Source of the DNA: an uncultured Clostridia bacterium | GTDB taxonomy: Bacteria > Bacillota > Clostridia > TANB77 > CAG-508 | NCBI GenBank assembly: GCA_934177555.1 | Contig: CAKPPL010000001.1 | Location: 1-41,882 of the forward strand | Direction of reading: 5' to 3' | DNA length: 41,882 bases | Part shown: positions 1-41,882 of the stretch, one piece after another | Layout: every line of letters starts with the position of its first letter | Numbering within the stretch: the stretch's first letter is position 1 | Notes under the pieces: model-generated | Databases searched by the model: none | What the model saw: the letters and a program-made list of their open reading frames with translations, nothing else | Told to the model about the DNA's origin: nothing | Program-made: the position numbers and the translations under genes

Positions 1-70
1 ATGTTTTTATTTCACCTTCTCTTATAGCAAATGGTGATACTTGTGCTCTGATTTGGTTATCTTCAACCAT
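1..70 (-). CDS. N-terminal fragment of an unidentified protein; the gene continues past the left edge
   Basis: ATG at 70..68 lies 7 nt downstream of AAGGAGGG (85..78). It reads MVEDNQIRAQVSPFAIREGEIKT with no stop before position 1. Only 23 codons are visible, so no family call. Confidence 0.35.
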   Translation of the reverse strand, partial: MVEDNQIRAQVSPFAIREGEIKT

Positions 71-94
71 CTCTAATCCCTCCTTATAATTTAT

Positions 95-550
95 TTAAAC
101 TATAACTAATTTTACTTTCTTTTTCTCTGGTACAATCTTTTTTATGCAAACATCAACTGTTTGACCATATTCTAATTCTTTTGTATATTCTGTCATTCCT
201 ACTAAATTAGGAGTTAATTCTATAAAGATACCATTATTATTTTTTTCAGTATTTCTAACAATTCCTTTTACAGTCATACCTTCTTTAAATTTTTGTGCAT
301 TTTCCTCCCATGTTCCCAAGCAATCTTTATATGATAAATTAATTTTTCCATTTTCTTCATTTATTGATTTTATCATACATTTTACTTTTTGGCCTACTTG
401 AACTCTCTCCTCTGGTGATTTTATTCTTACAACAGATAAATCTTCTATAAATGCTAAACCTACAGGTCCATTATCTAATTCAATAAATGCACCATATGGC
501 TTTATGCCTGTAACTGTACCTTCTACAATTTGTCCTTTTTCTATTTTCAT
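95..550 (-). CDS. S1 RNA-binding domain protein (two OB/S1-like halves)
   Basis: GQIVEGTVTGIKPYGAFIELDNGPVGL is a classic S1 motif, and a second S1-like half contains GMTVKGIVRN..GIFIEL. TAA stop. Confidence 0.8.
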   Translation of the reverse strand: MKIEKGQIVEGTVTGIKPYGAFIELDNGPVGLAFIEDLSVVRIKSPEERVQVGQKVKCMIKSINEENGKINLSYKDCLGTWEENAQKFKEGMTVKGIVRNTEKNNNGIFIELTPNLVGMTEYTKELEYGQTVDVCIKKIVPEKKKVKLVIV

Positions 551-618
551 TTGTTTTTACTCCTTTTTCTTTAGTCTGATATAATTATATATTTATAATT
601 TGAATTTTTCAACTACTT

Positions 619-1341
619 TTATTTATTATTTAATAATTTATCTACTTCTTTTTTAGTTAAATATCTCCATTTTCCTAATTCCAAGTCTTTTACACCAATT
701 TCTCCAATTTTGCTTCTATGTAATGCTATAACTTTTTTTCCTATTGATTCACACATTTTTCTTACTTGTCTATTTTTTCCTTCGTGTATTGTTATTTCTA
801 GTCTTGAAATATTTTTTTCAAAATCAGTTTTTAAAATTTTTACTTTTGCAGGTTTTGTTATATAATCATCTATTTTAACACCATTTTTTAGTTTTTCCAC
901 ATCATCTTTTTCTACTATACCTTTTACTGTAACTGTATATGTTTTATTTATTTCATGTTTAGGGTGTGTAACTTTATATACAAATTCTCCATCATTTGTT
1001 AATATTAGAGCACCTGATGTATACATATCTAATCTTCCAACTGGAACTATTCTTTCTCTAACTTTTACTAAATCTAATACTGTATCTCTTGAAAATTGGT
1101 CTTCAGCTGTTGTTACATATCCTATTGGTTTATTTAATAATATATATATTAATCTACTTTCTTTTTTTACTTCTTTTCCTTCAAATTCCACTTTATCTTT
1201 TTGTGGTAATATTTTTACCCCTAATTCTGTAACAAGCTTTCCATTTATTTTTACTTTTCCTTGTAAAATATATTCCTCACATTTTCTTCTTGAACCAATT
1301 CCACATTCTGCTAAATATTTTTGTAGTCTTTCTTCTTCCAT
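619..1341 (-). CDS. rluB: RsuA/RluB-family pseudouridine synthase with N-terminal S4 domain
   Basis: S4 motif RLQKYLAECGIGSRRKCEEYILQGKVKING, catalytic-region motif VGRLDMYTSGALILTNDG, and C-terminal HEGKNRQVRKM. Confidence 0.85.
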   Translation of the reverse strand: MEEERLQKYLAECGIGSRRKCEEYILQGKVKINGKLVTELGVKILPQKDKVEFEGKEVKKESRLIYILLNKPIGYVTTAEDQFSRDTVLDLVKVRERIVPVGRLDMYTSGALILTNDGEFVYKVTHPKHEINKTYTVTVKGIVEKDDVEKLKNGVKIDDYITKPAKVKILKTDFEKNISRLEITIHEGKNRQVRKMCESIGKKVIALHRSKIGEIGVKDLELGKWRYLTKKEVDKLLNNK

Positions 1342-1446
1342 TTATATTTATATCTCCTTTTTTAGAATTATATGTACTATTTAATTATTATTTGCATAAT
1401 ATATATTAATTCCTTTTACTTTTCTAAAAGGCTTTATATAGATTCT

Positions 1447-1598
1447 CCGGCAAGATTCTCTTGCCGGTATTTTATATAATAGGAAAGTTCTACTTTCCTA
1501 TTATATAAAAGCTACAATCGCTAGCCCTTTGAGATTTTCTCCTTATAGTCGAAAACTCAAATCGGGCGAGAACAAAGGGCGACTACGTCGCTTTGTTC
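1447..1598. other. GC-rich structured element of four consecutive hairpins; function unknown (sRNA, terminator cluster or MITE-like insert)
   Basis: Hairpins at 1447-1467 (ccggcaag/cttgccgg), 1470-1510 (perfect 19-bp stem, 3-nt loop), 1525-1566 (bulged ~14-bp stem) and 1570-1598 (12-bp stem, GTA loop). The element is locally much richer in G+C than its flanks. Confidence 0.5.
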
Positions 1599-2501
1599 TT
1601 CTAATTCTTTTAATATTTTTTCAAAATAGTCTGGTAATGGTGCTTCTAATTCTAATTTTTTATTTGTTATCGGATGTAAAAATTCTAATTTTTTAGCATG
1701 TAAACATTGTCCTACAACACCAAATTCATTTTTGCCATTTGAATATATATAATCACCTATTATTGGATATCCTATATGTGATAAATGTACACGTATTTGG
1801 TGTGTTCTTCCTGTTTCAATATTAATTTCTAATAATGTATATTTATTATATCTTTTTAATACTTTTATATGTGTTACTGCATTTTTTCCATTTTTAGTTA
1901 CAGCCATTTTCTTTCTATCTGATGTACTTCTTCCTATTGGCATATCTATTGTTGCTTCATTTTCTTTTACTACACCTCTTACAAGTGCAATATATGTTTT
2001 CTTTATTTCATGATTTTTCAACTGATCACTTAATTTTACATGTGCTTTATCATTTTTTGCTACTATAATTAAACCTGATGTATCTTTATCTAATCTATGC
2101 ACTATTCCTGGTCTTATTTCTCCACCAATACCTGATAAACTATCACCACATTTTGCCATTACTGCATTAACTAATGTTCCATCTGGATTTCCATTTGCAG
2201 GATGTACTACCATCCCTTTAGGTTTATTAACTACTATTATATCTTTATCTTCATATATAATATCTATAGGAATATCCTGTGCCTTTAGTTCTATTTGTTT
2301 GGCTTCAACTTCTTCTAGTATAATTTCATCTCCTGCTGTAACTTTATATGCAACTTTTTGTTTTTTTCCATTTACTAATATATGTTCTTCTTGTATCAAT
2401 CTTTGTGCTGATGTTCTAGTTATTTCGGTATTTTGACTTGCAATATAAGCATCTAATCTTTTTCCATTATCTTTTTCTTCTACTATATATCTTATCATCA
2501 T
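1557..2501 (-). CDS. rluD: RluA/RluD-family 23S rRNA pseudouridine synthase
   Basis: N-terminal S4-like region (KRLDAYIA..), catalytic HRLDKDTSGLIIVAKN, and GRTHQIRVHL. The last ~14 codons (EQSDVVALCSRPI, TGA stop) are encoded by the GC-rich hairpin element rather than typical RluD sequence. Confidence 0.85.
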   Translation of the reverse strand: MMIRYIVEEKDNGKRLDAYIASQNTEITRTSAQRLIQEEHILVNGKKQKVAYKVTAGDEIILEEVEAKQIELKAQDIPIDIIYEDKDIIVVNKPKGMVVHPANGNPDGTLVNAVMAKCGDSLSGIGGEIRPGIVHRLDKDTSGLIIVAKNDKAHVKLSDQLKNHEIKKTYIALVRGVVKENEATIDMPIGRSTSDRKKMAVTKNGKNAVTHIKVLKRYNKYTLLEINIETGRTHQIRVHLSHIGYPIIGDYIYSNGKNEFGVVGQCLHAKKLEFLHPITNKKLELEAPLPDYFEKILKELEEQSDVVALCSRPI

Positions 2502-2510
2502 AATTCTTCC

Positions 2511-4034
2511 TTATTTTTCAATTTCATAAAATACAAAATTATCATCTTGATTTAATAATTTATATCCTTTTAATTTTGTTTTTTGTATTATCATATTTAC
2601 TTTAGAATTTTTATATAAAATTACATGTGTAATATTATACTTTTTAAATGTGTCTCCAAAATATTTTGATAAATTTGAACATTCTATAAAATCTGTAAAT
2701 ACATCTACTCCTTCATTAAATTCTGGTGAATATAAATCTGCTCTTGAGTCTATAAATACAGGTATACCTCTATATAATAAATAACTTCCATAATTATATT
2801 CATTATATAATCTTATTGTTGATAAATCTGTTCCTTTTTCTTCAAAATATTTTATTATATAATCACTCATATTTACAGGATATGTTTTTGCATCAATATA
2901 TTCTGATTTTACTTTTCCTTTTATAAAATACATGCTTAATATAATTACTATTCCAGATATCATAAAAGCACCAAATTTACTTGTAAAAGCATTTACTAAT
3001 TTATCATCAATATCTTCTCCAAGCCAAGATACCATCCAATTATATATTAATCTATTTAAAGCTAATACTCCTACTATTGATAGTATTGATGCTTGTCTTT
3101 TGGAATAAAACATTAAAAATATTAATCCACCTAACATAAATAAATCATTTAGCCTAATCTTTGCATTTGTAAATGTTAATACTGCTATTAATATAATTAA
3201 TACACATATTATATCTGTACTATTTATTAATACTAGTGGTTGATGTTCATTTATATTTTGTGTTGTATTACCTTGCATCGTTTTTATTAGATATGTATAT
3301 GGTGTTGTTCCTAATGGTGTTAATAAACCACATAATATACTAATTATCATAAATATAATTAATAATTTTGTTCCATCTTTTTTTATTACTGTTATTTTTT
3401 CTCCTTGTTTTGTTTGATTATTAAATTTTTTTGCTAATTTTTCTTGAATTATTGCTATGACATATTCTCCTATATAAGGTAAATATAATACAAACATGAA
3501 TGGCCATACTGCTAAATGTAAATTAGCTATTAATATTGATATTATTAGTAAACCTACACCATATTTTTTTTGTTTTGTATCAATTAGTTTTTCTATAAAA
3601 AATATTTGTAGTACAAATAATGTATATGATACTAATTGTGCTCTTGCAGCTATATAGTCTCTTAATAAATATAATGAACCTATTGTTAATATAAATGATA
3701 ATACTTGATTTTTAGCCAATTTAGTGTTTGTTTTATATATTGCTATTCCTAAAATTATTGAAAATATACATGTTGATATATATATTCCTGTCATGTTTCC
3801 TATACTATATATTAGATATATCATTACATCATATAACCAATGTGGATATGTATATTCTAGATTTTCATGCCATGAAAATGGGTCTACCATATCAATTTCT
3901 TTATTTTGAATTATATGCTCTCCTATTTTTATTGTATAAAATGTATCATTTTGTAATGTTTTTGGAGATAAGCTTATACAAAATATTGCTATTAGTATTA
4001 TTGCTAATATATTAAATATTTTTTTCTTGTTCAT
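2511..4034 (-). CDS. Polytopic membrane protein with a C-terminal soluble domain; possibly a GT-C-type glycosyltransferase
   Basis: About 10 or more hydrophobic helices. The early loop DTFYTIKIGEHI...DPFSWHE..YTYPHWLYD resembles GT-C/PMT-like loops. The family was not verified. Confidence 0.4.
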   Translation of the reverse strand: MNKKKIFNILAIILIAIFCISLSPKTLQNDTFYTIKIGEHIIQNKEIDMVDPFSWHENLEYTYPHWLYDVMIYLIYSIGNMTGIYISTCIFSIILGIAIYKTNTKLAKNQVLSFILTIGSLYLLRDYIAARAQLVSYTLFVLQIFFIEKLIDTKQKKYGVGLLIISILIANLHLAVWPFMFVLYLPYIGEYVIAIIQEKLAKKFNNQTKQGEKITVIKKDGTKLLIIFMIISILCGLLTPLGTTPYTYLIKTMQGNTTQNINEHQPLVLINSTDIICVLIILIAVLTFTNAKIRLNDLFMLGGLIFLMFYSKRQASILSIVGVLALNRLIYNWMVSWLGEDIDDKLVNAFTSKFGAFMISGIVIILSMYFIKGKVKSEYIDAKTYPVNMSDYIIKYFEEKGTDLSTIRLYNEYNYGSYLLYRGIPVFIDSRADLYSPEFNEGVDVFTDFIECSNLSKYFGDTFKKYNITHVILYKNSKVNMIIQKTKLKGYKLLNQDDNFVFYEIEK

Positions 4035-4083
4035 TTACATCATACCTTTCAATTTTTTTCCAGTATTGTTATTATACCAGAAA

Positions 4084-4116
4084 AAAATAGAAAACACTAG
4101 TGTTTTCTATTTTTTA
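4084..4116. terminator. Bidirectional rho-independent terminator after the 1121-aa gene
   Basis: atagaaaacac / gtgttttctat 11-bp stem flanked by an A-run and a T-run. Confidence 0.7.
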
Positions 4117-4121
4117 TTTTA

Positions 4122-7100
4122 TTATGGATTTGTACATGCTCCACTAGAATTGAAATTATATGTCTTTCCATTTAATGTTATACTTTCATTCTTACACATT
4201 GCACCACTTTCTTTAAAGTAATACCATACTTTATTTAGTTGTAACCATTCTGATTTACACATTGCGCCACTATCTTTAAAATAATACCATATATTATTTA
4301 ATTGTAACCATTTTGATTTATACATATATCCATCATTATCAAAACGATACCATTTATATTCACCATTTGTCATAATTTCTGCCCAATTATTTTTTATCAT
4401 TGAACCATGTGTAAGTTTGTTTTTCTCCATATATTCTTTTCCATCTTTTAGATATGCTGATGTCATTGGAGCATTTCCTATATAATATTTATATTCTGAG
4501 TTCACTTTTCTCCAGCCTTCAAACATTGTTCCATCACTTTTAAAATAAAACCATGAATAATTACTATCACGTGCATTATTTGGTAGATAATGATCTCCTC
4601 CTGTTAATTTTTTACCATTTTCTGTATAGTAATACCATATTGTATAAGTTTTTCCATCTACATCTTTTTTTAGCATATACCAATTATACTTATATGTCGT
4701 TATATTAAATGTATAATTATCATTGTATTTTACCTTAATTTTATATCTTTCACCATTTGAAGCATCTGTATTCTCAGTAGATGTTGCATATTGAGTTCCA
4801 TCAATTATTTCTGGCTTTGAATAACCATAATAAACTTTTATTTTAATTCCTTTATAATCTATTTGTTCATTAGCAATGTATTCTGTTTTATCTGGTCCAG
4901 AATATAATTCTGCTAATACACATTCATTATTTAATTCTATAGTATTTGATTCTTTACTGTTTCCAACCAAATCATATGCTACTGCATATATACTAAATAC
5001 TTTTGAATTTTCTAATATATTTAATATCTTATTATTATTTATTTGTTCAGTTCCTTCTTTGTAAACTTCTTCATCAAATTTTTCATATTTTTCTGCTGTA
5101 TCTTTCTTATAATACCATTCTATTTTTTGTATTTTACTATCTTCATCTTTTCCAATTATATTTATTGACCCCTGTTCATCTTTTGTTTTTGGACTTGCTG
5201 GATTAGCTGTAATTGTAATCTCTGGTGCTGTTTTATCTATATTAGTTATAGTATATGAAACATAATTTCCTGTTTCATCTTCTGAACTTACTAATCTTGC
5301 GTACATTGTTTGCTTATTCTCTGTAAATGTTCTCGTCTCTACTTCTTCCCATATCTTGGAATCTAAACTTGTTTCTATTGTATATCCTAATTCTTTAGTA
5401 CTTGCTGTTAATGTTACACTTCCGTTTGTCCATTCTGTTATATCTGCTTTTATTTCTGCATTTGGTATACTTCCTGTTGTTGCTGTATATCCTTCAAATG
5501 TCTTCATATTTCCTGCTCTATCTTCTACCTGTATACTTATATTATATGTTTTCTCTGACTCTAATCCTGTAATTACATATAATGTTCCATATCTCCACTC
5601 TGACCATGTTGCTCCTTCATCAGTACTAAATCTATATCTATCTATTCCACTCTCTGCATACTCTTTTGTTTGCACTGCATCAAATGCTGTTGCATTTATT
5701 GTTATACTATTTGGTGTTGATTCTATTGATACTTCTACTTTCTCTGGATCTAATTTATCTATTACTGTTACATCATAACTTGTTGTTTTTCCACTTTGTC
5801 CTTCACTATCTACTAGTCTTGCATACATCGTTCCATTTGTTTTAAATGTTATTGGATTTGTTGTACTCCATTTCTCTCCGTCTGTACTTGTTTCTATTGT
5901 ATATCCTATTTTACTTGCACTTGCTGTTACTGTTATATCTTTATTTGTCCACTTCGTCTCACTTGCTTGGAATGTTATATTTCCTTCTGCTGTTGGTACT
6001 CCTTCTGTTGCTAAACTTCTCTCTACTTCTCTTATATTTCCTGCATTATCTTTTATTTGCACTTTTGTTTCATAACTTGTTGCTTGTAATAAATTTTTAA
6101 ATGTATATGAGCCTACTGTTTGCCATTCTGTATAGTTATTTCCTCCATCTATACTGAATCTATATCCTCCTATTCCACTCTTTCCATATTCTACTGTTGA
6201 ATTTCCATCATCTGTCGTTGCTTCTATTTTTATACTATTTGTTGTTACTGTTATTCTAGGATTTACTTCTTGTGGCTCTATTTTATCTATATTTGATACA
6301 TTATAACTTGCATAACTTCCTACTTGCCCTATACTATCTTTTAATCTTGCATACATTGTTCCTTTTTGTCCATATGTTTGTACATTTCCTTCTTCCCAAT
6401 CTGTATCTCCTGTTTTTGTTTCTATTGTGTATTTATCTCCTGTTGTTACTGTTGTTGTTACTACTACTCTATTATTTGTCCATCCACTTGGTTCTGACTT
6501 AAATACTACATTACTATCTTTTACTAGTCCTGGAACTGTTTCTGTTGTTACTCTTTCTTCTTTACTTCCTACATTTCCTGCTTCATCTTTTACTTCTACT
6601 TTTACATTATAATCTGTTGTTTGCTTTAAATCTATAAATGCATATGAAGAACTCTCTTGCCAGTCTGTCCATGTTACTCCTCTATCTTTACTAAATCTAT
6701 ATTCTTTTATTCCACTCTTTCCATAATCTTCTGTCTCTTCTCCGTCTTCACTTATTATTGATACTGTTATACTATGTGTTGTTTTTGTTATTGATGTATT
6801 TTTTATCACTGGACTTATTTTATCTATATTTTCTACTTTTCCTACTAAATCACTATTATCTTTTCCTTCTCCTGTTTCTACTACTTCTCCATTTGCTTTG
6901 TCTAATAATCTTACATATATTTTTTGATTTCTTTTTAATGTTATTGTTCCTGTATATTCTGTCCAGTCATCTACTTCTCCATCTTGTCCTTTTTTCTCTG
7001 TTTTATATTGGATTTCATGTAATTTTGTTGTCTCTACTATTGTTACTTTTGTAGATTCATTTGTCCATCCACTCGGCTCATATCCAAACATTACACTATT

Positions 7101-7487
7101 TCCTTGTAAGTTTCCTCCTGTATCAACATAATACATTCTACCACTTTCTGTATATGTTACTTTATATTGTTCTTTACTTACATCATATCCTAATTCATAT
7201 TTATCTTCTCCTATATATTTATCTAATTCTTTTTTAAAGTCATCTCTTGCACTTATTGTTAACATTGAATGTTGATCTTTCTCTAATGCTCCAACTACTG
7301 CTAAATTTAAGTTTTCTTTTTCTTGCTCTATTTCTGTTACTTCTTTTCCTTTTTGTGCTTGTTTTATTGTACTATTATCTCCTGTTAATGCTGCTATTCC
7401 TATTCCTGCTAATATTATCAATATTACTACTGTTACTGCTAGAGCTATTATGGTTATTCCTTTATTGTTTTGGCATTTGTTTTTCAT
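4122..7487 (-). CDS. Giant modular surface protein: prepilin-like N-terminus, four Ig/FN3-like repeat pairs, C-terminal cell-wall-binding (choline-binding type) repeats
   Basis: N-terminus NNKGITIIALAVTVVILIILAG has a basic leader, Gly, then a ~20-residue hydrophobic helix with Ala instead of Glu at +5. Four diverged ~190-aa repeats follow (SGWTN..GTMYARL..NIDK.P, then YGKSGI..YRFS..W..W...T.Y...V.D.AGN). The C-terminus has WYYF..SGAM..EW repeats. RBS AAAAAGGAGGAAC upstream; co-oriented 32 nt downstream of 7520..9796. Confidence 0.75.
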   Translation of the reverse strand: MKNKCQNNKGITIIALAVTVVILIILAGIGIAALTGDNSTIKQAQKGKEVTEIEQEKENLNLAVVGALEKDQHSMLTISARDDFKKELDKYIGEDKYELGYDVSKEQYKVTYTESGRMYYVDTGGNLQGNSVMFGYEPSGWTNESTKVTIVETTKLHEIQYKTEKKGQDGEVDDWTEYTGTITLKRNQKIYVRLLDKANGEVVETGEGKDNSDLVGKVENIDKISPVIKNTSITKTTHSITVSIISEDGEETEDYGKSGIKEYRFSKDRGVTWTDWQESSSYAFIDLKQTTDYNVKVEVKDEAGNVGSKEERVTTETVPGLVKDSNVVFKSEPSGWTNNRVVVTTTVTTGDKYTIETKTGDTDWEEGNVQTYGQKGTMYARLKDSIGQVGSYASYNVSNIDKIEPQEVNPRITVTTNSIKIEATTDDGNSTVEYGKSGIGGYRFSIDGGNNYTEWQTVGSYTFKNLLQATSYETKVQIKDNAGNIREVERSLATEGVPTAEGNITFQASETKWTNKDITVTASASKIGYTIETSTDGEKWSTTNPITFKTNGTMYARLVDSEGQSGKTTSYDVTVIDKLDPEKVEVSIESTPNSITINATAFDAVQTKEYAESGIDRYRFSTDEGATWSEWRYGTLYVITGLESEKTYNISIQVEDRAGNMKTFEGYTATTGSIPNAEIKADITEWTNGSVTLTASTKELGYTIETSLDSKIWEEVETRTFTENKQTMYARLVSSEDETGNYVSYTITNIDKTAPEITITANPASPKTKDEQGSINIIGKDEDSKIQKIEWYYKKDTAEKYEKFDEEVYKEGTEQINNNKILNILENSKVFSIYAVAYDLVGNSKESNTIELNNECVLAELYSGPDKTEYIANEQIDYKGIKIKVYYGYSKPEIIDGTQYATSTENTDASNGERYKIKVKYNDNYTFNITTYKYNWYMLKKDVDGKTYTIWYYYTENGKKLTGGDHYLPNNARDSNYSWFYFKSDGTMFEGWRKVNSEYKYYIGNAPMTSAYLKDGKEYMEKNKLTHGSMIKNNWAEIMTNGEYKWYRFDNDGYMYKSKWLQLNNIWYYFKDSGAMCKSEWLQLNKVWYYFKESGAMCKNESITLNGKTYNFNSSGACTNP

Positions 7488-7519
7488 AGTTCCTCCTTTT
7501 TTTTAATTTTTATATTTCA

Positions 7520-9796
7520 TTAATATTGATTTATATGATGTGCTACTCCAGAACTACTTGTAGCATTATCACTTGTTTTAACTGATGTTCCACTTATTTG
7601 TACAACTGGTCTAACAGGATAGTCTAATTCATCTTCAGCATTATGTGAAAAATATAAACCATTTCCATACAAATATATTCCTCCATTACGTAATCCAAAA
7701 TGTACATTTATGTTCAAACATGCAACATTACGTGATGCAACCCAATAAGATGGTCTATTACGTAGTGCCTTTGCTCCATCTCCAAAGTTTGTACTATTTA
7801 AATCTGTATCCCAATATGTTTCTGTAATAGTTAATTTTCCACTAGCTGTATTCGATGTATTATATGTTATACCACCTGAATATCCACTATATGTTTGACT
7901 CTTTTCTAGTGTACCTGAGCCAACACTTCCAGAGCTTATTCCTGCACCTTTTTCATATCTATATAAGTCAGGATAATATAAATTACTTGTATATGTCTTG
8001 GTTTTTCCGTATTGAGTTCCTTCATTTTTATAATTATCTCTAGCACTTTTTCCTGCTGTAGTTAACCATTTGTCGAAATCTTCATAATTTACGCTTCTTG
8101 CAGTTATTCCACTTCTACTATATAGAGTTTTACATATGTCATTCATTATATATACTCCATTATTATACCCAGATGCTCCTCTCAAATATAAGATTTCACT
8201 TGTTGTATCTCCAATTAAATCCATACTTCCATTACTATAAATTCTTAATACTTTCCACTTTAATGAATTTCTTTTAAAATCAACTCCGTTATTACTTGAA
8301 CCGGTTATTGATTTTGTAAGCTTACTTTTTGAATATGTAGTTTGTGCTGTAGAATCTGGACTATAGTCTATATAATCACCTATTTCTATTTTTGTTATTG
8401 GTGCTTCTGCAGATTTAGTAGGATTTGTAGCAGCATCTTTTACAATTACATAACATTTTTTACTTTGACTCATTGATTCAGAATATTTATATTCTGCTGT
8501 TCCAATTGATGTTTTTACCGTATTTTTTAATACTCCATCTATATAAAATTGATATTCTGATACCCCTGATGCATTATCTTGTCCTGTAGCAGTTAATGTT
8601 ACATTATATATTCCCTTTTTATATTCATTATTTACACTTATCTTACTTGATGGTGGTGTCTTATCTATATTTTTTACAACATATGATGCATGTTTTCCTG
8701 TTTGACCTGTACTGTCTATTAATCTTGCATACATTGTTCCATTTTGAGTAAATGTTATTGGATTAGTTGTTCCCCATGTTGTTCCATTAGTACTTGTTTG
8801 AAGTGTATATTCTCTTGTACTTGTACTTGCTGTTACTATTACATTTCCATTTGTCCAAGTTGTTTTATCAGCACTTAATGAAACATCAGGTATTGTTTCA
8901 GTTTTTACAACTTTAACTTCACTTATCATGTTTTCTCCATTTTTTACCCATATATAATATGTAGTTGATTGTGGTAAATTTGAAATTGTTTGAGTTATTA
9001 TTGATGTATTATTTGTTATAGTATTAAATGATGTTGGCATATCTGGAGTTTTAGATATTGCATATCCTGATATTCCTGTTTCATTATCATGTGCAATAAA
9101 TGTTATACTATTTGAAGTTGTTTTAGTATCATCTATAATTGGTGGTGTTGAGTCTTTCCAAACTGCATATAATGTTATATTTATTCCATCACTATATGTA
9201 GAGCCAGGTGTATATGATATTTCTTTTGATGTTGAAGCTAGTGACCATCCTAAGAAATCAAATCCTGTTTTAGTTGGTTCTTGTGATGTTATATTAGTAG
9301 GATAACCTACCCTATTATATTGTTCATTTGGAGCATTTTTTCCACTATTTGCAATATATGTTATTACATAATAATCATATGTTGGCTTTTCTGTTTCTTC
9401 TGATAATCCAATTATATATGAATTACCTGTATTTTCAAATATAACTTTTACAAATTTTGTTGCATTTTCTGTAGTTGCTATTGCTTTTGTTTTTTCTTCT
9501 TCTGTTACATTTTCATCAATATAATATTCTTTGGTGTGTTTGCTCATATATGTTTTAAAAGAATCCAATGTTAAGTTACTATTTGCTATTCCTTCATTCA
9601 TTTCCATTTGAGTATATGCTAATCTGATTACATTTTCTTCTTCAGCAGCTGTTTCAATTTTTGCACTTGATTGAGTTTTATCAAGTGTTCCATCATTTTT
9701 TAAAGTTCCTATAGAAATACCAGCCAATATTAATATTACTATTACTGTAATTGCTAGTGCTATTAGTGTTACTCCTGTTTCATATTTTTTCTTCAT
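7520..9796 (-). CDS. Modular prepilin-like surface protein with a C-terminal lectin-like (DGR-target-like) tip domain
   Basis: N-terminus ETGVTLIALAITVIVILILAGISIG. It shares stalk modules with the two paralogs. The C-terminal ~290 aa end in ..RPSYWVASRNV...DYPVRPVVQI, the same SYW.(G/A)S ... VRPV(I/V) frame as the DGR variable region at 41645-41755. Confidence 0.75.
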   Translation of the reverse strand: MKKKYETGVTLIALAITVIVILILAGISIGTLKNDGTLDKTQSSAKIETAAEEENVIRLAYTQMEMNEGIANSNLTLDSFKTYMSKHTKEYYIDENVTEEEKTKAIATTENATKFVKVIFENTGNSYIIGLSEETEKPTYDYYVITYIANSGKNAPNEQYNRVGYPTNITSQEPTKTGFDFLGWSLASTSKEISYTPGSTYSDGINITLYAVWKDSTPPIIDDTKTTSNSITFIAHDNETGISGYAISKTPDMPTSFNTITNNTSIITQTISNLPQSTTYYIWVKNGENMISEVKVVKTETIPDVSLSADKTTWTNGNVIVTASTSTREYTLQTSTNGTTWGTTNPITFTQNGTMYARLIDSTGQTGKHASYVVKNIDKTPPSSKISVNNEYKKGIYNVTLTATGQDNASGVSEYQFYIDGVLKNTVKTSIGTAEYKYSESMSQSKKCYVIVKDAATNPTKSAEAPITKIEIGDYIDYSPDSTAQTTYSKSKLTKSITGSSNNGVDFKRNSLKWKVLRIYSNGSMDLIGDTTSEILYLRGASGYNNGVYIMNDICKTLYSRSGITARSVNYEDFDKWLTTAGKSARDNYKNEGTQYGKTKTYTSNLYYPDLYRYEKGAGISSGSVGSGTLEKSQTYSGYSGGITYNTSNTASGKLTITETYWDTDLNSTNFGDGAKALRNRPSYWVASRNVACLNINVHFGLRNGGIYLYGNGLYFSHNAEDELDYPVRPVVQISGTSVKTSDNATSSSGVAHHINQY
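9297..9703. repeat. Left arm of a ~407-bp near-perfect inverted repeat (partner 10046..10452)
   Basis: Base x pairs with base 19749-x. Checked block by block, 9361-9600 is identical to the reverse complement of 10149-10388. I found about 5 mismatches over the whole arm. Confidence 0.9.
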
Positions 9797-9821
9797 TAGT
9801 TCCTCCCTTTTTTACACTTTA

Positions 9822-9850
9822 ATTATAATTCTTTTTCGCTTTTTTGTAAA
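9822..9850 (-). promoter_or_regulatory. Sigma-A-like promoter for 7520..9796 (and the downstream 4122..7487)
   Basis: On the minus strand: TTTACA, 17 nt, TATAAT, upstream of RBS AAGGGAGGAAC. Confidence 0.5.
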
Positions 9851-9895
9851 TATAATTTTTTTAATTATTATATAAATAAATTACTTATTATAGTA

Positions 9896-9924
9896 TTTAC
9901 AAATGACTTCAAATCAATTAAAAT
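9896..9924 (+). promoter_or_regulatory. Sigma-A-like promoter for 9953..12490
   Basis: TTTACA, 17 nt, TAAAAT, upstream of RBS AAAGGAGG. Confidence 0.45.
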
Positions 9925-9952
9925 AATTATATATAAAAGGAGGTATTTACAA

Positions 9953-12490
9953 ATGAAAAGTAATAAAGAAAAAGGTGTTACTTTAATTGCTTTAGCTATA
10001 ACTGTTATAGTAATTCTTATATTAGCAGGAATATCAATAGGTACTCTAAAAAATGATGGAACACTTGATAAAACTCAATCGAGTTCAAAAATTGAAACAG
10101 CTGCTGAAGAAGAAAATGTAATCAGACTAGCATATACTCAAATGGAAATGAATGAAGGAATAGCAAATAGTAACTTAACATTGGATTCTTTTAAAACATA
10201 TATGAGCAAACACACCAAAGAATATTATATTGATGAAAATGTAACAGAAGAAGAAAAAACAAAAGCAATAGCAACTACAGAAAATGCAACAAAATTTGTA
10301 AAAGTTATATTTGAAAATACAGGTAATTCATATATAATTGGATTATCAGAAGAAACAGAAAAGCCAACATATGATTATTATGTAATAACATATGATGCAA
10401 ATAGTGGAAAAAATGCTCCAAATGAACAATATAATAGGGTAGGTTATCCTACAATAATTGCTTCTGATGAACCAAATAAAGATAATTATAATTTTGAAGG
10501 TTGGGCAACATCTTCTTCATCAAAAGAAGTATCATATACACCAGGTTCTACATATAATGGTGGAATAGATATAACATTATATGCAGTTTGGAAAGATGCA
10601 ACACCACCAATTATAGATCTTGTTACAGCTACATCATCTAGTATAACGATACAAGCCCATGATAATGAAACAGGAATATCAGGATATGCAATATCAACCA
10701 CAAATGAAACACCAATAAAATTTATAAGTGTAACTAATCAAACATCTATTACACAAGTAATTTCTCCATTAACTCAATCAACTACATATTATTTATGGGT
10801 AAAAAATGGAGATGGCTTAATAAGTGAAGTGAAATCTATAAAAACAGAAACAATCCCTGATGTTTCATTAAGTGCTGATAAAACAACATGGACAAATGGA
10901 AATGTAGTCGTAACAGCTAAATCTAATGGTTCAACTACAGGATATACAATACAATCTTGTACAGATAATAAAAGTTGGAAAAATGCAAATTCTATAACAT
11001 TTATTCAAAATGGTACAATGTATGCTAGATTAATTGATAGTTCTGGACAAGTTGGAAAAACTGCATCATATAATGTAACAATAATTGATAAAACTGCACC
11101 AAAATCTGCTACACCAAAATTAAGTGCAACTACAAATAGTATTAAAACAGAAATAAGTACAGATGACTCAGCAGCAACTTCTCAATATGGAAAAAGTGGA
11201 ATATCTGGATATAGATTTAGTAGTAATAATGGTAGCTCTTATAGTGCTTGGCAATCTAAAGGCTCATATACATTTACAAGTTTAGCTCAAAAAACAAAAT
11301 ATAATATAGCAATTCAAATAAAAGATATAGCTGGTAATATAACAACTGTAACTAGTTCAACTACGACAGGCGCTGTACCTGGTGTAAGCTTATCTGCAAG
11401 CACAGGATCTTGGACAAATCAAAATTTAACTGTAAAAGCAACTGCAAATAGCAGTGGGTATACATTACAAACAAGTACAGATGGTAAAACTTGGGGAACA
11501 ACAAATCCTATAACATTTTCTCAAAATGGTAAAATGTATGCTAGATTAAAAGATAGTACTGGTCAAACCGGAAATCAAGCTTCTTATTCAGTAACAAATA
11601 TTGATAAATCTGCACCAAATAGCTTTACACCTTCAGCTGGTCTAATAACTGATGATGCTAGAATGGTTTTATCTGGTAGTACAACAGATAAAAGTGCAAC
11701 TACTCAATATGGATGTAGTGGAATATCTGGATATAGATTTAGTACTAATAATGGTAGTTCTTACACTGGATGGCAATCTAGTGGAAGATATAAGTTGTCT
11801 GATCTTCCATCAGCTACAACTTATAATATAAAAATGCAAGTAAAAGATAATGCTGGTAATATAACAACATCAAATGTTAAAACTATAACATTTATTTTAA
11901 GTAGTAATGGCTATACAAATACAAGTTTAACTAGTTCATATAATATTATGGAAGCTGTATATCCTTGTGGACGTGACTGGTTAGGAAATGGTTCTGGTGT
12001 TATGGTTCGTGACAATTATGGTAATAGAGTAAGTCTTGAAAATACTGCTACTTATTCAAGTTTTGCAAATTCAAGTAAAAGAAATAGAGCTGTTGGACTT
12101 ATATTTAATAATCAAATAAATGTAACTGATTACAAATATATGCATTTCTTGATTTGGTCTGATTTCTATATTAATAATAGCAAATATGCAAATAATGTAT
12201 ATGCTATTTCTGGAATGCAAGTAGGTATTTATAATGGGCTAAATTCAGATAAAAACTATTATGGGTATGGAGTAGTCCAAAGAGGACAATGCTTAGCATC
12301 TCAAGAATATGGAATTTATAGAAGTTCAGAAGGTTCTTCTCCAGAAGAAAAAGTTGGTACAAACATTCATACTTTAAATATACAAAATATATCTGGTAGC
12401 TACTGGGTTGGTACACATATTTATACTAATTTAAATGCATATGATGGATATAGCAGAGCCGGAGTTTATGCAGTATGGATGGAAAAATAA
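9953..12490 (+). CDS. Modular prepilin-like surface protein with a third, unassigned C-terminal tip domain
   Basis: N-terminus EKGVTLIALAITVIVILILAGISIG. Residues ~30-165 are almost identical to 7520..9796, followed by the same Ig/FN3-like modules. The last ~200 aa (..YPCGRDWLGNGSGVMV...YWVGTHIYTN...GVYAVWMEK) resemble neither paralog tip. Confidence 0.75.
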   Translation: MKSNKEKGVTLIALAITVIVILILAGISIGTLKNDGTLDKTQSSSKIETAAEEENVIRLAYTQMEMNEGIANSNLTLDSFKTYMSKHTKEYYIDENVTEEEKTKAIATTENATKFVKVIFENTGNSYIIGLSEETEKPTYDYYVITYDANSGKNAPNEQYNRVGYPTIIASDEPNKDNYNFEGWATSSSSKEVSYTPGSTYNGGIDITLYAVWKDATPPIIDLVTATSSSITIQAHDNETGISGYAISTTNETPIKFISVTNQTSITQVISPLTQSTTYYLWVKNGDGLISEVKSIKTETIPDVSLSADKTTWTNGNVVVTAKSNGSTTGYTIQSCTDNKSWKNANSITFIQNGTMYARLIDSSGQVGKTASYNVTIIDKTAPKSATPKLSATTNSIKTEISTDDSAATSQYGKSGISGYRFSSNNGSSYSAWQSKGSYTFTSLAQKTKYNIAIQIKDIAGNITTVTSSTTTGAVPGVSLSASTGSWTNQNLTVKATANSSGYTLQTSTDGKTWGTTNPITFSQNGKMYARLKDSTGQTGNQASYSVTNIDKSAPNSFTPSAGLITDDARMVLSGSTTDKSATTQYGCSGISGYRFSTNNGSSYTGWQSSGRYKLSDLPSATTYNIKMQVKDNAGNITTSNVKTITFILSSNGYTNTSLTSSYNIMEAVYPCGRDWLGNGSGVMVRDNYGNRVSLENTATYSSFANSSKRNRAVGLIFNNQINVTDYKYMHFLIWSDFYINNSKYANNVYAISGMQVGIYNGLNSDKNYYGYGVVQRGQCLASQEYGIYRSSEGSSPEEKVGTNIHTLNIQNISGSYWVGTHIYTNLNAYDGYSRAGVYAVWMEK
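10046..10452. repeat. Right arm of the ~407-bp inverted repeat (partner 9297..9703)
   Basis: See the left arm. Identity drops sharply inside 10046 (synonymous differences only) and outside 10452. Confidence 0.9.
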
Positions 12491-12496
12491 CAAAAC

Positions 12497-12529
12497 AAAA
12501 AAAGTGCTTCAATGAAGTACTTTTTTTTT
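12497..12529. terminator. Bidirectional rho-independent terminator between convergent genes
   Basis: aaagtgcttc-aat-gaagtacttt stem-loop followed by T9 and preceded by an A-run. Confidence 0.7.
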
Positions 12530-12536
12530 ATTTATA

Positions 12537-13238
12537 TTATATAGCTTCTTGATTTTCATTTTCTTCTTTTTTCTCAGAATCTTCTTCATTTAGTAATTCT
12601 AAACTACATACTGAAACTTCATAAGCTACTTTAATTTCTGATGTTCCATCTTCATATTTTTTCTCATATTGTCTTGATTGAACTCTACCTATTATTTTTA
12701 CTTGTGCCCCAACTTCTAAGTTTTGGCAGAATCTAGCATTTCTTCCCCATGCTATTGTTGGAATATAGTCTGATTTATTATATGCTCTATTTACTGCTAA
12801 TAATAAATCTGATATTTCTCTTCCAAATGGTGTTTGTCTATAAATAGGTTTTTTACATACAAAACCTATAAGTACAACTTCGTTTGTTGTTTCTTCCTTT
12901 TTTACCATTTCATTTTCTTCTTCATTTTCTGGTTCATTTACTTCTAATATGTCTTTTGCAAACACTGTTAATATTAATCTGTTTTTTTCATTTTCATAAC
13001 TATTGTATGATCTGAATTGACCTTTAATTAATAATTTTTTACCTTCTGTTAACATATCATCAGTGATTAATCTTTCTGATATTGTTATTGGTATAATGTC
13101 TGCGTTTCCACTTAAACGTGGTATTGCTAAATCAAATGTGTAAAATTTTTCTCCATAAATTTCGTGGCTAAATCTTTTTTCGCCTGTAACCTTTCCTACT
13201 AATGTTAAGTAGTTGTTTTCTAAATAATTTGTATCCAA
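12537..13238 (-). CDS. Tandem OB-fold single-stranded DNA-binding-like protein with an acidic tail
   Basis: Two SSB-like OB halves (NYLTLVGKVTGE...LLIKGQFRSY and NEVVLIGFVCKKP...VKIIGRVQSRQYE) separated by an acidic linker. Acidic C-terminus EEDSEKKEENENQEAI. Confidence 0.6.
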   Translation of the reverse strand: MDTNYLENNYLTLVGKVTGEKRFSHEIYGEKFYTFDLAIPRLSGNADIIPITISERLITDDMLTEGKKLLIKGQFRSYNSYENEKNRLILTVFAKDILEVNEPENEEENEMVKKEETTNEVVLIGFVCKKPIYRQTPFGREISDLLLAVNRAYNKSDYIPTIAWGRNARFCQNLEVGAQVKIIGRVQSRQYEKKYEDGTSEIKVAYEVSVCSLELLNEEDSEKKEENENQEAI

Positions 13239-13399
13239 TTTAATTTCCTCCCTATCTTTTTATTTATTTATCAATCGTAAATTATCTTCTTGTTTTTCTC
13301 TTTTTAAATTTTCTACATTTTTTATTATACAACATTTTTTTGGTTTTGTCTACATAAAAAGTTAATTTTTTCTAATTTTTTGCTCATTTTTTGGCATTT

Positions 13400-13891
13400 T
13401 TATAAATTATGGAGTTCTTTTATTATGAAAACTGTTAAATTATTATAGATTTTCTTACTCTTTTGTGCCGATATTTTTAATTCTTTTTCCTGTATTTCTA
13501 ATATACTTTTATCAGATTTTTGTATTTCTCTTTGCAAAAAAATTATAATTTTATCATGTTTTACACTTGATATTGTTATTGTAGCTTTTGCATTAAAGCC
13601 AAATGTTATCAATTTTATTGGCTTTTTTATTTTAATTTTTCTAAAAGTATCTATTGGTATATCCATATTTATTATTAAATAATTCACTTTTGATAATATA
13701 TCTTCCATGTATTTATATGTTTCATCTTTAATATTTATGTTTTCTAAAAAAATAATTTCATCAAATTTTATATTTTTTAAATTTTTTATGCTGTTTTCTG
13801 TAATTTCTATTAATTTAATATCACAATTATTTATATCTTTTCTAATTATTTGAATATCTTTACTTTTGGCAACTATTCCAATTATCGGCAT
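13400..13891 (-). CDS. Hypothetical protein
   Basis: The ORF extends to 13930, but the ATG at 13891 has a strong AAGGAG RBS 5-6 nt upstream. No motif recognised. Confidence 0.5.
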   Translation of the reverse strand: MPIIGIVAKSKDIQIIRKDINNCDIKLIEITENSIKNLKNIKFDEIIFLENINIKDETYKYMEDILSKVNYLIINMDIPIDTFRKIKIKKPIKLITFGFNAKATITISSVKHDKIIIFLQREIQKSDKSILEIQEKELKISAQKSKKIYNNLTVFIIKELHNL

Positions 13892-13957
13892 AACATTCTC
13901 CTTAATATATTCTTTTGTAAGTATTTCCATTATAATATTTTTTATGCCTTATTATGT

Positions 13958-14722
13958 TTATTGATTTCTTATCTGTGTTCCATTATTATTTATCGAATAA
14001 TTGTCTTTATATATTAAATCAGAAACTTTTACTATTTCATATCCTTTAGATTTTATATTTTTTAACAGCATATCTAAACTATCAGCTGTATTTTTAGTTC
14101 CATTATGACTTAAAATAATAGATCCATTTTCTAATTTATTTTTTATCCTATTCCACATTTCATTCCCAGTTAGCCCATTATAATCTAATGTATCTAGATT
14201 CCAGTGTATTGGATAATAACCTGCTTCTTGAATTGATTTTATTACTATATTGTTGTATTCTCCATATGGTGTTCTATATAATTCTACTTTTTTGCCTGTT
14301 ATCTTTTCTATTTTACTTACACTCTGGTAAATTTCTTCTTTGTTTTTTTCCAAACTTAAATTATCTACATGTGGATGTGTATTACTATGGCTTCCTATCT
14401 CATGACCTGCATCACTTATTTTCTTTACTGCTTCAGGATATTTGTCTACCCATGTTCCTACCATAAAAAATGTTATTTGTACATTATTTTCTTTTAATAC
14501 TTCTAAAATTTTATCTATATCATCTGCATTCCATGCACAGTTCATTGTAAATGCAATCTTTTTCTCTTCAGTTTTTACATTATATATAGGTAATAATCTT
14601 TCTGTAGTTGAAACTTGAATTGATTTATTTGGACCCACCAAAGCTAATGCTACCAATACTGAAACTGTTAATATTGAAACAATATATGTTTGTATCTTTT
14701 CTTTATTAAATATTAAAAACAT
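13958..14722 (-). CDS. Polysaccharide deacetylase (NodB homology domain), PdaB/sporulation-type, membrane-anchored
   Basis: N-terminal TM helix. NodB motifs FTMNCAWNADD, ITFFMVGTW, GHEIGSHSNTHPH, YRTPYGEYN and ILSHNG. Confidence 0.8.
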   Translation of the reverse strand: MFLIFNKEKIQTYIVSILTVSVLVALALVGPNKSIQVSTTERLLPIYNVKTEEKKIAFTMNCAWNADDIDKILEVLKENNVQITFFMVGTWVDKYPEAVKKISDAGHEIGSHSNTHPHVDNLSLEKNKEEIYQSVSKIEKITGKKVELYRTPYGEYNNIVIKSIQEAGYYPIHWNLDTLDYNGLTGNEMWNRIKNKLENGSIILSHNGTKNTADSLDMLLKNIKSKGYEIVKVSDLIYKDNYSINNNGTQIRNQ

Positions 14723-14802
14723 TCTTACCTCCTAATAAATTAATATTATTAATTTTTATTTTTAGAATATTTAATTTAAAAAAATAGGGGTAATTCCCCT
14801 AT

Positions 14803-15141
14803 TTATCTCCCTTGTAAGATTTCATCATTCAATAAAATTTTTCTAGTTTTTTTACTTGTCCTTGGATTCTTTAATACAGCCCACCTAACTATCCAGTCTT
14901 TATCTTTAGATAAAATATCTAATAGTTCCGGAAATGCATTTATTGCTCCTGCTACCTTATACCTGATTAAAGTATCTTCATGATGTGATAATTTTTCTAA
15001 AGTTTCACCTGTAGTATATGGATTTCTAGCAACTGCCAATTGTATAGACCAATCATTTACACTAGCCCATTTCGCTAAAGTTTGTGGATTTTTCGTATTA
15101 TCAATTTGATTTATAATCCTTGATTTTTTCCGTTGTAACAT
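14803..15141 (-). CDS. Small HEAT/LRV (leucine-rich repeat variant)-type repeat protein
   Basis: Repeated WSIQLAVARNP.T / IRYKVAGAINA / WIVRWAVLKNPRT units. A hairpin terminator at 14782-14804 overlaps the stop. Confidence 0.5.
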   Translation of the reverse strand: MLQRKKSRIINQIDNTKNPQTLAKWASVNDWSIQLAVARNPYTTGETLEKLSHHEDTLIRYKVAGAINAFPELLDILSKDKDWIVRWAVLKNPRTSKKTRKILLNDEILQGR

Positions 15142-15327
15142 ATTTTTCTCCTTTTATAATTCTTACAATGATTATAACGGTGTTATTCTGCAACGTTATA
15201 ATTTAAAATTTATAGTATCTATATATTATATGCTATGTTTATTAACAATATGCTACTCTATTTAGCTAGACTATAATTGTTAATTTTACTGGTATACTCA
15301 ATTATATTATTTTTAAGAGGTGATTTT

Positions 15328-15564
15328 ATGTATTTATCAGATGCTGTACGTGATAGAATTAAATATTATCAAAAAAAGAAAAATATGAGTCTTTGGGCAT
15401 TATTTAAAGCTTCTGGTGTTCCTATATCAACACTTGCTGCTTTTATGAATAAAAGAACAGAATTAATTAAATTAGACACTCTGCTTCATATTTGTGAAGG
15501 TTTTGGAATTACATTAACTGAATTTTTTGAAGAAGATGTATTCAAATATGTAGAACAAGATTAA
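15328..15564 (+). CDS. XRE-family helix-turn-helix transcriptional regulator
   Basis: The ATG at 15328 follows RBS AAGAGGTGA. HTH core MSLWALFKASGVPISTLAAFMNKRTELIKLDTLLHICEGFGITLTEFF. Confidence 0.75.
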   Translation: MYLSDAVRDRIKYYQKKKNMSLWALFKASGVPISTLAAFMNKRTELIKLDTLLHICEGFGITLTEFFEEDVFKYVEQD

Positions 15565-15570
15565 TTGTAA

Positions 15571-15603
15571 AAATAGCTATAATTTTATTATAGTTATTTT
15601 TTA
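15571..15603 (+). terminator. Rho-independent terminator after the HTH gene
   Basis: aaatagctataat-ttt-attatagttattt stem (one G-U pair) followed by a T-run. Confidence 0.6.
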
Positions 15604-15611
15604 TTCAAACA

Positions 15612-15640
15612 TTGAATATTATGTAAAGTTGTGCTATAAT
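15612..15640 (+). promoter_or_regulatory. Sigma-A promoter for 15718..16407
   Basis: TTGAAT, 17 nt, TATAAT with a TG-extended -10 (gtgcTATAAT). Confidence 0.55.
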
Positions 15641-15717
15641 ATCTACATTGGCATATTCCAAAACATTTGGAAACCCAAATATAGCCTGTTAAAATATCAT
15701 TTGAAAGGAGAACAACT

Positions 15718-16407
15718 ATGTTTAATCTTCAGGCATCTTTAAAATTTAAAAAGGAGGACGCAGAAAAAAAAGTAATTTCAACTTTTTTTAAGGCAAATGT
15801 TGATCGGAAGAAAATTAGTCTAAAAGAAGACATCCTTAGCTTAGACTTATCTTTTTCTGAAAATCCACCAGAAGATCTTATATCTGTATTGATCGATTGT
15901 GAACTTATCAGCATGTGTTGTAATCAGCTGGATGAAAATTCCGAAAGTTCAGCAACCTCTTCTACAACAATAACAGAAACCAAAAGACCTGTTGAAGAAA
16001 AGAAAAAAAGAGGTAGACGTCCAAAAAAAGTTGAAAACAAGGAAGTCAAACTGAAATGTATTACCAATAATCAGAGTTTTGATAAGTTCTTAAATAGTCT
16101 TGATTCTTCATTATCTATAGAAGATAAAATCAAGATGATTTTGGAACAAATCGGTCTGAAATCTTTAAAAGAAGATTTACAGAACTATATCATTGAAATT
16201 AGTAATATAGCTGTTAAAAAAGGTCTTTCGATTGAAGATACTTTAAAAGAGTCTTCTATTCCAGAAGGCCTGCAGACTACTGTTAGAATACATTACTCTA
16301 ACTTGGTCAATATCTTTGCAAGTAAATATGACAGCAGTGCCAAAATTGATTTAACAACTTTTCTTTCTGATTTACGCGAAGTTATTATGGCTTCTTGTAA
16401 ACTCTAA
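15718..16407 (+). CDS. Hypothetical protein with a Ser/Thr-rich linker and a basic AT-hook-like patch; compositionally foreign
   Basis: RBS GAAAGGAG. Contains KKKRGRRPKK after SESSATSSTTITE. Visibly higher G+C and different codon choices (CTG, GCC, GGC, CGT, CGC) than the neighbouring genes. Confidence 0.6.
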   Translation: MFNLQASLKFKKEDAEKKVISTFFKANVDRKKISLKEDILSLDLSFSENPPEDLISVLIDCELISMCCNQLDENSESSATSSTTITETKRPVEEKKKRGRRPKKVENKEVKLKCITNNQSFDKFLNSLDSSLSIEDKIKMILEQIGLKSLKEDLQNYIIEISNIAVKKGLSIEDTLKESSIPEGLQTTVRIHYSNLVNIFASKYDSSAKIDLTTFLSDLREVIMASCKL

Positions 16408-16418
16408 TATTTGGGAAC

Positions 16419-16444
16419 AAGATGGGTATTTTACCCATCTTTTA
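16419..16444 (+). terminator. Rho-independent terminator
   Basis: aagatgggta-ttt-tacccatctt stem followed by TTTAT. Confidence 0.65.
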
Positions 16445-16446
16445 TA

Positions 16447-16475
16447 TTGAATTTTAAGCTGTTTTATGTTATAAT
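16447..16475 (+). promoter_or_regulatory. Sigma-A promoter for 16507..17850
   Basis: TTGAAT, 17 nt, TATAAT. Same -35 hexamer and spacing as the promoter at 15612. Confidence 0.55.
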
Positions 16476-16506
16476 GGCTTTATTATATAAAAAGGACTAA
16501 TATATT

Positions 16507-17850
16507 ATGATTGAAGAAAATGAAATTAAACAAATAAAAAACTTATTAAAAAATGGTATCAGTATTGACTTAATATCTTTTGAATTAAAAATTCCTATTG
16601 ATGAACTAACAGCTTTACTAGAGGAACCAAAATATACTAATAAAAAAACTAATAAGTATCAAAATATAATTTCTAAATCTGATAATAATACTTTAAAAAA
16701 ATTAGAACTAATCAGAAAAAAATACAATCAATTATGTTCAGAAAATACTACTAGTGCTATTCATATTGACGAATTATCTAATTCTCAATTAGAAATCGTT
16801 GAACATAATCTTAAAGAAATAGAAAAAATACTTAATGAATTATCTTTATCATCTGATACTTTTCAAATATATAAATCACTAAACCAAATTATTAAAAATA
16901 CAAATAAGATAATCTCTTTTCCTTTATCTATAGAGTATCTTGAAAAACTTCTTAATTCATTAAAATATGATAATTTAAAAGTTTTTTATTCAAGAGGAAC
17001 TATTAAACCATTAGAAAAATTAGCTTGTATTAGAATTTCTATTTCAAGGCAGCTTTCTAATCTTGTTATTTTAAAATTAAAACAAACTAATAATTTAGAA
17101 GAATTACATTCACTTTATAAATGTGTTTCTTCACAAATGACTTCTGAAAATTCATTTATTTTGTCACAAGTAAGAGATACTTTATCTAATAAAATTTTTA
17201 AATTAGAAAGCCAAAAAATTCTAGAAAAAAACAAGTTTGAAATATCTCCTAATATTGCTTCTATATTACAAGATATTTCAAAAGGAACTTTAGATATAGA
17301 AATTGCAAATCAATTAATTAATACTGAAGTTGAAGAAAGAATGTCTAAAAAAACTAAAAATAAATTTACACTAACAGAAGAACAAGAAAAAAATCAAATA
17401 TTAATTCAAATTAGAAATATCTTAAAAGAAAGAGCAAATGACTTTCCTATAAAATTTCCTAAAAATTCTGTTACACAATTAATAAATTTATTTGATGGTA
17501 ATGTTGACTTGAGTATAAAAACAGTCATTACTAATTTGATTAATAGAGAACATTTTGTAAAGGCAAAAGAACTACTTGATTATTTTTCTAATATAGACCC
17601 AAAATTCTTAAATCCAAATACTTTAAAAGATTTAAGAACAGATATTATGTATGCAAATTTTAGTGATTTAGTTCTCCAAACTTTAAATATGAATAATCCT
17701 GAAGAAGAAATATTATATTTTAATATGATAGAAAAAAGATTAGCTTCAGGCCAAATTAAACCAGGAAAAGTATACCTTGGCAAGAATAAAAATGGAGATA
17801 AAAAAATTTATCTTTCTAATATTTGGGATTCTACTCAAATTGAAAAATAA
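16507..17850 (+). CDS. Hypothetical 447-aa helical protein
   Basis: Long ORF with RBS AAAAGGA. Lys/Asn/Leu-rich and predicted helical. No catalytic motif recognised. Confidence 0.55.
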   Translation: MIEENEIKQIKNLLKNGISIDLISFELKIPIDELTALLEEPKYTNKKTNKYQNIISKSDNNTLKKLELIRKKYNQLCSENTTSAIHIDELSNSQLEIVEHNLKEIEKILNELSLSSDTFQIYKSLNQIIKNTNKIISFPLSIEYLEKLLNSLKYDNLKVFYSRGTIKPLEKLACIRISISRQLSNLVILKLKQTNNLEELHSLYKCVSSQMTSENSFILSQVRDTLSNKIFKLESQKILEKNKFEISPNIASILQDISKGTLDIEIANQLINTEVEERMSKKTKNKFTLTEEQEKNQILIQIRNILKERANDFPIKFPKNSVTQLINLFDGNVDLSIKTVITNLINREHFVKAKELLDYFSNIDPKFLNPNTLKDLRTDIMYANFSDLVLQTLNMNNPEEEILYFNMIEKRLASGQIKPGKVYLGKNKNGDKKIYLSNIWDSTQIEK

Positions 17851-17876
17851 TAGTTAAAGATATTTTGTAAAATGTA

Positions 17877-17906
17877 TTGACAATTTTATATATTTGGTAG
17901 TATAAT
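17877..17906 (+). promoter_or_regulatory. Consensus sigma-A promoter for tRNA-fMet
   Basis: TTGACA, 18 nt, TATAAT. The -10 hexamer ends 17 nt upstream of the tRNA 5' end. Confidence 0.7.
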
Positions 17907-17923
17907 ATTAAAAGTTCATACAT

Positions 17924-17999
17924 CGCGGGGTGGAGCAGTTGGCAGCTCGTTGGGCTCATAACCCAAAGGTCGGTAGTTCGAGTCTACCCTCCGCAACCA
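17924..17999 (+). tRNA. Initiator tRNA-fMet (anticodon CAU), CCA-encoded
   Basis: 5' CGCGGGG ... CUCCGCAACCA 3'. C1:A72 mismatch, three G:C pairs closing the anticodon stem (GGGCUCAUAACCC), and T-arm GGTAGTTCGAGTCTACC. All are hallmarks of bacterial initiator tRNA. Confidence 0.95.
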
Positions 18000-18002
18000 A
18001 AT

Positions 18003-18039
18003 AAAAACTCAGTAATCATAATAGTTACTGAGTTTTTTT
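18003..18039. terminator. Bidirectional rho-independent terminator (tRNA / sortase gene)
   Basis: aaaaactcagtaa - 9-nt loop - ttactgagttttttt. Confidence 0.8.
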
Positions 18040-18053
18040 CTTATATAATTAAT

Positions 18054-18794
18054 TTATTTATTTGCTACAGCTTTAGCAATAAATCTCTTAGTAGCATGTG
18101 GATTACCATTTTCATAATAACATGTTATTAAAGTAATTTCTTTTCTCCCATTAGTTAATTGACTAGTACAAGAATTATCATATGGGTCAATAATATCAGT
18201 TTCATAGACAAAATAATCTAAAGTCTCTCCATTCACATCAGATATTTTTACAACATCTCCTATATTTATTTTAGGTAGATTACTAAAGAATTTATTATTT
18301 TTGTAATTGTGTCCTATTACAACCATATTTCCAACTTCATTAGGATATGAACCCCAATATCTATTTAAAGAGATTTTTAATAAAGCCGTAGAACTTGTTG
18401 ATAATATAGGATATTCTATATTTAAACTAGGAATATTTAATTTTCCAATAATATTATATGTTTCTCCATTACTCGCAGTATATGAAATCTCTTTTGTACT
18501 TTTCTCTTCTTGTTCACTAATCTGTTGCTGTTCAGGCTCATTTTCTATTTCTTCTGTTTCTTCGTGATTATTTTCTTCTTGATTTTCAGCTAATTCAACA
18601 ACAGGTATATTATCACTAATATTTTCTTGTTCTTTTGCAACTTCTGTTACATCATTAGCATATGTTTTAAAAGAAAATGCTATATAAATACTAATGATAA
18701 TTAATGGGAAAAATATTACAATAATTGGTACTGAAATTTTCTTTTTTCTGGTCTTTGATTCATTATTATCATCAATTTGTATTATTTGATTCAT
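18054..18794 (-). CDS. Sortase-family transpeptidase, membrane-anchored with an acidic linker
   Basis: N-terminal TM helix and a Glu-rich linker. Catalytic-domain motifs VVIGHNYKN (His) and ITLITCYYE (TLxTC Cys). Class not assigned. Confidence 0.8.
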   Translation of the reverse strand: MNQIIQIDDNNESKTRKKKISVPIIVIFFPLIIISIYIAFSFKTYANDVTEVAKEQENISDNIPVVELAENQEENNHEETEEIENEPEQQQISEQEEKSTKEISYTASNGETYNIIGKLNIPSLNIEYPILSTSSTALLKISLNRYWGSYPNEVGNMVVIGHNYKNNKFFSNLPKINIGDVVKISDVNGETLDYFVYETDIIDPYDNSCTSQLTNGRKEITLITCYYENGNPHATKRFIAKAVANK

Positions 18795-18805
18795 AAACTC
18801 TCCTT

Positions 18806-18840
18806 AAAAAAAGAGAAAGTAGACACCTACTTCCTCTTTT
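18806..18840 (-). terminator. Stem-loop between the LPXTG gene and the sortase gene (terminator/attenuator)
   Basis: On the minus strand: agaggaagtag-gtgt-ctactttctct followed by T7, then RBS AAGGAGAG of the sortase gene. Confidence 0.55.
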
Positions 18841-18847
18841 GAGGACT

Positions 18848-20362
18848 CTATATGCCTCTTAATTTATTATATTTATTATAAATTATTACAGATGTGCCTA
18901 TTAATAAGATTATTGCAAAAGCTAAACCAACACCTATTCCTGTTTGTGGTAACTTTCCTGTTGCTGTTGTATTATCTCCTTTTGAAGTACTTGGTTTAAC
19001 AGTACTATCTCCTGAATTATTATTACCATTAGATGTGTTGCTATTATTGTTGCTTCCATTACTTGTATCTGTTATATCTCCATTTGCATACACAAAATCT
19101 TCACTATTATATTGAATTGTTAATGCTGGGCAACTTAATACTGCTACATTACCAGCTGTATCTTTGATGCTTCCACCAGAAAAGTCTACTGTAGTCATAG
19201 TTCCTTTATCTGTACTTTTTACAGTATATATATATGTAATTTTATCTCCTGCAACAGTTCCTTCTGTTACTTTTATATTTTTACCATCTCCAAATTTTAT
19301 TGTTAGAGTAGGTACTTCTGTTCCTTGTATATTTTCACTAAATGTAACATTTATTACTAATTTTGCTCCTGCAGGAACAATATACATACTTCTATTTGTA
19401 TCTCTATTATACTTCATTACACTTGCATATGTAACTTGTATACTTTTAACAATAGGTGATGTAATGTCTGTACCTACATCTGCTTTATCCCAATTTGCAA
19501 TATAGTCAAAAGGAATTTTATTAGTTTCTGCATATTCTTTTGATGTCATTCCATCATTACCATAAATTGTTAGATTATCACAATCTCTAAATGCTCCTAT
19601 ACCAATACTTACAACACTATCTGGAATTAATACTTTTTTTAAGTTTTTGCAACTTCCAAAAGCACCATAACCATATAAATTTTCATATTTTCCCTCAATA
19701 GTTGTTACTGAATCTGGTAAAATAACACTTGTAAGTCCACTACATCCCTCAAAAGTAGACTCTGCTATTTTAGTAAGATTTTTTGAAAGAGTTAATGATT
19801 TTAACCCACTACATTCTCTAAATGCTGCTGTACCTATAGTTGTCACACTATCTGGAATTACTAAGCTCTTTAATCCTGTACATCCCTCAAAAGCATATTC
19901 GTCTATTGAAGTAATATGATTTGAAAAGTCTATTGATGTTACTCCAGAACATCCATAAAATGAAGATCTTCCTATTTTTGTTACACTATCTGGAAGTGTT
20001 AGACTTTTTAAACCTGTACAATTATAAAATGCATAATTTCCTATAGTTGTTATTGTATTTGGTATTGTAATATTTGTAATTCCAGCACAATCTTTAAATG
20101 CTCCTTTTATACTACTTCCCTCTAATAGTGAAATTACTGTTTTTCCATCAATAGTAGATGGTATTGTAACTGCACCTATTTTTCCTGTTGTTTTACAGTA
20201 TAATTCTATAACATTATTATTGGAATCTAATTGATAACTCCATTCTATACCTTGCTCTGTATCTGAATATGTGTATTCTGTAGCAGCATTTGAAATATTT
20301 GGTATAAAAAATAATACTATTCCAACAAATAAAATCATAATTAAATATTTCGTTTTTCTCAT
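18848..20362 (-). CDS. Cell-wall-anchored leucine-rich-repeat (BspA-type) surface protein with an Ig-like domain and LPXTG sorting signal
   Basis: Signal peptide. Repeated IP.SVT.IG..AF..C.GL.S units. C-terminal LPQTG, then a hydrophobic helix and a KLRG basic tail. Confidence 0.85.
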   Translation of the reverse strand: MRKTKYLIMILFVGIVLFFIPNISNAATEYTYSDTEQGIEWSYQLDSNNNVIELYCKTTGKIGAVTIPSTIDGKTVISLLEGSSIKGAFKDCAGITNITIPNTITTIGNYAFYNCTGLKSLTLPDSVTKIGRSSFYGCSGVTSIDFSNHITSIDEYAFEGCTGLKSLVIPDSVTTIGTAAFRECSGLKSLTLSKNLTKIAESTFEGCSGLTSVILPDSVTTIEGKYENLYGYGAFGSCKNLKKVLIPDSVVSIGIGAFRDCDNLTIYGNDGMTSKEYAETNKIPFDYIANWDKADVGTDITSPIVKSIQVTYASVMKYNRDTNRSMYIVPAGAKLVINVTFSENIQGTEVPTLTIKFGDGKNIKVTEGTVAGDKITYIYTVKSTDKGTMTTVDFSGGSIKDTAGNVAVLSCPALTIQYNSEDFVYANGDITDTSNGSNNNSNTSNGNNNSGDSTVKPSTSKGDNTTATGKLPQTGIGVGLAFAIILLIGTSVIIYNKYNKLRGI

Positions 20363-20390
20363 AATTTTTTATCCTTTCTTGTACATTAAA

Positions 20391-21824
20391 TTATTTAATA
20401 TTTGTAAATGAATTAAACATTGCTTCACCTATACTTTGACCACTAACTTTAGTATTATTAGCACCTTGTATTTTTGAATTTGAAAGATTTTTTTCATGTT
20501 TAATTAAATTATCAATCTTACTTAAATTAAATAATCTTTTCTTTGTTTCTGTTTCATGATGGTGTCTTGCATTTGAATTTCTATATCTAAAATACATTAT
20601 AAAGAAATATATAAATCCAGATAATAAGAATAACCATTCATAATCAAAATCTACAACTAAAGTAGCCAACCATCCTAATAGTTCTATAATACAAGAAACT
20701 CCAAATAATTTTGGCATATGTATTGGAACACTACCCATTGTTTCCTTTGTTCTTGCATTTACAGCAACATAATGTAATACACTATTATTTTCACCTTTTT
20801 TCTGTTGATAACTATATAACCATACTGGTAAATATGCTGTTTTCCATTGTCTACCTTTTACATCTAATTGTTCTGTTTGCCAATTAACACCACGGTCATA
20901 TTGTTTCAAAGTATCATTTGCAGCAAATCTTGCTATATCTTTACTTTGTCTATCAACTATAGGTTTTAAATCTTCAATATTTGTATCACGTCTTTCTGAA
21001 GTATATCCTTTCAAATAATTTGCATTATATTTTACACTATTTTCAATATCAAATGGCATAATAGAATTTATAATATTATTAGTCTTATTAGATTGTTTTT
21101 TTAACTTATCTGAACTTGATTCAACTGTTAGTCCTTCTATTGTTAAATCAAATTCACGTTCAACTTCATATAAATCTGCATCATAATATGTTTGACTATT
21201 ACTTCCACTTCCTCTAGTGTATCTTCTAACTTCATGTTCTCCACGTCCATAAAAATGAGCATGTGAATTAACATCAACTACCATATATGGAAAATAAACT
21301 CCCATTATATTATCTGTTGTAAATTCTTGTCTAAATTTTGGATGAGCAAAAAACTTTCTTTTTCCAACAAAATTTTCAATTTGTTTTTTTGCATCTGCTT
21401 TTGTTAGATTAAATGGTAACACTACATCAGGAATAGTACCATTTGGAATTTGTTGATTAACAGATAATGTATTTCTACACCAGTGACATCTAGCTTGTGT
21501 TGTCTCTGATGTATCTATAACAACTTCTGCTCCACAACTGCTACATCTGAAAGTCATTACACTTTGTGTATCTTCAACAATATCTTGTGTACCTGACCCC
21601 ATTATTTCACCTTCAAGTTTTGATATATCTGTTTCCATCCCCTGTATTTTCTCAGGTTCAAATTCGTGTCTACAAAAATTACATCTCAATTTACCTGTTT
21701 TAGCATTTATAGATATGTCTGTAGACCCACATTGAGGACATTTATTTTGTCCATCTTCTGAACCTATATCTGTTTTTACAATTTTGGGCTCATCATTATT
21801 ATTTAATAATTGATTATCTGCCAC
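20391..21824 (-). CDS. Double zinc-ribbon protein with C-terminal TM helices (YdjG-like)
   Basis: Two zinc-ribbon motifs: CPQCGS..x..CNFCRHEF and CSSCGA..x..CHWCRN. Two hydrophobic helices lie near the C-terminus. It sits 3 nt downstream of the SPFH gene. Confidence 0.55.
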   Translation of the reverse strand: MADNQLLNNNDEPKIVKTDIGSEDGQNKCPQCGSTDISINAKTGKLRCNFCRHEFEPEKIQGMETDISKLEGEIMGSGTQDIVEDTQSVMTFRCSSCGAEVVIDTSETTQARCHWCRNTLSVNQQIPNGTIPDVVLPFNLTKADAKKQIENFVGKRKFFAHPKFRQEFTTDNIMGVYFPYMVVDVNSHAHFYGRGEHEVRRYTRGSGSNSQTYYDADLYEVEREFDLTIEGLTVESSSDKLKKQSNKTNNIINSIMPFDIENSVKYNANYLKGYTSERRDTNIEDLKPIVDRQSKDIARFAANDTLKQYDRGVNWQTEQLDVKGRQWKTAYLPVWLYSYQQKKGENNSVLHYVAVNARTKETMGSVPIHMPKLFGVSCIIELLGWLATLVVDFDYEWLFLLSGFIYFFIMYFRYRNSNARHHHETETKKRLFNLSKIDNLIKHEKNLSNSKIQGANNTKVSGQSIGEAMFNSFTNIK

Positions 21825-21827
21825 CTT

Positions 21828-22973
21828 CTACACCCCCAAAAGTTTTTTCTTTTGTTCATCATAATCTTCTTGTGTAATAAGACCTGCATCTAGCATTTCT
21901 TTATATTTTTTTAATTTTTCTACTGGATCTTCTTGTGGTTGTTGAACAGGTTGTTGTAATCCACCCATTGCTCCACCAACTGCATTCATTCCCATTCCCA
22001 TAAAAGCCATGTTTCCGGCTCCACCGTTTTCACCAGCTGCTTGGAATCCACGAGCTACAGATTGTTGCATAAATGAATTTCCTCTTGCACCTGATAATGC
22101 ATCTGCTTTTTTTACATCACTTAATAATGTTTTTGTATCTTCATCATATTCAATAGCTTGTATTGCAACTTTAACAATTTCAAGACCTCTATCTGTTTTC
22201 CATTGATAAGCTTCTTCTACTGCTTGTGATAAAGATTTTGCAAATCCAACTTGATCTCCTTGTATTCTTGTTATACGGTTTCCTTTATCAGGATCATTTG
22301 TATAATTTGAAAATGCTGCAGATAAACTACTTACAACTTCATTAAATAATTGTGCTCCTGCATCATTATCCATATCTGCAAAATCAAATATTTCTCCATT
22401 TGATAAATAAACTGCAGGTACAAAATTTTTAATAAATAATATTGGATCAGTTATTTTTAATGTATATGTTCCTCTTGTTACAGCTCCTACTTGTGCATTT
22501 AAATATGCATCATCCCAATAAATTTCAGCTTGTGTACCAAATTTATTATTTGGTATTTCTTTTAAATTAACATAAAATGCTGTTTGTTGAGAACCTGGCT
22601 GTCCTCCAAATTTGAATCTTTCCCAACTTTGACCAATTAAAGATGATACTATTCCATCTCCTGCAAAAATTGATTTTGCATTTGGATCATCTGATGAAAA
22701 TATAAATCCTCCTGTTTCTGTAATACATCCTGTTATTGCACCTTCTTGCATTGTAATAAGAGCCATTCCTTCTGGTACAACAATTTTACTTCCATTTGAA
22801 ATAATATTGTTTGAACCTTTAGTATTTTCTCCCCTTCCTGCATTTGTGCCTTGTGGTACAGCTGGATAAATACCAGCTGTTGCTGGAACTCCTGACATTG
22901 GTACTATGAAATCTTTCCATTGATCAGCAAATGTTCCTCCTATTGCTCCTGTGAATGCTTTAATAAAGCCCAT
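21828..22973 (-). CDS. SPFH/virion-core-like protein with a C-terminal SHOCT domain (YdjI-like)
   Basis: N-terminus MGFIKAF.GAIGGTFADQWKDF is typical of the YdjI/COG4260 family. A Gly/Met-rich linker precedes a SHOCT-like tail VEKLKKYKEMLDAGLITQEDYDEQKKKLLGV. Confidence 0.6.
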   Translation of the reverse strand: MGFIKAFTGAIGGTFADQWKDFIVPMSGVPATAGIYPAVPQGTNAGRGENTKGSNNIISNGSKIVVPEGMALITMQEGAITGCITETGGFIFSSDDPNAKSIFAGDGIVSSLIGQSWERFKFGGQPGSQQTAFYVNLKEIPNNKFGTQAEIYWDDAYLNAQVGAVTRGTYTLKITDPILFIKNFVPAVYLSNGEIFDFADMDNDAGAQLFNEVVSSLSAAFSNYTNDPDKGNRITRIQGDQVGFAKSLSQAVEEAYQWKTDRGLEIVKVAIQAIEYDEDTKTLLSDVKKADALSGARGNSFMQQSVARGFQAAGENGGAGNMAFMGMGMNAVGGAMGGLQQPVQQPQEDPVEKLKKYKEMLDAGLITQEDYDEQKKKLLGV

Positions 22974-23005
22974 AATTATTCCTCCTTTTATAATAACTTA
23001 TTTTA

Positions 23006-23034
23006 TTTATATCAAACCTGTCGAAAAATGTAAA
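23006..23034 (-). promoter_or_regulatory. Candidate promoter of the SPFH/zinc-ribbon operon
   Basis: On the minus strand: TTTACA, 17 nt, TATAAA. Confidence 0.4.
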
Positions 23035-23043
23035 TAGTTTTTT

Positions 23044-23088
23044 CACATAATATTGGTAAAAATATCATTTTTTTATCAATATTATGTG
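23044..23088. promoter_or_regulatory. 12-bp perfect inverted repeat, a candidate operator in the divergent promoter region
   Basis: cacataatattg (23044-23055) and caatattatgtg (23077-23088) separated by 21 nt, directly upstream of the XRE gene. Confidence 0.4.
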
Positions 23089-23144
23089 TTGAGATAAATT
23101 ATCAAAAATTGGATAATATATGTATATATGTTGGAGGATATCAA

Positions 23145-23486
23145 ATGGATATAGATGATAGAAAAAAAGAAATTGCACAATATATTGGGAAAAAAATTTT
23201 AGAACTAAGAAAATCTAAAAAAATGTCAAGAGAACAATTTGCCGAAAAAACTAATTTATCTGCAAATTACATATATGAAGTAGAAAAAGGTAACAGTATA
23301 CCAGGTTCTATTGCATTAATCGATATATGTAATTTTTGTGAAATAGCACCTTCAAACTTACTTGGAAAATATTTAGATACAAATATTTATACAGCTGCTG
23401 AATTGATAAATACTAATTTTCAAAGATTGTCAAATTATGATAAAAAATTAATTATAGATATGATTAATCTATTAGCAAATAGATAA
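23145..23486 (+). CDS. XRE-family helix-turn-helix transcriptional regulator
   Basis: The ATG at 23145 follows GGAGGA. HTH core MSREQFAEKTNLSANYIYEVEKGNSIPGSIALIDICNFCEI. Confidence 0.75.
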   Translation: MDIDDRKKEIAQYIGKKILELRKSKKMSREQFAEKTNLSANYIYEVEKGNSIPGSIALIDICNFCEIAPSNLLGKYLDTNIYTAAELINTNFQRLSNYDKKLIIDMINLLANR

Positions 23487-23526
23487 AGACCAATACGATA
23501 AATATTTATCCTATTGGTCTTTTATT

Positions 23527-23859
23527 TTATTCTTCAACTTTTTCAATTTGTTTTTTAAATATTGATTCAGCTATACTTCCTATAACGGGAATTTCTGGGT
23601 CTGCAGAATTACAAACCTTAATAATTCCAACAATCATTGCTACAAAATATACTAAACTTAACATTTTACTAAAAAATGGTATAGAAATTGGTATAAAACT
23701 ATATGCAATTTTAATAATATAATAAGCTAAAAATATTGTTATTGATTGTGCTGCATGATATCTTGTATTTCTTTCTGTATCTTTCATTAATAATACTATT
23801 AATCCACCTATAATTCCAAATATATATGCTAAAACACCTTTTACTTTTTCATTATCCAT
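23527..23859 (-). CDS. Small membrane protein, DUF4870-like
   Basis: GVLAYIFGIIGGLIVLLMKD...RYHAAQSI motif and three predicted TM helices. Confidence 0.55.
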   Translation of the reverse strand: MDNEKVKGVLAYIFGIIGGLIVLLMKDTERNTRYHAAQSITIFLAYYIIKIAYSFIPISIPFFSKMLSLVYFVAMIVGIIKVCNSADPEIPVIGSIAESIFKKQIEKVEE

Positions 23860-23883
23860 CTAAATCCCCTCTTTCGTTTTTCA

Positions 23884-24189
23884 TTATTTTTTCTTTACTA
23901 TGAATTTATACCAAAAATATAAATATATAATAATTGTTAGTGGTAATACAAATATTACATTTTGATTATACTTGAATGCACTACTAAAATCTAAATGTAG
24001 TACTGATAAACAAGCTCTTGTCATTCCACAATTCCAACATTTTATTTCAAATATATTTTTATATAGGCATAAATTATTTAAAATTTGATTATCTTGAATT
24101 GGTATATTATATAAAATTACCAACAAGATAATATTTACTACAATAAATATAGTAATTTTATTGATTTGTAATTGGATTTCCTTGTCCAT
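23884..24189 (-). CDS. DUF2752-like membrane protein
   Basis: C.YKNIFEIKCWNCGMTRA Cys motif between TM helices. Overlaps the upstream TM2 gene by 32 nt. Confidence 0.55.
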   Translation of the reverse strand: MDKEIQLQINKITIFIVVNIILLVILYNIPIQDNQILNNLCLYKNIFEIKCWNCGMTRACLSVLHLDFSSAFKYNQNVIFVLPLTIIIYLYFWYKFIVKKK

Positions 24190-24370
24190 CTTTAAAGTTA
24201 CCTGTTAATATCATTATTAAATCAATAAGTGACCAGATTCCACAACCACCTAATGTTATAAGTTGTAATATACCTGTTCCAATTTTTCCTGCATAAAATC
24301 TGTGAACTCCTAGTCCTCCTAAAAACAAACATAATAATAATGTTGCTAACCAATCTTTTTCACTTTTCAT
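24158..24370 (-). CDS. TM2 domain-containing protein
   Basis: LCLFLGGLGVHRFYAGKIGTGILQLITLGGCGIWSLIDLIMIL is a canonical TM2 domain. RBS AGGAGGTG. Confidence 0.8.
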   Translation of the reverse strand: MKSEKDWLATLLLCLFLGGLGVHRFYAGKIGTGILQLITLGGCGIWSLIDLIMILTGNFKDGQGNPITNQ

Positions 24371-24413
24371 ACAAACACCTCCTAAATTATCTTATGTATA
24401 ATAACATACTTTC

Positions 24414-24442
24414 ATTATACATCTTTCGACAGTTTTTGTCAA
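24414..24442 (-). promoter_or_regulatory. Consensus sigma-A promoter for the TM2/DUF2752/DUF4870 operon
   Basis: On the minus strand: TTGACA, 17 nt, TATAAT. Confidence 0.6.
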
Positions 24443-24451
24443 TTTTTATAT

Positions 24452-24491
24452 TGTAACATATCTGTAACACAAATGTAATATAAATGTAATA
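24452..24491 (+). repeat. Four direct TGTAAYA repeats at an exact 11-bp period (candidate iteron/regulator array)
   Basis: tgtaaca at 24452, tgtaaca at 24463, tgtaata at 24474 and tgtaata at 24485. Confidence 0.6.
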
Positions 24492-24564
24492 CACTTTTTT
24501 GATATTATATTGTATAATATATTTGACAAAATAATTTACAAAAAGACAAAAAATGGAGGATAAA

Positions 24565-25647
24565 ATGAGCGTTGAATCTGACTTAAGGAAAGATGGTATT
24601 AGAGTTGTTGATATACTTGATACAATGTCTGTAAATAGAATAGCTCATAATATTGCTACAAAGCTTTGCAATACTTTCCCTGAACTTTGTTTTAATGAAA
24701 GTGATTTATTTGCAAAACTATCTCGATTAAGTATGTATAGAGCAAGTATGCCAGAAGGAATGGCAGAAGCTAATTATTTTTATAAAAATACTTCTATATA
24801 TTTTAATGATAAAATTGCAGTTGATGATTTAGAAGAATTTGCAATACATGAATGTATGCATTATATTCAAGAAGTTAAAGATAAAAAAAATAATCTTATT
24901 CGTATGGGGCTTTGTAATTTTAGCAATTTAAAGATTTCTGGAATGGGATTAAATGAAGCAGCTGTTCAATATATGACATCTAAAGTCATAGGAATTCAAA
25001 AAGATTATGTTAAATATTTTGGAATTTCATTTAGAACAATTAGTCCTTCATATTATCCATTAGAATGTAATTTAATTGAGCAAATGACTTATATTACAGG
25101 AGATTCTATTTTATATGATAGTACATTAACAAGTAATGATAAGTTTAGAAATAAATTTATAGAATTAACTTCAGAAAAAACATATAATGATATTGAATAT
25201 TATGTGGATCAAATACTAGATTTAGAAGAAAATATTATAAAACTTAGTAATAAATCTTCATCTTTTGATGAGAGAACTAAAAAAGTTGATAAAATTGTTT
25301 CAAAAACAGATGACTGTAAAGCTAAAGTTATGGACTATTTTATTAAAGCTCAAAATTTAATAATAAAATCTTATTTTGATAAAGATTTTAAAAATATTAC
25401 AAATCTAGAAGAACTTGACAATTATAGAAAAAAATTAGAAAATTACAAAGAATTAATTGGTCAAACTGATGGCTATACATTCTTTGATGATTATTATACA
25501 GAAAAAATGTCTGCATTAGAACATAAATCAAACGTACTTGAAAACGGAGGCATTGAAACAGCTCTTGAATATAAGAAACCAAATAAGTTTGTTTCTTGGT
25601 TTAGAGCATTAAAAAACTTGGTAACAAGAGAAAAAATACATAACTAA
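24565..25647 (+). CDS. Hypothetical protein with an HExxH zinc-metallopeptidase-like motif
   Basis: The ATG at 24565 lies 5 nt after GGAGG (the ORF also opens at 24553). Contains FAIHECMHYIQE, with a downstream LNEAAVQY as a possible third ligand. The C-terminal half is helical. Confidence 0.5.
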   Translation: MSVESDLRKDGIRVVDILDTMSVNRIAHNIATKLCNTFPELCFNESDLFAKLSRLSMYRASMPEGMAEANYFYKNTSIYFNDKIAVDDLEEFAIHECMHYIQEVKDKKNNLIRMGLCNFSNLKISGMGLNEAAVQYMTSKVIGIQKDYVKYFGISFRTISPSYYPLECNLIEQMTYITGDSILYDSTLTSNDKFRNKFIELTSEKTYNDIEYYVDQILDLEENIIKLSNKSSSFDERTKKVDKIVSKTDDCKAKVMDYFIKAQNLIIKSYFDKDFKNITNLEELDNYRKKLENYKELIGQTDGYTFFDDYYTEKMSALEHKSNVLENGGIETALEYKKPNKFVSWFRALKNLVTREKIHN

Positions 25648-25753
25648 CAAAAGAGTTTTTTATATACAAAAGAAAAACTTTACGAATGATTTTTATATAC
25701 ATATGATTATTATACAAATGAATATAATTACACTAATGATTCTACAAAAGATT

Positions 25754-25786
25754 AAAAAGCTACACTTTTAAAATGTGTAGCTTTTT
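25754..25786. terminator. Bidirectional rho-independent terminator
   Basis: aaaaagctacac - loop - gtgtagcttttt. Confidence 0.7.
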
Positions 25787-27035
25787 AATTATTCAAATAT
25801 TCCATTATTGCCTCAGCTCCATCTCTTCCAGAGCGTGCAGCCCATGCGACAGTTCCTTTGGCTCCTGCAATATCTCCACCTGCAAATATTTTAGAATTTG
25901 ATGTTCTATTTTTTTCATCAACACTTATATATCCCCATTTGTTTAAATCTATTCCCAATGTTTTAACAAACTCATCTGGCATTGAACCTAATGCCATTAT
26001 TACATAATCTATATCAATTATATAATTACTATTTTCTATGTTTACAGGTACTTTTCTTATTTCTCCTTCTTTTTGAATTAATTCTGTTTTTATTAATTCT
26101 ATTTGTTCTACTTTTTTATTTCATAGAATTTTTACAATATTATTTTGTAATAAAAATTCTATTCCTTCTTCTTTTGCTTCTTGTATCTCTTTTTTCTCAG
26201 CTGGCATTTGTTCTTCTGCTCTTCTATAAATTATTTTAACTTCTTCAGCTCCAAGTCTTTTTATCGTCCTAGCACAATCCATTGCAACATTTCCACCACC
26301 AATAATGGCAACCTTTTTATTTGTATAATTTGGATGATTTCCTTTTTCTAATAATTGATTTCCTCCAAAAACTCCTTCTAATTCTTCTCCTTGTACTTCC
26401 ATTTTTGATGTTATATTTGCTCCAAATGCTAAAAATATTGCATCATATTCTTTTTCTAATTGCTCTAATAATAAGTTTTTTCCTAATTCCATTTTATATT
26501 TTACTTCTAAGCCTAAATCTAATATTTTTTGAACAGTTTGCTTAACTATTATTTTAGGTAATCTAAACTCTGGTATTCCGTGAACTAGTAATCCACCGAG
26601 ATAATCATATTTTTCATATAAAGTAACAGAATAACCTTTTTTTAATAAAAATGCACTTGCAGTTAGCCCTGCTGGTCCACCACCAACTACTGCAATTTTT
26701 TTATTTTTGTTTTCTTCGTTTTTTGGTGCTATACTATAATTTTCTTCTATTGCTTTATCACCTATAAATGCTTCTAATTCCCCAATACTTACTGGAGTAG
26801 ATTTTATTCCTCTTACACATGAACCTTCACATTGTTTCGTATGTGGACATATTCTACCACAAACAGATTCAAGTACAGTTGTTTCTGATAATATCTCATA
26901 TGCTTTTTTATAATTTTCATCTTTTACTGCTTTTATAAATTCTGGTATATCATTTTTTAAAGGACATCCTTTATTATGACATGGTTTTACAGGACAGTTT
27001 AAACAATAATTTGCTTTTTCTTGTATTTCTTTCAT
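25785..27035 (-). pseudogene. GltD/NfnB-family NAD(P)H-dependent FAD/Fe-S oxidoreductase interrupted by a single in-frame TGA (26123..26121)
   Basis: Cys clusters CLNCPVKPC and C..C..C. Dinucleotide folds VAVVGGGPAGL and VAIIGGGNVAMD. C-terminal AGGDIAGAKGTVAWAARSGRDGA. ORFs 26121..27080 and 25785..25997 are in the same frame, and the 123 nt between them have no other stop. The likely start is the ATG at 27035 (GGTGA RBS). Confidence 0.8.
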
Positions 27036-27076
27036 TTTATTCACCATTAATATTTTATATTTTTTTATTATATAAG

Positions 27077-27643
27077 TCAATTAATCTGACCAGCATGGTT
27101 ATATTTTATAATAACTTCTTGTAAATCTTTTATAAAATCAATTTTTTTAGTTTCATCTCTTAGTAATGCTGCTGGGTGCCATGTAGGCATATATAAAATT
27201 CCCTTTTTTTCTATCCATTTTCCTCTACTTGCTGTAATTCCATATTCTTTGCCTAGTATATTTTTTAATGCTACACTACCTAGTAATACAATGATTTTAG
27301 GTTTTACTAAAATTACTTGATTTCTCAAATAATTTAGACATGCATTTTCTTCATCTTCTTCAGGATTTCTATTTGATGGTGGTCTACATTTTACTATATT
27401 AGCAATATAAACCTCTTCTCTTTTGATTCCTATAGCTTGAAATGCCATATTCATTAATTTTCCTGCTTTTCCAACGAATGGTTCTCCTTGAGCATCTTCA
27501 TCAGCTCCAGGACCTTCTCCTATAAACATTATATCTGCAGTTTTATTTCCAACTCCAAATACAACAGTATTTCTAGTTCTACACAATTTACATTTTTGAC
27601 ATACTTTTACTTCATTTTCTAATTCTTCCCAATTATCATACAT
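27077..27643 (-). CDS. udg: Family-4 uracil-DNA glycosylase
   Basis: C.KC.LC..R, FIGEGPGADED, PFVGKAGKLM, IVKCRPP.NR.P and HPAALLR motifs. ATG at 27643 (the ORF opens with GTG at 27652). TGA stop. Confidence 0.85.
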   Translation of the reverse strand: MYDNWEELENEVKVCQKCKLCRTRNTVVFGVGNKTADIMFIGEGPGADEDAQGEPFVGKAGKLMNMAFQAIGIKREEVYIANIVKCRPPSNRNPEEDEENACLNYLRNQVILVKPKIIVLLGSVALKNILGKEYGITASRGKWIEKKGILYMPTWHPAALLRDETKKIDFIKDLQEVIIKYNHAGQIN

Positions 27644-27655
27644 TACTTCCACATC

Positions 27656-28459
27656 CTATTTATCTTGAATTTTAAAGATTGTTTTTGCATTATTATAAGT
27701 TATATTTGCAATATCTTCTAAGCTCATATTTTTAAATTCTGAAATCTTTTGTGCTATATATTTTACATTTCTTGAGTCATTTCTTTTTCCTCTATTTGGT
27801 TCTGGACTTAAATATGGGCTATCTGTTTCAATTAATATTCTATCTAGTGGTACTAATTTTACAACTTCTTCAGCATTTTTGGAATTTTTAAATGTTATAG
27901 GTCCTGCAAAAGATATATAATATCCTAACTCTAATGCATTTTTTACAAGTTCTTGATTTAATTGGCAACAGTGAAAAATACCTTGATTTTTAACTTTGTT
28001 CTCACTTATAATTTTTATTGTATCAATAGATGCATCTCTTGAATGAATTACTATTGGCAAGTCCAATTTATTAGCTAATTCTATTTGCTTAATAAATGCC
28101 TTTTGTTGTATTTCTTTATTTTCTTTATTCCAATAATAATCTAATCCTATTTCTCCTATTGCTACAACTTTATTTTTATTTTCCACCATTTGCTCAATTT
28201 CTTCTATATTTTTCCACAATTCTTCTTCAGATTGTGGAATATCATTTGGAGAAATTCCACATATTGAATAAATAAATTCATATTTTTCTGATAATTCTAT
28301 TGCCTTTTTTGAAGATTGTATATCATACCCTGCAACTATAAATTTAGTTACTCCACTTTTATATGTATCTTTTATTAATTCTTCTCTATCTTCATCAAAT
28401 TTCTCATCATTATAATGGGCATGTGAATCAAAAAATTGCATTTTAATTTTTCCTTCCAT
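27656..28459 (-). CDS. tatD: TatD-family metal-dependent DNase/hydrolase
   Basis: FDSHAHY, GEIGLDYYW, VIHSRDA, GIFHCC and ETDSPYL motifs. An alternative start is the ATG at 28441. Confidence 0.85.
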   Translation of the reverse strand: MEGKIKMQFFDSHAHYNDEKFDEDREELIKDTYKSGVTKFIVAGYDIQSSKKAIELSEKYEFIYSICGISPNDIPQSEEELWKNIEEIEQMVENKNKVVAIGEIGLDYYWNKENKEIQQKAFIKQIELANKLDLPIVIHSRDASIDTIKIISENKVKNQGIFHCCQLNQELVKNALELGYYISFAGPITFKNSKNAEEVVKLVPLDRILIETDSPYLSPEPNRGKRNDSRNVKYIAQKISEFKNMSLEDIANITYNNAKTIFKIQDK

Positions 28460-28460
28460 A

Positions 28461-28850
28461 TTATTCTTTAAACATTATTACTGTATTTGCTACTGCATAG
28501 TCTTTGCAATGTGATATACTTATATCTATGTTTTCAATATTTTGACTTTTTTCTTGTGGTAAAACTACATAAGGTCTTCCGTTCTTATCATTTAGAATTT
28601 CGATTTCTTGCCATGATACTTCAAATTTATCTTTTAATCCTGCTGATATGGCTTTAAATACTGCTTCTTTTGCTGCAAATCTTGCTGCATAATGTTGGTA
28701 TTTTTGGCTCTTTTTGCTTTCACAATATTCTCTTTCTTTTTCAGTATATACTCTCTCGCAAAATTTACCATTTGTTTCTTCTATACTCTTTTTTACTCTA
28801 TCTATTTCTATAATATCTACTCCTGTTTGCATTCTCATTCGTCTCCTCAT
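28461..28850 (-). CDS. acpS: Holo-[acyl-carrier-protein] synthase
   Basis: GVDIIEIDRV, AARFAAKEAVFKA and ISISHCKDYAVA motifs. The true start may be one of the internal Met codons (MQTGVDIIE). Confidence 0.85.
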   Translation of the reverse strand: MRRRMRMQTGVDIIEIDRVKKSIEETNGKFCERVYTEKEREYCESKKSQKYQHYAARFAAKEAVFKAISAGLKDKFEVSWQEIEILNDKNGRPYVVLPQEKSQNIENIDISISHCKDYAVANTVIMFKE

Positions 28851-28907
28851 TCCTTATTTTATGCATTAATTTAACCATTAGAATTATCATCTAATGGTAA
28901 ATCTTTT

Positions 28908-30134
28908 TTATAAAATTAATAATATATTACAAGTATTTATTATTAATGTGATAATTAATATTATTGTTATTATTGTATTCATTTTTGTATTTTTTTCTAT
29001 ATTTAATTCTTTATATAAAATATCATATTTATTTTTTGTATCAAAATACATATTATCCAATTCTAATACATCTCTTAAATATTGAAAATACAATGAACCT
29101 GTATCTTCTGATGTAACTTCATTTATCCATATATTTTGTGTAAATTTTATAAATTCTTTTCTTGTACTTTTTATTTTTGTTCCTTGCTTGAATTCAAGAT
29201 TTATTTTTTTCAAGTAAATCTTGATATACATTGCTAATATATATGTATATAAATATTGTTTTTGAAATTGCTCAGCTAATATTGTATAATTATTCAAATC
29301 TGCACTAGAAGAAAACAGTGTAACTCCTTGTTTTGTAACACCTAATTTTGCATATTTCCACTCAGAAATTGTCTTCATATTTTCTTTTGAATAATTTACA
29401 CTATTATCACTTGGCAATATATTTAAAAACTTTATATAACTCTCTCTTATTTTTTCGAATTCATTGTTGTTATTCCAGCTTTCTTGATCTATACATACAT
29501 ATGAATATGTTAAAAATCTTTCTGTATCTATATCTAACTTCATGGATTCAACATTTGTCCCTGTTAAACTTTGTATAAATTCTTTAAAATATTTTACATC
29601 ACTAAAACAATCTGATTGAACTCTTATATTGTCATAATTGTTTAAGTTTGGAAATTCTTGATTTATATCTCTAAATTTATAATTAAAATTTAATAAATCT
29701 GTAAATTTCTCACTATCTTCTATATTTGTTTTTATACATAGAAAACATATTCCTGTATTAAAACATATTATTTCTATTTTTGGAATTTTAAAAAATATTC
29801 CATTTTTTTCTTCTGTTTTTCCTTGGATATCTTTTTTCATTCTATATTCAAACATAGTACATCCATTTTTAGCTAAAATTGCTGCTTTTGTTTCTAATGG
29901 TAGTTCTTCTAGTTTTGCTAATTTACTTCTTGTTAAATTAAAACTGTTAAACATATAATTTCTTATTCTATGAGAAAAGTAATTATATAAATCTAAATCT
30001 TTGTCTTTTTTGAACATTCTAAGTTTACAGTTTTTATCTTTTAATAATCTTAATAAATATTTTGTGTATTTACTTTCTTTTACTACATAAGGATATATAA
30101 AATATGTATATTGGTATTTTGTCTTTAGCTCCAT
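28908..30134 (-). CDS. Hypothetical protein with a C-terminal TM anchor
   Basis: 408-aa ORF with a C-terminal hydrophobic helix (NTIITIILIITLIINTCNILLIL). No motif recognised. Confidence 0.5.
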   Translation of the reverse strand: MELKTKYQYTYFIYPYVVKESKYTKYLLRLLKDKNCKLRMFKKDKDLDLYNYFSHRIRNYMFNSFNLTRSKLAKLEELPLETKAAILAKNGCTMFEYRMKKDIQGKTEEKNGIFFKIPKIEIICFNTGICFLCIKTNIEDSEKFTDLLNFNYKFRDINQEFPNLNNYDNIRVQSDCFSDVKYFKEFIQSLTGTNVESMKLDIDTERFLTYSYVCIDQESWNNNNEFEKIRESYIKFLNILPSDNSVNYSKENMKTISEWKYAKLGVTKQGVTLFSSSADLNNYTILAEQFQKQYLYTYILAMYIKIYLKKINLEFKQGTKIKSTRKEFIKFTQNIWINEVTSEDTGSLYFQYLRDVLELDNMYFDTKNKYDILYKELNIEKNTKMNTIITIILIITLIINTCNILLIL

Positions 30135-30186
30135 ATATTATTACTTCCTTTCCTACAACAATTCTATTGTTTTGGATTTCTTTTGT

Positions 30187-31695
30187 TTATTTTTCACAAT
30201 AATAGTTCATGTTTATATCTTCTCCTAAATGCCATTTTCCTATAAAGTCTATTTTTAAATTATTTTGTAAATCATATTTTGGTTCTGCCACTACTTTTCC
30301 TTCACTATCTAGAGAACCCCATTTACCATCTTTTTTTACAGAAACAAATCCATATTCATTTTGCTCTGTAGCATCATCATATATATAGTCAACTATTACA
30401 TTTCCTTTTTTGTCTACATACCCGTATTTACCATCTTTTTTACTTAAAAATATTGTATTTTCTTCTAATATTTCTGTATTTGATTTTTCTTCACATTTAA
30501 AATCATAATATTTATATTCATCTGCTATTCTCATTCTGATATATGATTTATCTGTATTTATTTCTGATAATATTCCTGTTACTTTTTTATTAAAGTCTGT
30601 ATCTATTAAAGTTGTATTATATTCTTCATCTTCTGCTATAAATAAATTTGCTTTTTCATTATATGTTATACCAGTATAAGTAAATTCTACTTTTTCTTCT
30701 CCATCACTATTTATTATTCCATATTTATCATTTTGTTTCGCTATATATATTCCTTCTTTTGCTTCTTTTAGCATCTGATATTTGGCTTCTATTAAATTTT
30801 CTCCTGATATGTTCATTTCTCCATATAAATCATTTTGTATGTATATTATTCCTCTCTCTGTTCCTGATGCTATATTGTCAAATCCATTTTCTAAAACAAC
30901 TTCTTCAGATGAATTAATTAATTTTAATTTGCCTTCTTCTTTTATTAAATAGTAATTTGGTATATATACTTGTTCTATTTCTTCATATTTATTTTCTAAC
31001 AATTGTTTTTTTGTAGTACTTACTAAACCATATCTATTCTGCTCATCTATTGTTATATATCCATCTTTATAAGTTTCACCTAAGTTGATTATTTCTTTAT
31101 ATTCTGGTTCTATTATGATATTTCCTTTATTATTTATTAGTCCTAATTTTTCATCTTTTTCTATTATGATACTATTTTCAATGTTTTTCATTGGTTGGAT
31201 TTTAGTATATTCACATGGTAATATTTGTTTTCCATTTAAGTCTATTAACCCATATTTTCCATCTTTTTCTACTCTTAATACATTTTCTTCATACCAAATA
31301 TTTTCGTTTTTATCTACATTTTCTAATGCTTCTATTTTATTATATTCTGTAAAAATTTCTTCATTTTTGCTGTTTAATACTTTTGTGCTATACTCTCCAG
31401 TTTCTTCATTTATATTATATGTACATATAAATACATCTTTAGTTTTATCTGGTACTACTATCATTTCTTGATATGATGGTTGTATTACAATTTCTCCTTC
31501 TTGATTTATTACTCCCCATTTGTTTGCTGAGTATAATGTGAAGTATTCATATTTTTTGTTTATTTCTTTTCTCTCTTGTAATACATTTTTGATAATGAAT
31601 ATGAACATTATTACTACTAGAATTGCTATTATTACTGCAAATACTTTTTGATAGTTTAATTTTTCTTCTGTTTCATATCTTTTACCTCTACTCAT
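30187..31695 (-). CDS. WG (KWG)-repeat protein with an N-terminal membrane anchor
   Basis: Many DGKYG(L/Y)I(D/N)..G..I.(P/E).Y repeats. The ATG at 31695 lies 5 nt after GGAGG (the ORF opens at 31707). Confidence 0.7.
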   Translation of the reverse strand: MSRGKRYETEEKLNYQKVFAVIIAILVVIMFIFIIKNVLQERKEINKKYEYFTLYSANKWGVINQEGEIVIQPSYQEMIVVPDKTKDVFICTYNINEETGEYSTKVLNSKNEEIFTEYNKIEALENVDKNENIWYEENVLRVEKDGKYGLIDLNGKQILPCEYTKIQPMKNIENSIIIEKDEKLGLINNKGNIIIEPEYKEIINLGETYKDGYITIDEQNRYGLVSTTKKQLLENKYEEIEQVYIPNYYLIKEEGKLKLINSSEEVVLENGFDNIASGTERGIIYIQNDLYGEMNISGENLIEAKYQMLKEAKEGIYIAKQNDKYGIINSDGEEKVEFTYTGITYNEKANLFIAEDEEYNTTLIDTDFNKKVTGILSEINTDKSYIRMRIADEYKYYDFKCEEKSNTEILEENTIFLSKKDGKYGYVDKKGNVIVDYIYDDATEQNEYGFVSVKKDGKWGSLDSEGKVVAEPKYDLQNNLKIDFIGKWHLGEDINMNYYCEK

Positions 31696-31727
31696 TATAA
31701 CCTCCATATTTTTTCATGTACAGTATA

Positions 31728-34130
31728 TCATATTTTTAAAATTTTGCAAACAATAATACTCATATCATCTTTAGCTATTCCATAGTTATTGTCTATTGCT
31801 TCATTTATTATAATATCTGCTATCTTTTGACAGTTTTCTGTATTAATATCTTCTAACATATATTTTATCCATAGCTCTTTATTTTTGTATTCTATATTTG
31901 AATCTAATATTCCATCACTACACATTACTAATATGTCTTGATTTTCTATGTCTTTATCATATGTTGTTAAATTGATTTCTTTTAATATACCTGCTGGTAA
32001 ACTAAGTGATTTTACTATTTGTACTTTTTTCTTGTTTTTTACATAAGTAGGACATGAACCATTTTTTATAAATTCAACCTTTCCATTATACAAATCTATA
32101 ATCATAATGTCAAGTGTTGCGAAAATTTCTTCATTTGTATTCATAATTGTTGTATTTATTAAATCTATTGAAGTATCTTTGTCAAACCCTGTCATTAGCA
32201 ATCTTTCTAACATTTTTATTGCTATTTGACTGCTTTTTCTAGCTTCTGGGCCTGAACCCATTCCATCACTTAATGCAATTAAATATTTTCCATCATTTAA
32301 TCTTATTTGTAATAAACTATCTCCTGATATAGGACTATCATTTTTTAACTTTGTTGCTTGTCCTATTTGTAATATATATTTATCTGCTGATAAATAGCTA
32401 AATACTCTTTTTCCTTGCTTATTTAATTTTTTAGTTTTGGCTTCATTTTCTATCATTTTTTCATTAAGTGTTTTTTCTAATACCTTCTGTATTTTTCCTA
32501 CATCTGTATTTTCACTTATTTTGCTTTCTTCTTTTATATATACATCTATAAAATATCTATTTTCTTTTTTGTCTATTTCAATATCTTCTACAAGTATTCC
32601 TTTTATTTCAAGTGCTGATATTATTTTTTTCTTTTCATTTATATGTTTATTGCCTTCTTTTATTTCTTCTTCCATTTTCACAGCTATATTTGATATTGCT
32701 TTAGATACTCCATCTAGTTGAGCTTGTACATTTTTTTTGCTTGATTTTATCTTTTCTTCCCATATAAAATCATTTTTACTAGTTTTATATGCATAGTTTA
32801 CTGCTTTTACAATTTGTTCTATATCTTCTTTTATTTTTTTGCCTAATTTTTCGTCATCATATTCTATTATATAATTATTAAATTTTGCAAATGTATTTAA
32901 TAAATCTTGTTTATCTATTTCTTGCTTGTCTAATAATATATTTAATAATTCATTATTTATTGGATTTTCTGGTTTTGCCATATCTTCATATAACATATTT
33001 TCTTCTAATCCATCCAAATTATTTAATAATTCTGTTTCAAATTTTTGTCTATTTTGTATTAATGTTTTCTCTTCAGTTTTTTCTTTATATGTATCTGCCA
33101 TATCTTTTATTGTTTCAGATACCATATTTAATTTATTAATTGTTTCTTTGCTTTGATTTAATCCTCTTACTTCATAATCTGGAAATAATTCTTTTTTATT
33201 GTTTAGTTCTTCTACATCTATTCCTGCCCATTTTGGTATTGCTAATAGCCCTAATGATGCTATTAACGCTTCTTTTACTAATATTATATTTTCCATATCT
33301 CCTTTTGTCATATATATTAGTATTCCATTACCTACTAAAAATCCTGCTATTACTCCTATTTTTCCAAATTTATTTAATATACCTGCTATCATTCCTGATA
33401 ATGCATATATTGCAATTACTATTGGTTCATTTTGAGCTATTATTCCAAGTGTTACTCCTATTGTTACTCCAGATGTTGCTCCAACTAATATTCCATTTCT
33501 CCAACCAAGTACTAATACTATTAAAATGCTTAATATATTTTTTATTGATAATCCAAATATGCTTATATTTCCTAAACTTGCTATTGCTATTGATAATAAT
33601 AGACTTGCTCCCATTACCTCTTCTATTGAAAATGCTCTTCTTTCAGTTATTTCTTGTAATACTATTATTGAGTTTACAAATATTTTATAAAATACTACTG
33701 AGAATAATGCTAATGTTATATGTAATATTAAATCACCTATTGTGAATTTTGTTAATATTAATTTTGCTATCATTACTAACATTATGCTTGCAAATATATG
33801 TCCAGCTATTTTTATTTGTTCATTTTGATATTCATCATTCTCTCTTGGAGGTTTTACACATAGTAAAATTAATAACATTAGAATTATTAATATATAATTT
33901 AATACTCCTACTGTTCCTACTCCTACTATATTTCCAAGTAGTCCTGCTATTACTACTCCTATTGCAGGCACTCCACCTGCTAAACTTGCTCCAACTATTG
34001 CTATACTAAATGGTGAAACTTCTTGTCCCATTCCTATTGTTGATATCATAAATGATATAATATATATTATTATATTTTTTATATCTATTAAATTTTTTAG
34101 TATTTCTTTTTTTGTACTATTTTTTAACAT
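31728..34130 (-). CDS. spoIIE: Stage II sporulation protein E (PP2C phosphatase with a polytopic N-terminal domain)
   Basis: About 10 N-terminal TM helices. C-terminal PP2C motifs ISGDS.., LSDGMGSGPEA and MCSDGILD...DDMSIIVCKI. The ATG at 34130 follows GAGGTGG. Confidence 0.85.
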   Translation of the reverse strand: MLKNSTKKEILKNLIDIKNIIIYIISFMISTIGMGQEVSPFSIAIVGASLAGGVPAIGVVIAGLLGNIVGVGTVGVLNYILIILMLLILLCVKPPRENDEYQNEQIKIAGHIFASIMLVMIAKLILTKFTIGDLILHITLALFSVVFYKIFVNSIIVLQEITERRAFSIEEVMGASLLLSIAIASLGNISIFGLSIKNILSILIVLVLGWRNGILVGATSGVTIGVTLGIIAQNEPIVIAIYALSGMIAGILNKFGKIGVIAGFLVGNGILIYMTKGDMENIILVKEALIASLGLLAIPKWAGIDVEELNNKKELFPDYEVRGLNQSKETINKLNMVSETIKDMADTYKEKTEEKTLIQNRQKFETELLNNLDGLEENMLYEDMAKPENPINNELLNILLDKQEIDKQDLLNTFAKFNNYIIEYDDEKLGKKIKEDIEQIVKAVNYAYKTSKNDFIWEEKIKSSKKNVQAQLDGVSKAISNIAVKMEEEIKEGNKHINEKKKIISALEIKGILVEDIEIDKKENRYFIDVYIKEESKISENTDVGKIQKVLEKTLNEKMIENEAKTKKLNKQGKRVFSYLSADKYILQIGQATKLKNDSPISGDSLLQIRLNDGKYLIALSDGMGSGPEARKSSQIAIKMLERLLMTGFDKDTSIDLINTTIMNTNEEIFATLDIMIIDLYNGKVEFIKNGSCPTYVKNKKKVQIVKSLSLPAGILKEINLTTYDKDIENQDILVMCSDGILDSNIEYKNKELWIKYMLEDINTENCQKIADIIINEAIDNNYGIAKDDMSIIVCKILKI

Positions 34131-34416
34131 CCTTACCACCTCATACTTTTTTATAATTATGTACTATTGTAATCCTTTTGTTTTATCTTTTTTGTCTTTT
34201 TTTGTATTCTATTATAAAAAAGTTTTTTACATTTTGTGATATTTATTTTTTATTTTATTATTATTTGTCAAAGTTTGAAAGTTTTTAAAATATATTCAAA
34301 TTATAGCATATGGTTTTGATTTTTTCAATAAAAATTATACTATTCATGCAATTATCTTTAGGTTGTTCATATAATAATATTAGTACATAAATATTTTATA
34401 AGAAAGGATGTTAAAA

Positions 34417-34860
34417 ATGTCTGATAAAATGGATGATTTATTTGCTAATGTAAAGAAAATGGTTGATAGTGGAAATATACCTGATGATATAAAACAAATG
34501 ATGAATAATCTTCAAAATTCTAATAATTCTAACACAAATACAAATAATTCTAATGATGTAAATGTGCAAGAAATGCTTAATAATTTTTCAAATATGATGA
34601 ATAATAATCAAAACAACAATAATAGTTCAACAAATGAGAATTCTAATAATTTTAATATTGATATGAATACTATAATGAAGATGCAAAAAATTATGGGGCA
34701 AATGAATAATAAAAATGATCCTCGCGCAAATTTGCTTTATTCTCTAAAGCCTTATTTAAGAGATAGCAAAAAAGGTAAATTAGATCAATATGTAAATTTA
34801 CTTAATGTTTCTAAAATTGCTGATTTAATGAATAATAAGGATAACAATAAAAATGAATAG
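34417..34860 (+). CDS. Asn-rich hypothetical protein with a conserved-looking C-terminal segment
   Basis: The ATG at 34417 lies 8 nt after AAAGGA. Central poly-N/S/T low complexity, with a C-terminal RANLLYSLKPYLRDSKKGKLDQYVNLL segment. Confidence 0.5.
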   Translation: MSDKMDDLFANVKKMVDSGNIPDDIKQMMNNLQNSNNSNTNTNNSNDVNVQEMLNNFSNMMNNNQNNNNSSTNENSNNFNIDMNTIMKMQKIMGQMNNKNDPRANLLYSLKPYLRDSKKGKLDQYVNLLNVSKIADLMNNKDNNKNE

Positions 34861-35155
34861 ATTTCAAAATTATCGATTTCCATATCAATATTATAATCCC
34901 TATTATAGAAATAATATGTATCAAAAATATAATCCATATAGACCTGAATCAGTTGAACCTAAGCCAACTATTGAAGAAAAAGTTGAAGAGTCAAGATCTT
35001 CAAAACCAAAAGATGATAATTTTTTATTTGACTTATTTGGCATAAAATTATATTTTGATGATGTTTTAATTCTTAGCCTTTTATTTTTTCTTTATAAAGA
35101 AGAAGTAAAAGATGAAGGTCTTTTTCTTGCATTAGTAATGTTATTAATAAGCTAA
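34853..35155 (+). CDS. Small Tyr/Asn/Pro-rich protein with a C-terminal TM helix
   Basis: Overlaps the upstream stop (ATGAATAG). Hydrophobic C-terminus LILSLLFFLY...LFLALVMLLIS. Confidence 0.45.
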   Translation: MNRFQNYRFPYQYYNPYYRNNMYQKYNPYRPESVEPKPTIEEKVEESRSSKPKDDNFLFDLFGIKLYFDDVLILSLLFFLYKEEVKDEGLFLALVMLLIS

Positions 35156-35192
35156 ATAAAGCAAATGTATTTATCTTACATTTGCTTTATTT
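35156..35192. terminator. Bidirectional rho-independent terminator
   Basis: aaagcaaatgta - 7-nt loop - tacatttgcttt, followed by a T-run. Confidence 0.75.
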
Positions 35193-35801
35193 TTATTCTA
35201 TAATTATTTGATCTTCTTCAACATATATATATGCATTTTTATAAATTTCTTCATCATCTTTGTCAATTTCTTTTACTATATTAGATATTCTTAATTGAAC
35301 TGCATCTAGAGCACTTGCACTTATTATTGCTTCTTTATTTCCCTTAGCTCCGGCATGTGCAAGACCTCTAAGTGTTCCTACTACAATTATATTATCACAT
35401 GCAATAACTTCTGCTCCAGCATTAACATCTCCTATTATTACAATACTTCCTTCTACTTCCATTTTTTGTCCTGAACGTAATGAACCTCTATGAAATGTTG
35501 TTTCTGATGTTGTAATATTTTTCTTATAACTTTTTGTTATGCTGTGTAGCCCTAAGGTTGTAGGTGTGTCAAAATTGACATCTACATTTATTTTCTTTTT
35601 TATAAGTTCTCTTATTTCTTCTATTTCTTTATTTTTTAATATTTTTCCTGTTACTCTTATTGGTGTTTGTTCATTTTTATATAATTTTTTTAATTCTGTT
35701 ATTTTCTTTTCAAGATTTTCTATTATTGCATCTTGAGTTGCATTATCATTTATTTTTACAAGTATTTCATCTTTTTTCAAATTTATACTAACACAGTTCA
35801 T
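35193..35801 (-). CDS. minC: Septum site-determining protein MinC
   Basis: C-terminal beta-helix motif GSIVIIGDVNAGAEVIACDNIIVVGTLRGLAHAGAKGN. The ATG at 35801 lies 7 nt after AGGAAGGA (the ORF opens at 35819). Confidence 0.8.
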   Translation of the reverse strand: MNCVSINLKKDEILVKINDNATQDAIIENLEKKITELKKLYKNEQTPIRVTGKILKNKEIEEIRELIKKKINVDVNFDTPTTLGLHSITKSYKKNITTSETTFHRGSLRSGQKMEVEGSIVIIGDVNAGAEVIACDNIIVVGTLRGLAHAGAKGNKEAIISASALDAVQLRISNIVKEIDKDDEEIYKNAYIYVEEDQIIIE

Positions 35802-35822
35802 ATTTACATCCTTCCTCATCTT

Positions 35823-37976
35823 TTACCTTATACTTTCAGTATATGGCTCTGCTTTTACAGATTCATTTACTTCTGATGTTTCATTTCTGCCAAAATATTG
35901 TGTAAGAATGTCTCTTGCTACTTCTGCTGCATAATTACCATGTCCACCATTTTCTATCATTACAACTACTGCAACTTCTGGATTTTCAAATGGTGCAAAA
36001 CATACAAACCATGCATTTACTTTATCATTTCCATTGCTATCTTTTCCTGCTTCTGCTGAACCTGTTTTTCCTGCAATTTCTACCCCAAAGTTTTTGAATA
36101 CATTATATGCTGTTCCTCCTGCTTCTTCTGTTGCAAGCCTCATTCCCTCTTTGGCTATATTTATATTTTCTTGATTTATTTGTATTCCATCATCTGATGT
36201 ATCTGTTCCTAAAATCTCGTTAGTATATTTTCTTATTTCTTCTTTTGATACTTCTGTTCCATCTGAATTTAATATTGATTTTATAATTGTTGGATTTACT
36301 ACTGTTCCACCATTTGCTATTGATGAAATATATTTAGCTATTTGCATTGGTGTATAACTATTGTCTCCTTGTCCTATTGCTGATATTACTGTGTCTCCAG
36401 GATACCAAGAACCTCTATTTAATTTTGCCTTAGTTTCTTTTGATGCAACTGTTCCAGCTGATTCACTTGGTAATTCTATTCCTGTTTTTTTACCTAGTCC
36501 AAAATGTAATGCATATTTAGATAAATTATCTATTCCCATTCTTAATGCTGTTTCATAAAAGAAATAATTACATGAATGTTGTAATGCTTGTGTTACATTT
36601 AAGTATCCATGTCCTCTATGATAACTTGTATAATACCAACATTTATAAGAATCATTATTAATTTTATATACTCCTATATCATTTATTTTTTCTTTTGAAG
36701 TTATTGCTCCTGTTTCAAGACCAGCTATTGCTGTTACCATTTTAAATATTGAACCTGGTTCATATGTAGATTGAGTTGTTTTATTTAATAAAGGTTTTGC
36801 TGAATTATTGATTAATTCATTCCATTTATCTGATGAAATTCCACCAACAAACCATTCTGGTTCAAATGTAGGATTACTTGCTGTTGCTAATACTTCTCCT
36901 GTATTAACATTCATTACTACTGCTGCACCTGCTTGTGCATCATATGTTTGTGAAAATCCACCATTTCTTATTTTATTGATGCAATTTTCTAATGCTGTTT
37001 CTGTGGTTTTCTGTAAATCTGAGTCTATTGTTAACATTACATTACTTCCTGCTACTGCTTCATTTGTAACATATTCTCCTGTTATTGTTCCATCAACAGA
37101 CATCTCTACTTGCTTTTCTCCATCTTTTCCTTTTAAATATTTTTCAAATACATATTCTATACCTGTTCTTCCAATTATATCATCACTTTTATATGTATCT
37201 TTTTTTGCTTTATACTCATCTTCGTTTATTTTTCCTGTATATCCTATTACATGTGATGCTAAAGTTCCAGCTAAATATGTTCTTACTGCTTTTGTTTTTA
37301 TATTTATTCCAGGAAATTCTGCATTTCTTTCACTTATTTGTGCAACTACTTCATTATTTACATCTGAAGCAATTTCTATTGCTTTTGTTGCACTATATCC
37401 TGTTGTTGTTATCTTATATCTTATTGATATTATTTTTCTTACTTCTTCTATATTATCATTTGAAATTTCATATTTACTTTTAAATTTGTTTATTGCATCT
37501 TCTGCACTTGCATTTTCTTCTAGTTTATATTTTGCTTTCCAATTTGCAAGTTCTTTATCTTTTATTGTATATTCATATGGATTTATTTTAACAGGAAATG
37601 TGTCTGTAAATGATATCTGATATTTTTCTAACAAATTTACTAATTGAAGAATACAATTATTTAATTCTTCATTTGATATATTTGTTTTATATAATTCTAT
37701 ACTATATTGTGTTCTCACTCCTGCAAGTTCATTTCCTGACCTATCTAAAATTGACCCTCTTGCAGATTCTATTGATGTTACTCTTGATAATCTTGTATTT
37801 GATTGTTCCCTATAACTTTCTCCATTTACTATTTGTAAATTAAATAGTTGCATTATTAATATTATTCCAATTATATATACCAAAATTGTTATTATATTAA
37901 ATCTAAAGTTGCTTTGTTCTGTTCCAAGCTCTTTTTCCCATGCTGTGTCTTTATCAAAACTTATTCTATTCTTCAA
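35823..37976 (-). CDS. mrdA: Penicillin-binding protein 2 (elongasome class B transpeptidase)
   Basis: N-terminal TM helix. Motifs SxxK (GSIFKMVTA), SxN (HSCNYFF) and KTG (GKTGSAE). TTG start with AAGGTGA RBS. Confidence 0.85.
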   Translation of the reverse strand: MKNRISFDKDTAWEKELGTEQSNFRFNIITILVYIIGIILIMQLFNLQIVNGESYREQSNTRLSRVTSIESARGSILDRSGNELAGVRTQYSIELYKTNISNEELNNCILQLVNLLEKYQISFTDTFPVKINPYEYTIKDKELANWKAKYKLEENASAEDAINKFKSKYEISNDNIEEVRKIISIRYKITTTGYSATKAIEIASDVNNEVVAQISERNAEFPGINIKTKAVRTYLAGTLASHVIGYTGKINEDEYKAKKDTYKSDDIIGRTGIEYVFEKYLKGKDGEKQVEMSVDGTITGEYVTNEAVAGSNVMLTIDSDLQKTTETALENCINKIRNGGFSQTYDAQAGAAVVMNVNTGEVLATASNPTFEPEWFVGGISSDKWNELINNSAKPLLNKTTQSTYEPGSIFKMVTAIAGLETGAITSKEKINDIGVYKINNDSYKCWYYTSYHRGHGYLNVTQALQHSCNYFFYETALRMGIDNLSKYALHFGLGKKTGIELPSESAGTVASKETKAKLNRGSWYPGDTVISAIGQGDNSYTPMQIAKYISSIANGGTVVNPTIIKSILNSDGTEVSKEEIRKYTNEILGTDTSDDGIQINQENINIAKEGMRLATEEAGGTAYNVFKNFGVEIAGKTGSAEAGKDSNGNDKVNAWFVCFAPFENPEVAVVVMIENGGHGNYAAEVARDILTQYFGRNETSEVNESVKAEPYTESIR

Positions 37977-37990
37977 TTTTTCACCTTCTT

Positions 37991-38524
37991 TTAAAAATAT
38001 CTTGTTAAAATTTTATCCCCTTTTATTTCATTTTCTATTTCATATCCAGTGAATTTCATTAATGGATATAATATAATTGTCAATATTATATTATATAATA
38101 CCTCTATTGAGAGTATTTTTATGAATTCTAATATTTCTGTATTAATTCCTATTGTTAAATATCTTAATATATATAATATCACTTCATATAATATTGTAAC
38201 TATTACTGACATTACTATTACTGTTATTCTGCTATCTTTAGAAAAATTTTTATCAAATAAGCCTCCTATAATACCTACTATTGCTAAACATACAGATGTT
38301 ATTCCAAAATTCGTTCCAATCCATATGTCTAATAATATTCCTCCAATTATTCCATATATTATCCCCATGCAACTTCCCATATACAGTCCTATATATAGCA
38401 TAAAAATTATGAATAAATTAGGTTTTATTCCTGCTATTAACATATTGTTAAATAAGTTGGTTTGTAAGAAGTATGTAATTATAAATGTTATTATTAAAGA
38501 TATGTGTATTATCAATTTTTTCAT
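37991..38524 (-). CDS. mreD: Rod shape-determining protein MreD
   Basis: Polytopic ~177-aa membrane protein located between mreC and pbp2. Confidence 0.75.
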   Translation of the reverse strand: MKKLIIHISLIITFIITYFLQTNLFNNMLIAGIKPNLFIIFMLYIGLYMGSCMGIIYGIIGGILLDIWIGTNFGITSVCLAIVGIIGGLFDKNFSKDSRITVIVMSVIVTILYEVILYILRYLTIGINTEILEFIKILSIEVLYNIILTIILYPLMKFTGYEIENEIKGDKILTRYF

Positions 38525-38567
38525 TTTTCTTTTTCCTTTCTAAAATCACATATCCTGTTTTTATAGG

Positions 38568-41882: not shown

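Follow-up and report, generated by a model that had tools for sequence, protein, structure and literature searches.

Three large proteins with a Glu5-less pilin-like N-terminus, a shared Ig/FN3-like stalk and different C-terminal domains in an uncultured Clostridia bacterium

The window, i.e. the whole stretch of 41,882 nucleotides of an uncultured Clostridia bacterium that was analysed, contains three neighbouring genes, defined as ORFs and by their translations, that encode proteins of 1121 aa (positions 4122-7487, minus strand), 758 aa (7520-9796, minus strand) and 845 aa (9953-12490, plus strand), coordinates and lengths being exactly as stated in the original prediction. As also described there, all three start with a short basic leader, a Gly and a hydrophobic segment of 22-24 residues with an Ala at position +5, the N-termini being MKNKCQNNKG/ITIIALAVTVVILIILAG... 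(1121-aa protein), MKKKYETG/VTLIALAITVIVILILAG... (758-aa protein) and MKSNKEKG/VTLIALAITVIVILILAG... (845-aa protein), with the slash following the Gly. The alternating Ig/FN3-like modules, ~176 aa or 528 nt per module pair, are indeed common to all three proteins, and whereas this stalk is shared, the C-terminal domain differs in each. In the 1121-aa protein, modules of the type WTN...NGTMYARL...NIDK..P begin at about residues 141, 336, 513 and 686, in the 758-aa protein at about residue 314 and in the 845-aa protein at about residues 313 and 487; these modules alternate with FN3-like YGKSGI.GYRFS modules. A repeat search revealed direct DNA repeats with a period of ~520-530 nt that mirror the protein modules, and a head-to-head duplication in the form of an 827-nt inverted repeat, 86% complementary and with its arms 96 nt apart. 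This repeat (I1 extended by I2; 9000-10749, no strand assigned) covers the 5' parts of the 758-aa and 845-aa genes and 30 nt upstream of each.

In the 1121-aa protein the class III-like leader MKNKCQNNKG, helix alpha1N with Ala +5 and a small pilin-like head make up residues 1-132 (7092-7487, minus strand), as indicated by sequence and by alignment to operon-encoded pilins. Residues 133-862 (4902-7091, minus strand) comprise four WTN Ig-like modules alternating with FN3-like modules, and an extra Ig-like domain; direct DNA repeats in this part of the gene have a period of 519-537 nt, Pfam matches of the stalk to FN3/Big families are below threshold, and homologues carry CHB_HEX_C, Fn3_assoc and fn3. 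The C-terminal part, residues 863-1121 (4125-4901, minus strand), consists of a linker that we labelled Big_3-like by eye and, from residue ~940 on, of the choline-binding cell-wall repeats that had been proposed, which are recognized by Pfam as Choline_bind_3 (E = 1.3e-13, 51 bits vs. a cut-off of 27) and Choline_bind_1 (2e-7, above cut-off) and match choline-binding proteins in the PDB with E-values down to 9e-19, the matches including LytA, Cpl-1, CbpF and toxin A repeats.

The 758-aa protein has its leader MKKKYETG, alpha1N with Ala5 and pilin-like head in residues 1-138 (9383-9796, minus strand; AlphaFold2 model and operon-pilin alignment), followed by Flg_new, an FN3-like module, one WTN module and an Ig-like module in residues 139-465 (8402-9382, minus strand). 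The corresponding first part of the 845-aa protein, residues 1-138 (9953-10366, plus strand) with leader MKSNKEKG, alpha1N with Ala5 and pilin-like head, is a near-copy that lies inside the inverted repeat shared by both genes; residues 139-655 (10367-11917, plus strand) contain Flg_new, an FN3-like module and two WTN/FN3-like pairs, mirrored by direct repeats D5, D6 and D8 with a period of 516-522 nt. Flg_new (Listeria-Bacteroides repeat), which was absent from the original prediction, covers residues 143-212 of both proteins (Pfam E-values of 6.4e-10 in the 758-aa and 1.4e-10 in the 845-aa protein).

The C-terminal domain of the 758-aa protein (residues 466-758; 7523-8401, minus strand), with motifs GYNNG...C, YW.ASR and RPVV, is unassigned. 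A lectin-like/FGE-sulfatase label had been suggested, which we could not confirm: sequence searches of Pfam and PDB gave no match, the AlphaFold model is poor (pLDDT 49.9) and a Foldseek search with this model returned nothing. The domain is the commonest end domain among the family members compared, terminating homologues P0006, P0007, P0014, P0019, P0032, P0075, P0086 and P0091 and occurring in proteins of loci L062, L064, L072 and L073. The C-terminal domain of the 845-aa protein (residues 656-845; 11918-12487, plus strand) is likewise unassigned and without a match in Pfam or PDB searches; of all proteins retrieved, only P0002, encoded on a metagenome contig and 99% identical, is homologous to it.

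The N-terminus had been read as a class III (prepilin) signal, and our comparisons point to a divergent form of such a signal, in register with canonical type IV pilins. In the family consensus G/ITLIALVITIIVLLILAG.S.I, residues L6, I15, L16, A17, I19 and I21 occupy canonical pilin positions. Among 131 homologues found there are 40 distinct N-termini, in which G-1 (38/40), T+2 (39/40), L+6 (40/40), T+9 (38/40) and I+15 (39/40) are conserved, while position +5 is occupied by A, S, T or P and in no case by E; judged by these sequences, the recurrence of the motif is not due to chance. Moreover, the hydrophobic segment is nearly invariant among proteins that are elsewhere less than 35% identical, as would be expected of subunits with a common filament core or a common processing enzyme, but not of an unspecific membrane anchor. 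The N-terminal ~135 residues can be aligned over their full length with pilins of 129-160 aa from MAGs of related gut Clostridia, those of the 1121-aa and 758-aa proteins with pilins of 129-154 aa. When the profile of the N-terminal module was compared with the PDB, six sequence matches were obtained, including MshA, S. sanguinis PilE1, geopilin and PilA, all of them weak (E = 0.018-2.2); the top matches are type IV pilins only, and the Ala of the family aligns with their Glu5. An AlphaFold2 model of residues 1-147 of the 758-aa protein (pLDDT 75.5) shows helices 7-34 and 37-68 followed by a small alpha/beta head, i.e. a "lollipop", for which Foldseek found no significant pilin match (best E = 0.76). 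Pfam N_methyl is below threshold in all three window proteins (13.5 bits, E = 0.056 for the 845-aa protein vs. a cut-off of 21.2) and, of 54 N-termini from large family members, no more than 13 come about to the cut-off (E <= 2e-4). A search with a profile of the N-terminus yielded 22,880 clusters (50% identity, E <= 1e-10), a very large family, most of which escapes standard annotation.

As predicted, the window contains no pilB, pilC or pilD (tblastn; Pfam of flanking genes). The DNA of the source organism is known only from contigs of at most 50 kb, on which the three genes are unlinked to a pilus operon and have housekeeping genes as neighbours. Matching pilus machinery and peptidases exist in relatives. 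Pilin-sized genes with Ala5 lie inside complete type IV pilus operons at five loci (L005, L028, L046, L048 and L084), in the order PilM/N-like, two small membrane proteins, Ala5 pilin(s), PilD-like, two minor pilin-like genes, PilB, PilT and PilC, with 1 to 10 copies of the Ala5 gene directly upstream of the PilD-like gene. In the L028 operon, Pfam recognizes A24_N_bact (1e-30), T2SSE with MshEN (2e-102) and a second T2SSE (9e-44), and two small pilins exceed the N_methyl cut-off (23.0 and 22.3 bits vs. 21.2); the operon PilC matches GspF (1.9e-52) and also T2SSF. By alignment, the N-terminal module of the window proteins is homologous to these operon-encoded pilins. One MAG, CANQTU, combines a pilus operon (L005) with dispersed larger Ala5 proteins (L003, L008), and a 1.565-Mb contig, which bears the closest out-of-species relatives (P0005, P0008 and P0009), encodes large Ala5 proteins of 512, 703 and 762 aa 2-8 kb downstream of a Peptidase_A24 gene, whose 254-aa product has a canonical GLGDVK motif.

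We propose, with a probability of roughly 55%, that the products of the three genes are modular type IV pilins and belong to a lineage-specific pilus system of uncultured low-GC gut Clostridia whose pilins lack Glu5; they are most likely pilus-linked adhesins. Their architecture, a pilin module with grafted modules, is in keeping with the original prediction. We infer cleavage, incorporation into a filament, at its tip or in its shaft, and a function in adhesion. The precursor would enter the membrane by its class III signal, and an A24-family prepilin peptidase would cut off the 8-10-residue leader after the Gly. The ~125-residue pilin module, which probably copies the major-type pilin of the same lineage, would then dock the protein into a pilus assembled by a PilB/PilC/PilM-N machinery, and the Ig/FN3-like stalk of up to ~8 modules would keep the binding domain, i.e. 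the choline-binding repeats, the YW.ASR...RPVV domain that is common in the family or a domain specific to the species, clear of the filament or the cell surface. Several observations count against this proposal: pilus and peptidase genes are absent from the window and the genes lie amid housekeeping genes, the N_methyl and Foldseek scores are low, the operon PilD-like proteins have no recognisable Peptidase_A24 domain and LxLD in place of GxGD, and proteins of 85-125 kDa are sterically awkward inside a filament.

It is possible, but distinctly less probable, that the proteins are membrane-anchored adhesins without any filament, in which the pilin-derived N-terminus, cleaved or not, is a mere anchor, the stalk crosses the thick Gram-positive wall, the end domains work at the surface and the 1121-aa protein is tied by its choline-binding repeats to teichoic acids of the same cell. 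Such repeats are classical anchors that normally hold a protein on the producer's own wall, and a cell-surface location suits them no less than one on a pilus. The lack of linkage to pilus genes also agrees with this explanation. Large family members mostly sit among housekeeping genes, with many large paralogues scattered over each genome; up to eight Ig-like modules would suit wall crossing, and in other homologues, e.g. P0040 and P0045, these stalk modules follow an ordinary Sec signal peptide. A plain anchor, however, leaves unexplained the near-invariance of the hydrophobic segment, the preservation of the whole ~125-residue pilin head, which can still be aligned to operon pilins, and the three large paralogues near the A24 peptidase.

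We regard it as unlikely that the proteins are cargo of a pseudopilus-type display or secretion system, in which a PilB/PilC machine, instead of building long pili with these proteins in them, would draw the processed proteins out of the membrane and drive them across the wall into a short surface assembly or release them. The size and diversity of the family (22,880 clusters) and the fact that most members in GTDB loci are large suggest that the pilin module may be a general export or display tag. A precedent is the archaeal "bindosome", whose sugar-binding proteins, which are not pilins, bear class III signals (PMC3047682). The operons, however, encode a retraction ATPase of the PilT type and pilin-sized paralogues in tandem arrays of up to ten, which are hallmarks of true dynamic type IVa pili. 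A chance or convergent resemblance of an ordinary uncleaved signal anchor to a prepilin signal, which the subthreshold N_methyl scores, the missing Glu5 and the Foldseek result might suggest, is very improbable and largely refuted by sequence comparison, as this N-terminus scores above the N_methyl cut-off in small operon-encoded paralogues, about reaches it in the 13 large members, is in register with solved pilins and adjoins a PilD-like gene in five independent operons.

The loss of Glu5 has a different meaning from the one first given to it. It had been taken as the mark of a GspK-like filament cap, but the pilin-sized operon paralogues all lack Glu5, too, and 1.18 Mb of family neighbourhoods contain no Glu5 pilin. 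As the pilin-sized operon genes have this same N-terminus, Ala5 does not support a GspK-like cap; it is rather a lineage-wide trait of the major-type pilin and uninformative on tip location. [quoted passage not shown] Sequence similarity to GspK was not found, nor were H/I/J-like neighbours of the window genes.

In the large CofB/TcpB minor pilins of type IVb pili, too, a linker connects the pilin module to beta-rich domains, and a role in adhesion or initiation at the tip has been proposed, but they belong to a diderm type IVb system, carry no more than two extra domains and have their genes within the pilus operon (PMC8179133); no sequence similarity to them was detected in the three proteins. 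Pneumococcal-type choline-binding proteins (LytA, CbpF, PspA/PspC) share the choline-binding repeats that make up the last ~180 residues of the 1121-aa protein, but they have a Sec signal peptide and are held by the repeats only, whereas the 1121-aa protein has a pilin-type anchor at its other end. The Tad-like pilus cluster of the gut order TANB77 (PMC11680825) likewise comes from uncultured, low-GC gut Clostridia with reduced genomes and includes pilin-like proteins that have a single membrane helix and a short leader in the cytoplasm, but it is of the TadZ/CpaF/TadBC type, in contrast to the PilM/N, PilD, PilB, PilT, PilC type of the operons in related MAGs. Modular pilins, onto which adhesive domains are grafted, are already well established and exemplified by S. 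sanguinis PilB (vWA module) and PilC (lectin module), which are ~50 kDa in size, have one extra module and Glu5, are encoded in the pil locus and assemble with PilA, which lacks Glu5, into a complex at the tip (PMC8179133, PMC9934059). The window proteins had been called far larger than these examples; all three are bigger than the ~50-kDa PilB/PilC, but only the 1121-aa protein surpasses the maximum of 860 residues in a published InterPro survey (PMC8179133), the 758-aa and 845-aa proteins being below it. Like PilB/PilC, they come from a monoderm host and combine an N-terminal pilin module with grafted domains that are not pilus-specific and a presumed role in adhesion. Unlike PilB/PilC, they have 758-1121 aa with 5 to ~10 extra modules, lack Glu5 and are encoded outside a pilus locus, and their pilin module resembles the major-type pilin of the lineage rather than a dedicated minor pilin.

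The three open reading frames lie exactly where the original prediction placed them and have the predicted sizes, i.e. those for the 1121-aa and the 758-aa protein are located at positions 4122-7487 and 7520-9796 on the minus strand and that for the 845-aa protein at 9953-12490 on the plus strand. The description of their N-termini also holds: a Lys-rich leader, a Gly, a hydrophobic segment and an Ala at +5 (counted after the predicted cleavage Gly) can be found in all three proteins. The leaders comprise 8-10 residues with 3-4 Lys and are followed by G and 22-24 hydrophobic residues, corresponding to the short basic leader, Gly and stretch of ~20 hydrophobic residues of a class III signal. 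Among bacterial type IV pilins Glu5 is treated as an almost universal hallmark and as the key to subunit docking. The Glu or Asp usual at +5 of a pilin is replaced by Ala in all three window proteins; in type IV pilins Glu5 is "often, but not always" present (PMC10191384).

The 758-aa protein has 131 homologues, nearly all metagenomic, and the 40 different N-termini that these comprise have in common a remarkably constant stretch with the consensus K-G, then, after the predicted cleavage, I-T-L-I-A-L-V-I-T-I-I-V-L-L-I-L-A-G-I-S-I, and then L-x-G-D-N-G-I-L-x-K-A. G-1, T+2, L+6, T+9, I+15 and L+16 are each present in 37-40 of these 40 N-termini, and position +5 is occupied by A, S, T or P, never by E. 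If the canonical pilin helix (G followed by FTLIELLVVIAIIGILAAIAIP) is placed in register, L6 and I15-L16-A17-x-I19-x-I21 coincide. Moreover, a profile of the N-terminal module gives six weak matches (E 0.018-2.2) among PDB sequences, five of which are type IV pilins (MshA, S. sanguinis PilE1, two geopilin entries and PilA), and the family Ala is aligned onto their Glu5. For residues 1-147 of the 758-aa protein AlphaFold2 predicts a long helix (residues 7-68, broken at 35-36) and a small alpha/beta head (pLDDT 75.5); a Foldseek search of the PDB with this model yielded no significant match (best E 0.76).

Scanning one genome per GTDB species with the pattern G[IV]TLIAL[VA][IVL]T listed more than 600 matches, which is a lower bound, and 450 were confirmed. 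All 80 loci kept derive from MAGs of uncultured gut Clostridia with 24-32% G+C, e.g. Clostridium sp. CAG:440, CAG:343 and 26_21. The 1.18 Mb of family loci contain 119 ORFs with the Ala5 motif, ranging from ~130 to 960 residues, and no genuine Glu5 pilin. At five loci (L005, L028, L046, L048 and L084) small Ala5 proteins of 129-160 aa are encoded inside complete type IV pilus operons, in the order PilM/N-like (~540 aa), two membrane proteins (245 and 150 aa), between one and ten Ala5 pilins, PilD-like, two minor pilin-like proteins (the first of them having Asp at +5), PilB, PilT and PilC. Taking L028 as an example, the PilD-like protein matches A24_N_bact (1e-30), PilB T2SSE plus MshEN (2e-102), PilT T2SSE (9e-44) and PilC GspF/T2SSF (1.9e-52), and two small Ala5 pilins exceed the N_methyl cut-off of 21.2 bits (23.0 and 22.3 bits). 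The multi-copy, pilin-sized Ala5 genes directly upstream of the PilD-like gene presumably encode the major pilins. Of the two minor pilin-like genes, the one closest behind the PilD-like gene (L028 11404-11850; L005 11315-11572; L046 11324-11779; L048 12118-12549; L084 10831-11238) carries the sole acidic +5 residue among the pilin-like genes of the five operons (KGITNID, NGFTGID, KGFTGID, KGFTIQD and KGATGVD, respectively). At L048, ten tandem Ala5 pilin paralogues of ~170 aa (4835-11098) directly precede the PilD-like gene; being identical over the N-terminal ~45 residues and diverging in the heads, they resemble an array for pilin variation. At L084, on a 1.63-Mb contig, an inserted IS110-family transposase gene (8518-9681) separates the PilD-like gene from the two Ala5 pilin genes of the operon.

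In the 1121-aa and the 758-aa protein, the first ~135 residues align end to end with the stand-alone operon pilins; the alignment takes in the helix that follows the GDNG turn as well as the terminal beta-hairpin "Y.V..NGY..VD..G". This alignment and the presence of grafted domains support the proposal that the window encodes pilin-like, modular proteins. The suggestion that a missing Glu5 is the mark of a GspK-like cap displayed at the tip, in contrast, is not supported, as the pilin-sized operon paralogues have Ala5, too. For a GspK-like cap, Glu5 would be lost in the cap subunit and kept in the other pilins of the system, and the cap would be encoded together with H/I/J minor pilins, whereas H/I/J-like neighbours are absent from the window. 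Since the major-type operon pilins share Ala5, this residue does not discriminate tip from shaft. The pilin modules of the window proteins resemble the major-type pilin and not the two operon minor pilins, so that incorporation into the shaft is conceivable.

Behind the pilin module, the common stalk is borne out by the proteins as well as by the DNA: "WTN...NGTMYARL...NIDK..P" modules (four in the 1121-aa, one in the 758-aa and two in the 845-aa protein) alternate with FN3-like "YGKSGI.GYRFS" modules, and direct DNA repeats with a period of ~520-530 nt match them. Flg_new (Listeria-Bacteroides repeat) is significant at residues 143-212 of the 758-aa and 845-aa proteins. As predicted, the 1121-aa protein ends in a genuine array of choline-binding repeats, with Choline_bind_3 (51.1 bits, cut-off 27) and Choline_bind_1 (31.4 bits, cut-off 20.5) above the Pfam cut-offs and PDB matches down to 9e-19; by the tandem-repeat criterion the protein would be classed as a choline-binding protein. 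The C-terminal domains of the 758-aa and 845-aa proteins have no match in Pfam, NCBIfam or PDB sequences. That of the 758-aa protein (residues 466-758) is the commonest end module among the family members compared, recurring directly after the pilin module in ~490-aa proteins (P0006, P0007) and elsewhere after longer stalks. It had been labelled lectin-like, which stays a guess, since its fold is not confidently predicted (AlphaFold pLDDT 49.9) and Foldseek, PDB and Pfam profile searches were all empty. The sole homologue of the 845-aa end domain among the fetched proteins is a 99%-identical copy (P0002). Stalk modules also occur behind other N-termini (P0018, P0022, P0024 with ~1200 aa, P0040, P0045 and similar homologues), some of them ordinary Sec signal peptides, and one group begins with MKLQHLAIIFVIIMLPISMVVAYY; thus, the stalk is common to differently targeted surface proteins.

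A modular pilin combines a pilin module with domains that are not pilus-specific, here Flg_new and choline-binding repeats above Pfam cut-offs and Ig/FN3-like repeats. Judged by their sequences, the window proteins would thus be modular pilins in the sense of Raynaud et al. 2021 (PMC8179133), a membership that in turn depends on the criteria for type IV pilins. We favour, with a probability of roughly 55%, that they undergo prepilin-type processing and then dock onto the lineage's type IV pilus via the pilin module, the stalk presenting the binding domain. The choline-binding repeats, the long stalks and the scattered genomic positions would also suit wall-spanning adhesins that use the N-terminus as a membrane anchor only, a reading that we consider rather unlikely given that the whole pilin module and the sequence of the helix are conserved. 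Display or secretion of cargo by a pseudopilus-type, bindosome-like system is improbable, and a chance resemblance to a prepilin signal is effectively excluded.

Pilus or peptidase genes are absent from the window, whose organism is seen on no contig longer than 50 kb. Outside the species, the nearest relatives of the window proteins (P0005, P0008 and P0009; they share the WTN modules and have 32-41% identity) are encoded on a 1.565-Mb contig, where three large Ala5 genes (512, 703 and 762 aa) lie 2-8 kb downstream of the gene for a stand-alone 254-aa A24 peptidase (L086 2146-2910, ERZ27273536 contig_1159). This protein matches Peptidase_A24, has the canonical GLGDVK motif, lacks an N-terminal A24_N_bact domain and is encoded between a HAD phosphatase and pepP/efp. 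A related MAG, CANQTU, combines a pilus operon (L005) with dispersed larger Ala5 proteins (L003, L008) and also contains a homologue of the 254-aa peptidase that starts at a contig edge (L003 12165-12344), suggesting two A24-type enzymes per genome. The operon PilD-like genes (L028 10599-11414; L005 10453-11307; L046 10496-11311; L048 11280-12101; L084 10001-10816) encode proteins with a strong N-terminal A24_N_bact domain, which a review links to N-methylation (PMC10191384). The Peptidase_A24 domain was undetected in these proteins and is precomputed in none of the 120 listed homologues. These best 120 all have at least 68% identity, and the lengths of their contigs showed no overlap with those of contigs carrying giant family members. 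D126 and D176 (L028 numbering) are at least 97% conserved, the second Asp being part of LxLD, not GxGD, and comparison with PDB sequences gave no informative match.

The window (G+C ~26%) has the flanking gene content of an ordinary chromosome of a spore-forming Firmicute (mreBCD, a PBP2-type transpeptidase, minC, spoIIE, radC, rluD), and these flanks lend no support to a prophage or mobile-element origin of the three Ala5 genes. On its downstream side the 1121-aa gene adjoins a gene for a 507-aa polytopic membrane protein (2511-4034, minus strand) without a match in a Pfam search. At a related locus (L087) the gene for a 571-aa homologue of this protein directly adjoins the SSB gene with no Ala5 gene in between; thus, in the window the three Ala5 genes appear to have been inserted between the SSB gene (12537-13238) and the 507-aa gene. 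A role of the 507-aa protein as functional partner, e.g. as pilin glycosyltransferase, is unsupported, the adjacency looking like synteny around the insertion. The 758-aa and 845-aa genes are a head-to-head duplication: two inverted repeat arms of 827 nt (9000-9826 and 9923-10749; 86% complementary, 96 nt between the arms), with an extension at 8829-9014/10732-10917, reach 30 nt upstream of the start codon in both genes. Recombination between the arms would invert the short promoter-carrying segment between the two genes. With three paralogues, a common stalk, differing ends and this duplication, the window exemplifies the diversification of an adhesin repertoire. It also encodes a sortase (Pfam 3e-23) and, next to it, a BspA-type leucine-rich-repeat protein of 504 aa with LPQTG and a membrane helix at its end (18054-20362, minus strand), i.e. 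a conventional wall-anchoring route. A gene pair of unclear role (20391-22973, minus strand) encodes a 477-aa protein, whose N-terminal part contains zinc ribbons and whose C-terminal part contains membrane helices, and a SHOCT-tailed SPFH/Band-7 protein of 381 aa.

The family is very large and poorly annotated. A 70-position profile of the N-terminus, searched against 1.84 billion representatives of clusters at 50% identity, matched 34,372 clusters at E<=1e-3 and 22,880 at E<=1e-10, with A (146), S (2) or G (1) at +5 among the best 150 representatives. Pfam N_methyl (PF07963/IPR012902, cut-off 21.2) scores 13.5 bits for the 845-aa protein and does not match the 1121-aa and 758-aa proteins; of the N-termini of 54 large members, 13 come up to roughly the cut-off and 41 fail, and among the 120 homologues listed for the 758-aa protein there is no precomputed N_methyl match. 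In NCBIfam, the operon pilins have no above-threshold match. Motif-based surveys thus miss most of the Ala5 family. An InterPro-based survey of modular pilins found >1,200 proteins with at most 860 residues (PMC8179133), a size exceeded by the 1121-aa protein and by relatives that share its N-terminus and have 1253-1313 residues (P0011, P0098, P0104), all of which such a survey would miss. As N_methyl fails on most of the large members tested, the published number and size of modular pilins are probably underestimates.

Taken together, we tentatively entertain the possibility, doubtful as a whole, of type IV pili whose major-type subunits all lack Glu5 (having Ala5 and an invariant Thr9) throughout a widespread clade of uncultured gut Clostridia, with the major-pilin module as universal carrier, decoration by giant adhesins and possibly split processing. 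The filament core would then lack the salt bridge between Glu5 and the N-terminus, and the carrier module would be grafted onto tens of thousands of cargo proteins of up to ~1300 residues. Interchangeable giant adhesins, encoded chromosome-wide, would decorate the pilus, possibly over its whole length, and processing might be divided between the stand-alone canonical A24 peptidase and the operon PilD-like protein, which keeps A24_N_bact and has lost the GxGD motif. A lineage with Ala5 in operon-encoded, pilin-sized subunits offers a natural test of the Glu5 docking model. Moreover, the family is found in abundant, uncultured gut Clostridia with reduced genomes, whose surface proteins likely mediate contact with other bacteria, mucus or the host; for one clade of this kind, an association of pilin-like proteins with the response to immunotherapy has already been described.

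Modular pilins are already known, hence this is no new kind of system. New are the Glu5-less class III signal common to an entire pilus system, the use of a major-type pilin module as carrier, the very large size and modularity of these proteins and the extent of a poorly annotated family in uncultured gut Clostridia. A Tad-like pilus cluster was described in 2024 for the uncultured gut order TANB77 (PMC11680825), and its machinery differs from that of the operons found here.

Follow-up and report, generated by a model that had tools for sequence, protein, structure and literature searches.

The DNA between two divergent genes for pilin-like surface proteins in an uncultured Clostridia bacterium is, on balance, likely to be flipped by homologous recombination between long inverted arms, which would swap the promoter that drives each gene. 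This reading was based on sequence comparison of the window, the whole stretch of 41,882 nt (41.9 kb) that was analyzed, with related contigs from metagenomes. The arms of the left gene (K leader) and of the right gene (S leader) were shown to act as one recombining allele pool, while the flanking leader and body stay gene-specific.

Results

Gene content of the locus

The features of the locus were collected in Table 1. The two divergent genes are paralogues, and their bodies behaved differently among strains: that of the left gene was hypervariable, with 757/758-aa and 829-aa alleles, whereas that of the right gene was conserved. The 1121-aa gene, which the sequence-only reading had already placed downstream on the left side, followed the left gene after a gap of 32 nt with its own RBS at 7492-7498, and the two genes are probably co-transcribed. 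The label "adhesin" in that reading was a guess, and what was found are pilin-like, Flg_new-repeat surface proteins. The match of the leader to N_methyl (PF07963) had an E value of 8e-4 and 19.3 bits, under the cut-off of 21.2, and at the leader site KG/VTLIAL the Gly was present and Ala stood in place of Glu at +5. For the N-terminal 175 aa that the proteins share, the AlphaFold model was of low confidence (pLDDT 56). No prepilin peptidase or pilus assembly gene was detected in the ORFs scanned within the 41.9-kb window, and no match was returned for the left protein in a PDB sequence search. In a phage database the right protein had a single match, of 73 aa and in Flg_new.

Table 1. Coordinates of the genes, repeats and regulatory features at the locus, in window positions
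Feature	Position	Strand	Remarks
Terminator-like hairpin after 1121-aa gene	4081-4110		
1121-aa gene	4122..7487	-	pilin-like N-terminus, C-terminal choline-binding repeats
Left gene, 758 aa	7520..9796	-	pilin-like N-terminus, Flg_new repeat, Ig/FN3-like repeats
Older diverged inverted duplication, left half	9000..9826	-	86% overall, promoters included
Left arm	9297..9703	-	codons 32-167 of left (K-leader) gene; dS 0.05 vs 0.40 just distal
Core, 342 bp	9704..10045	.	both leader-coding segments and 156-bp intergenic region; opposite orientation vs left body in L001, L004, L009, L010
Left gene codons 1-31	9704..9796	-	MKKKYET + GVTLIALAITVIVILILAGISIGT, pilin-like signal anchor
Left-gene RBS	9800-9807	-	GGGAGGAA
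Left-gene promoter-like site	9850-9822	-	TTTACA-17-TATAAT; consensus match only
Right-gene promoter-like site	9896..9924	+	TTTACA-17-TAAAAT; consensus match only
Older diverged inverted duplication, right half	9923..10749	+	86% overall
Right-gene RBS	9937-9943	+	AAGGAGG
Right gene codons 1-31	9953..10045	+	MKSNKEK + same signal anchor as left gene, synonymously recoded
Right gene, 845 aa	9953..12490	+	paralogue of left gene; Flg_new-repeat, pilin-like
Right arm	10046..10452	+	codons 32-167 of right (S-leader) gene
Strong terminator-like hairpin after right gene	12497-12527		

Geometry of the inverted repeat and its core

The left arm was the reverse complement of the right arm over 407 nt with 98.5% identity and 6 mismatches (positions 9354, 9355, 9622, 9664, 9668 and 9703, with x pairing to 19749-x), and the longest mismatch-free run in the window's arms was 266 nt. 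The sequence-only reading had given this pairing with the right coordinates and with about 5 mismatches, one fewer than were counted; its geometry, with the arms enclosing a 342-bp core that holds the starts, RBSs and promoter-like sites, stood on re-measurement. The near-identical tract was embedded in an ungapped inverted repeat of 827 nt with 86% identity. Its edges were abrupt, and identity dropped to ~70% on the core side and to ~65-85% on the distal side. The edges also varied by strain, from gene position 85 to 94 for the inner and from 456 to 500 for the outer one, and the exact runs shared between the arms ranged across strains from 74 to 357 nt (266-357 nt in some of them).

The core included both start codons, at 9796 on the minus and 9953 on the plus strand. 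The left and right leader copies differed at 27 nt, yet residues 8-31 were identical. The two hexamer pairs proposed as promoters in the sequence-only reading were found in their places as consensus matches. Such promoter-like matches were not enriched as a class in this AT-rich region of 27% GC (32 found vs 40 ± 6 in shuffles), so that the promoter calls depend on location in the sole intergenic gap. The two upstream regions aligned as diverged copies, with a score that was reached by 12 of 2000 shuffles, and both promoter-like sites are predicted to be diverged copies of one ancestral promoter, of similar quality. No Rfam match was obtained in 9200-10550 (E <= 1). In all strains the core was conserved and its two cassettes were kept distinct.

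Exchange between the arms and divergence of the flanks

When five strain lineages were compared, 3-21 positions (mean 9.8) differed between the K and the S arm of one genome, and the differences between lineages were 10.4 for K-K and 10.8 for S-S. In the leader, 26-27 K/S differences were fixed and only 0-2 were found between lineages. Between the left and the right gene, dS was 0.05 in the arm and 0.40 in the next 98 codons, while pS of leader codons 8-31 reached 0.90 with identical amino acids. The arm variants were arranged in mosaic patches, for example at gene positions 255-299. The third paralogue, located elsewhere in the same metagenomes, had an arm pS of 0.26-0.27 to both copies, which means that protein constraint alone does not explain the near-identity of the K and S arms. 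In this way concerted evolution was recognized by arm identity far above that of the flanks, by the lack of an orthology signal and by the mosaic patches, and the recombination between the arms that had been proposed from the sequence became visible as pooled arm alleles in five lineages.

The signal anchor showed an unusual pattern. Synonymous differences were present in 19 of its 24 codons, compared with 11 expected from random codon choice (P ~7e-4), and this greater-than-random divergence is a hint that selection may act on the dissimilarity of the DNA as such. Strand-biased mutation was ruled out as the source of the third-position A/T swaps in the leader, since their direction reverses half-way along the segment.

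Orientation of the core in related metagenome contigs

The comparative data were ENA metagenome contigs reached via exact-protein look-ups, among them L001 (assembly ERZ4560076), L002 (ERZ4561877), L004 (ERZ4562116), L009 (ERZ27287289) and L010 (ERZ27287296). When one-genome-per-species contigs and JGI metagenome contigs were scanned with the left protein, no relative was found. A second genome scan, made with MreB, put the organism no closer than among uncultured Clostridia, with 86% as the best identity. Nine gut-metagenome contigs covered both arms, all in the orientation of the window, and four contigs (L001, L004, L009 and L010), which came from two lineages and two assemblers, had the core inverted. 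In the flipped contigs the left body and the 1121-aa gene stood behind the promoter and the MKSNKEK leader of the right gene, and the MKKKYET leader faced away. The products differed only at residues 2-7 and at 1-2 arm residues, and cleavage of the leader at the pilin-like G/V site, if it occurs, would leave mature proteins that the inversion does not alter.

The left bodies of L001, L009 and L010 were identical across 2950 nt, which indicated one lineage recovered from three samples by two assemblers (metaSPAdes and MEGAHIT). The other flipped contig, L004, differed from the normally oriented L002 and L003 by 1 nt in 8222. The switch from S-type markers to K-type ones took place between gene positions 231 and 264, where L004 also had a private SNP (234), and its crossover interval of 29-32 nt (gene positions 235-263) was shorter than a read. 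The crossover interval of the other flipped lineage was gene positions 134-441. The coverage of the flipped SPAdes contigs was 3.9-4.6x, and normal contigs covered both arms at similar coverage (4.3x in L013 and 5.1x in L002). If the four flipped calls out of 13 were random errors, the chance that all three contigs of one lineage were among them would be 10/715 = 0.014.

All four flipped contigs, which are from short-read assemblies, stopped 82-252 nt into the opposite arm. The reciprocal junction, with the K leader joined to the right body, was not found in any contig or protein of the collection, and no contig had the normal orientation together with such a break ("normal but broken"). An explanation of the contig ends as k-mer vertices was rejected: L001 stopped 55 nt past the last arm-specific site, and L004, L009 and L010 fitted no single k. 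We infer that real molecules underlie the flipped contigs, with assembly error as a possibility. The core inversion predicted by the sequence-only reading thus gained four contigs in its favour, all of which end in the opposite arm and have no reciprocal counterpart in the collection. The orientation was constant in four of the five lineages. With all nine spanning contigs in one orientation, flipping, if it does happen, must be uncommon or disfavoured by selection in most of the lineages.

The nearest more distant homologue (protein P0005 on L096, a long-read contig of 1.57 Mb) was a single gene without a paired inverted copy, and the third close paralogue (P0004, on L005-L008) was also unpaired. 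The paired inverted architecture is not family-wide.

Discussion

The locus probably goes back to an old duplication, in head-to-head arrangement, of a surface-protein gene and its promoter. The tract of ~400 bp that covers codons 32-167, a shared N-terminal module, would then recombine repeatedly through what we take to be general homologous recombination of the RecA type. Gene conversion, the non-reciprocal outcome, would hold the arms at 95-99% identity, and crossovers, the reciprocal one, would invert the 342-bp core. The core would consist of two complete, diverged cassettes, each made up of promoter, short 5' UTR, RBS and the 31 codons of the leader, and because both cassettes are complete a flip would exchange them between the unit of the 758-aa and 1121-aa genes and the single 845-aa gene. 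The exchange is expected to leave the mature proteins essentially unchanged, and it may have an effect on expression. In the Pfam scan no invertase or recombinase domain (PF00239, PF00589, PF07508 or Piv-type) was found in the scanned ORFs of the 41.9-kb window (ORFs of at least 80 aa, the longest at each locus), in agreement with the earlier remark that no invertase gene is nearby. The lack of a recombinase gene in the window and the variable arm boundaries favour homologous recombination.

Whether the core inverts at all is the point on which the nearest alternative differs. Gene conversion under a shared N-terminal constraint could produce concerted evolution only, in a locus whose core (almost) never inverts, and the flipped contigs would then be mis-joins; we give this account a modest chance of being right. 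Short-read assemblers can take a wrong path through an inverted repeat whose unique loop is short, the exact repeats of 74-357 nt are longer than common k-mer sizes, and the low coverage of the flipped SPAdes contigs, their breaks in the opposite arm, the missing reciprocal junction and the single orientation of all nine spanning contigs would fit such an origin. However, the junction of L004 lies in an identical interval of 29-32 nt between arm-specific markers, with a private SNP inside, and k-mers of at least 33 across it cannot derive from an L002-like genome. The lineage of L001, L009 and L010 was recovered identically from three samples by metaSPAdes and MEGAHIT, and samples of equally low coverage yielded normal spanning contigs. 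Random mis-walks should also give "normal but broken" contigs as often as flipped ones, which is not what was seen. A recombinase encoded elsewhere could instead act on a short site in the arms, with the long identity as a side effect of gene conversion. Trans-acting invertases are known, such as the global invertases in Bacteroides and RecV in C. difficile, and there is overlap between the two crossover intervals that were mapped (235-263 and 134-441), with which one fixed crossover site is formally compatible. Invertible regions without an adjacent recombinase gene were noted by Milman et al. (PMC9881135). Such site-specific inversion is nevertheless highly improbable here, given that no recombinase was found in the scanned ORFs of 41.9 kb, that the end points of the arms and of the conversion patches vary, and that an enzyme of this kind has no need of 400 bp of identity. 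Should the L001 lineage have descended from L013, to which it is most closely related, the crossover in this lineage would fall at 134-206, without overlap to the interval of L004.

Homologous inversion of the core, the reading we prefer, can also be put in a stronger form, in which the cassettes differ in strength or regulation and appreciable flipping within populations is favoured by selection as a form of bet-hedging, with the 758+1121-aa pair on one side and the 845-aa protein on the other. This adaptive phase variation is a possibility that we hold tentatively. It is suggested by the presence of both orientations in one near-clonal lineage (L002/L003 vs L004, 1 SNP in 8.2 kb), by the conserved core with distinct cassettes in all strains, by the different -10 boxes (TATAAT vs TAAAAT) and by leader codons that are more different than random and could insulate the two cassettes. 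On the other side, the constant orientation in four of five lineages and the uniform spanning contigs suit rare events better than rapid switching, and the two promoters, of similar quality, appear to have diverged from a single one. It is rather doubtful that the locus is a programmed, recombinase-free swap of expression cassettes, in which the arms would be maintained as substrates and the core insulated by selected synonymous recoding, as the excess of recoded codons in the signal anchor might suggest.

Searches for invertible DNA in gut bacteria target short repeats by invertase genes or asymmetric gene/pseudogene pairs. A symmetric, invertase-free locus with coding repeats of 400 bp would escape both types of search, and in short-read assemblies it is prone to breaks and to wrong orientation. 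Provided that the flipped contigs are real, general recombination would make heritable regulatory variants of surface proteins in an uncultured gut Clostridia of non-industrial populations, and the locus would represent, in a living organism, the symmetric intermediate from which gene-altering inversion systems have been proposed to arise. If the cassette swap is true, it would be a phase variation that alters the amount of each protein, not which protein, in an uncultured human-gut Clostridia lineage.

Several inversion systems are known for comparison. The fimS/FimBE, Hin, Moraxella Piv tfpQ/I and Bacteroides inverton systems recombine at a fixed crossover site in short repeats (~10-50 bp) by means of a dedicated recombinase, which is usually adjacent. 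They share with the present locus a small promoter- or gene-end-bearing segment between inverted repeats beside surface-structure genes, but the repeats here are 407 nt with strain-variable edges, and no recombinase was found in the scanned ORFs of the window. In Salmonella, tufA and tufB are whole housekeeping genes hundreds of kb apart, which show concerted evolution with linked inversion. As at the present locus, recombining inverted copies give both gene conversion and inversion of the intervening segment; here, in contrast, homogenisation is confined to an internal tract of 407 bp, and what would invert is a regulatory core of 342 bp.

The closest analogue appears to be the inversion of the sap (S-layer) genes in Campylobacter fetus. 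There, sapA homologues reportedly recombine within their conserved 5' regions to give nested inversions that depend on recA. The invertible segment of ~6 kb is said to carry a single outward promoter that expresses one of up to ~8 cassettes, so that the displayed protein changes. Both systems have oppositely oriented paralogous surface-protein genes whose common 5' coding region of several hundred bp forms the inverted repeat, and a promoter-bearing intervening segment that inverts through recombination in the 5' regions, as in sap, is suggested here by the flipped contigs. No dedicated invertase takes part in sap, and none was found in the scanned ORFs of the window; crossovers in sap are not restricted to one site, and those at the present locus may not be either. 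The 342-bp core differs from the sap segment in carrying two divergent promoter-like/RBS/leader cassettes, compared to the single sap promoter. Neither gene here is partial, and each is presumably expressed at all times, so that an inversion would change only which cassette is paired with which gene body.

Gene-altering programmed inversions at shufflon-like loci, with pilin genes among the enriched families, were described by Milman, Yelin & Kishony 2023 (PMC9881135). The strongest predictor in that work was asymmetry, in which a full gene stands beside a promoterless partial copy and inversion alters the downstream coding part; a symmetric ancestral state, an inverted duplication before one copy loses transcription, was hypothesised. 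Like those loci, the present one has long, close inverted repeats inside a neighbouring CDS pair, and its orientation varies within the species, subject to the caveat on assembly. Unlike them, both copies here keep a promoter-like site and a 5' end and the product is essentially unchanged, and in this arrangement the locus resembles the proposed symmetric ancestral state.

Structure of the inverted repeat and the divergent genes

The near-perfect inverted repeat proposed in the sequence-only reading was recovered with its pairing of x with 19749-x, each 407-nt arm being the reverse complement of the other, and six mismatches (9354, 9355, 9622, 9664, 9668 and 9703) were counted rather than about five. 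The repeat finder placed this tract within an ungapped inverted repeat of 86% identity, and the tract is therefore an island with sharp bounds within a diverged and older inverted duplication. The G+C content of the window was 26.7%. A palindrome (GTAGG-ATAA-CCTAC, coding VGYPT) that received a terminator-like flag forms the exact distal edge of both arms, probably by coincidence.

The left and right genes are divergent paralogues and the arms are coding sequence for their shared module. The first residues of both proteins make up a short, basic leader (K, MKKKYET, in the left; S, MKSNKEK, in the right). An identical hydrophobic segment, G|VTLIALAITVIVILILAGISIGT, comes next; it was similar to the prepilin methylation motif but scored below the Pfam threshold and lacked Glu+5. 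C-terminal to the shared module, a Flg_new (Listeria-Bacteroides) repeat was followed by repeated Ig/FN3-like units; in the right gene such units are tandemly duplicated, and the similar units of the left gene gave secondary inverted repeats I2-I4. In the 1121-aa protein, a pilin-like N-terminus of the same kind is paired with C-terminal choline-binding repeats. The right gene is alone in its unit, before a strong terminator-like hairpin.

As had been read from the sequence, the core held the start codons and RBSs of both genes together with the two promoter-like sites. It also contains the sole intergenic DNA. The sites were consensus-like (-10 TATAAT on the left, TAAAAT on the right), and promoter-like matches showed no enrichment across this AT-rich region (32, vs 40 expected). 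The upstream regions of the two genes aligned with each other at a score reached in 12 of 2000 shuffles, which indicates that the original duplication took in the promoter and that the two predicted promoters are diverged copies. Of two copies of a 14-mer upstream of the right gene, one contains the -35-like TTTACA, and the other covers the RBS-to-ATG spacer and the start codon.

Coordinates of features of the locus in the window
Feature	Position	Strand	Description
1121-aa gene	4122-7487		32 nt after left gene; own RBS; terminator-like hairpin next
Left gene	7520-9796	minus	758 aa
Left body	7520-9296		
Right-type patch	~9100-9135		corresponding stretch; patch at residues ~222-233 of the 757-aa left-gene alleles
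Right gene	9953-12490	plus	845 aa
Right body	10453-12490		
Tandem duplication, right gene	10940-11890		period ~516-522 nt, 76-85% identity
Arms	9297-9703 / 10046-10452		residues 32-167 of both genes
Core	9704-10045		342 bp
Surrounding inverted repeat	9000-9826 / 9923-10749		827 nt
VGYPT palindrome	9297-9310 / 10439-10452		
Codons 8-31	9704-9775 / 9974-10045		left / right gene
14-mer GTATTTACAAATGA	9893-9906 / 9943-9956		50 nt apart
Sortase and BspA-type LRR protein	18054-20362		~8 kb to the right

Housekeeping and sporulation genes surround the locus; the source is an uncultured Clostridia bacterium, and the best MreB match (86%) was in a Hadza gut MAG. The sortase and BspA-type LRR protein make the region rich in cell-surface genes.

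Divergence and probable exchange between the arms

Codons 8-31 of the left and right genes encoded identical amino acids with a pS of 0.90; dS was 0.05 in the arm (codons 32-167), and dS was 0.40 and dN 0.27 in the 98 codons after it. P0004, a third paralogue encoded at a separate locus in these metagenomes, had an arm pS of 0.26-0.27 to both copies, and protein-level constraint therefore does not explain the 98.5% nucleotide identity of the arms. The homogenisation is specific to the head-to-head pair. P0004 (813 aa; contigs L005-L008) has a MQKMNK leader, the same N-terminal module and 89% nucleotide identity in the arm region; its locus shares samples with contigs L002 and L003, and it is unpaired and without homogenisation.

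Exact-protein look-ups placed the locus on twelve additional metagenomic contigs (Hadza, Nepal and other cohorts), and arms and leaders were compared in five lineages. In the arm (gene positions 94-500), K and S copies within a genome had 3-21 differences (mean 9.8), vs means of 10.4 for K-K and 10.8 for S-S between lineages, and no orthology signal was found among the five lineages. In the leader (1-93), the corresponding differences were 26-27, 0-1 and 0-2. Arm variants had a patchy, mosaic distribution (gene positions 255-299 and 442-443 are examples), and the edges of the identical tract differed by strain (inner 85-94, outer 456-500). Such a pattern is what repeated homologous exchange leaves behind when its end points vary. 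In the 757-aa alleles of the left gene (L001, L009-L014), a right-type patch LVTATSSSITIQ distal to the arm replaces DTKTTSNSITFI, so gene conversion would extend past the 407-nt tract. In a comparison of the window with L002, L011 and L013, the left body was hypervariable between strains: alleles of 758, 757 and 829 aa occurred, the 829-aa one differing in its C-terminal half, and 16-57 differences were counted in 260 nt. The right body was near-invariant (0-2 differences).

Synonymous recoding of the signal-anchor codons

Between the two genes, 19 of the 24 codons for GVTLIALAITVIVILILAGISIGT (codons 8-31) differed; independent draws from the codon usage of the window gave a mean of 11.0 differing codons and P(>=19) = 7e-4, a post-hoc value for one short segment. 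The pS was 0.90 for S vs K, 0.68 for S vs P0004 and 0.33 for K vs P0004, which marks the S copy as the recoded one relative to the third paralogue. Strand-biased mutation was ruled out as the cause of the A/T swaps in the leader, because their direction reverses mid-segment. The codon divergence may reflect selection for DNA dissimilarity beside the palindrome centre; if so, this could limit hairpin formation or exclude conversion from the core.

Orientation of the core

In nine contigs spanning both arms (the window, L015, L011, L012, L013, L014, L098, L002 and L003), the K leader was joined to the left body and the S leader to the right body. The core was flipped in four others (L001, L004, L009 and L010); there, the left body and the 1121-aa gene lie downstream of the S promoter and leader, and the K leader faces away. 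L001 (metaSPAdes), L009 and L010 (both MEGAHIT) were identical over 2950 nt of the left body and distinct from every normal lineage; they are one flipped lineage in three samples. Outside the core, L004 and the normally oriented L002/L003 differed at 1 nt of 8222. In the S-leader gene of L004, S-type sequence runs as far as gene position 231 and the K type takes over from 264; a SNP at 234 is private to this contig.

The flipped contigs could be assembly artefacts, as a repeat-loop-repeat forms a hairpin-like graph that can be walked either way. All of them break off within the opposite arm, after 82-252 nt of it; in several strains the arms share exact stretches of up to 266-357 nt; and the reciprocal junction (K leader with right body) was absent from the proteins and contigs of the collection. 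However, the L004 switch falls in an identical interval of 29-32 nt, a length that both a read and k = 33 or 55 exceed, so L004 is hard to construct by simple repeat collapse from an L002-like genome; contigs with comparable coverage (4.3x and 5.1x) do span both arms in the normal orientation; and by our own count, the chance that four random errors among thirteen calls cover one lineage's three contigs is 10/715 = 0.014. On balance, we consider it likely that the flipped molecules are real. L009 and L010 (MEGAHIT k141) crossed the whole arm on the left-body side and stopped 167 and 82 nt into the other, which is not expected of a symmetric exact repeat exceeding k; crossing of only one arm hints that the other is diverged, truncated or poorly covered in this lineage.

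Discussion

Our work indicated that the locus is a real recombining inverted repeat, consisting of 5' coding sequence from two divergent paralogues, whose arms very probably undergo gene conversion and whose promoter/leader core probably inverts on occasion. The 400-bp substrate, the variable tract edges, the mosaic patches and the lack of a recombinase domain among the window ORFs scanned (80 aa or longer), in line with the earlier statement that no invertase lies nearby, point to general homologous recombination between the arms, in which a non-reciprocal outcome would be conversion and a reciprocal one inversion of the core. The same observations argue against a site-specific enzyme acting in trans, which keeps a small probability because the crossover intervals of the L001 lineage and L004 overlap when read conservatively; only with descent from L013, the nearest relative, assumed for the L001 lineage do they lie apart (gene positions 134-206 and 235-263). 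In one lineage (L011 3707-5844 and L012, ~ window 13958-14722), a polysaccharide deacetylase gene was shortened to 168 aa, and a 499-aa large serine recombinase (Resolvase/Recombinase/Zn_ribbon_recom) lies beside it among other genes. This arrangement looks like a mobile-element insertion, and the core of this lineage has the normal orientation.

A flip would transfer the whole predicted expression cassette, namely promoter, UTR of ~20 nt, RBS and first 31 codons, between the 758- and 1121-aa pair on one side and the 845-aa protein on the other. Only residues 2-7 of the pre-proteins and one or two residues in the arm change, and residues 2-7 would be lost if cleavage takes place at the pilin-like site, so that the switch would alter the strength or control of each body's production, not protein identity. 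Rapid phase variation fits less well than rare flips, since orientation was constant within four of five lineages.

Site-specific invertons and Piv-type pilin switches were set aside as models on account of recombinase and repeat length. [quoted passage not shown] Studies of inversion at sap are among the references of PMC1950947. The sap locus is the closest mechanistic analogue, sharing the repeated 5' gene regions and the presence of promoters, here predicted ones, on the segment between them, but in C. fetus a single promoter serves many silent cassettes. Asymmetry between a gene and a pseudogene is the mark of gene-altering inversions, and their suggested origin is an inverted duplication with later loss of one promoter (Milman et al., PMC9881135). 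The locus described here resembles the symmetric starting state proposed in that work.
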